Source: Truepera sp. (lineage in GTDB: Bacteria; Deinococcota; Deinococci; Deinococcales; Trueperaceae). Taken from it: 64,000 nt of DNA. The translations under genes and the position numbers were made by a program. The stretch lies in the NCBI GenBank assembly GCA_965218435.1, contig CBDCKW010000009.1, positions 896,001 through 960,000 on the forward strand, in the 5' to 3' direction. The notes below the pieces were generated by a model. It saw only the letters and a list, made by a program, of their open reading frames with translations, was not told the origin of the DNA and did no database searches. Shown here in pieces: positions 1 to 64,000 of this stretch. Numbering within the stretch: position 1 is the stretch's first letter; the number at the start of each line of letters is the position of its first letter.

Positions 1-394
1 CCGCACCGCCGGAGCTGAACTGCCCGCAGTCGCGTCCGGGAATGTTATACGCGACCAAAATAGGGGTCTTGCCCGCCTTCGCTGCGGCTCCCGCATACGC
101 CGATACCGCTTGCCTGACGTCCGGCGTCCAGTCACCGACCCATTTACCCTGCGGCTGACGGGCGATTTTGTCCCGCAGCACTGCGGCTTTGGGGTCTACA
201 GGGTTGCTGCTAACCCAGTTAGCCGCCGCGCTACCGGGGTCCACATAAAACGGGCTGTCGCTAACAGAAGTTGGTCTGCTGCGGCCGTTGACTGTGTCGT
301 CACCAACCGAATTTTTAGTGACGCCACTGCCGATTGCCAAACCTGACAGGAGCAGGCAAAGCAGCGAGCTACCCAAGTTGCGCATCAGTCTCAT
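1..394 (-). CDS. Secreted glycoside hydrolase family 6 (endoglucanase-like), 3' end outside window
   Basis: Manual translation MRLMRNLGSSLLCLLL...PFYVDPGSAAANW...W...PILVAYNIPGRDCGQFSSGGA carries the GH6 YNIPxRDC motif; GGAGAG RBS upstream; not in ORF track because it runs off the edge. Confidence 0.8.
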   Translation of the reverse strand, partial: MRLMRNLGSSLLCLLLSGLAIGSGVTKNSVGDDTVNGRSRPTSVSDSPFYVDPGSAAANWVSSNPVDPKAAVLRDKIARQPQGKWVGDWTPDVRQAVSAYAGAAAKAGKTPILVAYNIPGRDCGQFSSGGA

Positions 395-537
395 AAGGCC
401 CTCTCCAGCTATGAATGACTCTATTGTTACCACGGTTGCTGCGCACTCTATAAAAGTCGTCGGAACGACCGGGGCTAGGGCGTCAACTATAGGGTACATC
501 TTGCACTCTCCCCGCCTTTCTCTTGATACCGTAAGGC

Positions 538-1203
538 GTGCCTATTCCGCTTTTCCCGCTGCCGGAACTCGTCGTCTTTCCCGGTATGACGCTGCCGCTA
601 TTTATCTTTGAAGAGCGTTACCGTAAGATGATCCGAGACTGTGTGGAGCAGAGTCAGCGCCGCGTCGCGCTCGTGCTGGCCGGACCGGAAGCGCAGATCA
701 GCGACGTACCCGAGTTGCAAGGGATCGCCGCGATAGGTTCGTTTGTAGATATCTTATCGGTAATGGAAAATGCCGACGGAACCTTTAACGTCCTGACGCA
801 CGGGCAAGAACGCTGTTATATCAGACTTTCGCACAGCGAAGACGTCACCGCGCCCGACGGCAGTACTAGTCAGCTTCACTACACCGAAGATTTGCCCTAT
901 CTTTTAGAGCGCGACGACCCGAACCGGGAGCGGCTCGCGGCTTGGGACGCGCTCGAGGTCTTTTACCGGTACGCGCAAGCTTTTTTTGCCGAAGGTGCCC
1001 AGGCTCAGCTCGAGGAGGCGCTCCCTGAAGACCTCCTTTTTCAAGCCTCGTTTATCTGCGCCAACTTGAGGCTTCCCGCTAGCGTGCGTCAGGAACTGCT
1101 CGAGGCCCCGTCGCTCATCGGGCGTTTTAGCGCGGCGCAGCGCCGGATGGAGGAGCAACTCCGGAGTTATTCGCCCAGTACCGAACGGCTGGACCTCAAC
1201 TAA
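538..1203 (+). CDS. Stand-alone Lon substrate-binding (LON N) domain protein
   Basis: IPLFPLPELVVFPGMTLPLFIFEERYRKMI N-terminal motif; no AAA+ or protease domain. Confidence 0.85.
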   Translation: MPIPLFPLPELVVFPGMTLPLFIFEERYRKMIRDCVEQSQRRVALVLAGPEAQISDVPELQGIAAIGSFVDILSVMENADGTFNVLTHGQERCYIRLSHSEDVTAPDGSTSQLHYTEDLPYLLERDDPNRERLAAWDALEVFYRYAQAFFAEGAQAQLEEALPEDLLFQASFICANLRLPASVRQELLEAPSLIGRFSAAQRRMEEQLRSYSPSTERLDLN

Positions 1204-1214
1204 ATGACCTTTAG

Positions 1215-2306
1215 ATGACTCCCGAAACGAGCCCAGCTACAAACCCGGTACAGCCCGACTTTCGCTTTCGCTGGAGCGAGTTGCCGCCCCTGACCGCTCA
1301 GCTACCGGGGAGCGGGGGGCGTATCCGTGAGGTGCTGGAAGATTTTACGGTCGAAGAGGTGCCGCTCTATCTGCCCGAAGGTTCGGGTTCGCACGCCTAC
1401 GCGCGGGTTGAAAAACGCGGCTTGACGACCCGCGATCTGGTATTAGCTTTGCTGCGTCAAGGACTCAAAGAAAAAGAGATCGGCGTCGCCGGACTTAAAG
1501 ATAAATACGCCGTCACGACGCAGTGGTTGAGTGTCCCCAACCGTCACGCGGCGGCGCTCGCGGCGCTCACCGAGCTCGACGGAGTGAGAGTCTTAGAGAC
1601 CTCGAGACACCGCAACAAACTCGGCATCGGGCACCTGCGCGGCAACCGCTTTAGCATTCGTGTTCGGGGAGGCGACCCGGCGGCGGCGGCGGCTGTGCTC
1701 GAGGTTCTTAAAACAGCGGGCGTCCCTAACTACTTCGGTCCCCAGCGGTTTGGCCGTTTTGGAACCAACGCCGTAGACGGCTTGAAACTCATCCGGGGTG
1801 AACACGTTCCCGGCGGGCACCGGCTTAAACGGTTTTTTTTGTCGGCGTTGCAGTCGCTGCTGTTTAACCAGATGCTGAGCGTGCGGTTGGAGCGCGGACT
1901 TTATGGCAGCGTCGTGCAGGGCGATTGGGCTAAAAAACGCGAGACGGGCGGCGTCTTCGTCGTCGAAGATGCTGAAGTCGAACAGCCTCGAGCTGAACGC
2001 GGCGACATCTCCGCAACCCTGCCGCTCTACGGCAAAAAGGTCAAGGTCAGCGGGTTTGACGCGGGCGCTTTAGAAGCGGAAACGCTCGCCTACTTCGGTC
2101 TCCGCTGGAGCGACTTTACCGCCCGCAAGGGCTCACGCCGCCCGAGCCGTATTTTTTTAGACGACGCCGTGCTTACACCGGAGGACGACGGTTATATCTT
2201 CGCCTTTACGCTGCAAAAAGGGTCGTTTGCAACGAGTGTGCTACGCGAAGTGATGAAAGTTGAAGTGGATGAACCGCTTGGTGATGGGGAAGACGACGAA
2301 GCGTAG
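1215..2306 (+). CDS. truD: tRNA pseudouridine(13) synthase
   Basis: EDFxVEE, AGLKDKYAVTTQW, GNRF, PNYFGPQRFG and GSFAT motifs. Confidence 0.95.
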   Translation: MTPETSPATNPVQPDFRFRWSELPPLTAQLPGSGGRIREVLEDFTVEEVPLYLPEGSGSHAYARVEKRGLTTRDLVLALLRQGLKEKEIGVAGLKDKYAVTTQWLSVPNRHAAALAALTELDGVRVLETSRHRNKLGIGHLRGNRFSIRVRGGDPAAAAAVLEVLKTAGVPNYFGPQRFGRFGTNAVDGLKLIRGEHVPGGHRLKRFFLSALQSLLFNQMLSVRLERGLYGSVVQGDWAKKRETGGVFVVEDAEVEQPRAERGDISATLPLYGKKVKVSGFDAGALEAETLAYFGLRWSDFTARKGSRRPSRIFLDDAVLTPEDDGYIFAFTLQKGSFATSVLREVMKVEVDEPLGDGEDDEA

Positions 2307-2399
2307 CGTTGAAATAAGTCGTGAGTTTACAAATCGCGTCCTTTTGACTACTATCTAAACAGGGGAGACAAACTAGATAGTCGTTAGGAGATATATACG

Positions 2400-2879
2400 A
2401 TGACGAAACCGGCGTGTTTGCGATTTGTTAGCTTGCTTATACTTACACTTACTTTGTCGGCTTGCGGCCTGCGGCCTCCCTTCACGGTTTTTGTCAGTGC
2501 AACGAATTGGGGTGCACAAAGTAGTCCGGGCGATAAAAACACCTACTGTGCGGGGGGCTTGAAAACGCGTGTAGCTGTAGGCAGCGTTGTAGCTGAAACA
2601 TCGCTGGCACCTCTGGGAGACGGTACCGAAACCGATTTCTTAATGCCTGAGACCGCTCCGGCAGGTACGGAGATGACGACCGAGGCGTGGTGCTACGGCG
2701 AGGGTGGAGAGGAGGTCGCTTACGCTCGGGTGACGCGACCTTATGCTTACACACAGATTTTGACAATTGACGCGCGTGCGCCTAGTACCCTGTATCCTTA
2801 CCAACCTGGTGTTGATGACTGCTCAAAGCTCACAGAGCAGCGTGGTCCGCCAATCTGTATCGCCAGCGATTTGTTTTAG
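2400..2879 (+). CDS. Hypothetical lipoprotein
   Basis: Lipobox LSAC, AGGAG RBS, followed by a terminator. Confidence 0.7.
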   Translation: MTKPACLRFVSLLILTLTLSACGLRPPFTVFVSATNWGAQSSPGDKNTYCAGGLKTRVAVGSVVAETSLAPLGDGTETDFLMPETAPAGTEMTTEAWCYGEGGEEVAYARVTRPYAYTQILTIDARAPSTLYPYQPGVDDCSKLTEQRGPPICIASDLF

Positions 2880-2888
2880 CTAGAGTTT

Positions 2889-2923
2889 GTGCGGGCGTGA
2901 CTTCGGTACACCCGCACTTTTTT
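2889..2923 (+). terminator. Intrinsic terminator
   Basis: GTGCGGG..CTTCGG..CCCGCAC hairpin followed by T6. Confidence 0.8.
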
Positions 2924-2959
2924 CAGTAGCAGCGTTACTTCGCAAATTGGAGGAAACCA

Positions 2960-3057
2960 ATGAAACGTCTTGGAACCTTTTTTATCTTCGCTTCTCTGCT
3001 GCTTCTAACAGCCTGCCCGCAAACGAGCACCTCAAAACCAGTTGAACCAGCAAGGGT
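2960..3057 (+). pseudogene. Probable truncated lipoprotein gene (signal peptide plus about 15 aa)
   Basis: GGAGG RBS and MKRLGTFFIFASLLLLTAC lipobox, then the frame runs antisense into the 3' end of the vWA gene. Confidence 0.5.
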
Positions 3058-5463
3058 TTACGAAGGTCTAAACCGGCGCACCGCCAACTCCACGACAAAC
3101 ACCCCCAGTGCCGCGAGCGCAAACCACCGCCACACCGTGCTCCGCTCTCTGGGCAGCTCAGGCGCGTAAGCAGCAGCGTCTTCGATCACTTGGCCACCGG
3201 TCCGCGCGGCAATTTCGCGCAGCAAAGCTTGCCCGCCCGCCGTCTCAAATTCACTGTCAGGGGCGTTCACCTGCGTCCGAGCGACGACTTCACCGCCGCG
3301 TGAAACGCTCAGGCTGCCCGTACCTTGGGAGCGGGGCAACTCGCCTTCGTAACGGCCGGGGGCAACCTGCTCGAGCCCCACTACCTCGCCCCCGTACCGC
3401 GCCGAGAGGGTTTCGCCGTTGATAAACTCGCCTCCGGCTACCGCGTCGAGCACCACGTGCAGCTTGTCGCCGTCGGGCGTGGCGGTGACTTCATAGGTTT
3501 CCGGCCGAACTTGCAGCCAGTGCGTCACGGTGCCGAGCACCCCGGGGAGCGCGGACCAGCTGCCAAAATCTCCGGCAAAAGCGTTCAGATCGGTGGTAAG
3601 TGCGGCACTGCGCCCCAGTCCCTGACGGCTGACTGCGAGCACAGGTTCTTTGTCTTCGCCTTCAAAGATGAGGTCGCTGCCGTTTTTTAAGGTGGTGGCG
3701 ATGTAAGCCCCAACTTTGGGTGGCGTTAAATTATTCGGGGTCAGCGGACTTGCCCGCACCCGGACCGGTAGCGGGCCTTGGCGGAGCAGCGAGCGGGTTG
3801 CGGTCAACGCCTCGCTGGTAAAGATGCGGGGCAAGGTGCTCACGTCGAGCGCCTCGTAGTAGCGCCCGCCCCCGGCTCTGGCAATTTCCGCCAGCCTCGC
3901 CGTATCAGCCTCCGCGCCGATAGCGATGCTCGAGGTGGTAATCCCGTCGCGCCTCCCGGCCTCCGCGAGCGCCCTAAAATCGAAGCCGTTACTGCCGCTG
4001 CTAAAGGGGCCGCCCCCGTCCGAGACGCGCCCGTCGGTCAAGAGGATAATGTGTTTGATCGAGGCGCGGCTCCCCCGTAAACTGCGGAGTCCGGCGCGGT
4101 AGGCGGGTTCTAAGAGCGTGCCACCCCCGGCCTGCACATCTAAGATGGCTTGCAACATCTCGCGTTTGCCCTGAGACGTGGCCGTGCGGAGCTTAAATAC
4201 CCACTGTTCAGAATCGCTAAAGGTCAAAAACCCGAGTTGGTCGCGTTCATACGCCAAGTCCACAACCTCAATGGCACCCTCTTTGGCAAGCTCGAGCTTC
4301 GTCGGGTTGCCCGTAGACATCGACTGCGAACGGTCCATGACAATGACAAGCGCGACTAAAGGCAGTTTGACGTTGCTGCGAACGTCAGTCGAGACCGGCA
4401 ACACCGCCTCGACCGGGGTGCGGTACCAACCGCCGAGACCAAAACTCGCAGGGCCGCCCGCCATCATCAGGCCGCCCCCTTCCTCGACGTAAGAGCGGAG
4501 GAGCTCGAGCTGCCCCGTCGAAAAGGCTGCTGCACCTTCACGTAACACGATGGCGCTGTAGGCGAGCGGCGCACGGATACGCTCCGGGCCGCCCCGGACG
4601 ACCGTAAACCCTTGCGCCGTTAAAAGTCTGGCGAGCGCCGGGTCACCCAACACGAGGACGGGTTCATCTTTAGTCACGTCAATTTCGGTACGCGCCACAT
4701 CGTCTTGGAGGGGTTGACTAAACGGCAGGTCAACCGCTGCCTCGACGTCCAGCACGCCCCCATCGGTCCCGGCAGCCGACACGGTAAAACGCAGCGGCGT
4801 TTGGCCTGCGGTGACACGCTTGGTGATGGGAGCGAGCTCTTTGCCGCCGACACGGGGACGCAGCGTCAGGGTGGTGTCGCGGTCACTCTCGATAACTGCG
4901 GTAATCTCGGCCCTGGCCCCCGGACTGAGCCGCGCCGGAGCCAACAGTTCACGGAGCTGCACATTGCCGAGGCTGGGGGTGTAGAGCACGTCTACCGGCA
5001 CATCCGGCAGGGACGCGAGCGCGTCCCCTTGTGACTCGGCTCCGTCACTTACCAGCAGCAACCGCCCCGCGCCCGTCGCGGCTCCGACCTGAAGTGCCCG
5101 CCCGATGTCGGTGCGACCCCGCAGCGTATCTAATTGGGCAGTGTCTAACCGGGTAGTATCCGGCTGAGTATTTTGCGCTCCCCCAGCTGCGGTAGCGGTG
5201 TCCCCGGCAAACTCGAGCGTTACGTCACCTCTGTTAACTAAGGGTGCGGCGGCCTGCTCTGCTGCGTTGCCGACACTTTCAGAGACATCTACCAAAACAC
5301 CTAAAGACGAGTTCTTGGCCGGGAGTGAAGGTTGCGCGAGCGCCACTAAGAGCAGCGCGAGCGTCACCAGACGCAAAAGCCACGGGCCGAAGCGGGCACG
5401 GCCGGGTAACAGGGGGAGCAGCAGCAAGCCTAACAGCACCCACGGCGCGGCAAAGATGTGCAT
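3058..5463 (-). CDS. Membrane-anchored double vWA domain protein with glutamine-amidotransferase-like domain
   Basis: Two MIDAS motifs (DVSES, DRSQSM), SDG/TDG, GGGLMMAGGPASFGLGG, TM helices at both ends; start moved to MHIFAAPW. Confidence 0.85.
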   Translation of the reverse strand: MHIFAAPWVLLGLLLLPLLPGRARFGPWLLRLVTLALLLVALAQPSLPAKNSSLGVLVDVSESVGNAAEQAAAPLVNRGDVTLEFAGDTATAAGGAQNTQPDTTRLDTAQLDTLRGRTDIGRALQVGAATGAGRLLLVSDGAESQGDALASLPDVPVDVLYTPSLGNVQLRELLAPARLSPGARAEITAVIESDRDTTLTLRPRVGGKELAPITKRVTAGQTPLRFTVSAAGTDGGVLDVEAAVDLPFSQPLQDDVARTEIDVTKDEPVLVLGDPALARLLTAQGFTVVRGGPERIRAPLAYSAIVLREGAAAFSTGQLELLRSYVEEGGGLMMAGGPASFGLGGWYRTPVEAVLPVSTDVRSNVKLPLVALVIVMDRSQSMSTGNPTKLELAKEGAIEVVDLAYERDQLGFLTFSDSEQWVFKLRTATSQGKREMLQAILDVQAGGGTLLEPAYRAGLRSLRGSRASIKHIILLTDGRVSDGGGPFSSGSNGFDFRALAEAGRRDGITTSSIAIGAEADTARLAEIARAGGGRYYEALDVSTLPRIFTSEALTATRSLLRQGPLPVRVRASPLTPNNLTPPKVGAYIATTLKNGSDLIFEGEDKEPVLAVSRQGLGRSAALTTDLNAFAGDFGSWSALPGVLGTVTHWLQVRPETYEVTATPDGDKLHVVLDAVAGGEFINGETLSARYGGEVVGLEQVAPGRYEGELPRSQGTGSLSVSRGGEVVARTQVNAPDSEFETAGGQALLREIAARTGGQVIEDAAAYAPELPRERSTVWRWFALAALGVFVVELAVRRFRPS

Positions 5464-5691
5464 AGGCCAGTGTAGCGCAGGGACCGGAGGCAGTCTGTCG
5501 CCGAATATCTCAATATTTAGGGAGAAGAAGTCGGTAGAAAGAATAAAGTGCCAATTTGGAGGCGGAGCGTGCGTTTTTAGCTGCTTAGCGCGTAACGACG
5601 TAAGCAATACGGCCCAGCTTGGTCAAGAAACAGTGTCTCCCATCTACTCAACACGTAACAACAAGAAATAAGCGTAGAAGTCGGCGTCATT

Positions 5692-5892
5692 CAGGGCTTA
5701 CGCCTATGGACTACAGCGAAGTTTTTGTGTCTCCGTCACTGCCCTATCGAAGGTCAACCAGCTTATAGGTTGCTCTCTACCAACGTCGCCGACGCTGAAC
5801 GTGCAGAAGCTACGCCGAGGTTGGCATGGCCACCGAAAGCCGTACGTTACCTTTACTGGGCTGGTGAAACCTTGTCACAGGCGTAAGCCCTG
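5692..5892. mobile_element. 201-bp MITE
   Basis: Perfect 14-bp TIR CAGGGCTTACGCCT (5692-5705 / 5879-5892) flanked by an 8-bp direct repeat GCGTCATT (5684-5691, 5893-5900). Confidence 0.9.
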
Positions 5893-6005
5893 GCGTCATT
5901 TGGAATAACTGCTCGAGCCCACCTTTTCACCTTAAACCTCGCACCTCAAAAAACCTTGCGCTTCAAAGTTTTGTATGGCGGAAGGGACCTTGGTCAGCCG
6001 CCCCC

Positions 6006-6599
6006 TTGCTACCCTATGGGATGGTACGACTGAGCGAAATCCTCGAGCACGACGCCCCGCATCTGGGTATTACCGACCGCAAACAGTTGCTGGCTTTTTA
6101 CGACGCACTTAAAACCGCCTTACGTGAGGCTCGGCTGACGCCTGCAGGCGGCGCACTGCCGAGCAGCTTAAACGAACTCTTGGCGCTCCTTCCGGGTGAG
6201 CCAAAGCCCGCTAAGCGCGACCGCGAGCTGACCGACTGGTCGGTTGACAACGACCTCAAGTACGCCGCTTTTCTCGAGGCTTGGCGCGCCAGGGTGTCGG
6301 TGACAAAGGCCGGAGCCAAACCGAGGGCTGTAGCTGCGCCGCTCTTTCAGGCGGTGACCCGGTTGCAAACCCTTAAAGCACAGGGAGCCAAAAAAGCAGA
6401 ACTGACGGCGGCAGTGAGCACCTTTTTAGAGGTGTACGCGTTGTCACAACACGCGTTGCGGCTGCCGCCGCTGGCGGGTCCGCTGCCCGAACGCTTGCCT
6501 GAAGGGATCAAAATGGACCCACAAGTCACCCTGGGGCGTGACGCCAAAGGGGTTTACGTCGGACTGGTCAAGCGTAAAGGTGACGTACCGCCAACATAG
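6006..6599 (+). CDS. Hypothetical protein
   Basis: 197-aa ORF with host-like codon usage; true start may be ATG 6021. Confidence 0.6.
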   Translation: MLPYGMVRLSEILEHDAPHLGITDRKQLLAFYDALKTALREARLTPAGGALPSSLNELLALLPGEPKPAKRDRELTDWSVDNDLKYAAFLEAWRARVSVTKAGAKPRAVAAPLFQAVTRLQTLKAQGAKKAELTAAVSTFLEVYALSQHALRLPPLAGPLPERLPEGIKMDPQVTLGRDAKGVYVGLVKRKGDVPPT

Positions 6600-6690
6600 C
6601 GCGGGCAGCAGACTCTAAAATATCTCTCCAAGGGTCTATCTTGGAGCTTGAAATCACGCCTGGAACGGAAGAATCCAGCCCCCAACCGAC

Positions 6691-6719
6691 TTGACAAAAG
6701 CGCGTTTTAGTACTATACT
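6691..6719 (+). promoter_or_regulatory. Near-consensus sigma-70 promoter of the sigma gene
   Basis: TTGACA-17 bp-TATACT. Confidence 0.8.
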
Positions 6720-6858
6720 AATTATAGTTTTGTGATGCTCCAAACCCTTCTTTCAAATCCATAACCGCTCGCTTACGCCTTTTAGCTGCACTCAACCCAT
6801 CTGTTTGGTGCAGTGAGTAAGCCCAGCTTATAGATACGCGCTCACGCCGGAGGTCAAG

Positions 6859-8034
6859 ATGCCCAGCCAAACAGCACCACATAAACGCGCCGTAAGCCGA
6901 CAAGGAACGGCTCAAGAAGTAGAGGACGGGACCATGCCCAACAACCTTAAAACAGACGAAACTGAAGCCGACCTCGAGTCCGATGACCTCGAGACCGCTG
7001 CCGACGAATTTGAAGAGATAGACGAAGACGAGCTCGACGAAGACGTTGCCGAAGAAGAAGACCGTGAAGCACTCGAGGCCCGGATGGAGGCGCAGCTCAG
7101 CACCGCTGCCTCGACCAGCGACCCGGTGCGCCAGTATCTGCAAGAGATCGGCAAGGTCAGGCTGCTGACGCTCGAGGAAGAAATCTCGCTCGCGAGGCGT
7201 TACGAAGAGGGCCGCGCCGCCGAAACTAAGCTCGCTGAAGAAGGGGCGACGCTGACTGAGCGCGCCCAACGTGCCCTGAAACGCATCGTCGAAGACGGCG
7301 AACTCGCTAAAGGCCAGCTGACCGAGGCCAACTTGCGCCTCGTTGTTTCGATTGCTAAAAAGTACCGCAACCGCGGCTTGGGCTTTATGGACACGGTGCA
7401 GGAGGGCAATCAGGGCCTGATCCGCGCTGTAGAAAAGTTCGACTACCGCAAAGGCTTTAAGTTCTCGACTTACGCGACCTGGTGGATTCGTCAAGCGATC
7501 AACCGGGCGCTCGCCGACCAAGGCCGCACGATTCGTATCCCCGTTCACATGGGTGAGACTTTGAACAAGCTCAACCGAGTCAAACGCGAACTGCACCAGG
7601 ATTTGGGCCGTGACCCGACTTTCGCTGAACTCGCGCACACAATGGGGCCGGACTGGACCGCCGACCGGGTAGAAGAGGTATTTCAGCTGACCCGCGAGCC
7701 CGTCTCGTTGGAAACGCCCGTCGGTGAAGAAGACGACTCGTTTTACGGCGACTTTATCGCCGACGAAAGCCTCGAGTCGCCCCTCGAGTTAGCGAGCCAA
7801 AATGCTATGAGCGAGCAGTTAAGCTCGGCGTTAGAAAAGCTCAATGAACGCGAGGCGATGGTCTTAAAGCTCCGTCACGGCCTGATCGACGACCGCGAGC
7901 ACACGTTAGAAGAGGTCGGTCAGCAGCTCGGCGTGACCCGTGAGCGGATTCGCCAGATTGAAAACAAGGCGCTCCGCAAACTCAAGTACTTCGAGAGCCG
8001 CAACCGCGGCCTGAGAGATTTCGTCGGCTCTTAG
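6859..8034 (+). CDS. rpoD: RNA polymerase sigma-70 factor, RpoD/SigA-like
   Basis: [11 protein letters not shown] (1.2), [40 protein letters not shown]; could be a paralog of the primary sigma. Confidence 0.8.
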
Positions 8035-8066
8035 CGTAACGACCCACCGTAAATACCTGAATACTC

Positions 8067-8099
8067 ACCGGCTGATCCGATAAAGTCAGCCGGTTTTTT
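8067..8099 (+). terminator. Intrinsic terminator
   Basis: ACCGGCTGA/TCAGCCGGT stem followed by a T run. Confidence 0.85.
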
Positions 8100-8249
8100 A
8101 GTGCTGTTTTTCTCTTTTGTAACGGGGTATGAGAAGCGCGTTTGTCAGCTGCCGTAAACCTTAGGGTTTACGGCAGTAGTTAGCGTCACGATTTAGCGTA
8201 AAGTTAAGCAGATGATCTCGAGCCGTCAGCCTGGGGCCGTGCGCACAAG

Positions 8250-9689
8250 GTGAGCTGGCATAGCGCCTACCGCGAGCGGGTGTTAGAGCCCGACTACACC
8301 TTTGCCGAACGTCACCTGGCCCCGTACCTGTTAGACGCGCTGAGCGCACACGTCAAGACTGTTGCGCGGCTGTCTATTTCACATCCTCACCAAGTTGAGG
8401 TCAAGGCGCTTTTGGCGGCGCTTCGTCAGCTCTACGCGGAGCCGCCCGTCCCTTACGACCCGGTGGTACCCGACCTCTATTTTGCGGTAAACCGTAGACT
8501 CGAGGCCGCGTTGGGCGAGCCGACCGTCAGCTTTTTACGGCTGGGGCTTTCACGAAACGACCTCGATATGACGGTGTACAAACTCCGCGCCCGCGAACTG
8601 CTGCTCAGTCTCGGGCAGCAGCTCTGCGCCTTACGAGGGGCAATTTTGAAGCAGGCCGAAACGCACCTGGAAACTGTTCTCATCGCCTACACGCACCACC
8701 AACCGGGGCAGCCGACGACTGTCGCGCATTATCTAGCCGCTATCGAAGGGGCGCTGGCGCGTGACTCCGAGCGTCTTCTGGCGACGTTCGGGCGGCTCAA
8801 CACCTGTCCGCTGGGTGCGGCGGCGCTCGCCGGGAGCAGTCACCCACTAGACCGCGCTTACACCGCGCAACTGCTGGGCTTTCATGCACCGGTCGAAAAT
8901 ACCTACGATGCGGTAGCTGCGTCGGACTGGCAGCTCGACATCGTTGGGGTGTCGCAGAGCTGCGCGGTGACCTCCTCACGGTTTGTCTGCGATCTCCTCA
9001 ACTGGGCGTCGCAAGGGGTGTTTCGGTTGGGGGACGGCTTGGTGCAGGGCTCCTCAGTTATGCCGCAAAAACGCAATCCGGTGGCTTTAGAGCACGCCCG
9101 CACGCGCTTTTCGCGCGTTTTGGGCGCGTCGCAGATGGTGCTCTATTCGTCGCACAACATCCCTTACGGCGATCTGAACGATTTCGGCCCCGATATTCAG
9201 GGCGCACTCCAGACTCTGTTCTTACAGCTCAGCGGCGGCTTGGCCTTGCTGCACGCGTGCCTCAGCGAGAGCCGTTTCAACACCGTAAAACTCGCTGAAC
9301 TTGCCGCCGCAACCGACACGACCGCGACCGAACTAGCCGACGAACTGACCCGGCGCGGCCTCAGCTTTCAGGCGGCGCACCGTTTGGTCGGGCGCTTGGT
9401 TGCGCGTCTACAAGACCGTGGGGAGCCTTTGGAACGTGCAATCCCTGAGGACCTACAAGAATTAGGTGGCCCCGTGTTAGCTGAAACTGCTCTAAGCGAC
9501 GCCCTTAACCCGGAACTGTTCGTCCGCCGCCGCAACGGTTTGGGCGGCCCTGCCCCGGACACAGTGAAAGCACATCTGCTTCACGCCGCGCAACGTCTGG
9601 CCGAAAACTCAGCTAAACTAGACGGGGTACAAACTCAGCTTAAAGAGGCGCAGCGCAGTTTGCGTGTGCCGGGAGAGGAACACTTGTGA
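8250..9689 (+). CDS. Argininosuccinate-lyase-like C-N lyase (fumarase/aspartase superfamily)
   Basis: SRND, YTHxQxxQP and GSSVMPQKRNP signature motifs. Confidence 0.85.
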   Translation: MSWHSAYRERVLEPDYTFAERHLAPYLLDALSAHVKTVARLSISHPHQVEVKALLAALRQLYAEPPVPYDPVVPDLYFAVNRRLEAALGEPTVSFLRLGLSRNDLDMTVYKLRARELLLSLGQQLCALRGAILKQAETHLETVLIAYTHHQPGQPTTVAHYLAAIEGALARDSERLLATFGRLNTCPLGAAALAGSSHPLDRAYTAQLLGFHAPVENTYDAVAASDWQLDIVGVSQSCAVTSSRFVCDLLNWASQGVFRLGDGLVQGSSVMPQKRNPVALEHARTRFSRVLGASQMVLYSSHNIPYGDLNDFGPDIQGALQTLFLQLSGGLALLHACLSESRFNTVKLAELAAATDTTATELADELTRRGLSFQAAHRLVGRLVARLQDRGEPLERAIPEDLQELGGPVLAETALSDALNPELFVRRRNGLGGPAPDTVKAHLLHAAQRLAENSAKLDGVQTQLKEAQRSLRVPGEEHL

Positions 9690-10963
9690 AGTTAAAGGTC
9701 AAGCTAGCCGCCGTTCTATTCGGAACTTTTTTGCCGGTCATCTTAGCTATCGCCGCCGCGCAGGAACCGGTGACGATCACCTACTGGCAGTACGACTACG
9801 AAACCCGCGTTGCCGCCATCGACCAACTGATTACGCAGTTTGAAAAAGCCAACCCTGACATTAAAGTGGTGCAAGAGACGTTCCCGTATGACGCCTATCA
9901 GCAGCGTATCGCGGCGGCCCTTGCTGCCGGTCAAGGTCCCGACGTGTTACAGCTCTTTTACGGCTGGCTGCCGGGATTTGTCCGGTCGGGGTATCTCGAG
10001 CCCCTCCCCGCCCAGTATTTTGACCCGAAAACGCTCGACAAAGCGTTTGTGCCGATGGTCCAAGCCGCCAAATTTAACGGCGATTACTACGGCCTGCCGA
10101 CCGCTGTTCGCAGCCTCGCACTCTTTTACAACGCCGATAAGCTTAAAGAAGCGGGTTTCGACGGTCCGCCTAAAACGTGGGCCGAATTCGTTGACATCGC
10201 TAAGGCACTGACGGTCAAACGCGGCCCCCGCTTCTCTCAAGAGGGCTACGGCATCTCACCGAACGGTCAAGACCACAACCTGATTCGTACCGTGCTGATG
10301 AAGCAGTTCGGCACCGAACCGTACAACGAGGACAACACCAAAGTCTTGTACGGCGACGAAGCGGGCGCAAAAGCCTTTAAGTTCTACACCGATTGGATCA
10401 CCCAAGATGAGATCGGCGTGATCGAATTTATCCCCGGCGACAACGGTTACCGCGACGGCTTTCGGTTACAAGAAAACATTGCCATGATTATTGACGGTTC
10501 GTTTGCGATTGGTGACATTCAAGAGGGCGCACAGTTTAACTGGGGCGTCGCCGAACTGCCCGTGTTGGAAGAGGGCGGGACCAAGGCCAACTTCGGCTCG
10601 TTTTGGATGAACGGCTTGACGCCGAACGCGTCGGCGGACGAGGCGACGCTGGCGGCGTCAGCAAAGTTTTTAGAGTTTATCACCTCCGAAGACGCCATGC
10701 GGCTCTGGCTCGAGACCGTTGGCGAACTGCCCGCGAGAGCGTCCCTGGCCAATGACCCCAAACTCGCGCAAGACCCGGTGTACGGCCCCTTTATCTCCTC
10801 GCTGCCGTTCGCCGAAGCGACCAGCTTTGTGGACGAGGCAGCCCAGCGCGACGTGATGTTAGACGCCATCAACCGCGTCGTCTTAGAGGGGCAAGACCCC
10901 ACCGCGTCGCTGATGCAAGCCGCGAAAGAAGATCAGGCCATTTTAGACGCGGCTAATCAGTAG
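9686..10963 (+). CDS. CUT1 (sugar-type) ABC substrate-binding protein
   Basis: Signal peptide; GQGPDV, LFYNADKL and PPKTW motifs; overlaps the lyase stop (GTGA). Confidence 0.9.
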   Translation: MKLKVKLAAVLFGTFLPVILAIAAAQEPVTITYWQYDYETRVAAIDQLITQFEKANPDIKVVQETFPYDAYQQRIAAALAAGQGPDVLQLFYGWLPGFVRSGYLEPLPAQYFDPKTLDKAFVPMVQAAKFNGDYYGLPTAVRSLALFYNADKLKEAGFDGPPKTWAEFVDIAKALTVKRGPRFSQEGYGISPNGQDHNLIRTVLMKQFGTEPYNEDNTKVLYGDEAGAKAFKFYTDWITQDEIGVIEFIPGDNGYRDGFRLQENIAMIIDGSFAIGDIQEGAQFNWGVAELPVLEEGGTKANFGSFWMNGLTPNASADEATLAASAKFLEFITSEDAMRLWLETVGELPARASLANDPKLAQDPVYGPFISSLPFAEATSFVDEAAQRDVMLDAINRVVLEGQDPTASLMQAAKEDQAILDAANQ

Positions 10964-11096
10964 AGCCTCGTAGGGGGTGGAGCGTTCGTTTCGTGCTCTA
11001 CCCCTCAACCTAGAAGTGTTTCCCAAGTCAGCTTTTCAAGTAGAAAGCTAAACGCTATGCCGACCTATTTTCCGAGCTTGTTGACAGGGGAGTTTT

Positions 11097-12083
11097 GTGG
11101 CGTCTCGAGCTGAGCAAACTAATTCACGAAAGGAGGGTAAGCCGGGGCGTTCGCGTCAGCTTAAACTCGCTACGCGTGAGGCGATCTGGGCGTATGTGTT
11201 TCTCGCCGTACCGCTGGCGTTTTTCCTCTTTTTACGGATTTGGCCTGCGGTTCAGTCGTTCAAGTTGTCGCTCTTTACCTGGCACGTCGATCCGGCGCAG
11301 CGTGAGTTCGTGGGGCTGGGTTACTACCGTGAGATGCTCGCCGACTCCGACTTGCACCGCGCGCTGCTCAATACGCTGCTCTATACCGTTATCACCGTCC
11401 CCGCACAGCTTATTTTAGGTCTGCTGATCGCTTCGCTGCTGCAGAACGTCAAAACGTTCAAGGGCTTTTTTCGGGCTGTTTATTTTGCGCCGTATATCAC
11501 TCCGGCGGTGGCGGTAGCGTGGGTCTGGGGCTGGATGTACTCGGTCAACTTCGGGATTTTTAACACGCTGCTGATCGACCTTGACCTCTTAGCCGAGCGG
11601 TTGGGGTTAGGCTGGGTACAGCTCGAGCCCCAACCCTTTTTAACCAGCCCGAGCCAAGCCCTCTACGCCGTCGCCGCTGTGGTAGTGTGGCAAAACCTGG
11701 GCTTTCAGGTGGTGATTTTTTTAGCCGGGCTGCAAGGCATCCCCCGGATGTTCTACGAAGCTGCGCAGATTGACGGTGCGGACGGTTGGCGCTTATTCCG
11801 GTACATCACGCTGCCGCTGCTCAACCCGGTGCTGGTCTTTTCCGTGGTGATTTCAACCATTGTCTCGCTGCAACTCTTCGATCAGGTCGTCAATATCAAC
11901 TTTACCGACCAGGGTGGCCCCTTAAACAGCACCCTGACGATTGCCTTATACATGTACCAAGAGGCGTTTGCCCGTTCGCGCCTCGGCTACGCCGCCGCCG
12001 TCACAGTGCTCTTGTTCGCGCTCATCTTAGTGATTACACTAGTGCAGCTCCGCTTTTTCTCCCGCAGAGTCGAGTATTCGTGA
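11097..12083 (+). CDS. CUT1 ABC permease
   Basis: EAAQIDGA loop and multiple TM helices. Confidence 0.9.
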   Translation: MASRAEQTNSRKEGKPGRSRQLKLATREAIWAYVFLAVPLAFFLFLRIWPAVQSFKLSLFTWHVDPAQREFVGLGYYREMLADSDLHRALLNTLLYTVITVPAQLILGLLIASLLQNVKTFKGFFRAVYFAPYITPAVAVAWVWGWMYSVNFGIFNTLLIDLDLLAERLGLGWVQLEPQPFLTSPSQALYAVAAVVVWQNLGFQVVIFLAGLQGIPRMFYEAAQIDGADGWRLFRYITLPLLNPVLVFSVVISTIVSLQLFDQVVNINFTDQGGPLNSTLTIALYMYQEAFARSRLGYAAAVTVLLFALILVITLVQLRFFSRRVEYS

Positions 12084-12898
12084 GCGCCCGTGTTCGGCCC
12101 GGCGTCGTCGTGAGCTATCTGCTGCTCGCTTTAGGCGCGGTGGCGATGCTTTTCCCGTTTTTATGGATGATCCTGACTTCGTTTAAGGACGCCCGCGAAA
12201 TCTTCGGGCTGAACTTTTTGCCGCAAACCTGGACGCTAGGGAACTACCGCGAGGTCATCTTCGGCACCGATTTTCCCCGCTGGTTCTTAAATAGCCTTAT
12301 TGTCGGCGTGTTGACCACCGTGTCTGTGCTTTTTTTCTGCTCGTTAGTCGGCTATACGCTCGCCCTGTTGCGGTTTCCCGGCAAAACGATTGTCTTTGTC
12401 CTGATTCTCTCGACCCTGATGGTCCCAACTGAGATGCTCGTCATTCCCTGGTTTGTGATGTCGGCGGATTACGGTTGGGTGGATTCGTATTGGGGTATCG
12501 CCTTTCCGGGTCTTATCACCGGCTTCGGCGTCTTTTTGATGCGGCAGTTCTTTTCGACGTTGCCCCGCGACCTCTTCGACGCCGCGCGGATTGACGGTCT
12601 GAGCGAGTTCGGTCTGTACTGGCGTATTGGCCTGCCGCTCGTGCGGCCAGGGTTGGCGGCGCTCGGCATCTTCTCGTTTATCGGCAACTGGAACGCTTAC
12701 TTGTGGCCGCTCATTATCGCGCAGAGTCCGCAGATGCGCACTGTCCCGGTCGGGGTGTCGCTCTTTTCCGGCGAGGCGTCAACGGCTTGGCACCTGATTA
12801 TGGCGACCTCGACGCTGGCGATTATCCCGGTGCTGGTCGTGTTTGTGGTGTTTCAAAAGCAGATTATCGAAGGAGTGGTGCTGACAGGGGTCAAATAA
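12080..12898 (+). CDS. CUT1 ABC permease
   Basis: DAARIDG loop; GTG start overlaps the upstream stop (ORF track start is over-extended). Confidence 0.9.
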   Translation: MSARVRPGVVVSYLLLALGAVAMLFPFLWMILTSFKDAREIFGLNFLPQTWTLGNYREVIFGTDFPRWFLNSLIVGVLTTVSVLFFCSLVGYTLALLRFPGKTIVFVLILSTLMVPTEMLVIPWFVMSADYGWVDSYWGIAFPGLITGFGVFLMRQFFSTLPRDLFDAARIDGLSEFGLYWRIGLPLVRPGLAALGIFSFIGNWNAYLWPLIIAQSPQMRTVPVGVSLFSGEASTAWHLIMATSTLAIIPVLVVFVVFQKQIIEGVVLTGVK

Positions 12899-12908
12899 AA
12901 AGTTTTGG

Positions 12909-13697
12909 CTAGAGCAGTGCCGCTCGCCCCGCCTCGGTAAGCGCCGCCATAGCTTGACGGTACGGACCGGGACCATAACTAATACGTGCGACGCCAAGGT
13001 CGGCAAGCTGCTGCAAAGGTGGCGTTGTAGGCAAAACCATGATGTTAATGGGAAGTGGCGAACGTTGGCACAGCCTCTCAATCATCGCCACGTCGGTTAA
13101 GCCGGGAACAAAAAACCCGTCGGCACCCGCTTCAGCGTAGGCTTCAGCGCGTCTTAAAGCTTGGTCAAGCTCGGCAGCGTCATGAGCTGCTGGCTCGAGC
13201 TCGAGAAAGATGTCGGTTCGGGCATTGATAAAAAGCGGTATGCCGGTCGCGTCGGCAGCTTCACGCGCCGCTCGGAGACGGGCACTTTGCGCTTCGACTG
13301 AGTACAATCCTTTGCCTCCAATGATTTGGTCTTCTAAGTTAACGCCGACAGCGCCCGTAGCAATGACCTTGGCAATCATCTCAGCTACAGCGGCTGGTTG
13401 CGAGCCGTATCCGTTTTCTATATCGCAGCTTACGGGCAGCTCAACACTCGCGACGATTCGATTTAGATTTTCCAACACTAAACTGATAGGTAGAGCTTCG
13501 CCGTCGCTAGCGCCGTGGGCTGCTGCCACCGACCAACTGCCGGTCGCCACCGCTTTAGCCCCGGAATCTGCAACCGCTTTGGCACTCCCTGCGTCCCAGA
13601 TGTTAAAAAGGATGAGCGGCTCGCCCTTGACGTGCAGCTTCTTGAAGTGTTGAGCGCGCTTTCTTTGTTCAGTCACCTTTGTCACCTTTGGCTTCAT
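12909..13697 (-). CDS. Isocitrate lyase/PEP mutase family protein
   Basis: NIWDAGSA, DIENGYG, GVNLEDQ, INARTD, AGADGFFVPG. Confidence 0.9.
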   Translation of the reverse strand: MKPKVTKVTEQRKRAQHFKKLHVKGEPLILFNIWDAGSAKAVADSGAKAVATGSWSVAAAHGASDGEALPISLVLENLNRIVASVELPVSCDIENGYGSQPAAVAEMIAKVIATGAVGVNLEDQIIGGKGLYSVEAQSARLRAAREAADATGIPLFINARTDIFLELEPAAHDAAELDQALRRAEAYAEAGADGFFVPGLTDVAMIERLCQRSPLPINIMVLPTTPPLQQLADLGVARISYGPGPYRQAMAALTEAGRAALL

Positions 13698-14721
13698 GCT
13701 CGAGTAACCACCCTTTGCGGCTTACACCGCCGCCGTAACCGCCTAAGCTACTGTCAGCCGCAATTACGCGGTGGCACGGAACGATCAAAGCGAGCTGATT
13801 AGCCCCATTAGCCTGCGCGACGGCCCGAACTGCTGAGGGCTTTTCAAGAGCTATAGCTACGTCGGTGTAGGACTTCGTTTTTCCAAAGGGAATCTCTCTG
13901 AGAACGTTCCACACGCTTTTTTGAAACGGCGGGCCGAAGCAGGCTGTCGGCGTCTTGAACGTTTTGAGCTTGCCTGCAAAATACGCTATCAGCTCCCGCT
14001 CAATCAGTTGGATAGGCTCTGTTTGTCCAGGAATAATGGCTAATTTGGTCTTTTCCCGTAGACGTTCAAGCTCACGCTCGAGTCCTCTTCGGTCAACAAA
14101 CTCGAGCAGATAGAGTACGTCGTCGTCGGCAACAGCGAGCATCGGGCCGAGGGGTGTATCGAGCCACGCAGCCCTAAGTACAGCTGAAATGCACCGGCTT
14201 GGAGTCGCCCCTAAAGTGCGCGTAAATGCCTCTCTAAACCCGCTACCTGAGTTGTAACCGGCACTGAGCTGAGCCCCAATAACACTTTCTCCTGCTTGAA
14301 TTTGCCTCAGCGCCAGCCCCATACGCCGCGCCCTCGCATACGCGGTGAAGGTCATCCCAAAGCGTTTTTGGAACTGACGGCGTGCGGTGGATACATCTAC
14401 CGAAAGTGCCCGAAAATCTTCCTCTCGCCACCTTTTCTCCGGCTCGGCTTCAACTGCTTCAACGAGCGTTTGGACGAGCTTACTCACCTGATTAGGGTGC
14501 GACAGGGGTTGGCAGCGTTTGCAAGGACGAAATGAAGCAAGCAGTGCTGCTTGTGCCGTTTTATAAAATTCACAGTTCTCGAATTTCGGTTTCCTGGCCG
14601 GACAAGTCGGTCGGCAAAACACGCCGGTCGTCTTGACTCCCACATAGAAAATGCCTTCGTATCCGGGGTCTTTGGCGACTAGCGCCTGGTAATAGGTCTG
14701 TCTTTCTACGGTTGTCAGCAT
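13669..14721 (-). CDS. ada: Bifunctional Ada regulator / methylated-DNA-protein-cysteine methyltransferase
   Basis: Ada Zn site CRPTC...RPCKRC, AraC HTH, PCHRV active site. Confidence 0.92.
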   Translation of the reverse strand: MLTTVERQTYYQALVAKDPGYEGIFYVGVKTTGVFCRPTCPARKPKFENCEFYKTAQAALLASFRPCKRCQPLSHPNQVSKLVQTLVEAVEAEPEKRWREEDFRALSVDVSTARRQFQKRFGMTFTAYARARRMGLALRQIQAGESVIGAQLSAGYNSGSGFREAFTRTLGATPSRCISAVLRAAWLDTPLGPMLAVADDDVLYLLEFVDRRGLERELERLREKTKLAIIPGQTEPIQLIERELIAYFAGKLKTFKTPTACFGPPFQKSVWNVLREIPFGKTKSYTDVAIALEKPSAVRAVAQANGANQLALIVPCHRVIAADSSLGGYGGGVSRKGWLLEHEAKGDKGD

Positions 14722-14952
14722 AGATGTTTGGCTTTCCCTCCTTCTACGCTCTAACATAGAAGAAAGGTTAACGTGCTGCCGCCGAGTTTCGGGCGTTGAT
14801 TTTGTGCCCGACGACTTCGCAGACAAAGAGATACAGAAAACTATGCCGACGACTGGCTTGATAAACGTGATTACGATGGTTCACACTTTTTAGACGATTC
14901 GGTAAGGCGTAAACATTCTGTAAGAAACTTGTAACAATCCTCCTGCTACATT

Positions 14953-16857
14953 TTGCCTATGTCTCTCAAACCGGCCTCTCACAGCAGTTTGGGCTCCCGC
15001 CAAACGTTTGACTTCGCCTCCCTCTGGCACAGCAGCCAGACCGACGGTGTTTCGCCTCACGTTCAAGACGTGCTGCGCCTTCAAGAACGGGCCATCGCAG
15101 CAGTTGGTAGCGGCGTCACGATTGCCGACGTGCGACAACCCGACTGCCCGGTGGTTTACTGTAATCCGGCGTTTACCGCCGTGACCGGGTACGCGCCGGA
15201 AGAGGTGCTGGGGCGCAATTGCCGCTTTTTGCAGGGGTCTGAAACTGACCCCGAGATGGTGAGTGTGATCCGTGAAGCTGTGAGAGACGGGCGCAGCTGC
15301 ACCGCCTTATTCAAAAACTACCGCAAAGACCAAACGCCGTTTTGGAACGAACTGACGCTGACACCCGTTCACGACGAGCAGGGTAGACTTACGCACTTTA
15401 TCGGCGTGCAGCATGACGTGACGCGCCGCAAAGAGGCCGAAGACGCGCTGACGCTGGCTAACCTGGAGTTGGAGGCGCGGGTTAAAGCGCGGACGCAGGA
15501 GCTCGAGCGGGCCAACGCGCAGCTCCACTTTGAGGCGTTTCACGATACGCTTACGGGCCTCGCCAACCGCGCTCTCTTTTACGACCGGTTGGCGCACGCG
15601 TTAGAACGCGAAAAACGCAATCCGCACAATGGTTTCGCAGTGCTCTATCTGGACTTCGACCGCTTCAAGGTGATCAACGATTCGCTCGGGCACTCGGTCG
15701 GTGACGCGCTGCTCGTCGCCATCGCCAAACGGCTGAGTGAACGTGTGCGCCCCGGTGACACGGTAGCTCGTTTAGGCGGCGACGAGTTTACCGTGTTGCT
15801 CGAGGATTTAACCGACTTTGATGAAGCGACCCGCGCCGCCGAGCGGTTACAAGAGAGTTTTGTCCGGCCGTTTGAACTGGGCCAGCACGCACTTTACATC
15901 TCTGCGAGTATCGGGGTCGTCCCCAGCACCGTCGGGTATAACGAGGCTGAAGAGGTGCTCCGCGACGCCGACATCGCCATGTACCGGGCCAAAAGCTTGG
16001 GCCGCGCCCGCACCACTGTGTTCGACGCGCCGATGCGCGAACGTGCGCTAAGTTTGCTGGCGCTCGAGTCCGACCTGCGCAAGGCCGCCGAGCAAGGAGC
16101 GTTCGAGGTTCACTATCAGCCCATCGTCTCTGCACCCGAGGGTCAGACCACCGGTTTCGAGGCGCTGGTGCGCTGGCAGCACCCGGTCCACGGTTCCGTT
16201 TCGCCCGCTGAATTTATCCCGCTCGCTGAAGAAACCGGGCTTGTTATCGCCATTGACCGCTGGGTGCTGCGAAGTGCGTGTGTTCAGGTTGCGGCGTGGC
16301 AACGGTGTCCGAACCGGGCCTCTTTGACGCTCAACGTCAACTTGTCGAGCCAGCAGTTTCTCCGCGCCGACCTCGTAGATTACGTTTCGGCGGTGCTTGA
16401 CGAAACCGGCCTTGAGGGTCGCTATTTGCGCCTCGAGCTGACCGAAACGGTGATGCTCAGTTCGTCGGCAGCCGTACAAGACACTATCGCCCGCCTCAAG
16501 GCGCTTGGCGTTCAGCTCCACATTGACGACTTCGGGACCGGTTACTCGTCGCTCGCTTATTTGCAGCATCTTCCGACCGACACCTTAAAGATTGACCGCT
16601 CGTTTATTGACCGGCTCTGTGCGGGGCGTGAAGGCGAAGAGTTGGTGCGCACCATCGTTACGATGGCACACAATTTAGGGATGAAGGTCGTAGCTGAAGG
16701 GGTCGAAACGGCCGAACAGCTGGGGCTGCTCGTCGCGCTGGGGTGCGACTATATGCAGGGCTACTACTTTTCCAAACCGCTACCCGCCGCCGCCGCCGAC
16801 ACGTTTATGACCCGTATAGCCCAGGCTGAGCCGTTTCGTCCGGTTGCTACTCCTTGA
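14953..16857 (+). CDS. LOV(PAS)-GGDEF-EAL blue-light-regulated c-di-GMP enzyme
   Basis: GRNCRFLQG, GGDEF, EALVRW and DDFGTGYSSL are all intact. Confidence 0.92.
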   Translation: MPMSLKPASHSSLGSRQTFDFASLWHSSQTDGVSPHVQDVLRLQERAIAAVGSGVTIADVRQPDCPVVYCNPAFTAVTGYAPEEVLGRNCRFLQGSETDPEMVSVIREAVRDGRSCTALFKNYRKDQTPFWNELTLTPVHDEQGRLTHFIGVQHDVTRRKEAEDALTLANLELEARVKARTQELERANAQLHFEAFHDTLTGLANRALFYDRLAHALEREKRNPHNGFAVLYLDFDRFKVINDSLGHSVGDALLVAIAKRLSERVRPGDTVARLGGDEFTVLLEDLTDFDEATRAAERLQESFVRPFELGQHALYISASIGVVPSTVGYNEAEEVLRDADIAMYRAKSLGRARTTVFDAPMRERALSLLALESDLRKAAEQGAFEVHYQPIVSAPEGQTTGFEALVRWQHPVHGSVSPAEFIPLAEETGLVIAIDRWVLRSACVQVAAWQRCPNRASLTLNVNLSSQQFLRADLVDYVSAVLDETGLEGRYLRLELTETVMLSSSAAVQDTIARLKALGVQLHIDDFGTGYSSLAYLQHLPTDTLKIDRSFIDRLCAGREGEELVRTIVTMAHNLGMKVVAEGVETAEQLGLLVALGCDYMQGYYFSKPLPAAAADTFMTRIAQAEPFRPVATP

Positions 16858-17186
16858 TAACTCTCAGCCTCTAAGCCTTTGGCCGAGTCGCCACTCGCGT
16901 CATCTAGTACCGTAAAAAGCTGACGACAACACAACACCTGGCTAGAGCGTGGTGTGAAGCTTGAAGATTCCCCCGAGCTGTTCGGTTAGCGCGTAGCAAA
17001 CCCGTCCCAGTCCAGCCTTTTGCACTTTCGGCAGCATCTTTTTGGGCGTGCTTAAAGGTAGGCTCGAGTCCGAAGCAAACATTTAGTTTAGCTGCTGTGC
17101 AAGACGCACGTTCAGCAGCCATAACAGCAGTTACAATCGCCTCATTTGTAACAGGCTTTAGGTCGTCAGCCTCAGCAGGCACCTGT

Positions 17187-17852
17187 TTACGGCGCGTCCG
17201 GGGTCAGATAGTGGCCGAGCAGGGCGGCGATCAGAGCCGCCACGATAGGCCCGACCAAGTAGGTCAGCAGCTCGGCCGGCTGACCCCGTAAAAGATCACC
17301 GGTCAAGAGCACGCTGGCAATCGCCGGGTTGAGCACGCCGCCACTACTCGGCGCAGCCACGGCAATCCCCACGAGCAGCGCCACGCCGATACCTAACGCA
17401 GCGGCGACTTCGGGCAGTTTGGCGATAACGATTCGCACGACAACAAAGACGAAGAGCGTCGTTCCCAAGATTTCAAACCACAGCGCGTTGACCTCGGTGT
17501 GGGTCGCGGGCAACTGCCGGTCGAGCAGCTGACCGAGACCCAACGCGAGAAACGCCCCGACAATCTGCGCGACGATATACGCAAACCCCGCGCCTACCGG
17601 AAACTGCCGCGAAGCCATCAGTCCCACCGTAACTGCCGGGTTGATATGCGAGCCCGACACCTTCCCGATGGCGAGCACCATGATGAGGAGCGTTGCGCCG
17701 ACGATGGCAAAAGTCAGGTTGGGCGGCGAGAGCAGCGCGGCAACCGTCAGCAAAAACGTGCCGAAGACTTCGGCGACGAGGCATTTGCTGAGATTGGGTT
17801 GAGGAAGTTGCGGTTCGGAAGTGGGGGGGGCAGCGGGAACAACCTTCGCCAT
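17187..17852 (-). CDS. MIP/aquaporin family channel
   Basis: AEVFGT, SGSHINPAVT, GGVLNPAI; start moved to MAKVV behind GGAG. Confidence 0.88.
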   Translation of the reverse strand: MAKVVPAAPPTSEPQLPQPNLSKCLVAEVFGTFLLTVAALLSPPNLTFAIVGATLLIMVLAIGKVSGSHINPAVTVGLMASRQFPVGAGFAYIVAQIVGAFLALGLGQLLDRQLPATHTEVNALWFEILGTTLFVFVVVRIVIAKLPEVAAALGIGVALLVGIAVAAPSSGGVLNPAIASVLLTGDLLRGQPAELLTYLVGPIVAALIAALLGHYLTPDAP

Positions 17853-18132
17853 AAAAGCTCCTTTAGACCTACGGGTCGACCAAATGAGCTGCACCCCCCG
17901 GCGCTGGTCAAGCTTGCAGACAGGCTATCGTAAAATCCCCAAGAAGAAGTTATAGCGCGGTAGCTTACGAAGCAGCTGCGCGGAGGTTTTTAGAGTCGGC
18001 TTAAACTCCTTTTAGAGATAACCGAAACCTAGAGACAACCGAGACCTGGAAACAATTGACAGAGACACTAGCATGTGCCGGAGCGAAGCGGCTATGGGTG
18101 GCTGTAGTGTTCTCAGCTGGCACTTCGCCCCG

Positions 18133-18873
18133 TCAGGCTTGGTCGAGCGGCCGAATCAGAATCTCGTTGACGTTGACCCGCCGAGGCTGCGTCACGGCGT
18201 AGAGGATAGCGGCGGCGACGTCTTCACTCTCGAGCGGTTCCATCTCCCCAACCCTCGCTTCGTAATTCGTCCGGGTTTCCTCGTCGGGAATGTGCTCGGT
18301 GAGTTCTGTCGCCACCACGCCCGGTTCGATGACCGTGACCCGAATCCCGTCCCCATGCGCTTCGCGGCGCAGGGCTTCACTAAACCCGTTCACACCCCAT
18401 TTGCTGGCGTTGTAACCGCCTGCCGTCGGCCCCGCGCTTCGTCCGGCGACCGATGAAATGTTGACGATGTGCCCCGAGCCTTGCGCCCGCATTTTAATCA
18501 GCGCCGCCCTCGAGGTGTACATCAAACTGAGCAGATTGATCTCGATCATGCTCTGCCAATCGCTCGGTTCGGCGCGGTCAATGGGGGAGAGGAGCATCGT
18601 CCCGGCGTTGTTGACCAAGATGTCAATCCGGCCAAACGCCTCGGTAGCCTTTTCGGTACACGCTGCGGCTTGGTCCGCGCCCCGGAGGTCGGCTGCAAAA
18701 ATAGCGGTTTCTCCACCTGCATCTCTGATCTTTTGGGCGAGAGCCTCGAGCCTCGCTTTACGTCTCGCGGCGAGTACGAGCTTGACGCCTGCTTGGGCCA
18801 AGGCTAAGGCGGTCGCCTCACCGATCCCTGATGACGCGCCGGTGATGACTGCAACTTTGCCGGTTAAATCCAT
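18133..18873 (-). CDS. SDR oxidoreductase
   Basis: TGASSGIG, NNAG, YNASK. Confidence 0.92.
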   Translation of the reverse strand: MDLTGKVAVITGASSGIGEATALALAQAGVKLVLAARRKARLEALAQKIRDAGGETAIFAADLRGADQAAACTEKATEAFGRIDILVNNAGTMLLSPIDRAEPSDWQSMIEINLLSLMYTSRAALIKMRAQGSGHIVNISSVAGRSAGPTAGGYNASKWGVNGFSEALRREAHGDGIRVTVIEPGVVATELTEHIPDEETRTNYEARVGEMEPLESEDVAAAILYAVTQPRRVNVNEILIRPLDQA

Positions 18874-18874
18874 G

Positions 18875-19438
18875 TCAAGCCTCCTGGTATGCGTTTACGA
18901 TTTCATCAATGAGAGTATCTATCTGTGCGTGGGGCACGACGACCGTACCGTTTTCGTCGCTGACGATCAGGTCACCGGGGTTGATGGTCAGGCCGCGCAG
19001 CTCGAGTGCCCTACCAACTTCTCCCCAGCCTGTCCGCATCGCCCGTTTTGGACTGACGCCCTCCGCCACGACGGGCAAACCTGTTGATCTTACCGCGAGT
19101 ACGTCACGGCACGCGCCGTCAAGGATAACGCCCGCGACGCCCCGGCTGAGCGCCTCCCGCGTCGTGGTTTCGCCCCACACAGCCCGGTCGCTGCCGCCGG
19201 TTGCCACGACGAGCACACAACCAGGTTTCGCAGTACGAATCCCTTCATAAACGGCGTCTAAATCTCCTTGGGGAGCGTGAACCGTATGGGCAGGGCCGAA
19301 AAACGGCTTCTCGAGGCTTCGCCAAACGAACGTCATAGGAAGGACTGCAACCTCATCGCTCGAGTCGCTCAAATCACACGTCAGGCTTCCTTGACTGAGT
19401 AGCTGTTGTAGGTCTAAATCAGAGGTCATAGAGCTCAC
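18875..19438 (-). CDS. RraA/HMG-aldolase family protein
   Basis: AVWGE, DGACRD, PGDLIVSDENG. Confidence 0.88.
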   Translation of the reverse strand: MSSMTSDLDLQQLLSQGSLTCDLSDSSDEVAVLPMTFVWRSLEKPFFGPAHTVHAPQGDLDAVYEGIRTAKPGCVLVVATGGSDRAVWGETTTREALSRGVAGVILDGACRDVLAVRSTGLPVVAEGVSPKRAMRTGWGEVGRALELRGLTINPGDLIVSDENGTVVVPHAQIDTLIDEIVNAYQEA

Positions 19439-20936
19439 GGTATTTAGTGTTCAGGTACCCTAAGTAAGGCTTAACGTTTAGCCCTTGGCCGGTACTACGC
19501 TCTAAAAGTTCGTGCGGCGTGTAGATCCGCCCGTGCCGGTAGATATTCTCAGTCAGCCAAGCCCGCAGCGGCGCGTAATCGCCCGCCACCAACGCCTCGT
19601 CCAGACCTGAAACCTGCGCTCTAGCCGCCCCGAAAAATTGCGACGCCATCACGTTACCAACCGTGTAGGTGGGAAACGACCCGAACAGTCCCGCAGACCA
19701 GTGGATGTCTTGGAGTACGCCGGAAGCGTCGTCGGGTGGCGTCAAGCCCAGATACTCGCCTAGTTTGGCGTTCCAGGCTTCGGGTAAATCGGTGACGTTG
19801 AGCGTTCCTTCTAGGAGGGCGGTCTCGAGTTCAGAGCGCAGCATGATGTGTAAGTTATAGGTCACCTCGTCAGCCTCGACCCGGATGAGGCTCGGGGACA
19901 CGCGGTTGACGGCGCGGTAAAAGGTGGGGATGTCTACGTCCCCCAGCTGTTCGGGAAACACGTTTTGCAGCTCTGCAAAGTGCTGCTCCCAAAAAGGGAG
20001 TGAGCGCCCGACCAGGTTCTCCCATAAGCGCGACTGCGATTCATGCGTGCCGTAACTCGCGCCGCCTACGGCGTAAAGTCCTAAAAAGTCGCTGGTCAGC
20101 GCACTCCGCGTCAGCTCGGGTGCGACGCCCTGTTCGTACAAGGCGTGACCGACCTCGTGCAGCGTTCCGAACAGGCTCATCGGCAAATAGCGGCGCTCAT
20201 ACCGCGTGGTGATGCGAACATCTTGCCGGGTGAACGAAATTTCAAAAGGGTGCGCGGAGACGTCGAGTCGCCCGCGGGAGAAGTCGTAACCGAACAGCTC
20301 AGCCGTGTAGAGGTTAAAGGTGCGTTGCTGAGGTTCGGGAAAGTCTCGAGTCAGAAAGTCCCAGCGTGGTTCTTCACGTGAACGAATCGCTGTTAACAGC
20401 GGCAGTAGACCCGCTTTAAGCGAGGCAAAAAGGTCTTGTAAGGTGCGGGTGGTCAGGTCCGGCTCGTACTGCTGCAAGAGCGCGTCGTAGGGGTGCTCGT
20501 TGTAACCGATAGCTTCAGCGAGTTTCTGATTGAGCGTGACCATCTGCGTCAGATAAGGGGCGAAGAGACCGAAATCCGAGCGTTTCCTCGCCTCTGCCCA
20601 AACGTCTTGCGACACGGTTTTGAGGCGGGCGAGTTCGGCGGTAAGCGTGGGCGGAATCCGTTCAAACAGGCTCACCGCCTTACGGACGCTCTGCAAGGTG
20701 CGTATTTGGATAAGGTCGTCAGCAGAACCTTCTTCGGCCTCCGCCAGCGCAGCTTTAAGGCGTTCACTCGTCAGCCGCTCTTGCGCGAGGCTCGAGAGTG
20801 TCGCCAGCTGTTCGCCACGGGTTTCGGCCCCACCGGGGGGCATCTGGGTGCGGGCGTCCCAAGTCAAGACCGACATCGCGTTTAAGATGTCGCTGACCTG
20901 GGCCACTTGTTCTGTCAAGGTTTCAAAGGCGGTCAT
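19419..20936 (-). CDS. Carboxypeptidase M32 (Taq family)
   Basis: HPF, HEVGH, HESQSR, IRVEADE, QDIHW, FPTY. Confidence 0.93.
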   Translation of the reverse strand: MTAFETLTEQVAQVSDILNAMSVLTWDARTQMPPGGAETRGEQLATLSSLAQERLTSERLKAALAEAEEGSADDLIQIRTLQSVRKAVSLFERIPPTLTAELARLKTVSQDVWAEARKRSDFGLFAPYLTQMVTLNQKLAEAIGYNEHPYDALLQQYEPDLTTRTLQDLFASLKAGLLPLLTAIRSREEPRWDFLTRDFPEPQQRTFNLYTAELFGYDFSRGRLDVSAHPFEISFTRQDVRITTRYERRYLPMSLFGTLHEVGHALYEQGVAPELTRSALTSDFLGLYAVGGASYGTHESQSRLWENLVGRSLPFWEQHFAELQNVFPEQLGDVDIPTFYRAVNRVSPSLIRVEADEVTYNLHIMLRSELETALLEGTLNVTDLPEAWNAKLGEYLGLTPPDDASGVLQDIHWSAGLFGSFPTYTVGNVMASQFFGAARAQVSGLDEALVAGDYAPLRAWLTENIYRHGRIYTPHELLERSTGQGLNVKPYLGYLNTKYRELYDL

Positions 20937-22300
20937 ATCTCTCCCAAACGTTCCCACAACCGCGTCCACGCGTGTAACCCTTCAAAGAGCCGTGGGAGTC
21001 TAAAAAACTCGTTAGGCGAGTGGATGTCTTCGTCCCCGACGCCGAACGCAAAAAAGATGGTGTCCATGCCCAGCAACCGCTGAAACGTGGCGCAGACGGG
21101 CACGGTTCCGCCGACCCCGACGAGCAGCGGGTCTTGGCCGTACAGGTCGTTGAGCACTGCTCGAGCGGCCTGCAAACCGGGATGCTCACGGGGTAACCGG
21201 TACGCGTCGGCTCCATGTTCGGACTCTCGGACTTCTAAATGGACGCCTTGGGGTAGATGCACCTTCAAGTGATTGGCTACCTTTTGCACGATGTCTTTAG
21301 GGTCTTGCTTTGGGACCAAACGGCAGGTGATTTTGGCATGTGCTTCGCTCGGGATGACCGTTTTACCCCCCTCGCCCTGGTAGCCGCCCCACATGCCGTT
21401 GACCTCTAAGGTGGGCCGGTGCCACCCACGCTCGAGCGTCGTGTACCCCGCTTCACCGTAGGGTGCAGGGCTCCCGACTTCGGCTAGATAGGCGGCTTCG
21501 TCAAAGGGTAACGCGGCCACTGCCTGACGCTCAGCTGGGCTCAAGGCTTCAACATCATCGTAAAATCCTGCCACGGCGACGCGCCCGTCCTCGTCATGCA
21601 AACCGGCGATCAGACTCGCCATAGCGTGCAACGGATTAGCGACGCCGCCCCCGTGCCTGCCTGAGTGGAGGTCTTTGCCGGGGCCGCGAACGGTAAACTC
21701 TAAAGCCGCTAAACCCCGACTGCTGACGTTTAGAGACGGCGTGTCGGCCCGCCACATCGCGCCGTCGGCGGAGATGACAAAATCTGCCCGGAGGCGTTCG
21801 GCGTGCTCACGAACAAAACTCTCCAAGTTCGGACTGCCGACCTCTTCTTCACCTTCAAACAAAAACTTGACGTTGAGCGGCAAACGGCCCTCAGTTGCAA
21901 AAAACGCCTGCGCCACCTTGATGGTGGTCAGTAGCGGCGCTTTGTCGTCGGAGACGCCGCGTGCGTAGATACGGTTATCCCGGATGGTTGGGGTAAACGG
22001 CGGGGAATGCCACTTTATAAGCGGGTCAGGAGGTTGCACGTCGTAGTGGGCGTAGACAAGGACTGTAGGTTTGCCCGGTGCGCCGAGCCACTCAGCAAAG
22101 ACAATCGGGTGGCCTTTGGTTTCGATGATTTGGGGCTCGAGCGGCCCCGCTTCGGTTAGTTGGGCTGCCACCCAACGTGCGGCGCGGGCGACTTCATCTT
22201 TATAGTTCGTATCGGTGCTGATACTGGGAATTGACGCGAACTCGAGCACCTCCCGTAAAATCTCGTCTTTGTGCCTGTCCAGGTACTCGTGGGCGTCCAT
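20933..22300 (-). CDS. M20 family dipeptidase
   Basis: HYDVQP, RGVSDDK, EGEEE, DLHSG, HSPNE. Confidence 0.92.
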   Translation of the reverse strand: MDAHEYLDRHKDEILREVLEFASIPSISTDTNYKDEVARAARWVAAQLTEAGPLEPQIIETKGHPIVFAEWLGAPGKPTVLVYAHYDVQPPDPLIKWHSPPFTPTIRDNRIYARGVSDDKAPLLTTIKVAQAFFATEGRLPLNVKFLFEGEEEVGSPNLESFVREHAERLRADFVISADGAMWRADTPSLNVSSRGLAALEFTVRGPGKDLHSGRHGGGVANPLHAMASLIAGLHDEDGRVAVAGFYDDVEALSPAERQAVAALPFDEAAYLAEVGSPAPYGEAGYTTLERGWHRPTLEVNGMWGGYQGEGGKTVIPSEAHAKITCRLVPKQDPKDIVQKVANHLKVHLPQGVHLEVRESEHGADAYRLPREHPGLQAARAVLNDLYGQDPLLVGVGGTVPVCATFQRLLGMDTIFFAFGVGDEDIHSPNEFFRLPRLFEGLHAWTRLWERLGEI

Positions 22301-23065
22301 CTATTTACCCCCGTCGATAGACAAAACTTGCCCGGTCACCCAACTTGCGTAAGGCGACGCGAAAAATAAGACCCCGTTGGCGATGTCGTCAGGCGTGCCC
22401 AGCCGTTTAAGGGCGATGCCTTCGACAAGCGCCTGCTGCCCCGCCTCACCGTAAGCTTGCCACTGCTTTTCAGTCGTCGGATTTGACCGGACAAACCCCG
22501 GCGCGATGTTGTTCACCGTGATGTTCCACGGCCCGAGTTCATATGCGAGCTGCCGCGTCAGACCGATCTGCGCGGCTTTCGCCGCCGCATACGCCTGAAT
22601 CCCCGTAAGGCTGACGCCCAAACCGGCTCCGCTCGAGATATTGATGATGCGCCCGAACCGGGCGGCTTTCATCGCCGGCGCGACGGCTTGAGAAAAGTAA
22701 AACGCGCCGTCTACATTGACGCCGAAGATACGCGCCCAGTCTTCAGGAGTGATGGTCTCGAGGGGCTGCCCCACCTGCCCGAGGACGCCCCCGGCGTTGT
22801 TGACCAAAACCTCGAGGCCGCGTTTTTCGGTCACTTCTTGCACAAACGTCTCGACGGCGGCTTTATCCGACACGTCAACGGTGCGCGTCTCGAGAGAGCC
22901 GGATAAACCATCTGCGTCCACTGCCGTTTGGACTAAACCTTTTTCGTTTACGTCGCACGCCCACACGTTGCTGCCGAGTGAGGCGAACTTAACGGCAATC
23001 GCTCGCCCAAACCCGTGCGCTGCGCCGGTGACGATAACCGTTTGGCCGGAAAAGTCAAAGGTCAC
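22301..23065 (-). CDS. SDR oxidoreductase (FabG-like)
   Basis: TGAAHGFG, NNAGG, YAAAK. Confidence 0.9.
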   Translation of the reverse strand: MTFDFSGQTVIVTGAAHGFGRAIAVKFASLGSNVWACDVNEKGLVQTAVDADGLSGSLETRTVDVSDKAAVETFVQEVTEKRGLEVLVNNAGGVLGQVGQPLETITPEDWARIFGVNVDGAFYFSQAVAPAMKAARFGRIINISSGAGLGVSLTGIQAYAAAKAAQIGLTRQLAYELGPWNITVNNIAPGFVRSNPTTEKQWQAYGEAGQQALVEGIALKRLGTPDDIANGVLFFASPYASWVTGQVLSIDGGK

Positions 23066-24084
23066 GCGCGTTCCAGCTGAGCCTGCCTTAAAGCCTCGAG
23101 CGCCTTCCAACCCTGCTCGAGCTTTCCATCTTCAACGTCATGAATCAACTCGATAAGCTTCTCTGTAATCGGTGTTTTAACCCCTACCCGCCGCCCCGCC
23201 GTAACAATCGCCCCGAGCTGCGGGTCAACCTCGGTGCGGCGTTTACGCACCGCTAAATCTCGCCAGATGCCGCTGTGCGTTTTGGCTGATTTACGGTTAA
23301 ACGCCACCATCTCGTCAAGTGAGCGTTGCGACACCGCCTCCGGCGTATTCGGCATAAACGCCTGCGGGTCAAAACCGTTAAACGCTTCGGGATGAATCTT
23401 TAGAGCGTCAGCCACGCGTAAAACCTCTTGGCCCAGCGCGATATAGAGCGCACGGTAATCGGGATGGTCTAACGCGTCGGCGATTGAAGCGTTCGTTAAA
23501 GCAGTAGCAAAGAGCATCGCGCCGTAAGCTAGTTTGCCCCATAGATAACCCCAGATATTGGGCGTCGTCATCGCGTCGTCGTCAAACGTTAAAAAGAGCT
23601 CGTGCAGCTCTTTAAGTCGGGGTGTTTCCTGACCGTCCAGCTCACCCAAGACGACCGCGCCGCGCCCGCCGTAGTGGATGACGCCGGGCTCTTGATAATC
23701 TGCCCCAAAATTGACAAATGAGCCGATGACTCGAGCCTCTCCCAGTACATCCGCTAAAGTCAGCTCATTCAGTCCGTTTTGGACGGAGACGACGTAACCT
23801 TGTTCGGTGAGGTGATGCTGAAGAGCGGACAAAGCCGTTTCGGTATGTTGCGCTTTGGTGCAAAGTAGAATACGCTCCCACTGCCCGGTAAGTTCTCCGG
23901 GTGTAAATGCCGGAACGCGGACGTTAAAGGTCTTAATAGGTCCACTAATACTTAAACCCTGATCCGAAATGGCCTTGACATGCTCAGCCACCGTATCTAC
24001 CAGCGTGACCTCGTGACCCGCCCTGGCAAAATAAGCGCCCAAGGTGCCGCCGATTGCGCCTGCACCCCAGATTAAAACCTTCAC
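23062..24084 (-). CDS. Ketopantoate-reductase family oxidoreductase
   Basis: GAGAIGG, QNGL, WGKL, RRTEVD. Confidence 0.88.
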   Translation of the reverse strand: MKVLIWGAGAIGGTLGAYFARAGHEVTLVDTVAEHVKAISDQGLSISGPIKTFNVRVPAFTPGELTGQWERILLCTKAQHTETALSALQHHLTEQGYVVSVQNGLNELTLADVLGEARVIGSFVNFGADYQEPGVIHYGGRGAVVLGELDGQETPRLKELHELFLTFDDDAMTTPNIWGYLWGKLAYGAMLFATALTNASIADALDHPDYRALYIALGQEVLRVADALKIHPEAFNGFDPQAFMPNTPEAVSQRSLDEMVAFNRKSAKTHSGIWRDLAVRKRRTEVDPQLGAIVTAGRRVGVKTPITEKLIELIHDVEDGKLEQGWKALEALRQAQLERA

Positions 24085-24788
24085 GCATTGCCCCAATTCT
24101 TTTCCAGCAGCTCCCGCGTCTCCGCAATGGCGACTTTCCAGATCGCGTCCATATCCTCATCAGGACGCTCAAAATAGCCACCGAAATTGCCCTCTTTTAG
24201 ATATTCACGCAGCTCTTGCGGCGCGAGCATTCGCATATGCGCCGCGTCAATCATCGGCTTTTGCTCACTGGGTAACTCAACCCCCGGCAGCCGCGTCCAG
24301 GGAAAGTTCTCCATCCACGAGGCGTGCGAAGCTTGCGGGTCAATCTCGTGAACTTTTTGCAGCGTTTGGGGAGCGTTCCACCAGTTGTGAAACTTGACGC
24401 GGCACCCAGGGTTGTCGGCCATCCACTCGCTGACGAACCCTTGCGCCGGAGTATTGCCGCCGTGCCCATTAACGATTAAGATACGCCGAAAGCCGTTTTC
24501 AGCGAGGCTGTCGAGCAGGTCTTTGACCAGGTTCAGGTAGGTCACCGTGCGTAAGGTGACGCTACCGGGATAGGCGCGAAAGTAGGGCGTCAGGCCGTAG
24601 TTGACGGTTGGAAAGACCGGGACGCCGGTAGGCTCGGCAGCTTCCAGCGCCACCCGTTCGGCTAAAATATTGTCCACGCAGAGGCTCAGATAAGCGTGTT
24701 GCTCGGTCGAGCCGAGGGGCAGGACAGCTCGGTCATCGTGTTTGAGATAATCTTCAACTTGCAGCCAGTTCAGCTCGCGGATAGTCAT
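24081..24788 (-). CDS. Creatininase family amidohydrolase
   Basis: PLGSTEQH, VD, NGHGGN, HAS..E. Confidence 0.9.
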   Translation of the reverse strand: MTIRELNWLQVEDYLKHDDRAVLPLGSTEQHAYLSLCVDNILAERVALEAAEPTGVPVFPTVNYGLTPYFRAYPGSVTLRTVTYLNLVKDLLDSLAENGFRRILIVNGHGGNTPAQGFVSEWMADNPGCRVKFHNWWNAPQTLQKVHEIDPQASHASWMENFPWTRLPGVELPSEQKPMIDAAHMRMLAPQELREYLKEGNFGGYFERPDEDMDAIWKVAIAETRELLEKNWGNA

Positions 24789-25743
24789 CGTTCCTCTTTT
24801 CATGGCGTAACTTTTCGGTGAGGGGGAGAAGCTTTGTTTCTACCGAATGGGGTTCGGGAGTGTGGCGGTACTCAAAGGTTACGACGTGCGGCGGCGCTGA
24901 CGCGGCAACGGCCTCTGAACCCGTGGCGTACACCACGACCTCGCTCCGGGTGAGGAGTTCAGGGAGGTCGGGGCTGTGAAGGGTACTCGAGCGCACCTCG
25001 GCGTGCGGCGCGTAGGAGACGACGCCGCGTTTCATCGTCGGTAAAAACTCTGGAAACGTCGCTACGATCCCGAGCCGGGTTTTTGGGACGAGTGCAGCAA
25101 GCGCCGCACAAACCTCGCTAGCGGGTAAAAAGTTGACTGAGGTGAGCGGCTGGGCGCGGCGGAGCAGTTTGCGGACCGCGCCCTCGCGGTGGCCCAACGT
25201 GACCACGAGGTCGGCCTTCTCCACTTGAAGCCGTCCGTCAGGTTGCGCCAACGCGTCTAACGTTATTCCCCGGAGGCGGTCGGTAGGTTTTAAGAAAAGC
25301 CTCAGCGCGTCCGTATAGGCGCGGGTCGCCTCGGGAAAAATCCCGACAAAGACGAGCTCGAGCGGCTCGGCTGGTCGGTAGCTGCGCGCTTTGAGCTGGA
25401 CGAGGTGCGCGAGTTCACCGGCTTCGTACCCGAGGGCGTAAGCACGCTCGAGCAGTTCGTCAGCGACGTGGTGGAGCGCCGTAAAATCGCGCGCAGGAGT
25501 CATGGGTGACTCGGTGACGTAGGTGCCTTTACCGGGAATGGTCTCGAGCAACCCCTCTTGCAACAGCTCTTTATAAACTTGCGACACTGTCGCGGGCGCG
25601 ACGCCCAACGTGCGTGAGAGGTCCCGAACCGACGGCAGCTTGCTCCCGCGCCCAATGTCGCCATGTGCGACACCATACTCGAGCTGGCCGCGAAGTTGGA
25701 CGCCAACGGAGATGGGTAGGGTGCGGTCGAGGTAAAAGTGCAT
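24754..25743 (-). CDS. GntR (YtrA-like N-terminus) regulator with extended C-terminal domain
   Basis: LPSVRDLS...TVSQVYKEL...GKGTYV HTH. Confidence 0.85.
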   Translation of the reverse strand: MHFYLDRTLPISVGVQLRGQLEYGVAHGDIGRGSKLPSVRDLSRTLGVAPATVSQVYKELLQEGLLETIPGKGTYVTESPMTPARDFTALHHVADELLERAYALGYEAGELAHLVQLKARSYRPAEPLELVFVGIFPEATRAYTDALRLFLKPTDRLRGITLDALAQPDGRLQVEKADLVVTLGHREGAVRKLLRRAQPLTSVNFLPASEVCAALAALVPKTRLGIVATFPEFLPTMKRGVVSYAPHAEVRSSTLHSPDLPELLTRSEVVVYATGSEAVAASAPPHVVTFEYRHTPEPHSVETKLLPLTEKLRHEKRNDDYPRAELAAS

Positions 25744-25772
25744 ATCAGGGTGACTCGTAAACGGCTCGAGGT

Positions 25773-26864
25773 TTATACGGTGCCGGGTGAGGTCGTTTTG
25801 ACTGTCTCGGAAGCTGAAGGGCTACCTTTCCGGGACCCGTCATTACGGTGGCCTATATCGTCGTAAAGGTGACACGCGGTCAGGTGACCTGATAGACCGG
25901 CCAGTTTAAGGTCGGCTGGGGGGTGAGCCTCGAGCTTGGGCTTCTCGGTTTTACAGCGGTCAAAGGCGTGCGGGCAGCGGGTATGAAACGCACAGCCGTT
26001 GGGTACCTTGAGCGGACTCGGCAGCTCACCTTGAACGGCTGCCACCGTGCTCTTTTTCGCCGGGTCGAGGTCGGGGGCCGCGGCGAGGAGCGCCTGCGTG
26101 TACGGGTGTTGCGGACGCGCAAAGATGGTTTCGGTATCGGCCACTTCGACGACGTTACCCAGATACATCACCGCCACGCGGTGTGAGATGTGATGGACTA
26201 GCCGCAGGTCGTGCGCGACGAACAAGACGGTCAGGTGGAGCTTGTCTTGCAGTTCTAAGAGCAAGTTGACGACCTGCGCCTGCACCGACACGTCGAGGGC
26301 CGAGACGAGTTCGTCGGCGACCAGACACTCGGGTTCGACCGATAGGGCGCGGGCGATGCCGATACGCTGACGCTGGCCACCGGAAAACTCGTGGGGTAGT
26401 CGCTGCGCGGCGCTTTGGGGGAGACCGACAAGCTCCAACAGTTCAGCAATCCTTCCTTTAATCTGCTCCGGCGCACAGATACGGTGAACGCTCAAAGCTT
26501 CAGCAAGCGTCTGTTCAACGCTCATCCGTGGGTTAAGTGAGCTGTAAGGGTCTTGAAAGACCATTTGGACGCGGCGGTTGTACGCCCGCAGTGCCCCACC
26601 GCGCAGTGCTCGCACGTCCGCGCCGCCATATTCGATAGTGCCGCCCTCGGCTTCGTAAAGCCGGACTAAGCAGCGCGCCAAGGTAGACTTACCGCAACCC
26701 GACTCACCGACGATGCCCAAGGTTTCACCGCGCTTGACCTCGAGGTTGACCCCCGTCAGCGCCCGCACGACCGGTTTCGGTGTACCCCGAAGTCGCCCCC
26801 AAAACGGTGTTTTGACCGGGAACGTCTTGGTCAGGTTTTGAACACGGAGGAGCGTCTCGCTCAC
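25773..26864 (-). CDS. Peptide/nickel ABC ATPase (OppF/DppF-like)
   Basis: [18 protein letters not shown]-terminal Cys motif. Confidence 0.93.
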
Positions 26865-27850
26865 GCTGCCACCTCAGCTCTAGGGAGTAGGTCATGATGA
26901 ATACACGCTGAACGTTGGGCGGGAGCCACCTCTTTAAGTGGCGGTACGCCCGCCCTACACGCGCCGTCAGCGTAAGTACAACGTGGCGCAAAGGCGCAGC
27001 CGTCAGGCAGGTCTAGTAGGTTGGGCGGCGCACCGGGGATGGGCGACAGGGGTTGACGCCTCGAGCCTTCGCCGGGAAGTGAGCGTAACAGCCCGAGCGT
27101 GTAAGCGTGTTGTGGCGTCCGTAAAAGCTCCGTGACCGGCGCAGTTTCGACGATACGTCCGCCGTACATCACGGCTACCCGGTCACACGTCTGCGCCACC
27201 ACACCGAGGTCGTGCGTGACGATGACGACGCTCATCTCGAGCTGGTCTTTAAGACGCAAAAGCAGTTTTAAGATTTGGTCTTGAATGGTGACGTCGAGTG
27301 CCGTGGTCGGTTCGTCGGCTAGTAGGAGCTTGGGGTTTGACGCGAGCGCAATCGCAATCATCGCCCGCTGCCGCATCCCGCCGGAAAACTGATGGGCGTA
27401 ATCCTTTAAGCGTTCGCGGGGTGAGGGAATACCGACCAAAGACAGGAGTTCTTCGGCCCTCGCTTTCGCTGCTTTTTTAGAAAGCTGTTCGTGCTCGTCC
27501 AAACTCTCTAAAATCTGTTCGCCGACGGTCAACACCGGGTTCAGCGCCGTCATCGGTTCTTGGAAGATGATGCTGATTTCGCCCCCGGTGACCTTGCGCA
27601 GCCGTTTTTGCGATACTTTCAGCAGGTCTTCGCCTTGCCACTGCACTTCGCCCTGAAGTTTGGTGGGTGGTCGCAACAACCGCAAGATTGAGCGGAGTGT
27701 GACGCTTTTGCCCGAGCCCGATTCGCCGACGATTCCCAAGACTTCACCGGGATAAACGTCAAAACTGACGTTGTTGACAGCTTGCAGTGGCCCCCTCGAG
27801 GTGGCAAAGGTCGTGCTCAGGTTGCGGACTGAAAGGATAGGCTTGCTCAT
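26861..27850 (-). CDS. Peptide/nickel ABC ATPase (OppD/DppD-like)
   Basis: GESGSGKS, FSGGMRQR, DEPTTALD. Confidence 0.93.
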   Translation of the reverse strand: MSKPILSVRNLSTTFATSRGPLQAVNNVSFDVYPGEVLGIVGESGSGKSVTLRSILRLLRPPTKLQGEVQWQGEDLLKVSQKRLRKVTGGEISIIFQEPMTALNPVLTVGEQILESLDEHEQLSKKAAKARAEELLSLVGIPSPRERLKDYAHQFSGGMRQRAMIAIALASNPKLLLADEPTTALDVTIQDQILKLLLRLKDQLEMSVVIVTHDLGVVAQTCDRVAVMYGGRIVETAPVTELLRTPQHAYTLGLLRSLPGEGSRRQPLSPIPGAPPNLLDLPDGCAFAPRCTYADGACRAGVPPLKEVAPAQRSACIHHDLLPRAEVAA

Positions 27851-28704
27851 GCGCGCGGCCTCAACAGATCGGCCAGCCCGTCTCCAATCAAGCTAAAGGT
27901 CACCCCCGCAGCGGTAAGCGCCAAACCCGGAAACGTCGTCATCCACGGCGCGGTGACCATAAAGTTCTTGCCGTCGGCGACCATCACGCCCCATTCGGCG
28001 GTCGGGGGTTGTGCGCCTAAACCCAGATACCCTAACGACGCACCGAGCAAAATCCCGAGCGACATATCGGTCATCAGATAGACGATAGCGGGGGTGACAG
28101 CGTTGGGTAACAGGTGGCGGAAGATGATTCTCGAGGGCGAATAGCCCATCACCTTAGCTGCTTGCGCGTACTCCGCTTTTTTCTGGACGAACATCTCGCC
28201 GCGTACGAGCCGCGCGTAGTAAATCCAGCCCACCGAACTCACAGCGATATACATATTTAAGAGTCCAGGGCCTAACACCGCGACGATAGCGATGACTAAA
28301 ACCAAAAACGGAAATACGACGACGACGTCAACGATGCGCCCGAAAATCGCGTCAAGCCAGCGGCCGTAATAGCCGGTCAGCGCCCCGACGAAGGTGCCGA
28401 AGATAAAGGGAAACAGGGTGGTAAAAAGGGCAATCTGCAGGTCAACCCTCGCGCCCCAGATGACCCGTGAAAAGATATCGCGGCCGAAGTTGTCGGTCCC
28501 GAACGGGTGCGCGGTGCTCGGCGGTTGCATCAGGGCGGTGTAATCGAATTCAGCCGGGTTATACGGGGCGAGCTGTGCCGGGAACAGTGCGGTGATTAAA
28601 AAGACAAGCAACAGTAACAGCCCGACAAGTAGCGTCGGTTTAGGGCGAACACGCAGAAGACTGCGGGGGGCGTTTCGTTCGGTGCTGAGCGTAGGGGAGG
28701 CCAC
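27847..28704 (-). CDS. Peptide ABC permease (OppC-like)
   Basis: HPFGTDNFGRD, LGYLGLGAQPP. Confidence 0.92.
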   Translation of the reverse strand: MASPTLSTERNAPRSLLRVRPKPTLLVGLLLLLVFLITALFPAQLAPYNPAEFDYTALMQPPSTAHPFGTDNFGRDIFSRVIWGARVDLQIALFTTLFPFIFGTFVGALTGYYGRWLDAIFGRIVDVVVVFPFLVLVIAIVAVLGPGLLNMYIAVSSVGWIYYARLVRGEMFVQKKAEYAQAAKVMGYSPSRIIFRHLLPNAVTPAIVYLMTDMSLGILLGASLGYLGLGAQPPTAEWGVMVADGKNFMVTAPWMTTFPGLALTAAGVTFSLIGDGLADLLRPRA

Positions 28705-28715
28705 AACACCCCTTT

Positions 28716-29657
28716 CTAGGCGTACTCGGTACGCGGGTCGAGCGCGGCGTACACGAGGTCGGTGAGTAAAAACACCAGTGAGACGAGGAGCGCGAAGGTC
28801 AGCGTCAGGCCCTGAATGACCGCGTAGTCACGGCCGAAGATGGCGTCTACCATCAGGCGTCCCACACCGGGAATGGCAAAGACCGTTTCGGTAATCACTG
28901 CGCCGCCGATGAGCTGTCCGATGCTGAGGCCGAAGAGCGTGACGGTCGAGATCAGCGCGTTACGCAAGATATGTTTGAGCACCACGACGCGCCGTTTAAG
29001 ACCCTTGGAGCGGGCAAACTCGACGTATTCGGCGCTGAAGACTTCGATGATCGAGGCGCGCAGGTTACGCATCAAAATAGCGGCCAGATAAAACCCGAGC
29101 GAAAGTGCAGGCAAAAAGAGGTAGTATAGGTTTTGGACGAAGTTTTGGCCGATACCGCCGACGGGAAACCAGCCTAAACGTGCGCCGAAAAAGGTCAAAA
29201 GCTGTAACCCGACGTAAAAAACCGGGACCGAGAGCCCGACCTGAAACACGCCGCGAATGAGCGCGTCCACCCAGGTATTGCGGGTAAAGGCAGCCAAAAT
29301 AGCGAGCGGCACCGCGAGCAGCGCGGCGAGAACGGCGGCGTAGAGCGTCAGAAAGAGCGTCACCGGCATCCGCTGAGCGATCAGCGTCAGCACCGGTACT
29401 TTGAGGTTGATCGACGAGCCTAAGTTGCCCTGAAAAAAGTCTTTGATAAAAATGCCGAATTGGACCGGCAGCGGTTGGTCAAGCCCCAACTGTCGGTTGA
29501 TCCGCTCAACGGCTTCAGGCGTGGCCCGCTCGCCTAAGATGGCGCTCGCCGGGTCGCCGGGTAACAGGCGGACCATCACAAAAACGAGCAGCATCACTAC
29601 AAAAAACGTCGGGATAATCTGTAAAAGCCGCGTTAGCGCGTACTGCCACCTGTTCAC
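28716..29657 (-). CDS. Peptide ABC permease (OppB-like)
   Basis: PGDPA, ARSKGL, ETVFAIPGVG, LDPR. Confidence 0.92.
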   Translation of the reverse strand: MNRWQYALTRLLQIIPTFFVVMLLVFVMVRLLPGDPASAILGERATPEAVERINRQLGLDQPLPVQFGIFIKDFFQGNLGSSINLKVPVLTLIAQRMPVTLFLTLYAAVLAALLAVPLAILAAFTRNTWVDALIRGVFQVGLSVPVFYVGLQLLTFFGARLGWFPVGGIGQNFVQNLYYLFLPALSLGFYLAAILMRNLRASIIEVFSAEYVEFARSKGLKRRVVVLKHILRNALISTVTLFGLSIGQLIGGAVITETVFAIPGVGRLMVDAIFGRDYAVIQGLTLTFALLVSLVFLLTDLVYAALDPRTEYA

Positions 29658-29914
29658 TCAGCCCCCTCACAAGCACAGCTGTCTACTAGGTTCTGTTGCC
29701 CTTTTGCTTTAGTTATAACGACTTCTGCCGCCGGACGCGTGAGTCGTCAGGTATCAGAAGTCCGTAGCCAAAAGCTTTCAGCCTTCTGCGTGGGTAATAT
29801 CAGTTATGCAGTTAAGTAAAGCTCTCGCAAGTAGAGATCAACACAACTCAGCTAAACCAGTGATTCAAGCAAGCCTTGTGGCGTATCACAGGGCTGCTTG
29901 CGTTAAGGTTAAGG

Positions 29915-31486
29915 CTACTGCTCGAGGTATGCCCCCTTAAAGATGTTGTTACCTAAAGGAATCTGCACAAACCCTTTGACCGACGCTTGGAGCGCGACCG
30001 GATAGGGGGTTTCGTAGAGGAACACGATAGGAGCCGCGTCCATATAGATACTTTGGATTTGGCGGTACTCCTCGGCGCGTTTGGCCGTATCGAGTTCTTT
30101 CTGGCTCTGGGCAAACAGGGTGTCAATCTTGTCACTTTTGAACCCGGTGTGGAGCGATTCGACGTTGTCGTAAACGGCAAAGTACGAGGTGATCTCGCTG
30201 GGGTCGCTGATGTCGTTTGTCCAGCCAGAGACGCGCATATCGAAGTCGTTGTTGCGGTAGCGTTCGGTTTCGGTGGCGGCCTCGAGCTGCTCGACGTTGA
30301 CCTTGACGTTAAGCGTACTCCACATGTCTTGTAACGTGGTTGCCAAGGCCACGTCGTTGGCGCTGCCCGTCGTTGTCAGGATCGAGACACTAAAACCGTC
30401 CGCGTAGCCAGCCTCGGACATGAGTGATTGGGCTTTCTCGAGGTCAAACGGATAGCCCGTCTGCGTATCGTCATAGAGCGGCGTTGTCGAAGACATAAAC
30501 GACTTCATCGGCGTCCCGTTGCCAAACGCCACCACCTGGATGAGCGCCTCTTTGTTGGTCGCGTAGTTGAGCGCCTGCCGGACCCGCACGTCTGCGAGCG
30601 GATTGACCGAGCCGTCGTTGAGTTTCGGGCGGTTGTTCATCAACACCGTATTGACCTGCGTCGAGGGAAACAGCTCCATATCAAGACGCGAATCGGCTTT
30701 GAGTTCGGCAACGCGGCTGAGCGGGATAAACTCGGCACCTTGGATTTCTCCGGACTGAAGCCGCAGAATCCGGGTGTTATCGTCGGCAATGATCTCGAAA
30801 CGCACACGGTCTAGGTACGGTAGCGGCTTCCCGTCAGCACCTTTTTCCCAGTAGTAGGGGTTGCGCCCCAGCACCATAGATGAGCCGCGTTGCCACTCGC
30901 TGACCATAAACGGACCTGAACCTATAGGTTTTTCGGCAAACGCTTCAGCTTTGTCAGCGTCGGTTTTGCCGGGTGCTGCTTCAAACAGGCTTTTAGACAT
31001 AATTGCCGCGTTGAAGGTCGCTAACGCAGCAGGTAAGGTTGCGTCTTGGTGCGCCAGATGAATCGTCACGCCGCTGCCACTAGTATCTACCGAATCAATC
31101 GACGTAAGCAGAAAGTTCCAAATCCCGTTTTCAGGATTACGTGCCCGGTCGAGCGACCACTTCACATCTTCGGGCGTAATCGGCGAACCGTCGGCAAACT
31201 TGATGTTGGGGCGGAGCGTCACCGTATAGGTCAGGCCGTCATCTGACGGGGTAACTTCGGTGGCAAGCCCCGGCTGCACGCCGGTACCGTCTTCGGTGGG
31301 TTGCAAAAGCGTGTCGTAGAGGTTGGTCAGGACCCAAATATCGAGGTTGGCGTCGTTCAGAACAGGGTCTAAAAAGAGCGAGTCGGCGTAGCGGCCGTAG
31401 GTCAGTTCACCGCCGCGCGTCTGTGCGAGCGCATTTCCGAATAAGACCAGACACAAGCTGAGTAGAAGGGGGACGAGTCTTCTCAC
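29915..31486 (-). CDS. Peptide ABC substrate-binding protein (family 5)
   Basis: Signal peptide, DGLTYTVTLR..KFADG, PIGSGPF, VRQALNYA. Confidence 0.92.
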   Translation of the reverse strand: MRRLVPLLLSLCLVLFGNALAQTRGGELTYGRYADSLFLDPVLNDANLDIWVLTNLYDTLLQPTEDGTGVQPGLATEVTPSDDGLTYTVTLRPNIKFADGSPITPEDVKWSLDRARNPENGIWNFLLTSIDSVDTSGSGVTIHLAHQDATLPAALATFNAAIMSKSLFEAAPGKTDADKAEAFAEKPIGSGPFMVSEWQRGSSMVLGRNPYYWEKGADGKPLPYLDRVRFEIIADDNTRILRLQSGEIQGAEFIPLSRVAELKADSRLDMELFPSTQVNTVLMNNRPKLNDGSVNPLADVRVRQALNYATNKEALIQVVAFGNGTPMKSFMSSTTPLYDDTQTGYPFDLEKAQSLMSEAGYADGFSVSILTTTGSANDVALATTLQDMWSTLNVKVNVEQLEAATETERYRNNDFDMRVSGWTNDISDPSEITSYFAVYDNVESLHTGFKSDKIDTLFAQSQKELDTAKRAEEYRQIQSIYMDAAPIVFLYETPYPVALQASVKGFVQIPLGNNIFKGAYLEQ

Positions 31487-31500
31487 AAGCGACCTCCGGG

Positions 31501-31583
31501 TAACAGTCCGCAGATTTCCTGCTAGGGATGACGCAACTGTTATGGCCGACTGTAACAGTTAATCAATATGCAGTCAACTGTTA
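31501..31583. promoter_or_regulatory. Candidate operator cluster of AACTGTTA half-sites
   Basis: AACTGTTA (31535)-N10-TAACAGTT (31553), plus half-sites at 31501 and 31576, just upstream of the SBP gene. Confidence 0.5.
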
Positions 31584-32832
31584 AAATTTTCTTTAACGCC
31601 GAGTGGCAAAAACGGCTGCAACTGCTCAAAAGCCGCGCCGATACTGAGCGTTTGGGCGTCGGTTTGCCGTGCAGTAACTATTTGCAACCCTACCGGTAAG
31701 CCGTCACCAAGGCCGCATGGGACGGAGAGCGCGGGGAGTCCGAGCAGGTTCAAAGGGCCGGTAAAGTGCATTTCGGCAGCTCCTTCGTCACCGGTGACGC
31801 TCGGGTCTTCGGCGGGCGCAACCCACGGCACGGTCGGTGTGAGCAGCGCGTCTACCGCAAGAAAGTGCTCGGCCACGCGGCGCTGCAAGGTTTGCTGAAC
31901 TTTTTGTGCTTTGAGGTAAGTTATAGCGGAGACGGTCAAGCCCTGCTCGAGCTGCGCCAAAGTTCCAGGCGCATAATCCTCTTTACGGTGCAAGGTGTCC
32001 TCGTGAATCAGACTCGCTTCGGGGAGCAACATGTCTAACAGGGCGGGGCTGGCCCCCTCGAGTCCCAGTTCAACTTCGACAATTTCCGCGCCAGCGGCGC
32101 GGAACACGTTACAAGCCTCTGCAAACGCCGCTAAAACAGCAGGCTGAACCTCCGTTTTTTCCAAGTAGCTGGGATCAACGCCGAACCGCAAACCTTCAAG
32201 CGTGATGTCTAACGGAAACGCTCGGCCGGTTAGAACCCCTAGCAGCGCCGCCGCGTCGCGGCAAGTGCGGGCAATCGGCCCTACATGGTCGAGCGACCCC
32301 GACAGCGGAAAAACTCCTTCTGCGTCAACCAAACCGTAACTCGGCTTAAACCCAACAACGCCGCAGTAGGACGCCGGGATCCGGATCGAACCGCCCGTAT
32401 CGGTACCTACCGCCGCAAAACACAGCCCTGCAGCAACCGCCGCTGCGCTGCCACCCGACGAGCCTCCGGCAGTGTGCGCGTGATCCCAAGGGTTGAGCGT
32501 CGGACCGAAGTCCGGGTGGACGACGCCGTAGGCGAACTCGAGCAGATTGGTTTTTCCTAAACTGATCGCGCCCGCTTCTTTCAAGCGGCGCACAACCGCC
32601 GCGTCTTTTGCCGGAACGTGCGCTGCTCTCAATCTGGAACCGTACGTTGTCCGTACCCCGGCGGTATCAACAAGGTCTTTAAGTGCCACCGGAACGCCGT
32701 GCATAAGTCCTCGGTCTAGGCCGCTAAACAGCTCCACTTCGGCGCGTTTCGCCTCTTGTCGCGCTGTTTCTGCAGTCACCGTAACGAACGTGTTGAGCAC
32801 CGGGTTGAGCTGCCCAATCCGGTTTAGCAGCG
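31574..32832 (-). pseudogene. Amidase-signature family enzyme, 5'-truncated
   Basis: GVPVALKD, GGSSGGSAAAV, GTDTGGSIRIPA; the N-terminus is replaced by antisense IS200 sequence. Confidence 0.85.
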
Positions 32833-33277
32833 TTCTGATGTACCACATAGTTTTTCCGGCGAAGCACCGTCGCGCGGTGATAGACGATGAAGTTGACAAC
32901 GTGCTCAAAGAAGTCTGCGTGGAGATTGAGAAGCGTTACGAGATCATATTTTTAGAGATAGGCACAGACAAGGATCATGTCCATTTTCTGGTGCAATCGG
33001 TGCCCACTTACACGGTTGTAAAGATCGTGCGAACGATCAAAAGTATTACCGCACGTGAAGTGTTCCGGCAATGTCCACAAGTCAAGAAGAAGCTTTGGGG
33101 GGGAGAGTTCTGGTCGGATGGCTACTTTGCCAGTACCGTAGGCAAACATGGTGATGAAGGCTTGATAGGCTCGTATGTAAGAAAGCAGGGAAAGCACTAT
33201 CAACAACTGCACCAGACGCAGCAGGGGAGCTTGTTTGACTGGAATACCCCGTCCGCTTGCGGCGGGGTTCTTTATTC
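32828..33277 (+). mobile_element. tnpA: IS200/IS605-family element (tnpA), left end deleted
   Basis: YHIVFPAKHRR, DHVH (HUH), FWSDGYF, YVRKQ; right-end hairpin ACCCCG-CCGC-TT-GCGG-CGGGGT at ~33246-33268. Confidence 0.88.
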
Positions 33278-33576
33278 GTTTTCCCAGCTTCCGCCGCCAT
33301 ACTTTTAGCCTTTTCAGCAGCCCTCAAAGCGTCTTTCTCCGCTTGCTTTGCCTGTGTGATAGCAGCTTCAACACCAAGACCCTTAAAGGTAAGGCTAGCG
33401 ATTTCGTCAACTTGCAACAACACAAGAGTAACTAATCCTGTGACAGCCAGAGGCCAGACAGATATATGAGCAACAGAGAAACCCAACACACCTAGAAGCG
33501 TAAAAGCGACGACTCCAATCTGAGCAATCGCTAGCCACCTTTCAAAAGGTTCTGGCGGCTTCACTTCTTCAGCCAT
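33278..33576 (-). pseudogene. Two-TM plus coiled-coil hypothetical protein, cut by the IS200 right end (cargo of module 2)
   Basis: Two hydrophobic helices then an AQK-rich helix; the reading frame enters the IS hairpin. Confidence 0.6.
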
Positions 33577-33668
33577 CCGAACACTCTTTGGACCTCTCTA
33601 CCAAACAGCAGTTGGGACAGCTCATAGAGGGCCGCAGCTAGTCCAGCCAGAGCGAAAAAGAGCGCCAT
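33561..33668 (-). CDS. Unannotated 35-aa membrane peptide (copy 2)
   Basis: MALFFALAGLAAALYELSQLLFGREVQRVFGWLKK; paralog of 34617-34751 with many synonymous differences. Confidence 0.65.
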   Translation of the reverse strand: MALFFALAGLAAALYELSQLLFGREVQRVFGWLKK

Positions 33669-33693
33669 TTCGACATTTTACTGTGATTGGCAC

Positions 33694-33945
33694 TTAGCCC
33701 TTGATACGGTAGCGCCCCGGCGCACTGCCTCGAGCGAGCTTTACGTCCTCGAGTAGCCCCATCTCGCGCAGACGGGTGAGAGCTGTTTGTACTGATGTCG
33801 GCGTGACCCCTAGCAGCTCGGCCAGCTCACGGACGGTGTAACTCACCGTCCCTTGAGGCCCTAGCCAGACAAAGAGCAGTTTGGTCGTCGGCGCTTCGGC
33901 TTGGAGGGCCGGGGGGAGTGGGGGCGGGTCGGTGAGGACGGTCAT
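33694..33945 (-). CDS. Small winged-HTH protein (copy 2)
   Basis: TVRELAELLGVTPTSVQTALTRLREMGLL; paralog of 34784-35062. Confidence 0.8.
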   Translation of the reverse strand: MTVLTDPPPLPPALQAEAPTTKLLFVWLGPQGTVSYTVRELAELLGVTPTSVQTALTRLREMGLLEDVKLARGSAPGRYRIKG

Positions 33946-33953
33946 AGATGAGG

Positions 33954-34592
33954 TTATCCCTCTTGCATTTGCTGCACTAGTTTGCGTTGAACCTCAGCGG
34001 TTTTTTCGATCAACTTCTTCCATTCGGTTTCGCTCTCCCGATAGTCTTTCTTCACATTGTCGAGCTCAGCCTCACGAGGGTGTAAACTAAATTCGTAAAC
34101 GCCCCACAAACCAAAAGGGACGATTTTCAGGAGATTCTCCACTTTCTTGAAAGCCTTACCTAACTCAACAATATCTGAGTTCTTTTGGATAGAGCCGTCA
34201 AACCATACCGTTAGACGCGCTAAGTCGTAGGTAAACCAAGACTGACGCATGGAACCTAAAGCGTCAAACTTTGATAGCAGCTCTCCAGATTGAACCTTAA
34301 TCTCTTCAGATTTATCATTATCTGAACTTTGATAACGCTCAAAAGTATATGCGTTAGAAATCAATCTATCGACCTCAGCAAAACTTTCAGCCAAAACCTT
34401 TATAAAACCGTCAAGTGCTTGAATTATTTCTTCAGCGTCTCGAGCTTGTTTCTCTAAGAACCACTCGCGGCGCTTATGACTACGCTCAACCTCTTTTGAT
34501 CTTGAGACGAAGTAGTTATTAAGCAAAGCGACCGCTAAAGCCGTAAAACCCCCAACGAGAGCTGACTGAACAGCGACATTAAGTGTAAGCAT
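33954..34592 (-). CDS. AT-rich hypothetical protein with N-terminal TM and helical domain (cargo of module 1)
   Basis: 212-aa intact ORF with a hydrophobic N-terminus; visibly lower GC than host genes. Confidence 0.7.
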   Translation of the reverse strand: MLTLNVAVQSALVGGFTALAVALLNNYFVSRSKEVERSHKRREWFLEKQARDAEEIIQALDGFIKVLAESFAEVDRLISNAYTFERYQSSDNDKSEEIKVQSGELLSKFDALGSMRQSWFTYDLARLTVWFDGSIQKNSDIVELGKAFKKVENLLKIVPFGLWGVYEFSLHPREAELDNVKKDYRESETEWKKLIEKTAEVQRKLVQQMQEG

Positions 34593-34616
34593 TCACGTCC
34601 TAGAACTTGCTCAAGT

Positions 34617-34751
34617 CTACTTTTCTTCACGCTTTCGGGGCTCCCCCGACCTCAACCACTCAAACATTCTTTGGGTCTCTCTACCAAAGAGCAGTTGAGA
34701 CAGCTCAAAGAGGGCTAAAGCCAACCCAGCTAGAGCGAAAAAGAGCACCAT
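34617..34751 (-). CDS. Unannotated 44-aa membrane peptide (copy 1)
   Basis: MVLFFALAGLALALFELSQLLFGRETQRMFEWLRSGEPRKREEK; GGAG 7 nt before the ATG. Confidence 0.7.
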   Translation of the reverse strand: MVLFFALAGLALALFELSQLLFGRETQRMFEWLRSGEPRKREEK

Positions 34752-34783
34752 TTCGATACTCCAGCGGGCATTACCGTTTTCCG

Positions 34784-35062
34784 CTAGTAAGTATATGGTT
34801 CTCCTAATACCTCAAATGTCGGACGCTGCCGGGGCTGCCGCTCGCCGACGTAGCACAGCAGCCCAAGGGCCTCGAGCCGCTTTATCCCCGCTGCAACTGA
34901 AGGCGGCGACGCGCCCAACGCTTCTGCCACGCCGCGCACGGTGTAGCTCACTGTCCCTTGAGGCCGCAGATACACCCACAAGAGCTTCGTTACGGGCGTC
35001 TCAGCGCGGAGCGGCTCAGGTAGCACGTAGGGGTCTCTGTGGGGCTTTCGGGACTGGCTCAT
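34784..35062 (-). CDS. Small winged-HTH protein (copy 1)
   Basis: TKLLWVYLRPQGTVSYTVRGVAEALG...; strong AAAGGA RBS. Confidence 0.8.
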   Translation of the reverse strand: MSQSRKPHRDPYVLPEPLRAETPVTKLLWVYLRPQGTVSYTVRGVAEALGASPPSVAAGIKRLEALGLLCYVGERQPRQRPTFEVLGEPYTY

Positions 35063-35078
35063 AGTTTCCTTTCATCGT

Positions 35079-35300
35079 GGCAGGGTTCCGCCGCGAGTGT
35101 AGCAATGCGGCGCAGGACTGCCCAACTCTCTCACTGACGACGCGACGGCACAAACGACTAGAGGCAGGGTTCCCCGGCACGAGCGGAGCGATGTAGCGTG
35201 GACTGCCGTTTCGCGCTCACTGTAAACGCAGCGGTGCGGAGGCGGCCAACCGCCGCCCCCGCTAGGTTAAAGGCCCTAGTGGGCCTGACCTGGCACGCGG
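35079..35300. repeat. Two degenerate tandem hairpin units plus a branched hairpin
   Basis: GGCAGGGTTCC..TGTAGC..GGACTGCC..CTCACTG at 35079 and 35163 (period 84), then GC-rich stems to 35300. Confidence 0.7.
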
Positions 35301-35302
35301 AC

Positions 35303-35671
35303 TTAATACTCGCTCGGCAACATCACCACCCATTCGCCCCCGGCGTCTTGCAAGTAGAGCTTGGTGAACCCCAACGGAAAGTCCGTAAAAGGGATGTGCT
35401 GAGCGTGATACACGGTCTTGGGTTCGCGCCCGTCATGAAGCTCGAGCGCCCCTTTACGCGCCGCTACTTTCAGCTCGAGCACCGCAAAATCATCGTCAAT
35501 TTTAGAGAGCACACTCCACGCGGGGTCCAGAACCTAGAACGCCCCGGCGTGTTCGGCTAAGTAATACGCCCCGTCGGTGCCTAACAAGCCGGGGTGCGTG
35601 CGGTGGTAGCTTTCAGAACCGCTAAAGTGCGCGAGGTTTACGGCAAGTTCGGCAGGAGAGAGGCGCATCAT
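35303..35671 (-). pseudogene. DUF6876-like protein with internal TAG
   Basis: LAHFSGSESYHR..TDGAYYLAEHAGAF*VLD..IPFTDFP..MLPSEY; the stop replaces the family's Trp. Confidence 0.7.
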
Positions 35672-36050
35672 CTGCGCCCCTCGGGTAAGTGCCGACTCAG
35701 CACAATCTGCGGCTCGACGGCAACAGTTACGAACCCCAACGGTCGACCTTCGTCCGCACGAGACTAGACAAGCTGACCAAACGCCCGGTGGGGGTCGTAA
35801 TCGTAGGTGGTGAGCATCCGCACGCCGACGCCGTGCGCGGGGCAGCGGTCGCCGGTCTGCTGGACGTAGGTGAGGGCGTCACGCCGTAAAGCAGCTTCAC
35901 AGGCCTCGAGCCCGCACTCAGCTCTTTAAGGGTTGTAAGCAGCTCGGCGTTTTGGTTTTCAAACGCCCGTTTTTCTTCTTTCATGGCTTCTTCGGCGCTT
36001 GCTAAGAGGCGGCGCAAACTCGCCACCTCATAAACTCTCTCTTGAATCAC
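35668..36050 (-). pseudogene. Degraded phage/plasmid-type coiled-coil gene
   Basis: Coiled-coil N-terminus, apparent frameshift near 35905, start/stop overlaps with both neighbours. Confidence 0.45.
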
Positions 36051-36141
36051 GCCGTCACCGGCCAGAAGGGGTCGTCTTCAGGGTCTAGGGGCTCGAGCAC
36101 GATAATCGGCGGCAGCTCGTCGTCTTCCTCGGCGGCAAGCC

Positions 36142-36454
36142 TTGCTTGAACTGCTCGACGACCGTTACGAACGCGGCTCAACCTTGATCGCCAGCCAGCT
36201 TCCAGTGGAGAGCTGGTACGAGTTTCTCGGTGACCCCACCTTAGCCGACGCTATTCTCGACCGCGTGCTGCATAGTGCCTACCGCCTTGAACTCAAAGGG
36301 GAAAGTTTAAGAAAGCGCAGACGCTTGACGAAAGAGGAGGTGACTGCGCCATAATAACGAAGCTTGCGTCGCTTCGCTCCGAGACTGGTCAGATTCGGTA
36401 AATTGCGTGGTCACGTCGCTGTAAATTGACTGCCCAAATTCGGTGGAATACGCA
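36142..36454 (+). mobile_element. istB: IS21-family remnant: istB 3' fragment and right end
   Basis: LLDDRYERGSTLIASQLP..W..DPTLADAILDR..GESLR; internal repeats ending GGAATACGCA. Confidence 0.88.
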
Positions 36455-36487
36455 GGTTGCTTAGAAAGTTGTTTCGCAGATGATTCA

Positions 36488-36925
36488 GTGAGCAGATTCA
36501 AAAGATTATCGCATAGCATCTATGAATGCAAATACCACGTGGTGTTCTGCCCGAAGTACAGGTTTCGGGTGCTGAAAGGAGAAGTCGGAGCGTACACGGA
36601 ACGCCTGCTCTACAAACTGGTGGAACAGAAAGCGGGCGTAGAAGTGCTAGAGCTAAACGTGCAGGCGGACCATGTCCACGCGGTGCTGAAAGTAGCGCCG
36701 AAGTACGCAGTATCAAGCGTCATGGGCTACCTGAAAGGAAAAGCGAGTATTCGTCTGTTCCAGCGCTACGAGAAGCTGGGAAAGCGGTACTGGGGTCGCC
36801 ACCTGTGGAGCCGAGGCTACTGCGTGAGTACGGTGGGGCTGGACGAAGAGAAAATCAGGAAGTATGTGAAATGGCAGGAGGCTAAGGAGAAGCAGCTTGA
36901 ACAACAAGGCTTGTTCAAGGAGTAA
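36488..36925 (+). CDS. tnpA: IS200/IS605-family transposase TnpA (apparently intact ORF)
   Basis: CKYHVVFCPKYR, DHVH, LWSRGY, IRKYVKWQE; hairpins downstream. Confidence 0.92.
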   Translation: MSRFKRLSHSIYECKYHVVFCPKYRFRVLKGEVGAYTERLLYKLVEQKAGVEVLELNVQADHVHAVLKVAPKYAVSSVMGYLKGKASIRLFQRYEKLGKRYWGRHLWSRGYCVSTVGLDEEKIRKYVKWQEAKEKQLEQQGLFKE

Positions 36926-37084
36926 CTAAAACCACTTGCCACCTTTCAGGGGCAGATGCCCAAGCCACTATCTCTGGTGGTGGTACTTTGACTAACGGCA
37001 AAAGCAAACGGTAACACTTTAACCGCTGACGCACATAAAAATAGACTTGCCGCAACAAAGCTGCGAGGGCTCGAGTCCAACCCG

Positions 37085-38345
37085 TAGGGCCACCGCAAAG
37101 TCAGGAAGCGAGGAGTTTAAGGAGGTAGTCGCGGTCCCAGCCTGCGCGTAAGCGTTTGGCTTCGACACCTGCCTTGATGGTTTTGTTTCGTTTCAGCAGG
37201 TTCATGGCGAGATGTCTAAGCGCGACCCAGGTCGCTTGGGCGTTTTTGAGACGTGTGCGCGGGCGGTCTTCGTCAAAAGCCACATCCAACACCCAATGTA
37301 GGCCGTTTTCGATACCCCAGTGAAAGCGTACCGTTCGGAGAATACGCTCGGCATCGAGTGGCAAGCTGGTGATGAAGTAACGGCTGTGCGCGGTTGTGTG
37401 GTTGCCGACTGTACGGCTTGCGTAGACGCGCACGATGCTGGTCAAGTCGCGCCAGCTCTCACGTTCATGCAGCCACTCGGGAACCGCCAACACCCGGCAT
37501 TCGCGTGTTTCACTGCGTCCATGCCCCTGCTCAGTCGTTTGGGTGTGGCTATGTTCAAGCTCCCAGTTGACTTTATCGGCGTAGCCGAAGAAGCCCTTGA
37601 CATCTTCAAACAGCGTGGGGTGGTTGTCCTTGAGCGCCAGCAAGTAATGTACTAGGCCCACGAGGGCCGGGCTTTGCCCGTACTAGATGCTCTCGAACCG
37701 TCCACGCCACCTGCTTGTGTTCCCATAGCGTCTGTGGTGACAACCGCCCCGGCGGGGTTGACAACTTCCAACAGTTCGGGGATGACGGTGATCTCGTTTG
37801 TCTTCTCCGGCACCTGCTGTTGGGCTAAGACAACCTCAAGCGTCTTGGACAAAACGGCATGTTCGGCTTGCGCCTCCACCGGGCCTGTCCGCTGACTCGA
37901 CCATACACTTACCGTGTGCAGTGCCCCTTCTTTGCCAGCAGAGCCTCTAGCACTCTTGCCGTCAAGCGCCAGCACCTCATCCTCTCCTTCAGCCAACGCC
38001 GGTAGCACCAGCGTCTGGGTTCAAGACAAAAAACGCGACTGCCAAGCGTCTGGACTCAGCACTGCAAACACCCGCTCAAACGTGGCTTGACTCGGTATCC
38101 CAGAAGGTAACTTTAGAAAGCTACGCAACCACGTCTCGTGTGCTAAGGCGTACTGATGTATCTGGCTATACGTGTTCGCCCCGCAGATAACCGCCAAAAT
38201 GCTGATGCACACAATGTCTACTAGCTCATGCCGAATCCCACGGCGATCACGCGGGTCGGGTAAGTTGGCAAAGTGCTTGATCAGTTCAGGTAAGTCTCGT
38301 TCTGTCATCCACCAACTCTACGTTGCCGACTTTGCGGTTGCCCTG
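37085..38345 (-). mobile_element. ISAs1-family IS, transposase inactivated
   Basis: 18-bp IRs (C/T)AGGGC(A/C)ACCGCAAAGTC; DPR, DGKS, NEIT, DAMG, HWGIENGLHWVLDV motifs; internal TGA, frameshifts and two short insertions. Confidence 0.92.
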
Positions 38346-38410
38346 CCAGAAAAGCTTGATCATCGCCTGCCAGCGTCCGTTACTTGACCCCACCCGCGTA
38401 AGCTGAACAG

Positions 38411-39148
38411 ATGAAACGCTTTCTTCGCGGTTTGCTGGTCATTTTGCTCGTGTTTCTCGCCTTCGCTGCCGGACGACTCTACCCCGTTTTGCGCCGCCCG
38501 CCGCTCATCCCACGTCAAGATGCGGTGGTCGCAGGCGTCAACCCTGCGCAGGTGCCGGTTTCGTACAACCCGGATTTAGGCGGATTTATAGACGTCGGGC
38601 CGAGAGACTTCCGCACGCTGTTTATCTTTTACCCCGGCGGTTTGGTCCGTCCGCAAGCCTACACCTGGCTCGGGGTGGTGTTGGCGCCGCTTGGGATACG
38701 GACGCTCATACCGGTATTCCCGGTTGATTTGGCGGTCACTGCACCCAACCGGGCCGACCAACTTTTGCCGCTGGCTGAAGGTAAACCCGTCGTTTTAGGC
38801 GGACATTCACTCGGCGGGGCGATGGCGGCGCGTTACGTGGTGCGGCATCCGAACGCGGCGACCGGGCTCGTATTGATGGGGGCTTACAGTGCCGACGGTG
38901 ACGACCTGAGCAGTTTGCCGCTGGATGTATTGGTACTCGCGGCTGAGAATGATAGATTGGCTTCACTAGCAGAAGTGCGTGCCGGGCTGGGGCGGCTTCC
39001 TGAATCAGCCCAGCTCACCGTCATCAGCGGTTCGGTTCACAGTTTTTTTGGACGCTACGGACCACAAGCCGGAGACGGTCTTCCGAGCGTGACCAGAACT
39101 GCTGCCGAGCGGCAAACCATCGGTGCGTTGCGGTCATTTTTTAGATAA
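38411..39148 (+). CDS. Alpha/beta hydrolase
   Basis: FYPGG, GHSLGG, HSFFG; N-terminal TM. Confidence 0.88.
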   Translation: MKRFLRGLLVILLVFLAFAAGRLYPVLRRPPLIPRQDAVVAGVNPAQVPVSYNPDLGGFIDVGPRDFRTLFIFYPGGLVRPQAYTWLGVVLAPLGIRTLIPVFPVDLAVTAPNRADQLLPLAEGKPVVLGGHSLGGAMAARYVVRHPNAATGLVLMGAYSADGDDLSSLPLDVLVLAAENDRLASLAEVRAGLGRLPESAQLTVISGSVHSFFGRYGPQAGDGLPSVTRTAAERQTIGALRSFFR

Positions 39149-39164
39149 ACGCTAAACTTAGCAG

Positions 39165-39839
39165 ATGGCCACTTCACTACAGACACAAGCAACTGAACAC
39201 GCCGAGTTGTTAGACAAGTGGTTGGAGGCGCTCCCGGATTTTGACCTGACCAGCCTCGAGCCCAGCCGTACCGCCCTAGTCAGCGTAGACGTCATCGAAG
39301 GCTTTACCCAAGAAGGCGCACTCGCCAGCCCGCGCGTCGGTGCGATTGTGCCCAACGTAGCGGCGCTCGTGGCCCACTTGGATGATCTCGGTGTGCCCGC
39401 GTCTCAGATTGCGTTTGTGCAAGATACACACCCGCAAAACGCGGAAGAGTTCACGGCGTATCCGCCGCACTGTATTGAGGGCACGGCTGAAGCCGACGCT
39501 GCTCAGGTTTTGCAAGACCTGCCGAATTGGGCGCGGTATCAGCATTTTGAAAAAAACAGCATCGCCAGCCATACGAGTGAAGGGTTTAACAGGTGGCTCG
39601 AGGCCCAAGACGTAGACACGATGATCGCGGTGGGGGACGTGACCGATCTGTGCCTCTACACGCTCGCGCTGCATTTGCAAGTCCGCACCTTCGCGCGTGG
39701 CCTGGGCCAGCGCATCGTCGTGCCCGAGTCGTGTGCTCAAACCTGGGACGCGCCCGATCATCCCGGCGACCTCTATCACCTGCTGTTTTTGTATCAGTTG
39801 GCCCGTAATGGGGTCGAAGTCGTACGCGCTTTACACTGA
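39165..39839 (+). CDS. Isochorismatase/nicotinamidase family cysteine hydrolase
   Basis: VDVIEGF, DTH, PPHC, KNS, TDLC. Confidence 0.88.
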
Positions 39840-39980
39840 GTACGTTCTGCACGCACGGGAAAGCGGCGCAGCGTAAAAAGTGTGCGGTATGCACATTCTA
39901 TAAACCAACCTAATCTGTAGACTTACGCAGATTGATGGTCGGGCAGAGAGCTACGACCTACGGCGGTCTGAAAGGTCTTC

Positions 39981-41747
39981 ATGAGTTGGGAAGCTTGGGT
40001 CAGTGTCAGCGTGATCGTCTTAAATGTATTGCTGCTCATCGTGACGCGTATCGGCGCGGACATCGTGCTCGTCTCGGGGGTGACGGTGCTTTTGCTCCTT
40101 GGCATCCTGTCGCCGTCTGACGCGCTTTCAGGGTTGGCCAACGAAGGGATGGTCACCGTCGGTGTGCTTTATGTGGTCGTCGCGGGTCTGCGTGAGACAG
40201 GCGGCGTCAACTGGTTAGGACAACATCTTTTCGGGCGGCCCAAATCGCTGTCCGGTGCGCAGTTTCGGTTGATGGCTCCGATTACGGCGCTGAGCGCAGT
40301 GCTCAACAACACACCGCTGGTAGCGATGATGATTCCGGCCGTATCGGATTGGGCGAAACGCAACCGTTTGTCGGCCTCGAGGCTGATGATTCCGCTGTCT
40401 TACGCCGCGATTTTGGGCGGGACGTGCTCACTCATCGGGACGAGCACCAATTTGGTGGTCAACGGGTTACTTATTGAACAAACTCAGGTTCGCTTTAACT
40501 TGTTTGACATCGCCTGGGTCGGGGTACCGTGTGCGCTCGTCGGTATCGCCTTTATCGTCTTGGTCGGGCGCTGGCTCCTCCCCGACCGGAACTCGGTCAT
40601 GAGTCAGCAGGGTGACCCGCGCGAATACACTCTCGAGATGCTCGTTGAAAAGGGCGGTCCGCTCGTCGGCAAGAGCATCGAAGAGGCGGGGCTCCGCAGC
40701 CTGCCGCAGCTTTACCTGGGCGAGATCGAACGTGGTGACCGCGTCTTTCCCGCCGTCGGCCCTGAAGAGGTGTTGCAAGGCGGCGACCGGCTGGTGTTTG
40801 TGGGCGTCGTTGAATCGGTCGTTGACCTTAACAAGATTCGGGGGCTGATGCCCGCACCCGAGCAGGTGAGCAAACTCACGACGCCGCGTTCGCAGCGCTC
40901 GCTTATTGAAGCGGTGGTCTCGAACAGTTCACCTTTGGTCAACAAAAGTGTGCGAGCCGGAGGCTTCCGCACAATCTACAACGCGGTCATTATCGCCGTG
41001 GCCCGAAACGGCGAGCGTATCAATCAAAAGATCGGCGATATCGTCTTGCAAGTCGGCGATACGCTGCTCCTCGAGGCTCCCCCAAGCTTTGCCCGGACGC
41101 ACCGCAATTCTCGAGATTTTCTCTTAGTCAGTCAGGTAGCGAACTCCACGCCACCCAAACACGAACGCTCCGTCGTCGCCTTTTCAATCCTGATCGGGAT
41201 GATCTTACTCGTGACCTTGAACGTCTTAAGCATGTTGCAAGCGTCTCTACTCGCGGCCGGACTGATGCTCCTGACCCGCTGCATCTCCGGCGCGGCGGCG
41301 CGGCGCAGCGTGGACTGGCAGGTTTTAATCGTGATCGCGTCGTCGTTTGGACTCGGCAAGGCGCTCGAGGTCACCGGCGCAGCCGAGGTTATCGCCGGGA
41401 ACTTGGTCCGCGTGGCTGGCGGTAACGCCTACTTGAGCCTGATTATTATCTACTTTGTCACCATGCTCTTTACCGAGATGATTACCAACAACGGCGCAGC
41501 CGTCTTGATGTTTCCTATCGCTTTAGCTACTGCCAACGGCTTAGACGCCAACTTTGCCACCTTTGCCATTGCCATTATGATGGCGGCCTCGGCAAGCTTT
41601 TCAACGCCGATCGGTTACCAGACCAACCTGATGGTTTACGGTCCCGGCGGCTACCGTTTTACCGACTATTTTCGTATCGGCATCCCGATGAACCTGCTGA
41701 TGGCGACGATTACCTTGCTGATTGCGCCTCTAGTTTGGCCGCTCTAA
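39981..41747 (+). CDS. SLC13/DASS-type transporter with TrkA-C domains
   Basis: LNNTP, IGTSTNL, ITNN, TPIGYQTNLMVYGPGGY. Confidence 0.92.
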   Translation: MSWEAWVSVSVIVLNVLLLIVTRIGADIVLVSGVTVLLLLGILSPSDALSGLANEGMVTVGVLYVVVAGLRETGGVNWLGQHLFGRPKSLSGAQFRLMAPITALSAVLNNTPLVAMMIPAVSDWAKRNRLSASRLMIPLSYAAILGGTCSLIGTSTNLVVNGLLIEQTQVRFNLFDIAWVGVPCALVGIAFIVLVGRWLLPDRNSVMSQQGDPREYTLEMLVEKGGPLVGKSIEEAGLRSLPQLYLGEIERGDRVFPAVGPEEVLQGGDRLVFVGVVESVVDLNKIRGLMPAPEQVSKLTTPRSQRSLIEAVVSNSSPLVNKSVRAGGFRTIYNAVIIAVARNGERINQKIGDIVLQVGDTLLLEAPPSFARTHRNSRDFLLVSQVANSTPPKHERSVVAFSILIGMILLVTLNVLSMLQASLLAAGLMLLTRCISGAAARRSVDWQVLIVIASSFGLGKALEVTGAAEVIAGNLVRVAGGNAYLSLIIIYFVTMLFTEMITNNGAAVLMFPIALATANGLDANFATFAIAIMMAASASFSTPIGYQTNLMVYGPGGYRFTDYFRIGIPMNLLMATITLLIAPLVWPL

Positions 41748-41784
41748 GCTTTAACCTGCAAAACGGCGTGAGCTGTTCGGCAGC

Positions 41785-42120
41785 TCACGCTTCGCTTTTT
41801 GTGGTCTCTTTTTTGCCGCCCTCGCTGTGCATCTGGGCACGCTGCTCTTTGGTATACAAAAACCCTTCAAATACGTCGTCTAACCACGAGGTCAAAACGA
41901 GGTTGAGTAAAAGCGTGACTAAGATGGACTCGAGGATCAGCTTGAGCCACAAAACAAGCGCACCTTGCGAGTTGATAATCGGCCAGCTTTCCGGCAAGAA
42001 CTGTTTGCTAATAAAGTCAAACCCATACGACAAGATGAGGAGCGGCGGGAAAAGACCGAGCCACTGAACGATCATAAGTTTCCAAGTTGGGGGTGAAGGT
42101 CCTTTTTTTGGGTCACTCAT
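41785..42120 (-). CDS. Small two-TM hypothetical protein
   Basis: PPTWKL..WLGLFP motif and two hydrophobic helices. Confidence 0.65.
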   Translation of the reverse strand: MSDPKKGPSPPTWKLMIVQWLGLFPPLLILSYGFDFISKQFLPESWPIINSQGALVLWLKLILESILVTLLLNLVLTSWLDDVFEGFLYTKEQRAQMHSEGGKKETTKSEA

Positions 42121-42340
42121 TTTTTATCTTGGCGTCTACATGACACACGAGCCCCCAAATGGTTCACCACGCCTCACACCCTTTTGCCTGGTTAGGCAAT
42201 CAGTCAAACAATCCGACTGTCTCTAAAACAACTTAACTCACTCGGGTTAACCCTCAGTTAAAAACTGACGACCACTTTCGGCTAAAGTAGCCGAACTGTG
42301 ATTGAAACTATGTTTGAAAAGGCTGGGTTCTAGACCGGGC

Positions 42341-42841
42341 TCAGTAATACACGCTGATTTTCCCATTCGTCAGTTCAATGCGTTCTTGGCTACTCGCTAG
42401 CACCCCGCCTGAGAGCGACGCGCCGATATAGTAAGACGGTTGGGCAATGAGGTCGGCGAGGGTGCCGCTGTAGTCCGGCCCGCCGATCAGCACCTCTTGC
42501 GAGACGCCGGGAGTCAGGGTAAGCGGCCCTGAGAGCTGCAAATCGGCGACAGAGGGTACCACACAAGGTATAGAAGGTAGGAGTGACGGGGGCGGTGTGG
42601 TGCGACCATAAACCGTTACGGTTGCGTTACCCACTCCCACCGACGTATAGGTTGCCGTAGCCCGGTAGTCCGCGCCGCTAAAATTGGCCGGAGCCCCTTC
42701 GGTAATTGGCGCGGGTGTATAGCAGATCAGTCCCTGGCTGCTGTTACCGGGGATTTTTACGTCAGGCACGCTGATGCTGATGGGGGCGAACGAGCAACTA
42801 GCCAAAAGTAAAAGTGTACTACCTATAAAAAGCTGTTTCAT
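42341..42841 (-). CDS. Hypothetical lipoprotein
   Basis: MKQLFIGSTLLLLASC lipobox. Confidence 0.7.
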   Translation of the reverse strand: MKQLFIGSTLLLLASCSFAPISISVPDVKIPGNSSQGLICYTPAPITEGAPANFSGADYRATATYTSVGVGNATVTVYGRTTPPPSLLPSIPCVVPSVADLQLSGPLTLTPGVSQEVLIGGPDYSGTLADLIAQPSYYIGASLSGGVLASSQERIELTNGKISVYY

Positions 42842-42909
42842 CTTTCTATAGTAAGGCCCCTCAGCCGGACGAACGGCTGGGGGGCGCACACTGCCTTGTA
42901 GTTGAACGG

Positions 42910-45300
42910 TTAGAGTTGCGCTGAAGGCGACACCGAATCGTCGGGCGTCGGCGGGATAAAAGTACCTTGGGCGTTTTCTGCTAAGAGCATCAGCTTGACA
43001 ACTTCGCTGAAATCTCTGACCGGCGTCACGGTTAGGTCTTCTAAGATTGCGTCGGGTACGTCTTCTAAGTTCGCTTCGTTCGCTTCGGGGATGATGACGT
43101 GTTTGATCCCGGCCTGATGCGCGGCCAAAAGTTTCTCTTTCACGCCGCCAATCGGTAAAACGCGTCCGCGCAAGGTGATCTCGCCGGTCATCGCTACGTC
43201 GCCCCTTGCGGGTCGTCCGGTCAGCGCTGAGACGACTGCTGTTGCCATTGCAATCCCGGCACTCGGGCCGTCTTTCGGCGTCGCCCCTTCTAAAACGTGG
43301 ACGTGCAGGTCCCGTTTTTCGTGAAAGTCGGTGGGGATGTCGAAGTCTGCGGCGTGGGCGCGTAAGTAGGCGATCCCGGCTTGCGCGGACTCTTTCATCA
43401 CGTCGCCGAGTTGCCCGGTGAGCGTAACTTTACCTTTGCCCGGCGTACTGAGGGCCTCAATGTCGAGCGTGACGCCGCCGACCGGCGTATACGCGAGGCC
43501 GTGAGCGACGCCGATCTGCGGTTCACGTTCGGCGCGTTCGTCGCGGAAAGGCGGAACCCCCAAGAGGCTGCGAACCGAGCCTTCGTCGAGCGTGCGTACA
43601 CCCTCCCAAGGGGTGCTGAGGTACTCTTTGGCTGACTTCCGCGCGAGCTTAGCGAGCGTCCGGTCGAGGTTACGAACCCCGGCTTCGCGGGTGTACTCGG
43701 TGATGGTACGGCGCACAGCATCATCAGTCAGCTTGAGTTTGCCGTCTAACCCGTGCGCTTTGAGCTGACGTGGGACGCGGTAGCGTTTAGCGATCTCGAG
43801 CTTTTCGTCAAGCGTATACCCCGGAATCTGAATGACTTCCATCCGGTCTAAGAGCGGCCGCGGAATCGTCGCGAGCGAGTTCGCTGTGGTAATAAACATG
43901 ACTTTCGAGAGGTCGTAAGGAATCTCCAAGTAGTGGTCGGCAAAGGTGTTGTTCTGCTCGGGGTCTAAGACTTCTAAAAGCGCCGATGACGGGTCGCCGC
44001 GAAAGTCAGCCGTCATTTTGTCGATCTCGTCTAACAAAAAGACCGGGTTGACCTTACCGGCTGTTTTCATCCCTTGGATGATGCGGCCCGGCAGCGAGCC
44101 GATATAGGTGCGGCGGTGACCCCGGATTTCGGCTTCGTCACGGACGCCGCCTAAGCTCATCCGAACAAACGCACGGTTGAGGCTACCGGCGATAGATTTA
44201 CCGAGGCTCGTTTTACCGACGCCGGGAGGCCCGACGAGACATAAGATCGGCGCACGGTACTCGGTGCCTTCGATGTCTTTAGTCAGTTGCCGCACCGCTA
44301 AAAACTCCAAAATGCGCGCTTTGGGTTCTTCTAACGCATAGTGGTCGTCGTTTAAGATTTTTTCGGTATGGGCGATATCTAAGTGCTCTTCGTCCATCTC
44401 CGACCACGGCAGGTCTAACAGCGTGTCGAGGTAAGTGCGGACAACCGTCGCTTCAGGTGAGCCACCGGGCATCTTTTCCAAGCGTTCGATCTCTTTAAGT
44501 GCCCGCTTTTCCGCCTCCTCGGGCATCTTTTTATCCGCGACGCGCTGTTTGAGGTCTTCAATTTCAGAGAGCGTCTCTTCGCCGCCGCCAAGCTCTTTTT
44601 GGATCGCTTTCATCTGCTCGCGCAAGTAGTATTCGCGCTGATTAGCGTCCATCTGCTGTTTGACCCTCGCCGAAATCTGTTTTTCGGTATCGAAACGGTC
44701 GAGGTCGCGTGATAACAGGCCGTAAACGAGTTCCAAGCGTTTGCTGGCGTCGGCCTCTTCTAAGATGTTCTGCTTGTCCATGACCTCCCACGTGCTGTAC
44801 TTGGCGGTCAGGTCGGCTAGTGCGCCGGGCTCTTTTAAGCTGCGGAGGTTTTCTAAGTGAAACGAATCGAGACGTAAGTTTTTGTTTTGCTGCGCGTAGT
44901 CGCCAAACGCCGACTTGACCTGCTCGACGAGGGCGCGGGTCCGGGCTTCATCGGTGCTGGTCGTTTCGGGGAGCGTTTCAACTTGGGCACGGAGCGTCGC
45001 GCCGGGGACGAAGTTGGTGACGCGGGCACGTTCTTTACCTTCGACCAAAACTTGCAGGGTGTCGTCGGGGAGGCGGATAACTTGTTTGATGATGCCCAAG
45101 GTACCGACCGCAAATAGGTCGTCGCCGGTCGGGTCGTCAACTCTCGGTTCGCGCTGCGCTAACAGCAGCACGCGGTTGTCTGAAGCTTGAGCTTCCTCGA
45201 GGGCGCGTTTTGACTTGGGGCGGCCGACGTCAACGTTTTCTAAGGTGCGCGGCAACACCACCACGGTTCGTAAAGCGATTACTGGTAATTCCCATTCCAT
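42910..45300 (-). CDS. lon: ATP-dependent Lon protease
   Basis: [24 protein letters not shown], catalytic Lys in GGVKEK. Confidence 0.97.
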
Positions 45301-45438
45301 AAATCTAAGTAAACAGCACCGGGGCGCGTTTTACCGTAAGGTGGCTGACGCGAATTTATACCGACCAGTTGAGTTTTGGGAGCCGTTATGGGGCCGTACC
45401 CGGCGGCAACGCTCGCAGCTTTGGGTATGCTTAAAAGC

Positions 45439-46068
45439 ATGAAACGAGCACTGATTATCGGCGCGAGCGGCGGCATCGGGACGGCCCTGGTGGAGGCGTT
45501 AACAGACTATGAGCCAACATATGAGCTGACGCTGGTGGGCCGCGACGCCCGCAGCCTGCAAGGGCTCAGCGGCCAAGCGGTGCCGACCGATGTGACGAGC
45601 GAACTCGAGGTCGAAGCCCTGTTCGCCGACCTGCCGCTCCAAGACCTGATCGTCTACGCAGCGGGTGATGTTCAGCCCGAACCTTTGGCTACTACCTCGG
45701 CTGACACCTGGACCCGAGTACTGGATGCCAACCTGACCGGGCTTTTTTACGTCCTTAAATACGCTGACGCCAAGCTCAACCAGGACGCCCGTATCTTTGT
45801 GCTGGGTGCCCGCCCCGAGCTCGTCACCTTTCGCGGCTTTGGAGCCTACGCAGCAGCTAAAGGGGGCGTTGCGGCGCTTGTGAAGGTGGCGGCGCAAGAG
45901 TACAAACGCAAGGCGTCTTTGACGCTGGTGCTGCCTAAAGCTGTCAACACAGGGTTCTGGGAAAATGTCGGGAAACCGCCGAAAGATGCGCTCGAGCCCC
46001 GCGCGGTTGCCGAAGCTATTGTCAAAAGCCTTGCGAGGGAGCCTGAAGACGAACTGCGCGTAGGTTAA
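45439..46068 (+). CDS. SDR oxidoreductase
   Basis: GASGGIG, YAAAK. Confidence 0.85.
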   Translation: MKRALIIGASGGIGTALVEALTDYEPTYELTLVGRDARSLQGLSGQAVPTDVTSELEVEALFADLPLQDLIVYAAGDVQPEPLATTSADTWTRVLDANLTGLFYVLKYADAKLNQDARIFVLGARPELVTFRGFGAYAAAKGGVAALVKVAAQEYKRKASLTLVLPKAVNTGFWENVGKPPKDALEPRAVAEAIVKSLAREPEDELRVG

Positions 46069-46274
46069 AGTCGCCTGCAGTTTAACGGGTACTTGAATCC
46101 AACTACCCTGAGCGTAAGCCGCTCATCGTTAGGACTGTTTACGGTTACGCCGCTTGCGAGCAGCGGAAACACTTTGGGGCCAAGCAGCCGCGCCGTTACG
46201 TTTAACGACCGCCTTTTAACGACTACGGTCGAGTGTCTATCCCTCTAACTTTTGTCGCTGTACGATAGGTGTTT

Positions 46275-47309
46275 ATGAAAGCCGCTGTTTTGCGCACGTT
46301 TGGTGAACCCCTCGAGCTCACCGCCGTCCCCGACCCGGTAGCACCCACAGGCGGCGTCGTGATCAGGGTCGAAGCGACCGGGGTCTGCCGGAGCGATTGG
46401 CATGCGTGGAGGGGGCACGACCCGGCGGTTACGCTGCCGCACATTCCCGGGCACGAACTCGCCGGGACTATTGCCGAACTTGGTCAGGGCGTCACAGGTT
46501 GGCAAATCGGCGAGCGCGTCACCGTACCGTTTTGTTGCGGCTGCGGCCACTGTAATATGTGCGCCGAGGGCTCGACACATCTGTGTGACAACGAGTATCA
46601 ACCGGGTTTCTCCGGATGGGGCTCATTTGCCGAGTACGTTGCGCTACCTTACGCCGCGACTAACCTGGTCAGGCTTCCTGAAACGCTCGGGTTTGTTGAA
46701 GCGGCGAGTTTAGGCTGCCGCTTTATGACGGCGTTTCACGCATTGACCGCCCAGGGACGCGTAACGGCGGGGCAGTGGGTGGCGGTTCATGGCTGTGGTG
46801 GCGTCGGTCTCTCAGCCGTGATGATCGCTGCGGCGCTCGGTGGCCGAGTTATCGCGGTAGATATTGACGCGGAAAAACTGACGGCGGCCCGCGCGTTGGG
46901 CGCTGAATATGTCATCTTGTCAAAAGGCCCGGTGAAGGAAATTACCGAGCTGACCGGGGGCGGCGCACACGTCTCGCTCGACGCGCTCGGGAGCGCCGCA
47001 ACCTGTGGTAACTCGGTACGGTGTCTGCGTAAAAAGGGGCGACATGTTCAGGTCGGCCTGCTGATCGGCGAAGGAAAACCGGTGCCGCTCCCCTTCGGTG
47101 AGGTCATTTCCAAAGAGCTCGAGGTTGTCGGTAGCCACGGGATGCCCGCACGCAGCTATCCGGCACTCCTAGAGCTGATTACCGCCGGTGTGCTGAGCCC
47201 GCAAAAACTGATCGCCAAAACCATTCCCCTAGCCGAAGCTGGGGCAGAGCTCGAGGCGATGGGGTCGTTTGCGCAGCGCGGCGTTACGGTCATTGATCAA
47301 ATGGCCTGA
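46275..47309 (+). CDS. Zinc-dependent alcohol dehydrogenase
   Basis: CRSD, GHE, CGHCNMC..C, GCGGVG. Confidence 0.93.
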
Positions 47310-47317
47310 CGCCCTAG

Positions 47318-47614
47318 CTATTCCGTGCTTTCCGCTATTTTGTGCCGATAAACCTCGGCTAAATCAATTTGGAAATAGTTGGCGAGTGCAAAGGCGTTGT
47401 TGAGTAAATGGGTCATCTCTTCCGCTAATCGGGCCACACTGGGCTCTTTCTGCCACTGTGATTTGCTTCCTACCCGTTCTAAAAGCGCGACTTCAGTGGC
47501 CACCTCGCCAAGTTCTTCGGTGAGCGCCAACATAATCTCAGTTCCAGAGCGGTAGGGCGTCTCGAACTCTGCGACGCCACGTTTGGCTGCTTTTTGCAAG
47601 TCGGTTATGTTCAT
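47318..47614 (-). CDS. MazG-like nucleotide pyrophosphohydrolase
   Basis: LTEELGEVA..LAEE..LAN; start at MNITDLQ behind GGAGAGG. Confidence 0.75.
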   Translation of the reverse strand: MNITDLQKAAKRGVAEFETPYRSGTEIMLALTEELGEVATEVALLERVGSKSQWQKEPSVARLAEEMTHLLNNAFALANYFQIDLAEVYRHKIAESTE

Positions 47615-47918
47615 CTGCCTCTCCAACTCTATGGTTTTGTAAGGCTTTGTTGCATGAATCTCGGAATCAAAAGTAAGTCTCTGAAACGAGGACGGAAAAT
47701 CGTCAGAAAGTAGCTTTCCATCATTGAGGTGAAAAATACTCGCAAACGATTTATTAAGTAAAAGCATGCTGAGACCTTCTGATTCTAATTTGTGCAACAA
47801 CGCCGTTTTGTAAAGCAATAGACGAGACCAGCTGTTTTAGGAGGGCGTCTCGAGTAAGGACTAAGCACGGTGCCAAAATTTGGTCTAACGACCTCCCTTG
47901 TAGGCGTATAGTAAACCT

Positions 47919-48950
47919 ATGCCAGACACGATAGATTTGCGTTCCGACACCGTAACCCGCCCAACTCCCGCGATGCGCCGCGCGATGGCCCAAGCGAGCG
48001 TCGGCGACGACGTCTACGCCGAAGACCCGACGGTCAACCGCCTTCAAGAGGTGTTGGCAGAACGAGCCGACTTTGAAGCCGCTCTTCTGATGCCGAGCGG
48101 CACCATGAGCAATCAGGTGGCGATTGCCGTTCACACCACGCGCGGCGCTGAAGTCATCATCCCCGAAGGCGCACACGTCTACGAATACGAACTCGGGAGC
48201 ATGGCGGTCATCAGCGGCGTTTTGCCGCGCACAGTACCTGCGCCGCTCGGCGTACCGGAAGTTGCGGACATCCGGGCAGCTGTCCACCGCAGCATTCATC
48301 AAGCTCCGACCGGCCTGATTGTGCTAGAGAACACGCATAACAAGGCGGGCGGAACGGTCGTTCCCTTAGCACGCCTTGCAGAAGTGAGTCAACTTGCCCG
48401 TGACGAAGGCTTACCGCTGCACTTAGACGGGGCTAGGGGCTTTAACGCGGTCGCTGCGCTAGGAACCACGCTTGCCGAGCTGTGCGCACCGTTTGATTCG
48501 GTATCGCTCTGCCTCTCCAAAGGGCTAGCTGCGCCTGTCGGAACAGTCCTATTAGGCTCACGTGCGTTCATCAAGGAGGCGCACCGTTACCGCAAGATGT
48601 TGGGTGGTGGGATGCGCCAAGCCGGGGTGATTGCAGCGGCAGGACTTGTCGCGGTAGAGGAGATGTCCGGGCGACTGCACGAAGACCACGCCCGGGCGCG
48701 GCGACTCGCTGAAGGGCTCTTAGAGCTGCCCGGGGTCAGCGTTGACCTCGAGTCGGTCCAGACCAACATGGTCTATGTGCGCGTGCCGGACGCCGCGCGT
48801 TTTGCTGAGCAGTTAGCGTCGTTGGGGGTTCGTGCCGGGGCACTTGGGCCGGAAACGGTGAGGTTCGTCACGCACTACGAAATTTCCGATGACGACATCT
48901 CCCGTGTACTTGGGGCAGCTGAACAGGTTTTAGACACCGTTTCTGCCTGA
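47919..48950 (+). CDS. ltaE: Low-specificity L-threonine aldolase
   Basis: [33 protein letters not shown]. Confidence 0.95.
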
Positions 48951-48974
48951 GCTCTACCGTATAAGCTAAAAGGT

Positions 48975-49793
48975 ATGAAAGCCTATCTACTTAGTGGCAA
49001 CGCCGGACACAGCCTTAGCCCGGTGATGCACAGCGCGGCTTTTCGGGCACTGGGGCTTGACGTTCACTACGAAGCCCTGAGCGTGACCGAAGCTGAACTG
49101 CCCAGCGTCGCCCAGCGGCTCCGCGAGAGTGACGTTTACGGCGCAAACGTCACGATTCCGCACAAACTCGCTGTCATCCCCCTGCTTGACGCGTTGACCC
49201 CCGAGGCGGAGGCCGTCGGCGCGGTCAACACTATTTTGAACCATAATGGTACCCTGACCGGCCACAACACCGATATGGGCGGGTTTGCCCACGCGCTTAC
49301 AGAAGGCGGCTTTGACGCCGAAGGCCGCGACGTGGTGATGCTCGGGGCAGGCGGCGCAGCGAGAGCCGTTGGGCTCGCCCTGTTACGGGCCGGAGCGACC
49401 TTGGGCGTGGCTAACCGCACCTCGGCCAGAGCCGAGGCTTTGGAACGCGACCTCGAGCGTTTCGGTGACGTGGCGGCGATTCGGCCCGAAGACCTCGACC
49501 GGGCCGTTTTACGTGCGTCTCTCGTAGTTAATACCACCTCGGTCGGTCACGACACCTACGCGCCGGACAGCTCGCCCTTACCGCTCGGCATTTTGCCCCG
49601 TGAGATGGTGGTAGATATTATCTACCGCCCGGCCCAGACGCCGCTCCTACGCGCAGCGTCTAAAGCAGGCTTAAAAACCCAAAACGGACTGCCGATGCTC
49701 GTCTATCAAGGGGCGGAGGCGCTCACGGCCTGGACGGGTCAGGAAGCACCGACTGAGGCGATGTTTAAGGCGCTTAGAGAGGCACTCGGGTAA
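48975..49793 (+). CDS. aroE: Shikimate dehydrogenase
   Basis: HSLSP.MH, NVTIPHK, GAVNT, NTD, GAGGAA, MLVYQG. Confidence 0.95.
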   Translation: MKAYLLSGNAGHSLSPVMHSAAFRALGLDVHYEALSVTEAELPSVAQRLRESDVYGANVTIPHKLAVIPLLDALTPEAEAVGAVNTILNHNGTLTGHNTDMGGFAHALTEGGFDAEGRDVVMLGAGGAARAVGLALLRAGATLGVANRTSARAEALERDLERFGDVAAIRPEDLDRAVLRASLVVNTTSVGHDTYAPDSSPLPLGILPREMVVDIIYRPAQTPLLRAASKAGLKTQNGLPMLVYQGAEALTAWTGQEAPTEAMFKALREALG

Positions 49794-49833
49794 CTCATTC
49801 TATTAAGCGAGGCTGAATACTGGTGCTCTCACA

Positions 49834-50256
49834 ATGACCTTTTACAAACCGAAAGCCGATGCCGACGTGCAGCTGCTTGCAGAGATGAATCGGCAACTTA
49901 TCCAAGACGAAGGCCACCGCAATCCGATGACGCTTGGCGAACTCTATCAGCGAATGCGCGGGTGGTTAGCTGAAGACTACCAAGCTCTAATGATTCAGGA
50001 TGACGTAAGCACAGTTGGCTACGTCCTTTTTCGCCAAGAAACTGACTTCCTTTACATCCGTCATTTTTTTATCGTGCAGGCGTTTCGCCGTAAAGGGTTG
50101 GGAAAGCTGGCAATCCAGAAGCTTAAAGAAGATGTTTGGAGCAGCAATAGACGTTTGCGCCTCGAGGTCCTCGTCAGTAATTCCCGTGGCACTGCCTTTT
50201 GGCAGTCAGTTGGCTTTGGCAGTTACAGTCTTATGATGGAATACAATGACGCTTAG
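49834..50256 (+). CDS. GNAT acetyltransferase
   Basis: FRRKGLG motif A, N..G..FW..VGF. Confidence 0.88.
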   Translation: MTFYKPKADADVQLLAEMNRQLIQDEGHRNPMTLGELYQRMRGWLAEDYQALMIQDDVSTVGYVLFRQETDFLYIRHFFIVQAFRRKGLGKLAIQKLKEDVWSSNRRLRLEVLVSNSRGTAFWQSVGFGSYSLMMEYNDA

Positions 50257-51088
50257 GCTCAGGACTCATTAACTGAGATAGAAGATAACGGTTGCGGCGA
50301 TGCAGATGGCGGAGAAGAAGGTGTGGGCGCAGCTATCGTAGCGCATGGCGATGCGCCTCCAGTCCTTAAGTTTAGCGAACATGTTCTCGATTTTGTGACG
50401 TTTTTTGTAGAGGTTGGCGTCATAAGCGGTGAAGGCGTTACGATTGTTCTTCGGCGGTATGCAAGGCGTTATGCCTTTGGCTTTCAGGGCGCTTCTAAAC
50501 CAGTCGGCGTCGTAGCCTCGATCGGCAATCATCTCTTTGGCTTTGGGCAAGACGTCAAGCAAACGGGCTGCGCCTTTATAATCGCTTGTCTGCCCTTCGG
50601 TCAGCAGCAACGCCACCAGCTTGCCCTCACCATCACATACCGCATGAAGCTTGGAGTTCAGGCCGCCTTTTGTACGTCCGATACCGCGAGGAACAGCCCT
50701 TTTTTTAACAGGCTTGCGGCCGTGCGGTGGGCTTTCAGATGCGTGGCGTCGATCATCAGCCGCTCGGACTCGCTACTTTTGGCCAGTTCCTCGAATATCC
50801 GGTTGAACACACCTAGACGGCTCCAGCGAACAAAACGGTTATATAGCGTCTTGTACGGGCCATATGCACGTGGTGCGTCTTTCCACTGCAGACCGTTACG
50901 AAGAACATAAATGATGCCACTTACCACCCACCAGTCATCCACCCGTGCAATCCCGTGTGAACGTGGAAAATACGGCTTGATGCGCTCAAGCTGCGGCTCT
51001 GTCAGTAAAAAAGGTGTGCTCATAGCAATCCCTCTTACCATAGAATATACGGGCAATTTCTCTGAAGCTGATTGATGAGTCCTGAACC
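50256..51088 (-). mobile_element. IS5-family (IS427-group-like) element with two-ORF frameshift transposase
   Basis: IRs GG(C/T)TCAGGACTCAT(T/C)AA, TA duplication; IDATHLKAH / GRTKGGLNSKLH / ADRGYD / RHKIEN; A7 run at 50700-50706 links the frames by -1. Confidence 0.93.
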
Positions 51089-51313
51089 TAAGTTGGGGTA
51101 AGAGGCCAAATCGCGCGATGCCGGTAACCCCGGTTTATAACTCTCGGTCGTGACCCCTAAAAATGCCAACGTCTCTCTGACCTCACCGGCAACCCTGTCT
51201 ACGCTGCCCGAAAACGCCACCAGTATTCCGGGGCAGTCGGCAAACTACCCCTGAAAAGGGGTCAATGCACGGTTTAGCCGCTTCCCTTAGTCATGTTCTT
51301 CGGGTCGCGCAGC

Positions 51314-52171
51314 TCAGGTAAAAAGCGGTGACATCTGCTGCTTGTTTACGACGGCTTGCATCTGTGCGTCAGTGGGCCTAGTAGCAAAACGGCTGGCGGC
51401 GTCTAGCACCTTCGGCAAGAGCTGGACGTCGCCTACTGTATTGAGGAAAAACCCATCCCGGCCGAGAACCCAGTGAACGGTAGTATCGATGTCAGCTTGG
51501 TCTTCTAATGGTTCGTACCAGGTCGCACGGGTCTGCGTTTTATTGCCCCACGGTGCCCGGGTCACGGCCTTGATGGTCTGCACCGCCACATTCCGCTCCT
51601 GGCACAACGCGATGAGGGCTTCAAAATCGGCAGCGTACTGCGGGTTTTGCATCATCACGTAGCTGTAGGGTAAAAGCACCGAATCGAAATCGAAACGCTC
51701 CAAACTCGCCCGGTGCCGCGCAGCGACCTCGACGCCGTGACCGGTAACGCCGATAAACCGGACCAACCCTTCGTCCCGCGCCTGAATGCACGCCCCTAGC
51801 GCACCCCCAGGGCTGAGCGCCGTTTCCCACTCAGCCGGGTCAACGAGGTTATGAAGCTGAATCAGATCAACTTGCTCAACTTGGAGGCGCTCGAGCGAGC
51901 GTCTAATCTGGTCATAAGCTGCTTTATGTGTACGCTCACCCGTTTTCGTTGCCAGAAATACTTTTTTACGGTGCTGCTTTAACCAGGGAGCCAAGCGCAG
52001 CTCGGCGTCACCATAAGATGCGGCGACGTCAATATGGTTGAGGTCGTACTGTGAAAAGAGGTCCATCGTCCTGTCGGCTTCAGCTTGCGTTACCTGACTT
52101 AATGCGGCAGCCCCAAAAATCGTGCGACTGCTTTCGTGTCCGGTAGGGCCAAAAACGTGCGTTGGAATCAT
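51314..52171 (-). CDS. Aldo/keto reductase
   Basis: [23 protein letters not shown]. Confidence 0.9.
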
Positions 52172-52414
52172 CTATGTCACCTTTCTGAACTGAGCATAAT
52201 GCTAAATCAAGCGTAACGCAGCGTAAGCCTCGGAACAAGTCTGGCTACGCATATTTTGATTTGGGCTCACCGTAAGGATAGCAGCTATCCCGTTAGAGCG
52301 TCCATATGACCCTGTTTAGCCTTTGAGCTTCGATCATAAGGTTGTGAGACGATGCGCCGGATACTTGCCCGCTCAACTAACCTGAAAAACTTTTGGCACT
52401 AGGCACATAAATAC

Positions 52415-52445
52415 AAAAAAGCGGCAAGGCTTAAAACCCTACTGC
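52415..52445 (-). terminator. Intrinsic terminator downstream of the tRNA remnant
   Basis: GCAGTAGGG/CCTTGCCGC imperfect stem followed by T6 on the minus strand. Confidence 0.55.
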
Positions 52446-52477
52446 TTCTACTCTTGCTGTCCCTCACGCTATTCTTT

Positions 52478-52523
52478 TGGTCGGGATGACATGATTTGAA
52501 CATGCAACCACTTGACCCCCAGG
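52478..52523 (-). pseudogene. 3' half of tRNA-Pro(GGG), probable att-site remnant
   Basis: CTGGGGG-TCAAG-TGGTT-GCATGTTCAAATCATGT-CATCCCG-ACCA; no acceptor 5' strand or D-arm. Confidence 0.8.
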
Positions 52524-52724
52524 CAAAACGCTGCCTTCACAGTAGGATATACTTAGCTCCAAACGGCTGTTCTGGACGCAACGATTGCCACGGCCTAATC
52601 CGATCTGTAACAGTTTTTCACGAGGCCGTTGTGGTCAAAAATTTGTCGTGCGTAGCGCCCAAATGCGACCTGTTTTGCATAGTAGTGGGCTCGAGCGAAA
52701 CCCCAAATAACCTTATAATTAGGC

Positions 52725-52943
52725 GGTCGTGACCCCGCTACGCGAGGTGCTGCAGAGCGACGTCGTAGCCAATGGGGTTGGAGTAGTGCTCGTCAACGCT
52801 AGCACTGAGCGAATGGCCAAGCTCTAAGGTAGAGCACGCACCCAACCTGCTTGTCTTAACGAATTATTCGTAAGACAAGCGGGTTGAAACCACTACGCGA
52901 GGCGTCTGCTAAAACCTCTTAGCAGACGGTTGGGGCGTCATCC
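52725..52943 (+). ncRNA. Candidate structured non-coding RNA (unknown family)
   Basis: TATAAT at 52714; complementary 5' and 3' ends; several long internal stems; no credible ORF. Confidence 0.4.
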
Positions 52944-53088
52944 ACACCTACTTGCATTTGCCCTGATTTACGTGTTAAATTCTCCTTCTGCTCTTTGGTC
53001 TTTACCGTAAATTTCCAGTCCACCTCCAAAGTCTTACAAGTTCGACCGTTCTGTAACCTGACGCCTCTAGTCAAAGGAGAAACTCGCT

Positions 53089-53880
53089 GTGAGGCTGTTT
53101 TGGGAGATCGTTCGCCGTGCCTTTCGCCGCCACCTCACCTACCGTACCGCCGCGTTAGCTGGCCTCATCACCAATATTTTCTTCGGCTTGGTACGCGCGG
53201 CTGTTCTCATGGCGCTTTACGGTGACCGCGAGGTCGTTGCCGGGCTCGACGTGCAAAGCGTGATTACCTATACCGGGCTGACGCAAGCTGTCATCGTTTA
53301 CTTGAGCATTTTCGGCTGGTTCGATCTGATGAACGCGGTGCATCAAGGCGAAATTACTGCTGATCTCCTTAAACCCATGCGCCTCTTTTCATTCTGGTTA
53401 GCGCAAGACTTGGGCCGGGCACTGGTCGGGCTCGTATTACGGGGGTTCACCATTATGCTCGTCTACGCGCTAATTTTTGACATCATCTATCCGGTCGGGG
53501 TGGCGCAGTGGGCAGCACTCGGGGTCTCGCTGGGTCTGAGTTGGCTGCTCTCTTTCGCCTACCGCTTTTTGGTCAATCTCACAGCGTTCTGGTCACCGGA
53601 CGCAAGGGGCATCGGGCGCTTCGCTTTCGTTATCGTGATGTTTCTTTCGGGGTTTTTGATGCCGCTGCGATTCTTTCCCGACTGGGTACAGCGACTAGCG
53701 TACCTGACCCCGTTTCCGCACATGCTCAATACAGTCGTCGAGGTCTATCTTGGAACGCTGACGGGACCTGCCCTTGTGCAGGCATTGGCGGCGCAAGCGC
53801 TTTGGGCGGTCGGCTTAGTTGCGCTCTGCCAAATTGTCTTAGTCAGAGCAACACGTCGGCTTGTTATTTTGGGAGGCTAA
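53089..53880 (+). CDS. ABC-2 family exporter permease
   Basis: GEITADLLKP, SGFLMPL.FFP; six TM helices. Confidence 0.88.
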   Translation: MRLFWEIVRRAFRRHLTYRTAALAGLITNIFFGLVRAAVLMALYGDREVVAGLDVQSVITYTGLTQAVIVYLSIFGWFDLMNAVHQGEITADLLKPMRLFSFWLAQDLGRALVGLVLRGFTIMLVYALIFDIIYPVGVAQWAALGVSLGLSWLLSFAYRFLVNLTAFWSPDARGIGRFAFVIVMFLSGFLMPLRFFPDWVQRLAYLTPFPHMLNTVVEVYLGTLTGPALVQALAAQALWAVGLVALCQIVLVRATRRLVILGG

Positions 53881-54690
53881 GTGCGCCACACGTTAGGGAG
53901 TTATCGGCGTCTGTTAGGCGCACAACTCCGCAGTCAACTGCAGTATCGCACCTCGTTTATTCTCGATGTGCTGGCGACGATGCTGGTGACGCTGACCGAG
54001 TTCGGTGCTATTGCACTGGTATTTGGACGGTTTGGCGAGCTTGACGGTTGGACGCTCGGCGAAGTGGCGTTTTTATACGGCTTGGTCGAGCTGTCGTTTG
54101 GGCTGATGGATATGGTTTTTGCAGGTTTCGACCCTTCACGTTTCGGCCAAGAGGTGCGTAAGGGGACGTTCGACCGCCTGCTTTTGCGGCCCCTCCCGTT
54201 GACCTGGCAGGTGCTCGGTTCCGACCTGACCTTGAGGCGAGTTGGACGCGTTGCGCTAGGCGTCGGTATCTTTGCGCTCGCGCTCAACCTCAACCCGCTG
54301 GTTTGGACGGCTGCCAAGCTTTTCTACCTGCCCTTCGTCGTCCTCGGCATGGTGCTCTTTTTCGGTGGGCTCTTCATCATCGGTTCGACCGTAACGTTTT
54401 GGACGGTGGAGTCGTTTGAAGCGATGAACATCCTGACTTGCGGCGGCAGCTACCTCATTTCGTACCCGATGAGCATCTATCAGACGTGGCTCAGACGCAT
54501 CTTCACCTTCGTGATTCCAGCTATCTTTTTGAACTACTACCCGGCGCTTTATTTCCTAAACAAACCCGACCCTTTAGGGTTTCCTACCTTCGCCCCATTT
54601 ATCGCGCCGCTGGCGGGGGGCGCGGTGTTCGCTGCTGCGCTCGCATTTTGGCGCTTCGGCCTTAAGCACTACCACAGCACCGGGAGCTAA
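53881..54690 (+). CDS. ABC-2 family exporter permease
   Basis: GTFDRLLLRP, YPMSIY, YHSTGS C-terminus. Confidence 0.88.
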   Translation: MRHTLGSYRRLLGAQLRSQLQYRTSFILDVLATMLVTLTEFGAIALVFGRFGELDGWTLGEVAFLYGLVELSFGLMDMVFAGFDPSRFGQEVRKGTFDRLLLRPLPLTWQVLGSDLTLRRVGRVALGVGIFALALNLNPLVWTAAKLFYLPFVVLGMVLFFGGLFIIGSTVTFWTVESFEAMNILTCGGSYLISYPMSIYQTWLRRIFTFVIPAIFLNYYPALYFLNKPDPLGFPTFAPFIAPLAGGAVFAAALAFWRFGLKHYHSTGS

Positions 54691-54692
54691 GC

Positions 54693-55679
54693 ATGATTGA
54701 GGTTCAAGATTTGAGCAAACACTTTCGGGTACGCAAACGCCATGAAGGGCGGTTTGCTACGCTGCGTGACTTTACGACGCGTGAAACGCGCACAATCAAA
54801 GCTGTTGATGAGGTCAGCTTTGGGGTTGCTCGAGGCGAGGTCGTCGGCTACTTAGGCCCGAATGGAGCGGGCAAATCAACGACGATCAAGATGCTGACCG
54901 GCTTGCTCGTGCCCTCGAGCGGTCACGTAACAGTCAACGGCTTGACGCCTTGGCAGTCGCGGCGCACCTACGTTGCACGAATCGGTGCAGTCTTCGGTCA
55001 GCGCACGACGCTTTGGTGGGACTTGCCGGTCATTGAGTCGTTAGAACTGCTCCGCTATATCTACCGGGTTCCCGAAAGGATTTTCAAACAAAACCTACAA
55101 GAGTTTGAAGGGATGCTCGAGCTGCGTGAGTTTTTGTCTACGCCGGTACGGGCACTTTCACTCGGTCAGCGGATGCGCGCCGACCTCTGCGCCGCACTGC
55201 TCCATAATCCCGACCTACTATTTTTAGACGAACCGACTATCGGCCTCGACGTTGTAGCGAAAGAACGTATTCGGCAGTTCGTTCGGCACATCAACGAGGT
55301 TAGAGCGACGACGGTGCTCTTGACGACACATGACCTCGCCGACGTTCAAAAGCTCTGTCCGCGCGTGCTCATTATTGACCACGGCAAGCTGCTTTATGAC
55401 GGCACACTCAGCGTTTTGCAAGCGCGTTTTGGGGGCAAGTGGCAGCTCGAGGTGGATTTTGCCGAAGCCTATCCCGATGTCTCCGTTGATGGGGCAAAGC
55501 TCTTACACTTCACTGACCTTCGCGCGGTCTATGCGTTTGACCGACAAGTTTTAAGTGCTTCTGACTTGATCGGTCGGCTTTCTGCACACTTTAGCCTTCG
55601 TGACATCACGGTTCGTGAGCCTGACGCTGAAACGACGATTAGGCGTATCTACGAAGAAAAGTTGTTGATACAAAGCTGA
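54693..55679 (+). CDS. ABC exporter ATPase
   Basis: GPNGAGKST, LSLGQR, DEPTIGLD. Confidence 0.93.
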   Translation: MIEVQDLSKHFRVRKRHEGRFATLRDFTTRETRTIKAVDEVSFGVARGEVVGYLGPNGAGKSTTIKMLTGLLVPSSGHVTVNGLTPWQSRRTYVARIGAVFGQRTTLWWDLPVIESLELLRYIYRVPERIFKQNLQEFEGMLELREFLSTPVRALSLGQRMRADLCAALLHNPDLLFLDEPTIGLDVVAKERIRQFVRHINEVRATTVLLTTHDLADVQKLCPRVLIIDHGKLLYDGTLSVLQARFGGKWQLEVDFAEAYPDVSVDGAKLLHFTDLRAVYAFDRQVLSASDLIGRLSAHFSLRDITVREPDAETTIRRIYEEKLLIQS

Positions 55680-55906
55680 TCTCAGTATGAGGATGAAGCT
55701 TATCGCCGCCCTCAAACGGTTGTCGAGGTTGCTAAAGCAGTCATAACCTAGCCCTACGCCGTCCCTAAGCTGAACTTCTGAGCTTGAAATGGTAAACATC
55801 TCATACAGAGTCACTCGTGCGGGGTCATCGTCGCCGGTTGACGACCCGGGTGACCCCGAACCGATTGTTGATCCGGTACCACCGGGCGGACCGGGGTAGC
55901 GCCATT

Positions 55907-57679
55907 TTACAAAGAAAACTGTGTGGCCTGACTTGCCACGATCAGCCAGGTGACGAAAAGTGCGTTGATCAGTGCTCCCGGATAGACGAGTCCGGTTCGA
56001 CTAAAGAAGTAGGTTGAAATGAGGGCGATAAGTGGCAAGACGATAATGAACTGGTGCGCGACAATCGTAAGTAGCGGCTCCCCGAGTGGTAACGGTGCGC
56101 CTAAAAAGAGCGGAACATACTGGATAACCAGGAGCAGGGCGATACCCGCAACGAGGATGAGGGCGTTGCGCCACATGATCCGGCCGCTACGAACCTCGTC
56201 ACCCGGCCTTCTAAGCTGACCGTTAAGCGCAACCCCGAGCATGACAAAAAACAGCGTAAACGGCAGCAGGTAGCTTAAGAAGATGCGCAGCTGCAGGGCG
56301 CTCATCAGCTTGAGCGCCACGACCCAAAAGCGGAAATCGGTCTTAAAAAGCCCTTCGCACACCGCTAGCAGCGTATAGGCACCGGCAACGACCACTACCG
56401 CAAAAAGAAGCGATTTGCCGAAAAGCGCGAACGTCCGACCGTTTTGGGCACGCAACCCATACGTGCGTGCGTTTGCACTGTGACCTCGAGCGGTCGTCAG
56501 GTGCCAAACTAAAAACAAGACCAGTGAGATGAGACTGTTGGCAAGTGCCCAAAATACGATACCTGTGGTAAGTTCTTGTGGGAACAGCGCACTCGCAGGG
56601 AACAGCTTTACACCGAGGTTTTGAAAGTAAAAGTAGGTCAGTGTGGGGATAAGCGTGGTCAGCAGGGCGGCTACCCACCAGCCTCTGCCGCTCGCCCCCT
56701 TAGCTTCCGGGATGGGTTGTTGTAACCCGGCAAACGCTGAGGTGGTGAGCAGCAAGCCGCCGAAACCGAACAAAAATAGCAGCGCTCCTACCAGGGCGAC
56801 GAGCGTCCCGGTCTCTTTCCAAAACCAAACCTGATTGCTAGCAGGTAGTGAGTTGGGAGCGGTGGTCGTCTTTTGCAGCCAGTCAATCGTCGCGCCGACC
56901 CCGGCTCGGGTGATGTGATCACCGGGGTGGGTTACCGGCGGCGCGTAGAGCTGCCGCGCCGTCCCGTCTTGAACCGAGCCGTACACTTTGCCGACCTCAA
57001 CCGGGGCGTCGGTTCCAAAGACGTTCTCGAGCTTCTCAGTGTCAACCACCCCGGCACCCGTAGGGCTGCCCCACATCAGCTCTGAAAACTCGTCAAAGCG
57101 GCTGAACACGAGCCCCAGATTTCTGGGGAATGTCGGCGTGCCGTCGGGGGCACCGAACGTCCCGGTTGACGAACCTGAGAGGATAATTGACTGGTACCCG
57201 TTAGGAAAGGCAGCCGCAGCGATGACCGAAGCCCAACCACCCATCGAGTGTCCCTCGAGTACCACCGCTTTAGGATTGACAAACGAAAGGGTACGCAAAT
57301 AGCGGAGTCCGTCGGAACCACCAAAGCCGTTGGCAAACGCAGGGGGTTCCGAATAGCCGTGCCCGGTTTGGTCGAGCGCAAGCACAACGTAACCGCGCCG
57401 GGCGTACTCGATGGCGTAAGGCGACTGGGTTTCGTTCGAGTTGATGTAACCGTGAATAGCTAGCACTGCCGGTGCCGGGGTCTCGCCGGTAGCGTTCCCC
57501 GGAAGATACAGTTTTCCGCTCATCATGAGCCCGTCTGTACCGGCAAAACGCACGTTGCTCACTTTGATCTGTCCACCGGCGGTTTGCACCCACGAAGCGA
57601 GGAAGCTGCCGCCAAAAACCAGCGCGAGCGAGAGAATAAAAAGGGTTAGAGGGAGACGCCGGGACATAGGTGATTGCAT
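55907..57679 (-). CDS. Membrane-bound alpha/beta hydrolase (external catalytic domain plus multi-TM C-terminus)
   Basis: HG, GHSMGG, D and H of the triad; hydrophobic C-terminal half. Confidence 0.85.
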   Translation of the reverse strand: MQSPMSRRLPLTLFILSLALVFGGSFLASWVQTAGGQIKVSNVRFAGTDGLMMSGKLYLPGNATGETPAPAVLAIHGYINSNETQSPYAIEYARRGYVVLALDQTGHGYSEPPAFANGFGGSDGLRYLRTLSFVNPKAVVLEGHSMGGWASVIAAAAFPNGYQSIILSGSSTGTFGAPDGTPTFPRNLGLVFSRFDEFSELMWGSPTGAGVVDTEKLENVFGTDAPVEVGKVYGSVQDGTARQLYAPPVTHPGDHITRAGVGATIDWLQKTTTAPNSLPASNQVWFWKETGTLVALVGALLFLFGFGGLLLTTSAFAGLQQPIPEAKGASGRGWWVAALLTTLIPTLTYFYFQNLGVKLFPASALFPQELTTGIVFWALANSLISLVLFLVWHLTTARGHSANARTYGLRAQNGRTFALFGKSLLFAVVVVAGAYTLLAVCEGLFKTDFRFWVVALKLMSALQLRIFLSYLLPFTLFFVMLGVALNGQLRRPGDEVRSGRIMWRNALILVAGIALLLVIQYVPLFLGAPLPLGEPLLTIVAHQFIIVLPLIALISTYFFSRTGLVYPGALINALFVTWLIVASQATQFSL

Positions 57680-57721
57680 AGGAGTTCCTTTTCAACCGAA
57701 GTTCGTTGCTACAATTTAACC

Positions 57722-58018
57722 ATGTGCGGTCACTACACCCTTACGACGAAATACTTCATCAAGCACTCCGGTGTAGAGCAATGGTCGCATCACTTAAAGA
57801 TTAACGTACCTTACAAGACGATGGCAAAGCTTAGTGACCGGACGTTGATGATTCTATCGGCAGCTGATGATGAAAGGTGGCTCGAGCCCACGTTGAACCA
57901 AGTCGAAGCGGTTAAAGCCCCGCTGCAACCTTTTACGGGGAAGACGCGCGTGTATCCAGTTTTAAGCGCCGTTAACAGCCCTAAAAACAACGCTCCAGAC
58001 CTCATTGCTGCTACCTGA
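57722..58018 (+). pseudogene. SRAP/YedK-family gene with large internal deletion
   Basis: MCGHYTL N-terminus and ..WL..YPV..AVNSPKNN.PDLI C-terminus, but only ~98 aa; the HxRMP motif is degraded. Confidence 0.7.
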
Positions 58019-59099
58019 GCCTGCTACCGTGCGCAAAATCATCCACCTCGACATGGACTGCTTTTACGCAGCCGTCGAAGTGCGCGACAACCCTGCCTTA
58101 CGCGGCGTACCTGTCGCTGTCGCGTGGAGGGGACCCCGCGGGGTGATCTTAACCGCCAACTACGAAGCGCGGGCCTTCGGCGTTCATTCAGCCCTGGCAA
58201 CAAGGACGGCGCTCAGGCGGTGTCCTGGACTTGTCCTGGCCACACCCCGGATGGACGTTTACAAAGAGGTTTCACAGGTTATCCGGGGGGTATTTTACCG
58301 CTACACCGACCTCGTTGAGCCGCTATCACTCGACGAAGCGTATCTCGATGTCACAGCGCCCAAAAGAGGACCGCCCTCGGCAACTCGGCTTGCCGAACAG
58401 CTTAAACGCGACCTTGAAGCCGCGACGGGGCTTACAGCGTCAGCGGGCGTGTCGTACAACAAGTTCTTAGCTAAGCTCGCCTCGGGAACGAACAAACCCG
58501 CTGGGCTCACCGTGATCCTGCCCGAGCAGGCTCAGCGTGTGCTCGAGGCCCTCCCGATAGAAGCGTTTCATGGGATTGGCCCGGTGACCGCCAAACGTTT
58601 TAACGAACTAGCTGTCTACACTGGAGCCGATCTCAAAGCACAAACGCTCGCGGGTCTTAAGGGCACCTTCGGCAAAGCTGGAGAGCACTTTTACCACATC
58701 GTCCGGGGTGTTGACGAGCGCCCGGTTGTCGCTAACCGACCGTACAAGTCGGTCAGCGCGGAAACGACGTTCGAGACTGACCTCTATGACCTCGAGCCGT
58801 TGGTTGCTGAACTCGCGCCCTTAGCCAAGCAAGTTGAGGTGATACTCGAGCAGGCGGGTCTAGCGGCCAAAGCTGTAGTTGTCAAACTCAAGTACCAAGA
58901 CTTCCGCACGATCACCCGCCGCACTACGCTGCCTTATCTGCTGACGAGTGGCGGCGAACTACAGCGAGAGGCGGAAAGGCTCTTGCGAGGGCTCGAGCTC
59001 GAGACCAGTATAAGGCTGCTGGGTGTGGGCGCTCAAGGGCTGGTGGTTGTGAAAGACGTTGGGGTCGTGCAGACGCTTCTATTTCCGCCATCAATCTGA
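58005..59099 (+). CDS. dinB: DNA polymerase IV
   Basis: HLDMDCFYAAVE, ANYEAR.FGV, SLDEAYLD, NKFLAKLAS..NKP. Confidence 0.95.
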   Translation: MLLPEPATVRKIIHLDMDCFYAAVEVRDNPALRGVPVAVAWRGPRGVILTANYEARAFGVHSALATRTALRRCPGLVLATPRMDVYKEVSQVIRGVFYRYTDLVEPLSLDEAYLDVTAPKRGPPSATRLAEQLKRDLEAATGLTASAGVSYNKFLAKLASGTNKPAGLTVILPEQAQRVLEALPIEAFHGIGPVTAKRFNELAVYTGADLKAQTLAGLKGTFGKAGEHFYHIVRGVDERPVVANRPYKSVSAETTFETDLYDLEPLVAELAPLAKQVEVILEQAGLAAKAVVVKLKYQDFRTITRRTTLPYLLTSGGELQREAERLLRGLELETSIRLLGVGAQGLVVVKDVGVVQTLLFPPSI

Positions 59100-59164
59100 G
59101 CCATAGCCTTTCTTAAGAGCGGTCAGGTAAGCACGTTCTGGAGCATCTGAAACCTTTCTCAGCT

Positions 59165-59351
59165 AAACATCTTGCACCTCGCGCTGACCTTAACCGTAGG
59201 TTTGCGAACGCTGCAAGGACAGTACAACACGGGCTGGACTTTACTTATGGCAGGCTCGGTGATCGCCTTGGTACCGGTTTTACTCGTGTTTATCTTTGCT
59301 CAGCGTTATTTTATTAAAGGCATTGCGATGACAGGGCTTGGCGGCCGCTGA
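59165..59351 (+). pseudogene. 3' fragment of a sugar ABC permease
   Basis: LTVGLRTLQGQYNTGWTLLMAGSVIALVPVLLVFIFAQRYFIKGIAMTGLGGR*; start coordinate approximate. Confidence 0.8.
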
Positions 59352-59352
59352 C

Positions 59353-61511
59353 GTGGCGCTCATTGACACGGCTTACGAAACGAAAAAGCCTTGGAGGTTT
59401 TGCACCGCTGCGTTTCGCCCCTTGGGTTCAAAGCGTCGGCACTCGCAGGTGGCTACCCACAGGTGTGGGCGAGAGACGCCCCGATTACCTCGTTAGGCGC
59501 ACTTTTAACGGGCGACGCTGAGTTAATCGCGTGCGCTAGGGCTTCACTCGAGACCCTCAGCAGCAAACAGACCGACCTCGGCATGATTCACCTGAACGTC
59601 GATACGCGAACAGGCGAGGTGACCACCGAAAATGCCGGTGCGGTTGACGCGAACTTGTGGTTTATTATCGGGCACTTCTGTTATCTGAAGGCCACGGATG
59701 ACGAAGTGTTCGTCCGCGCTCAGTGGTCCAAGCTAACCCAAGCCCTGCTCTGGTTACGGTATCAAGACATGAACGACTGCGGCCTGTTAGAAGTCCCTGA
59801 AGCGGGAGACTGGGCCGACCTCTATTCAGTTCGCTATAACGTGCTGTACGTCGCAGCCCTGCGGATGATGGCGCAGCTGGCTGAGCGGTTGGGTGAACGA
59901 AACGTGGGGTATCTCGAGCGAGCAAAAGACGTTGCGTACAAACTTAACCTACTTTTTTGGCTCGACCGGCCCTGGGATGGGCGGGTGTTTGGAGAGCAGC
60001 TCGAGCACCTCAAGGCGATGCGGCTCGAGTGGTTTTTGCTTTACCAGAACACGGCAACGCTCACTGAAATACCTTACTACCCTAATTGCCAGTAAGACTC
60101 AGTCGAGGTTGGAGAGAACGAGCGCGAGTAAAGAGGCGTTGAGCTTGATAAAGAAGCCCTGATTGGTGCGAGCTCTGAGCCGTTGCGTGCCCATACTCTC
60201 TAGCTGGCTGTTGAGGGTTTCAATGCTTTTGCGGTAACGCTGAAGCGCGAAGAACTCAGCGAGTGTATTTTGCTCTTTCATATTCTTACGACGTGACGGC
60301 ACAAGCTTAACCCCGGTGTCTGCAACACTGTTATAGGCTTTATCAGCGTAGACACGTGCGCCTTGGGGTAAGGCGTAGCACAGCTCATGAACTGGTGTGA
60401 GGTCGTATAGCAGGCCCAAGAGGGCCGGGGCACTGCCCCCTATGCTGATGACTCGCTTCTAAAAGAGCAAAGCTTACCGGGATACCTGCAGGCGTACAGA
60501 CCAGATGCAGTCGCCAGCCGAAGAATTTCTCTTTTTTAGCAGCGCAGTAGCCGCAGAACGCCTTACCCCTGACTTTTTTGCAGCGTCTAGCGCGAACCCG
60601 CTTGCACACAGGCAAAGGCACGCTATCGATGATAAACACGTCGCCTTGTGTAAACAACACAGCAAGCAAACCAAGCAACCCTTCGAACCAAGCCGCTAGA
60701 GCATGGAGTCGTCGGTTATAACGTGACACGCTTAAACGCGGCACATAACCTGAGCGGACCATGACGCACAGGGCGCGTTCCTGATGGTTCTGAAAATACT
60801 TCGCTGCCACCACCGCAACGGTCAAAACTTCCGGATCGCTAACGGTGGCAAGCGGGTGACTGTAATGCCCGAGTTCTTCCAAGGTCTCCGCAATAACGCT
60901 ATATGCAGCTATGATAAAGCTGTCGTCCATGTGCCGTGCCTCCTCAAACTCATGTCCTCAAACATCAGTTTAGGAGTCACCCACATGGATGGCAACTGGT
61001 AATTACGGTCTTACTATCTGCCGTGGGTCGGATTTCGTGAATTCGGGCATACCTTCGACGGCTTCGGGAATACCCTGGCAATTTTGACCGGTGTCGCCGA
61101 TGAAGCGAAAAGCCAACGCATCTTGGATTACGCCCACGCATCAGGCGCAGATCATCCCTATCCGTTCAAAGCGTTTTCGCCGCCTATCTACCCTGGTGAG
61201 CGCGATTGGCGTGAGTATTTTCGCAGTCGTCATCTGAACTTGCCGCATCAGTACCATAACGGCGGCAGCTGGCCCTTTTTGGGTGGCTTTTACGTCGTCG
61301 CTCTCGTCAAGCTCAGGCCGAAGCGCAGCTTCACCTCCTGGCTGAAGCCGTTCGGCAGGGCGTTCACGGTGAGTGGGAATTTAACGAGTGGCATCACGGG
61401 GTTACGGGCAGGCCGATAGGCTATCCGCTGCAAGCATGGTCAGTGGGACTCTATGTTTACGCTTACCGAGCTTTGCATCAGGGAGAAGCCACGTTTTTCA
61501 ACCTAGGATAA
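59353..61511 (+). pseudogene. (alpha/alpha)6 glycoside hydrolase (GH100/amylo-1,6-glucosidase-like), split by IS982 and frameshifted
   Basis: YPQVWARD, DANLWF, DWAD, YHNGGSWPF, EW.HG..G.P.G...Q.WS. Confidence 0.8.
60079..61009 (-). mobile_element. IS982-family IS, transposase frameshifted
   Basis: 15-bp IRs ACC(C/G)TAATT(G/A)CCAGT; 6-bp duplication CTTACT (60073-78, 61010-15); IDSVP, FFGWRLH, ADKAY, RKSIET. Confidence 0.93.
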
Positions 61512-61561
61512 GCTCATTTTCGCGTTATGGCAAAGGTGACACCGAAAAACGCACCATAGGT

Positions 61562-61930
61562 TTAGTGCTCTTCTACTGCCAAAGCGTCTCTCAGCGCGTC
61601 GCCCACGAAGTTAAGCGCAAGGACCACGAGCATAATCGTCAGACCCGGAAAAACCGAGTACCACCAGACGCTAAAGATGTAGGTCAGTCCGTCGTCTGAA
61701 GTCGTCCCCGACTCGGCCAACTCGGAGACAACTTCGGCAGTTGCCGGGTCAAAGGTCGTCAAGCCCTCGTAGATGTTATCTAAAATGCGCCTCGAGGCCA
61801 CCGTCGTGGTGCGCTAGGCGTCGAGGCTTTCGGGGTCCGAGTCAATCGGATAGTTGAGCGTTCCCTGTGCCTGAACACCGGTGACGAGGCAGCAAACGGT
61901 ACTTAGTAGTAGAACAGGTCGTTTTAACAT
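61562..61930 (-). pseudogene. Collapsed peptide-ABC operon: SBP N-terminus fused to permease C-terminus
   Basis: [29 protein letters not shown] joined to [20 protein letters not shown]. Confidence 0.8.
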
Positions 61931-62061
61931 CGTGCTCTCCTTAAAGCTGGCTTTACAGCGGTAGACCTGCACAACGCGTAATTGTGTTGTAGCACTATAT
62001 CAGTAGTAAGTGCGCACAGGCTGAGTGGATAGCCTATACCGCGCGTGCTTGACACCAGTCT

Positions 62062-63474
62062 TTACTGTTCTAAAGTCTGCCGCGCCAAAAAGCGCATTCC
62101 TAGCTGTACGCCGCGAACATCGCCCACATCATCCCAAACAACACGCCCAGCGTCATAATGAGGACCCGAGCCGACAAAAAATTCGCCGTTCGGTGCCAGC
62201 CAAACCCGCCCTGCTTCAGCTAACTCTTTACCGGAGCGAGCGAAGAGGGTCTCATCTTCTAGTCGCACGTCAAATTTGCCCCACGGCTCGAGGGAACGAT
62301 AGCGACCTGCCAAGTTTTGTTTCGCTGCTAGCGGCGCTTCGTGAGTGGGCAGCGTATAAAGCGGCGTCTCGAGCTCGAGACCAAGTACCGCATTGACGGC
62401 CGCCAACCACACCCGACTCACCGGTTTGTCTTCAAGGTTTGAGAGCACTGCAACGCCGAGGTTATGTTCAGGGACAAACCCCAGGTGGCTCGAGACACCC
62501 TTTAAGCCGCCCCCGTGCCGCACGAGCGTCACCCCGTGGTAGTTCGGCCTAATCGTTAGACCAAGGCCATAAGAAGGCTGAGGTGCGCACCAAGCGCGTG
62601 GGGTCCAGAGTTGCCGCACCTGCTCAGGTGAGATAGGTAGCTTGGAGCTGGCCGGGTTGAGCAGGAAGTTCAGGTAACGTCCGAGGTCGTGAGCTGACGC
62701 TTTCAAAAATCCTGTCGCTAAATGCGCCGGGGCCTGTTCCCACTGCGGCGAGGCGTACACTTGGTCTCGCGGGTCTTCGGCGTAAAGCGTCGTTACATTG
62801 CCTAGAGCCTCAGCAGCCGTAAGGTCAAAGGTTGAACGGGTCATCCCCAGCGGAGCTAAAATCTGCGCTTCAACAAACTGCGCGTATGGAACGCCAGAAA
62901 CTGTTTCGATCACCGCACCTAAAAGTCCGTAGACGTCGTTTTGATAGCTCATCAGCTGACCGGGTAAGGCGACCGGCGGCTCGGTCTGCGCCGCTAGAAA
63001 GGCGAGAAGGTCGGCGGTGCTTTGGAGGGTCGGAACGCCTTCAGGATAAGAGCGAAGATAACGCTCACCGGGGTCGCCCAGCTGACTAGGCCGTAATGCG
63101 TAGCTGAGACCTGGTAAAGACGGTATCCCACTTGTATGCGACGCGGCGTGTAAAAGGGTTACGTCAGCTCCGTGGTCACGGCCGAGACCGGGATAACGAA
63201 AGTTAGATAGGTAGGTTCTGAGCGGCGCTTGTAGTTTAAGTCTGCCCTCGGCCTCGAGCAGAAGAAGCGCGAGCGCCGTAAACGACTTGGTAAGTGACGC
63301 GATGCCGAAGATAGTGTCGGAGGTAGCGGCTTCCCCGGCTGCTACATCACGCAAACCGAAGCCTTGGGCGAAAACGACCTCGCCACCCTGCACGATAGTC
63401 ACTGCGCCACCTGGCATACCTTCGGTCTCGAAGAAAGTCTCAGCGTAGGTTTGAAACTGCGTTTTCCAGTGCAT
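62062..63474 (-). CDS. Serine hydrolase, beta-lactamase/AmpC-like family
   Basis: SLTK, YQN, HGGG. Confidence 0.9.
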   Translation of the reverse strand: MHWKTQFQTYAETFFETEGMPGGAVTIVQGGEVVFAQGFGLRDVAAGEAATSDTIFGIASLTKSFTALALLLLEAEGRLKLQAPLRTYLSNFRYPGLGRDHGADVTLLHAASHTSGIPSLPGLSYALRPSQLGDPGERYLRSYPEGVPTLQSTADLLAFLAAQTEPPVALPGQLMSYQNDVYGLLGAVIETVSGVPYAQFVEAQILAPLGMTRSTFDLTAAEALGNVTTLYAEDPRDQVYASPQWEQAPAHLATGFLKASAHDLGRYLNFLLNPASSKLPISPEQVRQLWTPRAWCAPQPSYGLGLTIRPNYHGVTLVRHGGGLKGVSSHLGFVPEHNLGVAVLSNLEDKPVSRVWLAAVNAVLGLELETPLYTLPTHEAPLAAKQNLAGRYRSLEPWGKFDVRLEDETLFARSGKELAEAGRVWLAPNGEFFVGSGPHYDAGRVVWDDVGDVRGVQLGMRFLARQTLEQ

Positions 63475-63731
63475 GGCAAATCCTAAATTATTTGGCCTTA
63501 TGTCTCTTCGTCCTTACAGTAATACAAAATGCTTGAGGTGACGCCCCACATACCTGGCTATCGCTATCTAAGTGGTGTAGGTAGACCGCTTGACGGCCTA
63601 CCCGCTGCCTCAAAAAATGCTTAGGTCTCGGCATAGAGAAGTCGTCGCAGTCCCTGTCTTCTCCCACCGGGTCGTAAGCGCGGGCCGGGCAGCGGCCTAC
63701 CGAACCCTGCCCGCGTTTTGGTGTGACGGTG

Positions 63732-64000
63732 CTAAGTACACGACAATTTTGCGAACGAGAGTTCTCCGAGGAGAATGTTTATTGAGTAGATAAACATCTA
63801 AGGAGAACTCAGATGAAGCATACAGGATTAGTAGAGGCGTTGTTAGCGGTAAGCTTGGGCTTGCATAAGTCGAGGTTGGAATGCTTGAGCATGTTGATGC
63901 TGGGAATGGTTGAAGCGAGTACAGTCAACCTAAAGACAGTGGTAGGAACAGTACAGAGTCAGGCTCAAGAAGATTCGGTTTACCGGCGCACGCAACGCTT
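63732..64000 (+). mobile_element. IS4-family element, left end and transposase N-terminus (ATG 63813), runs off window
   Basis: Terminal CTAAGTACACGACA; MKHT..LHKSRL..STVNL..SVYRRTQR. Confidence 0.75.

Follow-up and report, generated by a model that had tools for sequence, protein, structure and literature searches.

The locus described here raises the question of why two small wHTH genes, each followed by a copy of the same short segment and then by an ORF of its own, lie one after the other on the minus strand of a Truepera chromosome. The original prediction took the three parts to be a module in which a conserved regulator and a hidden membrane peptide recruit interchangeable membrane effectors within a mobile element. 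The window, the whole stretch of DNA that was analysed (64,000 nucleotides, C9:896001-960000), lies in a genome of 4.8 Mb. Plasmid matches to Thermus and Deinococcus place this genome in the Deinococcota, and probably in the Trueperaceae.

Layout of the two units

Both units have the predicted order of wHTH, 94-bp segment and ORF. All coordinates are borne out (Table 1), and the 94-bp segments (34663-34756 and 33580-33673) differ at exactly 14 positions. The repeat around these segments reaches 105 nt at 83%, and the two units are spaced 1083 nt apart. HTH1 and HTH2 both match wHTH Pfam models; HTH1 is preceded by an SD-like purine run, and the leaderless box is absent there. Cargo 1 starts 24 nt 3' of the peptide 1 stop, at the point where the homology of the peptide units ends, and is also preceded by an SD-like run, while HTH2 starts 8 nt 3' of the cargo 1 stop. 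The GC content is 0.63-0.64 (host-like) in the HTHs, 0.50-0.54 in the peptides and 0.43 and 0.49 in the cargos; that of the chromosome is 0.57.

Table 1. Features of the locus, in window coordinates
Feature	Position	Strand	Basis or remark
Helical ORF remnant (148-aa plasmid-backbone gene, frameshifted)	35671..36050	-	tblastn with G005 plasmid protein, two frames, 66-76% identity; DNA 78-83% to G005:C3
DUF6876 pseudogene with one in-frame TAG, plasmid backbone	35303..35650	-	Pfam PF21781; 69.8 bits with one stop
GC-rich non-coding backbone segment, 5' of wHTH 1; also on G005 plasmid	35063..35302	-	Inside 78% match 35085-35789
wHTH 1 (HTH1), 92 aa, final gene of plasmid backbone cluster	34784..35062	-	ORF, Pfam wHTH
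Degenerate -10 box of peptide 1, TGGAGT	34758..34763	-	Sequence
Peptide 1, 44 aa: 15 hydrophobic N-terminal residues, then amphipathic helix	34617..34751	-	
Cargo 1, 212 aa, GC 0.43, predicted N-terminal membrane anchor, four-helix model	33954..34592	-	
wHTH 2 (HTH2), 83 aa	33694..33945	-	59% nt to HTH1 over core; 67% aa to G005 plasmid wHTH; tree
Leaderless-type -10 box TAAAAT, 6 nt 5' of peptide 2 ATG	33675..33680	-	
Peptide 2, 35 aa	33561..33668	-	Stop overlaps in-frame GTG of cargo 2 (GTGA)
Cargo 2, 99-codon fragment, two predicted hydrophobic segments, 3' part missing at IS200	33278..33576	-	
IS200 copy without left end, joined to 5'-truncated amidase gene	32833..33277	+	Pfam Y1_Tnp

Integrated plasmid remnant

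Window positions 35085-36140 (about 1.05 kb) are collinear with contig C3 of G005, a genome of the same genus, with an identity of 78% in a 713-nt stretch and 83% in one of 371 nt. G005:C3 is a plasmid-like contig of 31.8 kb with ParA-like, tyrosine-integrase and toxin-antitoxin genes. Its gene order is a small ORF, the 148-aa helical ORF, DUF6876, the non-coding segment, a single wHTH and a 384-aa putative replication gene; this last label is probable and is not confirmed in passages of PMC12724237. The non-coding segment in the window has no unusual structure (ssDNA folding z = -0.94).

In the window, these backbone genes are broken, the 148-aa gene by a frameshift and DUF6876 by an internal stop. 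The plasmid fragment sits between IS pieces at a synteny break, and the flanking genes have other neighbours in G001, G004 and G005. Since homology to a plasmid backbone, broken genes and a synteny break with IS pieces are found together, the locus is evidently a decaying remnant of an integrated plasmid and, as far as its sequence tells, is the decayed end of a Deinococcota plasmid. The mobile-element setting that had been predicted is thus supported by the 78-83% homology to G005:C3. An ISAs1-like copy near the fragment is common to C9:1.483 Mb. The IS200 copy lacks its left end, five other copies in the genome reach further left, and no 5' portion of the adjacent amidase gene, which is intact in G004, is found in this genome. 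Cargo 2 had been expected to be cut by IS200, and the fragment does end there; however, since the amidase 5' part and the IS200 left end are missing, the rest of cargo 2 has probably been deleted, which is more than mere interruption.

Membrane-peptide gene

Eight copies of the peptide gene were read, several of them closely related. Three are in this genome and one is in G005, among 363 genomes with marginal matches dropped, and four are true copies among the 451 matches of a metagenome pattern search. The marginal matches in G199, G185 and G334 (E 0.001-0.0075, frames of 99-310 aa) are attributed to chance, with less than 14 bits against at least 68 for the true copies. The encoded peptide has 35-52 aa, and consists of about 15 uncharged hydrophobic residues (mean Kyte-Doolittle value 1.95-2.69 over residues 1-15) followed by an amphipathic stretch; in the model of the family, residues 2-42 form one helix (pLDDT 75).

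The dN/dS ratio is 0.05-0.29 in 25 of the 27 measurable pairs, over 33 codons and with pairs that are not independent. Values of 0.48 and 0.66 belong to the paralog peptide against the two window copies, and one of the 28 pairs is saturated. By codon position, 17, 16 and 29 of 33 columns are variable. The suggestion that the hidden 94-bp segment is a real membrane-peptide gene is upheld by dN/dS and codon-position bias, and on these measures it is a protein-coding small gene under purifying selection. A non-coding RNA or a recombination site, considered as another identity of the 94-bp repeat, is out by the codon-position bias, the weak consensus structure of the peptide locus (-12.5 kcal/mol, covariation term -1.3) and Rfam, where the eight peptide loci have no match at E<=0.5.

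The peptide has no match in Pfam, NCBIfam, PADLOC or PHROG. Among 26 candidates in a set of 5.8 billion proteins, only the copies of this genome are true. In viral contigs, none of 108 and none of 188 pattern matches is the peptide. The same holds for 50 pattern matches in GTDB contigs, a scan that also missed the known G005 copy and is therefore insensitive or filtered. No PLSDB plasmid matched the peptide, and no description of it was found in the open literature, including that on Truepera plasmid small proteins, most subscription papers lying outside the coverage. The family appears to be previously unnamed and unannotated, and the portable peptide unit appears to be undescribed.

The gene after the peptide varies, as had been predicted. 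In the eight copies it is a same-strand membrane gene twice (the two window cargos), an antisense TM gene once, an HTH-coiled-coil gene four times and smc once. At all four metagenome loci, the peptide overlaps the start of the HTH-coiled-coil gene and the wHTH is absent. Two of these contigs, L048 (5367 bp) and L051 (4238 bp), have terminal overlaps of 127 nt and are therefore small circles. The G005 copy lies between a broken copper-ATPase-like gene and smc, with smc about 110 nt away; these neighbours are named from likeness of sequence, and the setting is presumably the edge of a metal-resistance-like island. The peptide is probably a conserved small membrane protein with a role that is independent of any particular cargo.

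Predicted leaderless promoter

A TAnnnT box followed by 6 nt and ATG is present in seven of the eight peptide copies, against a background of 774 of 65,736 ATGs (1.2%) on C9. In passages of PMC12340547, TANNNT 6-7 bp upstream is the promoter of leaderless genes and GGAG is the Deinococcus RBS motif; passages of PMC4007540 report many leaderless small ORFs in D. deserti. The sole exception is peptide 1, in which the box reads TGGAGT (TAGAGT in L050) and contains GGAG 7 nt before the ATG. Since the box contains this motif, translation of peptide 1 may now start on the HTH1 transcript, and its -10 box would then have changed function to a ribosome-binding motif.

The HTH-coiled-coil plasmid gene is present in 36 of 363 genomes. 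At 30 loci, several of them on near-identical plasmids, the peptide is absent throughout, and at 21 of these the gene is itself leaderless. Because the gene is leaderless and stands without the peptide at these loci, the peptide was apparently inserted at its start. On the small cryptic plasmids, the peptide is the first gene of an apparent transcript with the HTH-coiled-coil gene.

Small wHTH family

A wHTH search of 1.84 billion representatives gave 110 matches at E<=0.001. A profile made from an alignment of 52 short members, used with a cut-off of E<=1e-8, finds the family in 45 of the order's 363 genomes, with 74 matches in all; the weakest of these could be generic wHTHs. This genome has 10 matches of its own, and no plasmid in PLSDB has the wHTH. 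No description of the family, and no paper on DUF6876, was found in the open literature, with most subscription papers outside its coverage.

The neighbourhoods of the wHTH were read at 30 returned loci, 29 of them outside this genome. DUF6876 or the helical backbone ORF lies 5' of the wHTH at 13 of the 30, four of these being seed loci. The genes after the wHTH vary, and include DUF5615, an Rpn-like nuclease, DUF6932, YhcG, TPR, AMP-binding and a D12 methylase region. In this genome (G000), three of the ten wHTH matches, counting a wHTH end remnant, are 5' of a peptide copy. Outside it, the peptide is next to the wHTH at none of the 29 loci, and the wHTH precedes the peptide in none of the five outside copies (G005 and the four metagenome loci). 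The conserved pairing of wHTH and peptide that had been proposed is contradicted by these counts. Membrane cargo behind the wHTH is likewise no general rule, since none of the 23 outside loci with at least 600 nt of flank has behind the wHTH either a TM-led ORF on the same strand or a leaderless short ORF; the other six of the 29, with flanks below 600 nt, were set aside. The wHTH appears to be a plasmid backbone regulator and no dedicated cargo regulator.

Two or more wHTH domains occur in 16 of 85 proteins, one case being the fused pair on C5 that lies behind DUF6876, and tandem wHTHs are an old trait of the family. In a quick tree of 91 wHTH domains, built on few columns, HTH1 forms a pair (support 97) with a copy at C9:2.897 Mb, and the second copy there joins HTH2 and the G005 plasmid gene (88-90); the deeper forks are without resolution. 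HTH1 and HTH2 share 59% of nucleotides, near saturation at silent sites, while the two peptides share 81%. On this evidence, HTH1 and HTH2 are old paralogs and the peptides are younger.

Variable content between the wHTH genes

A paralogous site at C9:2.897-2.899 Mb has, in order, a broken HTH1, a short ORF, GNAT, a frameshifted HTH2, HigBA, a 24-nt HTH2 end (the wHTH remnant at C9:2.899 Mb) and the peptide; next comes, on the other strand, a TM gene of 198 aa. Four sequencing runs were mapped to the window; run X1, in which the window has a depth of about 61, is possibly the source sample and hence not independent. Record 3 of X1 is a contig of 1208 nt at depth 11, with the HTH1 end, the peptide, 641 unaligned letters where the window has 695, and the HTH2 start. 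The run also has an HTH1 copy at depth 51 that is taken to belong to a sibling element. The insert is known only as unaligned at the 85% threshold, its letters being unread. The peptide of this contig has, in 112 nt, 18 mismatches to peptide 2, 22 to peptide 1 and 29 to the paralog, and its gene order excludes the paralogous site as its source. In run X3, from the same study as X1, there is a loose end at 33956 where a different sequence has a stop in the same place as cargo 1; the motif of this loose end is absent from five genomes of the genus. The X1 contig and the X3 loose end together indicate a sibling element that keeps HTH1, peptide and HTH2 with other content between them.

Three contents are therefore read between HTH1 and HTH2: the peptide with cargo 1, a short ORF and GNAT without the peptide (C9:2.897 Mb), and the peptide with 641 unaligned letters (X1). 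The idea that wHTH and peptide are kept while the third part is swapped has its best support in the other insert of the X1 contig, which is a single contig. The pairing itself is local to this genome and to this one contig of X1, a run in which the locus is also present.

A joint of 33945 to 34793 at depth 45 in run X1 could be an empty slot; it was left uncounted and could be the paralog of this genome. The wHTH 3' end was also considered as an attachment site, on account of the 24-nt repeat that flanks HigBA at C9:2.898 Mb, and was rejected. The second copy of this repeat resembles the window HTH2 more than it does the HTH2 of its own locus, a sign of mosaic recombination. For 32500-37000, the 20 largest direct repeats and the 25 longest inverted ones shown include no repeat suited to site-specific recombination. 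There is no integrase at the locus, and the only recombination genes nearby are IS transposases.

Cargos

Both cargos have strongly hydrophobic N-terminal segments, with Kyte-Doolittle 19-mer maxima of 2.0 and 2.2. They had been described as having N-terminal TM helices; the hydrophobic start holds for both, but cargo 1 has a single strongly hydrophobic segment and not several. Four full-length homologs of cargo 1, at 32-35%, are among 281 candidates, and all are hypothetical or unnamed. Its AF2 model has four helices (pLDDT 72), and Foldseek gives nothing for it at E<=0.001. Across the phylum, 363 other genomes yield a single marginal match (G162, E 9e-5), and none of 41 GTDB and none of 70 viral pattern matches has its context. 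For cargo 2, no homolog is among 30 candidates in a search limited to lengths of 54-174 aa. Neither cargo has a PADLOC, NCBIfam or meaningful Pfam or PHROG match. KilB was proposed for cargo 1 (atlas score 0.90, 141 shared features, 55% of members) and SpoIISA for cargo 2 (atlas score 0.78); both were rejected, being below the reliability marks of the tool. The cargos are thus orphans, with a membrane anchor in the predictions. Exclusion, abortive infection or toxin-type action had been proposed for them, and no family match of either cargo and no fold match of cargo 1 was found to bear this out; for low-GC membrane orphans, defence, exclusion or toxicity is plausible.

Origin and working of the locus

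The explanation that is somewhat favoured is that the wHTH ends the plasmid backbone, that the promoter-plus-peptide unit expresses a promoterless gene behind it, and that the slots are swapped by homologous recombination. At the loci read, passengers do collect behind the wHTH, the last gene of the backbone cluster. Expression, coupling and the route of recombination are parts that we infer from the sequences. The portable piece would be about 150 bp long, with the -10 box, the 6-nt spacer and the membrane-peptide ORF. Since this unit would supply the start of both transcription and translation, a gene that arrives at its 3' end without a promoter would be transcribed from the peptide promoter, and would be translated along with the peptide through overlap or a nearby SD. 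Here, the unit may have landed behind two old wHTH paralogs and gained the two cargos there. What lies between the HTH1/peptide and HTH2 flanks would be exchanged by homologous recombination among related co-resident elements.

It is doubtful that the unit is, beyond this, a minimal recombinase-free adaptor for gene capture, with a peptide that targets or gates the membrane cargo and wHTH-flanked slots that form an exchangeable effector array. If it were true, a six-base leaderless box would let a unit of about 150 bp activate foreign promoterless genes without an integrase. Some observations speak against the favoured explanation, with its portable unit. With the G005 smc about 110 nt off and the follower at the paralog antisense, capture of the downstream gene is not universal. 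All three peptide copies in this genome follow a wHTH 3' end, and in peptide 1 an SD has apparently taken the place of the -10 box, as would suit a true operon led by HTH1. It is unlikely that the peptide itself acts on membranes as an effector of a toxin-like (type I), lysis or exclusion kind that aids small plasmids, with neighbours that are incidental or neutralising. Its length of 35-52 aa, hydrophobic N-terminus, purifying selection, several copies and invariably mobile or island-edge context would suit such an effector; yet it is leaderless and so without the long structured 5' UTR that is typical of type I toxins, overlaps the downstream gene, has no terminator of its own, and is negative in Rfam, weak in consensus RNA structure and without a match in the protein libraries.

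A lineage-restricted functional chassis, in which a wHTH regulator and its peptide partner serve an interchangeable membrane effector (defence, exclusion, toxin-antitoxin), is quite improbable, even though four wHTH-peptide junctions have four different followers (two in the window, one in the C9:2.899 Mb remnant and one in X1 record 3). The three readable followers are hydrophobic-led and the cargo GC is 0.43-0.49; the X3 loose end has another sequence with its stop at the cargo 1 stop position, and the HTH1 transcript may be the source of peptide 1. On the other side, the outside loci lack the association altogether (0/29 wHTH loci with the peptide, 0/5 peptides with the wHTH, 0/23 TM-led followers), the paralog follower is antisense, the surrounding genes are pseudogenes, the cargos have no defence-family match, and peptide 2, with a -10 box of its own, may do without HTH2. 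The remaining reading, a one-off tandem duplication of HTH and peptide with later replacement of one downstream gene, accords with the adjacency of the units and their 1083-nt spacing, but is very improbable and largely refuted. Since the HTHs share only 59%, with silent sites near saturation, against 81% for the peptides, and the tree places each HTH beside a copy from elsewhere and not beside its neighbour, the two units did not arise by one duplication; tandem wHTH pairs are, moreover, old in the family (16/85 proteins).

Comparison with known systems

The components behave as small leaderless genes, cryptic plasmids and hotspots for passengers are known to do. Passenger hotspots at plasmid backbone ends are already familiar, so that as a system the locus is of modest interest. 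What is new is a conserved family of small membrane proteins that travels with its leaderless promoter and occurs on cryptic plasmids, at the edge of an island and in a plasmid remnant, together with a Deinococcota-wide family of small wHTHs that marks the edge of variable regions.

Type I toxins (hok, ldr, tisB, fst, txpA) are short hydrophobic single-helix peptides found in several copies on mobile DNA. The peptide is similar in size (less than 60 aa), in its hydrophobic helix and in its copies on mobile DNA, but it is leaderless, is the first gene of an apparent operon, and has no antisense RNA family in Rfam and no sequence match. The tap of R1 and the repY of ColIb-P9 are small ORFs that overlap the start of a plasmid maintenance gene and act mainly through translation. 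The peptide also overlaps the start of a plasmid gene, but differs in its protein-level selection and hydrophobicity, and no antisense control was found. In integron cassette arrays and in phage moron or defence hotspots, variable low-GC genes occupy a slot between conserved flanks. The window shares the low-GC slot; in contrast, it has no integrase, no repeated recombination site and no cassette-borne site, and its promoter travels with the peptide gene.

Like the leaderless genes of Deinococcus-Thermus in passages of PMC12340547, the peptide has TANNNT 6 nt before its start, and like the leaderless small ORFs in passages of PMC4007540, it is an unannotated small ORF at the 5' end of an apparent transcript. 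The leader peptides described in passages of the latter paper are short attenuators of tRNA-synthetase and amino-acid genes, whereas this ORF is 35-52 aa long, hydrophobic, conserved at the protein level and mobile between contexts. pTT8 and related small cryptic plasmids from Thermus and Deinococcus share the HTH-coiled-coil gene with the peptide plasmids (14 PLSDB records), but differ in that no PLSDB plasmid matches peptide or wHTH. The peptide plasmids also share with 36 Thermus/Deinococcus plasmids a protein that is annotated as hypothetical and is probably the replication protein. On pTT8, the HTH-coiled-coil gene adjoins RelE/ParE.

Related gene sets across Deinococcota

The HTH-coiled-coil gene is common on Deinococcota plasmids, being found in 36 of 363 genomes (L105-L134, together with the metagenome loci L048-L051, in which the peptide gene overlaps its start). 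It is mostly leaderless, and the promoter ahead of it is rich in short GC repeats which look like operators. Existing annotation describes it as an HTH protein only. Two of the metagenome loci with the peptide, L048 (5367 bp) and L051 (4238 bp), are apparently complete small circular plasmids. The former has a ParE-type toxin-antitoxin pair alongside the peptide, while the latter has a low-GC gene for a 256-aa TM protein directly upstream of the peptide promoter.

A helical ORF of 117-138 aa precedes the wHTH gene in L068-L074 and L079 of family f4 and in L080-L081 of family f2, often with a GC-rich spacer. The recurrence of this order across distant families suggests an undescribed conserved mobile-element cluster.

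Copies and cargo in the source genome

Features of the source genome, G000
Feature	Location	Content
IS pieces	window 36142-38308	IstB fragment; second, different IS200 transposase; ISAs1-like element in pieces
L001, paralogous remnant	G000:C9:2896600-2899530	both wHTH types; GNAT
L003	G000:C5:529829-531800	DUF6876, then fused double wHTH; low-GC genes; HTH/IrrE-like peptidase; PIN-like gene
L004	G000:C5:464514-464828	one wHTH, then DUF6932-HTH-peptidase set

The genes behind the wHTH in L003 and L004 look like defence or toxin-antitoxin cargo. In L001, the 3' end of HTH2 occurs in two versions, one on each side of a HigBA pair; the peptide copy is 52 aa long with a higher dN/dS, and an orphan gene for a 198-aa TM protein is in convergent orientation. 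The window's ISAs1-like copy recurs at C9:1482880-1484087, and this repeated copy marks a rearrangement relative to three relatives.

Two near-identical duplicate pairs, C5:45200-46200 with C5:287300-288300 (a broken wHTH, then a PIN toxin-antitoxin pair) and C2:36800-37900 with C5:190350-191500, could be true repeats or assembly redundancy.

Contigs of sequencing run X1 that cover window positions 33964 and 32919 show single-position differences from the window sequence. The run also holds further backbone copies, at depths of about 50 and 16, that are missing from the assembly; these differences and additional copies suggest several related strains or plasmids in the run.

Follow-up and report, generated by a model that had tools for sequence, protein, structure and literature searches.

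A candidate family of SDR-like, ultra-short mobile elements with a conserved fold in Trueperaceae and some Thermaceae

Analysis of a 64,000-nt stretch of a Truepera sp. genome (assembly GCA_965218435.1, contig CBDCKW010000009.1, positions 896,001 to 960,000 of the forward strand; hereafter the window, in genome G000) revealed two copies of a folded element, here named U, each lying in a transposase gene. It is almost certain that U moves. Its copies are best read as a new family of ultra-short mobile elements that resemble SDRs in how they behave. The family is apparently undescribed so far, with its closest class already published; no description of it was found in open-access full text. Ever since cyanobacterial SDRs were first reported, how elements shorter than 50 nt move has, to our knowledge, lacked an answer. 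U makes this question accessible to study, with exact ends, a covariation-backed fold, dozens of paired alleles with and without the insert, and one copy in a type strain that is in culture. If nothing more, it accounts for many disrupted transposases in these genomes.

Two copies of U in the window and their empty sites

The preliminary description of the window had drawn attention to the word GTACTAG, seen twice at 37649-55 and 37680-86, and to two abutting mini-hairpins that lie between both words at 37649-37686 as a T-shaped junction, with an equivalent core in an IS982 gene at 60413. All of these are present in the sequence, the IS982 core at 60412-60429. In the window the core pattern matches twice with 0.00 expected, a count reached in 0/100 shuffles, which rules out a chance origin. 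The copies of U, their hosts and neighbouring features are as follows.

37649..37686, + strand: element U, type A, 38 nt, antisense to the ISAs1 transposase, 7 target bases replaced
37649-52 / 37680-83: base stem P1 of type A, 4 bp
37653-54: linker of type A, 2 nt
37655-68: hairpin P2 of type A
37669-79: hairpin P3 of type A
37684-86: tail of type A, 3 nt
37086..38345, - strand: host ISAs1-family IS, dead (U, a 2-nt deletion and insert V)
37710..37720, - strand: independent second frameshift in the ISAs1 transposase, a 2-nt gap relative to the intact copy of G004; where it lies inside these coordinates is uncertain
37842..37892, + strand: micro-insertion V, 51 nt, in frame in the same ISAs1 transposase; a different small mobile family with a 36-nt core form elsewhere
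35255..35292, - strand: probable degenerate relative of U with P1 and P2 but without P3 (weak covariance-model match, E 3.6); no empty homologue recovered
60407..60446, + strand: type B copy of U, 40 nt, inserted cleanly into an IS982-family transposase
60078..61009, - strand: host IS982-family IS, with an identical copy on contig C5

At the site of the type A copy, ISAs1 relatives at about 74-77% identity (L109/L119 from G004 and L111 from G043) lack the insert and encode E-H-H-A-H-Y, and the net gap relative to them is 31 nt. The identical 38 nt, both GTACTAG words included, form a clean 38-bp gap in one IS3 and one IS982-like gene of G000. From these relatives and these clean gaps it follows that a 38-nt U replaced 7 target bases in the window ISAs1; since identical ends recur at unrelated sites, the GTACTAG repeat belongs to U and is not a target duplication. 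The unit is therefore 38 bp long and not 31 bp as first proposed, and the 7-bp target site duplication (TSD) implied by that shorter length is ruled out by the clean gaps, the EHHAHY relatives and the junction comparisons. Deleting 31 bp does yield a reading frame as long as that of the wild type, but the ISAs1 relatives encode E-H-H-A-H-Y at the site rather than E-H-L-V-H-Y. A one-base TSD was likewise rejected: read by eye across sites, the base flanking the element 5' disagrees with base three of the tail. The broader proposal of a structured mobile unit of about 30-40 bp without proper terminal inverted repeats has held up, with further copies found genome-wide and in relatives.

A second, identical copy of the window ISAs1-family IS lies at G000:C9:1482843-1484102, and both dead copies are flanked by 10-bp repeats. 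These repeats are swapped between the two inverted copies, a sign either of a misassembly or of an inversion of the intervening stretch of about 550 kb.

Type B differs from type A in P1, linker and tail and is alike in architecture. Its empty site is represented by a 40-nt offset in a G000 paralogue, and a contig from another study (run X3), about 92% identical, lacks exactly 40 nt at the window IS982 site. A second IS982 family, 78.6% identical to that of the window, holds an identical 40-nt U at the same base, and filled relatives are more distant from the window copy than the empty IS982 allele is. Nearby, 13 extra bases are present at window position 61304 in contigs of the best-matching run, at nearly full depth, and the window may have a local deletion there.

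Fold, ends and junctions of U

The identity of U lies in its fold. Its 37-41 nt comprise, in order, one strand of a 4-bp stem (P1), a 2-nt linker, a 5-bp hairpin (P2), a 4-5-bp hairpin (P3), the P1 partner and a 3-nt tail. In 26 aligned copies, 96.7% of the cells of this three-way junction are paired and 5/13 pairs are changed on both sides, the structure having been drawn from the same 26 sequences on which it was tested and two type-B rows being misaligned by one column. None of 500 shuffles paired as highly, and slid controls pair at most 49%. Compensatory changes are found in all three helices, and pairing is kept in seven P2, seven P3 and five P1 stem variants. A structural parser recovered 33 variants, in a list that includes one likely chance match and misses most 3-nt-loop forms; complementarity holds throughout, across five different P1 pairs and numerous P2 and P3 pairs. 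The terminal inverted repeat is only 4 bp long and is offset by the 3-nt tail. An alternative base helix, in which the four bases at the P2 foot (CTAG or AGCA) pair with the last four bases of U, is the MFE fold of both window copies; its linker and tail change jointly in several variants, and it is broken in other variants with GAG, TAT or AAG tails. A known RNA family was ruled out as the identity of U, a search of positions 37500-37800 giving no Rfam match at E<=5.

Usable empty homologues were available for 33/62 contexts. Neither gain nor loss of target was seen at 24/33 sites, a count made after leaving out L239, which had been aligned to a filled locus, and 9/33 junctions, the window ISAs1 site included, are off by 1-8 nt. 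U is inserted in both orientations in its hosts. Across 49 independent sites the target preference is weak and nearly symmetric, with no fixed position near the junction (8/57 site clusters with truncated, imprecise or homologous junctions were dropped beforehand), and U sites score at a median rank of about the top 13% under this consensus. Preference for hairpin targets in Trueperaceae was not above control (P 0.39-0.45), nor was palindromic pairing within target sites above permutation (P 0.41). In Thermaceae and in nested copies, U is nevertheless found in the loops of other small repeats.

Single bases are hit repeatedly in IS3 genes: four U variants share one base in five divergent copies, and three variants share another base in four copies, a recurrence for which the weak consensus cannot account. 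In the corresponding trees, a filled IS3 copy of G000 is sister to an empty one (100/98), and a clade of the two filled copies at the second IS3 site is rejected (p-AU 0.015, the group having been named after the first tree was viewed). Filled alleles are interleaved with empty ones both in the IS3 trees and in IS982. Repeated hot-spot insertion or repeated precise loss would each produce such scattered filled alleles, and recombination among ISs could contribute.

Distribution, host genes and the search for a mobiliser

Genome-wide, G000 contains 8 strict pattern matches to U and 14 copies at E<0.001 under a covariance model. With this model, 13/128 genomes of the family match, including the unpublished G248, whose loci were dropped and on which no other claim is made. 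In a phylum sample, 20/151 genomes match, 9 of them with hits below 1e-4 and the others marginal. An exact-pattern scan of one genome per species returned 50 loci, of which 49 lie in records named Meiothermus, Thermaceae, Truepera or Trueperaceae and the 50th, in Actinomadura, is chance-like; no cyanobacterial record is among them. The taxonomic range of U therefore covers Trueperaceae and some Thermaceae. A plasmid collection contains one U record, pMESIL01 of the cultured type strain Allomeiothermus silvanus DSM 9946, a phage collection contains none, and viral contigs gave 2 matches, neither a full U. Two further sets of matches were discarded as copies of U, namely 28 GTACTAGGGCC matches in G005, which are one repeated coding sequence, and about 14 hairpin-like matches in G000, which are a different repeated IS sequence. 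Long near-identical blocks shared by G000 contigs C2 and C5, and by C5:2493 and C5:245024, suggest segmental duplication or assembly redundancy, so that raw U copy numbers on C2 and C5 are inflated.

Based on reading of translations, 13/14 U copies in G000, or 9/10 independent sites, lie in transposase genes, whose IS family names are putative assignments from family motifs. Dispersed repeats make up 5-8% of G000, and long ORFs leave about 14% of C9 uncovered. The hosts of U are IS3, IS5, IS6, IS21, IS110, IS256, IS630, IS982, IS1595, ISAs1 and IS4-like genes. Comparison of 37 further sites with Pfam, using one frame per side, gave 19 transposase-type matches, one HicA and 17 sites with no match. 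In Thermaceae, U is extragenic and forms tandem and nested arrays between housekeeping genes, where none of 79 flanking ORFs has a transposase Pfam match. U also lies in frame in housekeeping genes, namely valS in G001 and RNase R in L146. At L042:11435-14212 and L043:1945-3444 in G001 and at L146, nested U arrays are in frame in these two genes, and an FAD oxidoreductase holds an in-frame tandem repeat unrelated to U.

One IS21 gene carries two U copies, and U-bearing IS3 ORFs are otherwise intact at about 15-25% divergence. In G005, 20 near-identical IS630 copies all contain U and their frame is not restored by its removal; all are frameshifted, which rules out an in-frame U, and no empty copy was found among the 40/45 candidates scored. 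Dead U-bearing hosts still multiply, and raw copy numbers therefore overstate the activity of U itself. Six IS200-type tnpA copies (G000:C5:105466 and five on C9) with identical scores all contain one in-frame TAG and represent another dead or read-through IS that multiplied. U also nests in itself and forms tandem arrays, with longer variants of about 56-200 nt.

A linked HUH or RT enzyme, suggested in the preliminary description, was searched for and none was found. No Y1, RAYT or RT gene is flanked by U among the loci fetched, one RT locus merely containing an IS that bears U, and end pairing in G000 and five relatives yielded no gene-sized element with U ends, only nested forms of 58-209 nt. 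PF01797 (Y1) matches 13/16 U-positive and 5/11 U-negative genomes, with no match in two U-bearing genomes, G196 (11 U copies, 97% complete) and G002. A RAYT query matches 8/27 genomes but 0/5 of the window's genus. PF00078 (RT) matches 6/16 U-positive genomes tested, and G000 has RT genes, with none in G005 (33 U matches), G085 or G196. The IS91-type PF04986 matches 0/27 genomes, a result that does not establish absence since control genomes are equally blank. RAYT, IS91 and RT genes do not track U. The ends of U are unlike those of the 12/22 Y1 (IS200) loci of G000 inspected by eye, and the Y1 loci fetched from other genomes contained no U when scanned for the motif.

Relation to known short elements and possible routes of movement

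SDRs are 21-27 nt long. As described by Elhai et al. in 2008, they are said to share a fold with compensatory changes, to nest in themselves and in other mobile elements, and to be lineage-restricted; we know of no mobiliser of SDRs. U resembles them in being a very small dispersed sequence, precisely inserted and known from both filled and empty sites, and in its conserved fold with compensatory changes and its nesting in itself and other mobile DNA. It differs from them in length (37-41 nt versus 21-27), in lineage (Deinococcota versus Nostocaceae), in having no fixed target word and in its strong tendency toward transposase genes. SDRs of Nostocaceae cyanobacteria are cited as very short dispersed mobile units in passages of PMC2884548 and PMC3116915, SDR5 inserts precisely into HIP1 according to a passage of PMC4390886, and a passage of PMC5861425 on HIP1-rich genomes places no SDR outside the Nostocaceae lineage.

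REP, REPIN and BIME sequences associated with RAYT (TnpA-REP) are given as 21-65 nt long with a GTAG/CGTC foot tetranucleotide in sections of PMC6006769, PMC3733652 and PMC3184786. U is like them in size range, GC-rich hairpins and a tetranucleotide at the hairpin foot and, in Thermaceae, in its extragenic mosaics and tandem clusters; it is unlike them in its base stem, which closes two hairpins where they have a single palindrome, and in its CTAG/AGCA foot instead of GTAG/CGTC. It is further set apart by being mostly intragenic in Trueperaceae, with no REPtron found and no RAYT match in the window's genus. Classical MITEs are about 100-440 bp long (PMC3184786), and U differs from them in its 4-bp inverted repeat, its lack of a TSD and its length, a third or less of theirs. 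U is like MITEs and the Rickettsia palindromic elements in being non-coding, dispersed and occasionally in frame in housekeeping genes. IS200/IS605 elements are not known to duplicate their target. U shares this property and possibly the pairing of a guide with a final tetranucleotide, but it has no conserved target tetra- or pentanucleotide 5' of the element, its ends are unlike those of the 12 inspected G000 IS200 loci, and both ends fit in under 41 nt. Unlike IS91-like derivatives, it has no fixed target tetranucleotide. Judged by the features that define them, U falls outside the MITEs, the REP/RAYT systems and the IS200/IS605 derivatives.

The reading that we tentatively favour, and to which we give slightly less than an even chance, is that U is a non-autonomous element moved as folded single-stranded DNA by a trans-acting nick-and-join enzyme. 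U would move as structured single-stranded DNA, being cut and rejoined by an enzyme, most plausibly of HUH type, that would not be encoded adjacent to it. The tetranucleotide at the P2 foot would pair with the last four bases, like the guide and final tetranucleotide at the right end of IS200/IS605. An inserted U kills the transposase gene, and the dead IS can still be copied in trans, carrying U with it. This model draws on the conservation of the fold, the lack of a TSD and the guide-like 3'-end pairing as in IS608/ISDra2, for which passages of PMC6006769 describe guide/final-tetranucleotide pairing and ssDNA circles. Against this model stands the lack of a conserved target tetranucleotide at U sites, unlike in IS200/IS605; the weak, near-symmetric target consensus would fit a dimer that works on double-stranded DNA. 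Also against it are the searches for a cognate enzyme (no U at the fetched Y1 loci, no RAYT match in the window's genus, PF01797 missing from G196 and G002 and present in 5/11 U-negative genomes), the lack of hairpin preference in Trueperaceae and the 9/33 inexact junctions. Neither an excised nor a circular form of U was observed. If U were moved by an as yet unknown nick-and-join enzyme, it would offer a scar-free insertion chemistry for very short cargo.

The concentration of U in transposase genes raises the alternative that insertion is directed at them, either as a host anti-transposon device or by a hyperparasite homing to conserved motifs. We consider this rather unlikely. The 9/10 independent G000 sites in IS genes contrast with the 5-8% of the genome taken up by dispersed repeats, the hosts span many families from IS3 to IS4-like, and the same-base recurrence in IS3 (five copies with four variants, four copies with three) exceeds what the consensus explains; yet U is extragenic in Thermaceae with no transposase match among the 79 flanking ORFs, selection alone favours the survival of insertions in IS genes, and no guide or targeting protein was found. 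As a defence it would be a poor one, since dead hosts keep multiplying. Equally doubtful in our view is the specific proposal that U and its sister family V are the products of an undescribed system targeting the transposase genes of any IS family, which would insert a folded 37-41-nt unit at fixed motif positions without a TSD or a known transposase. Were this true, the system would be either a device against transposons or a parasite preying on other parasites by a novel chemistry of integration, and true targeting behind the bias would be a new way of controlling IS load.

Movement as a mobile SDR-like unit through a structured RNA intermediate, by reverse splicing or RT-primed insertion, appears unlikely. 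The covariation suits RNA as much as single-stranded DNA, G000 has RT genes, and Elhai et al. in 2008 reportedly favoured RNA intermediates for SDRs, but PF00078 is found in only 6/16 U-positive genomes and in none of G005, G085 and G196, no promoter-linked master copy was seen, Rfam gave no match, and U lies in both orientations in its hosts. A further alternative takes U as an excisable switch or intron-like insert that is old in its IS hosts and precisely removed at the DNA or RNA level, the empty alleles being revertants. Clean insertion permits clean excision, the U-bearing IS3 ORFs are otherwise intact, the 40-nt U is identical in two IS982 families only 78.6% alike, and filled hosts multiply. 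Excision would nevertheless repair neither the window ISAs1, which has lost 7 nt and has a second frameshift, nor the G005 IS630; one IS21 gene has two U copies; and contigs assembled from the sample behind the window (X2) show no joint across U, contigs being prone to drop rare variants. We consider a switch quite unlikely. Least likely of these readings is capture of U by host repair at double-strand breaks, where end-joining, or copying templated by a further U, would take the place of a dedicated transposase. It could accommodate the loss of 1-8 target bases at some junctions, the lack of a co-occurring cognate enzyme and, through repair synthesis, the tandem and nested arrays, but the ends of U are almost invariant and most junctions exact, the same base is hit repeatedly as random breaks would not be, and the structure is conserved despite sequence change.

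Several other repeats are associated with U. A larger dispersed repeat contains U at L198, L204, L209, L210, L293, L307 and L310 (genomes G103, G183 and G196), and the long U variants in the L198-L310 set contain a 23-25-nt copy of the empty site of this larger repeat, resulting in several levels of reciprocal nesting. A 62-nt U variant (metagenome loci L221 and L237) has a 24-nt extra segment complementary to 7 and 5 bases flanking its IS630 target; this complementarity is reminiscent of a guide, and it fails at the variant's other sites, G000:C9:780611 and L230. In Thermaceae and G001, a third twin-hairpin three-way-junction repeat surrounds U, which lies in its loops (L365:2480-2565, L145 and L035). 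The long U variant at G000:C9:1206082-1206362 is interrupted by an element of ~250 bp with terminal inverted repeats. Family V has a 36-nt core together with 51-nt and nested forms, all of lengths divisible by three, and is inserted without a TSD at loci in the window, G005, G004, G000 and metagenomes. In L241, L298 and L366, three divergent copies of IS630, V recurs at the same codon, adjoining the catalytic Glu.
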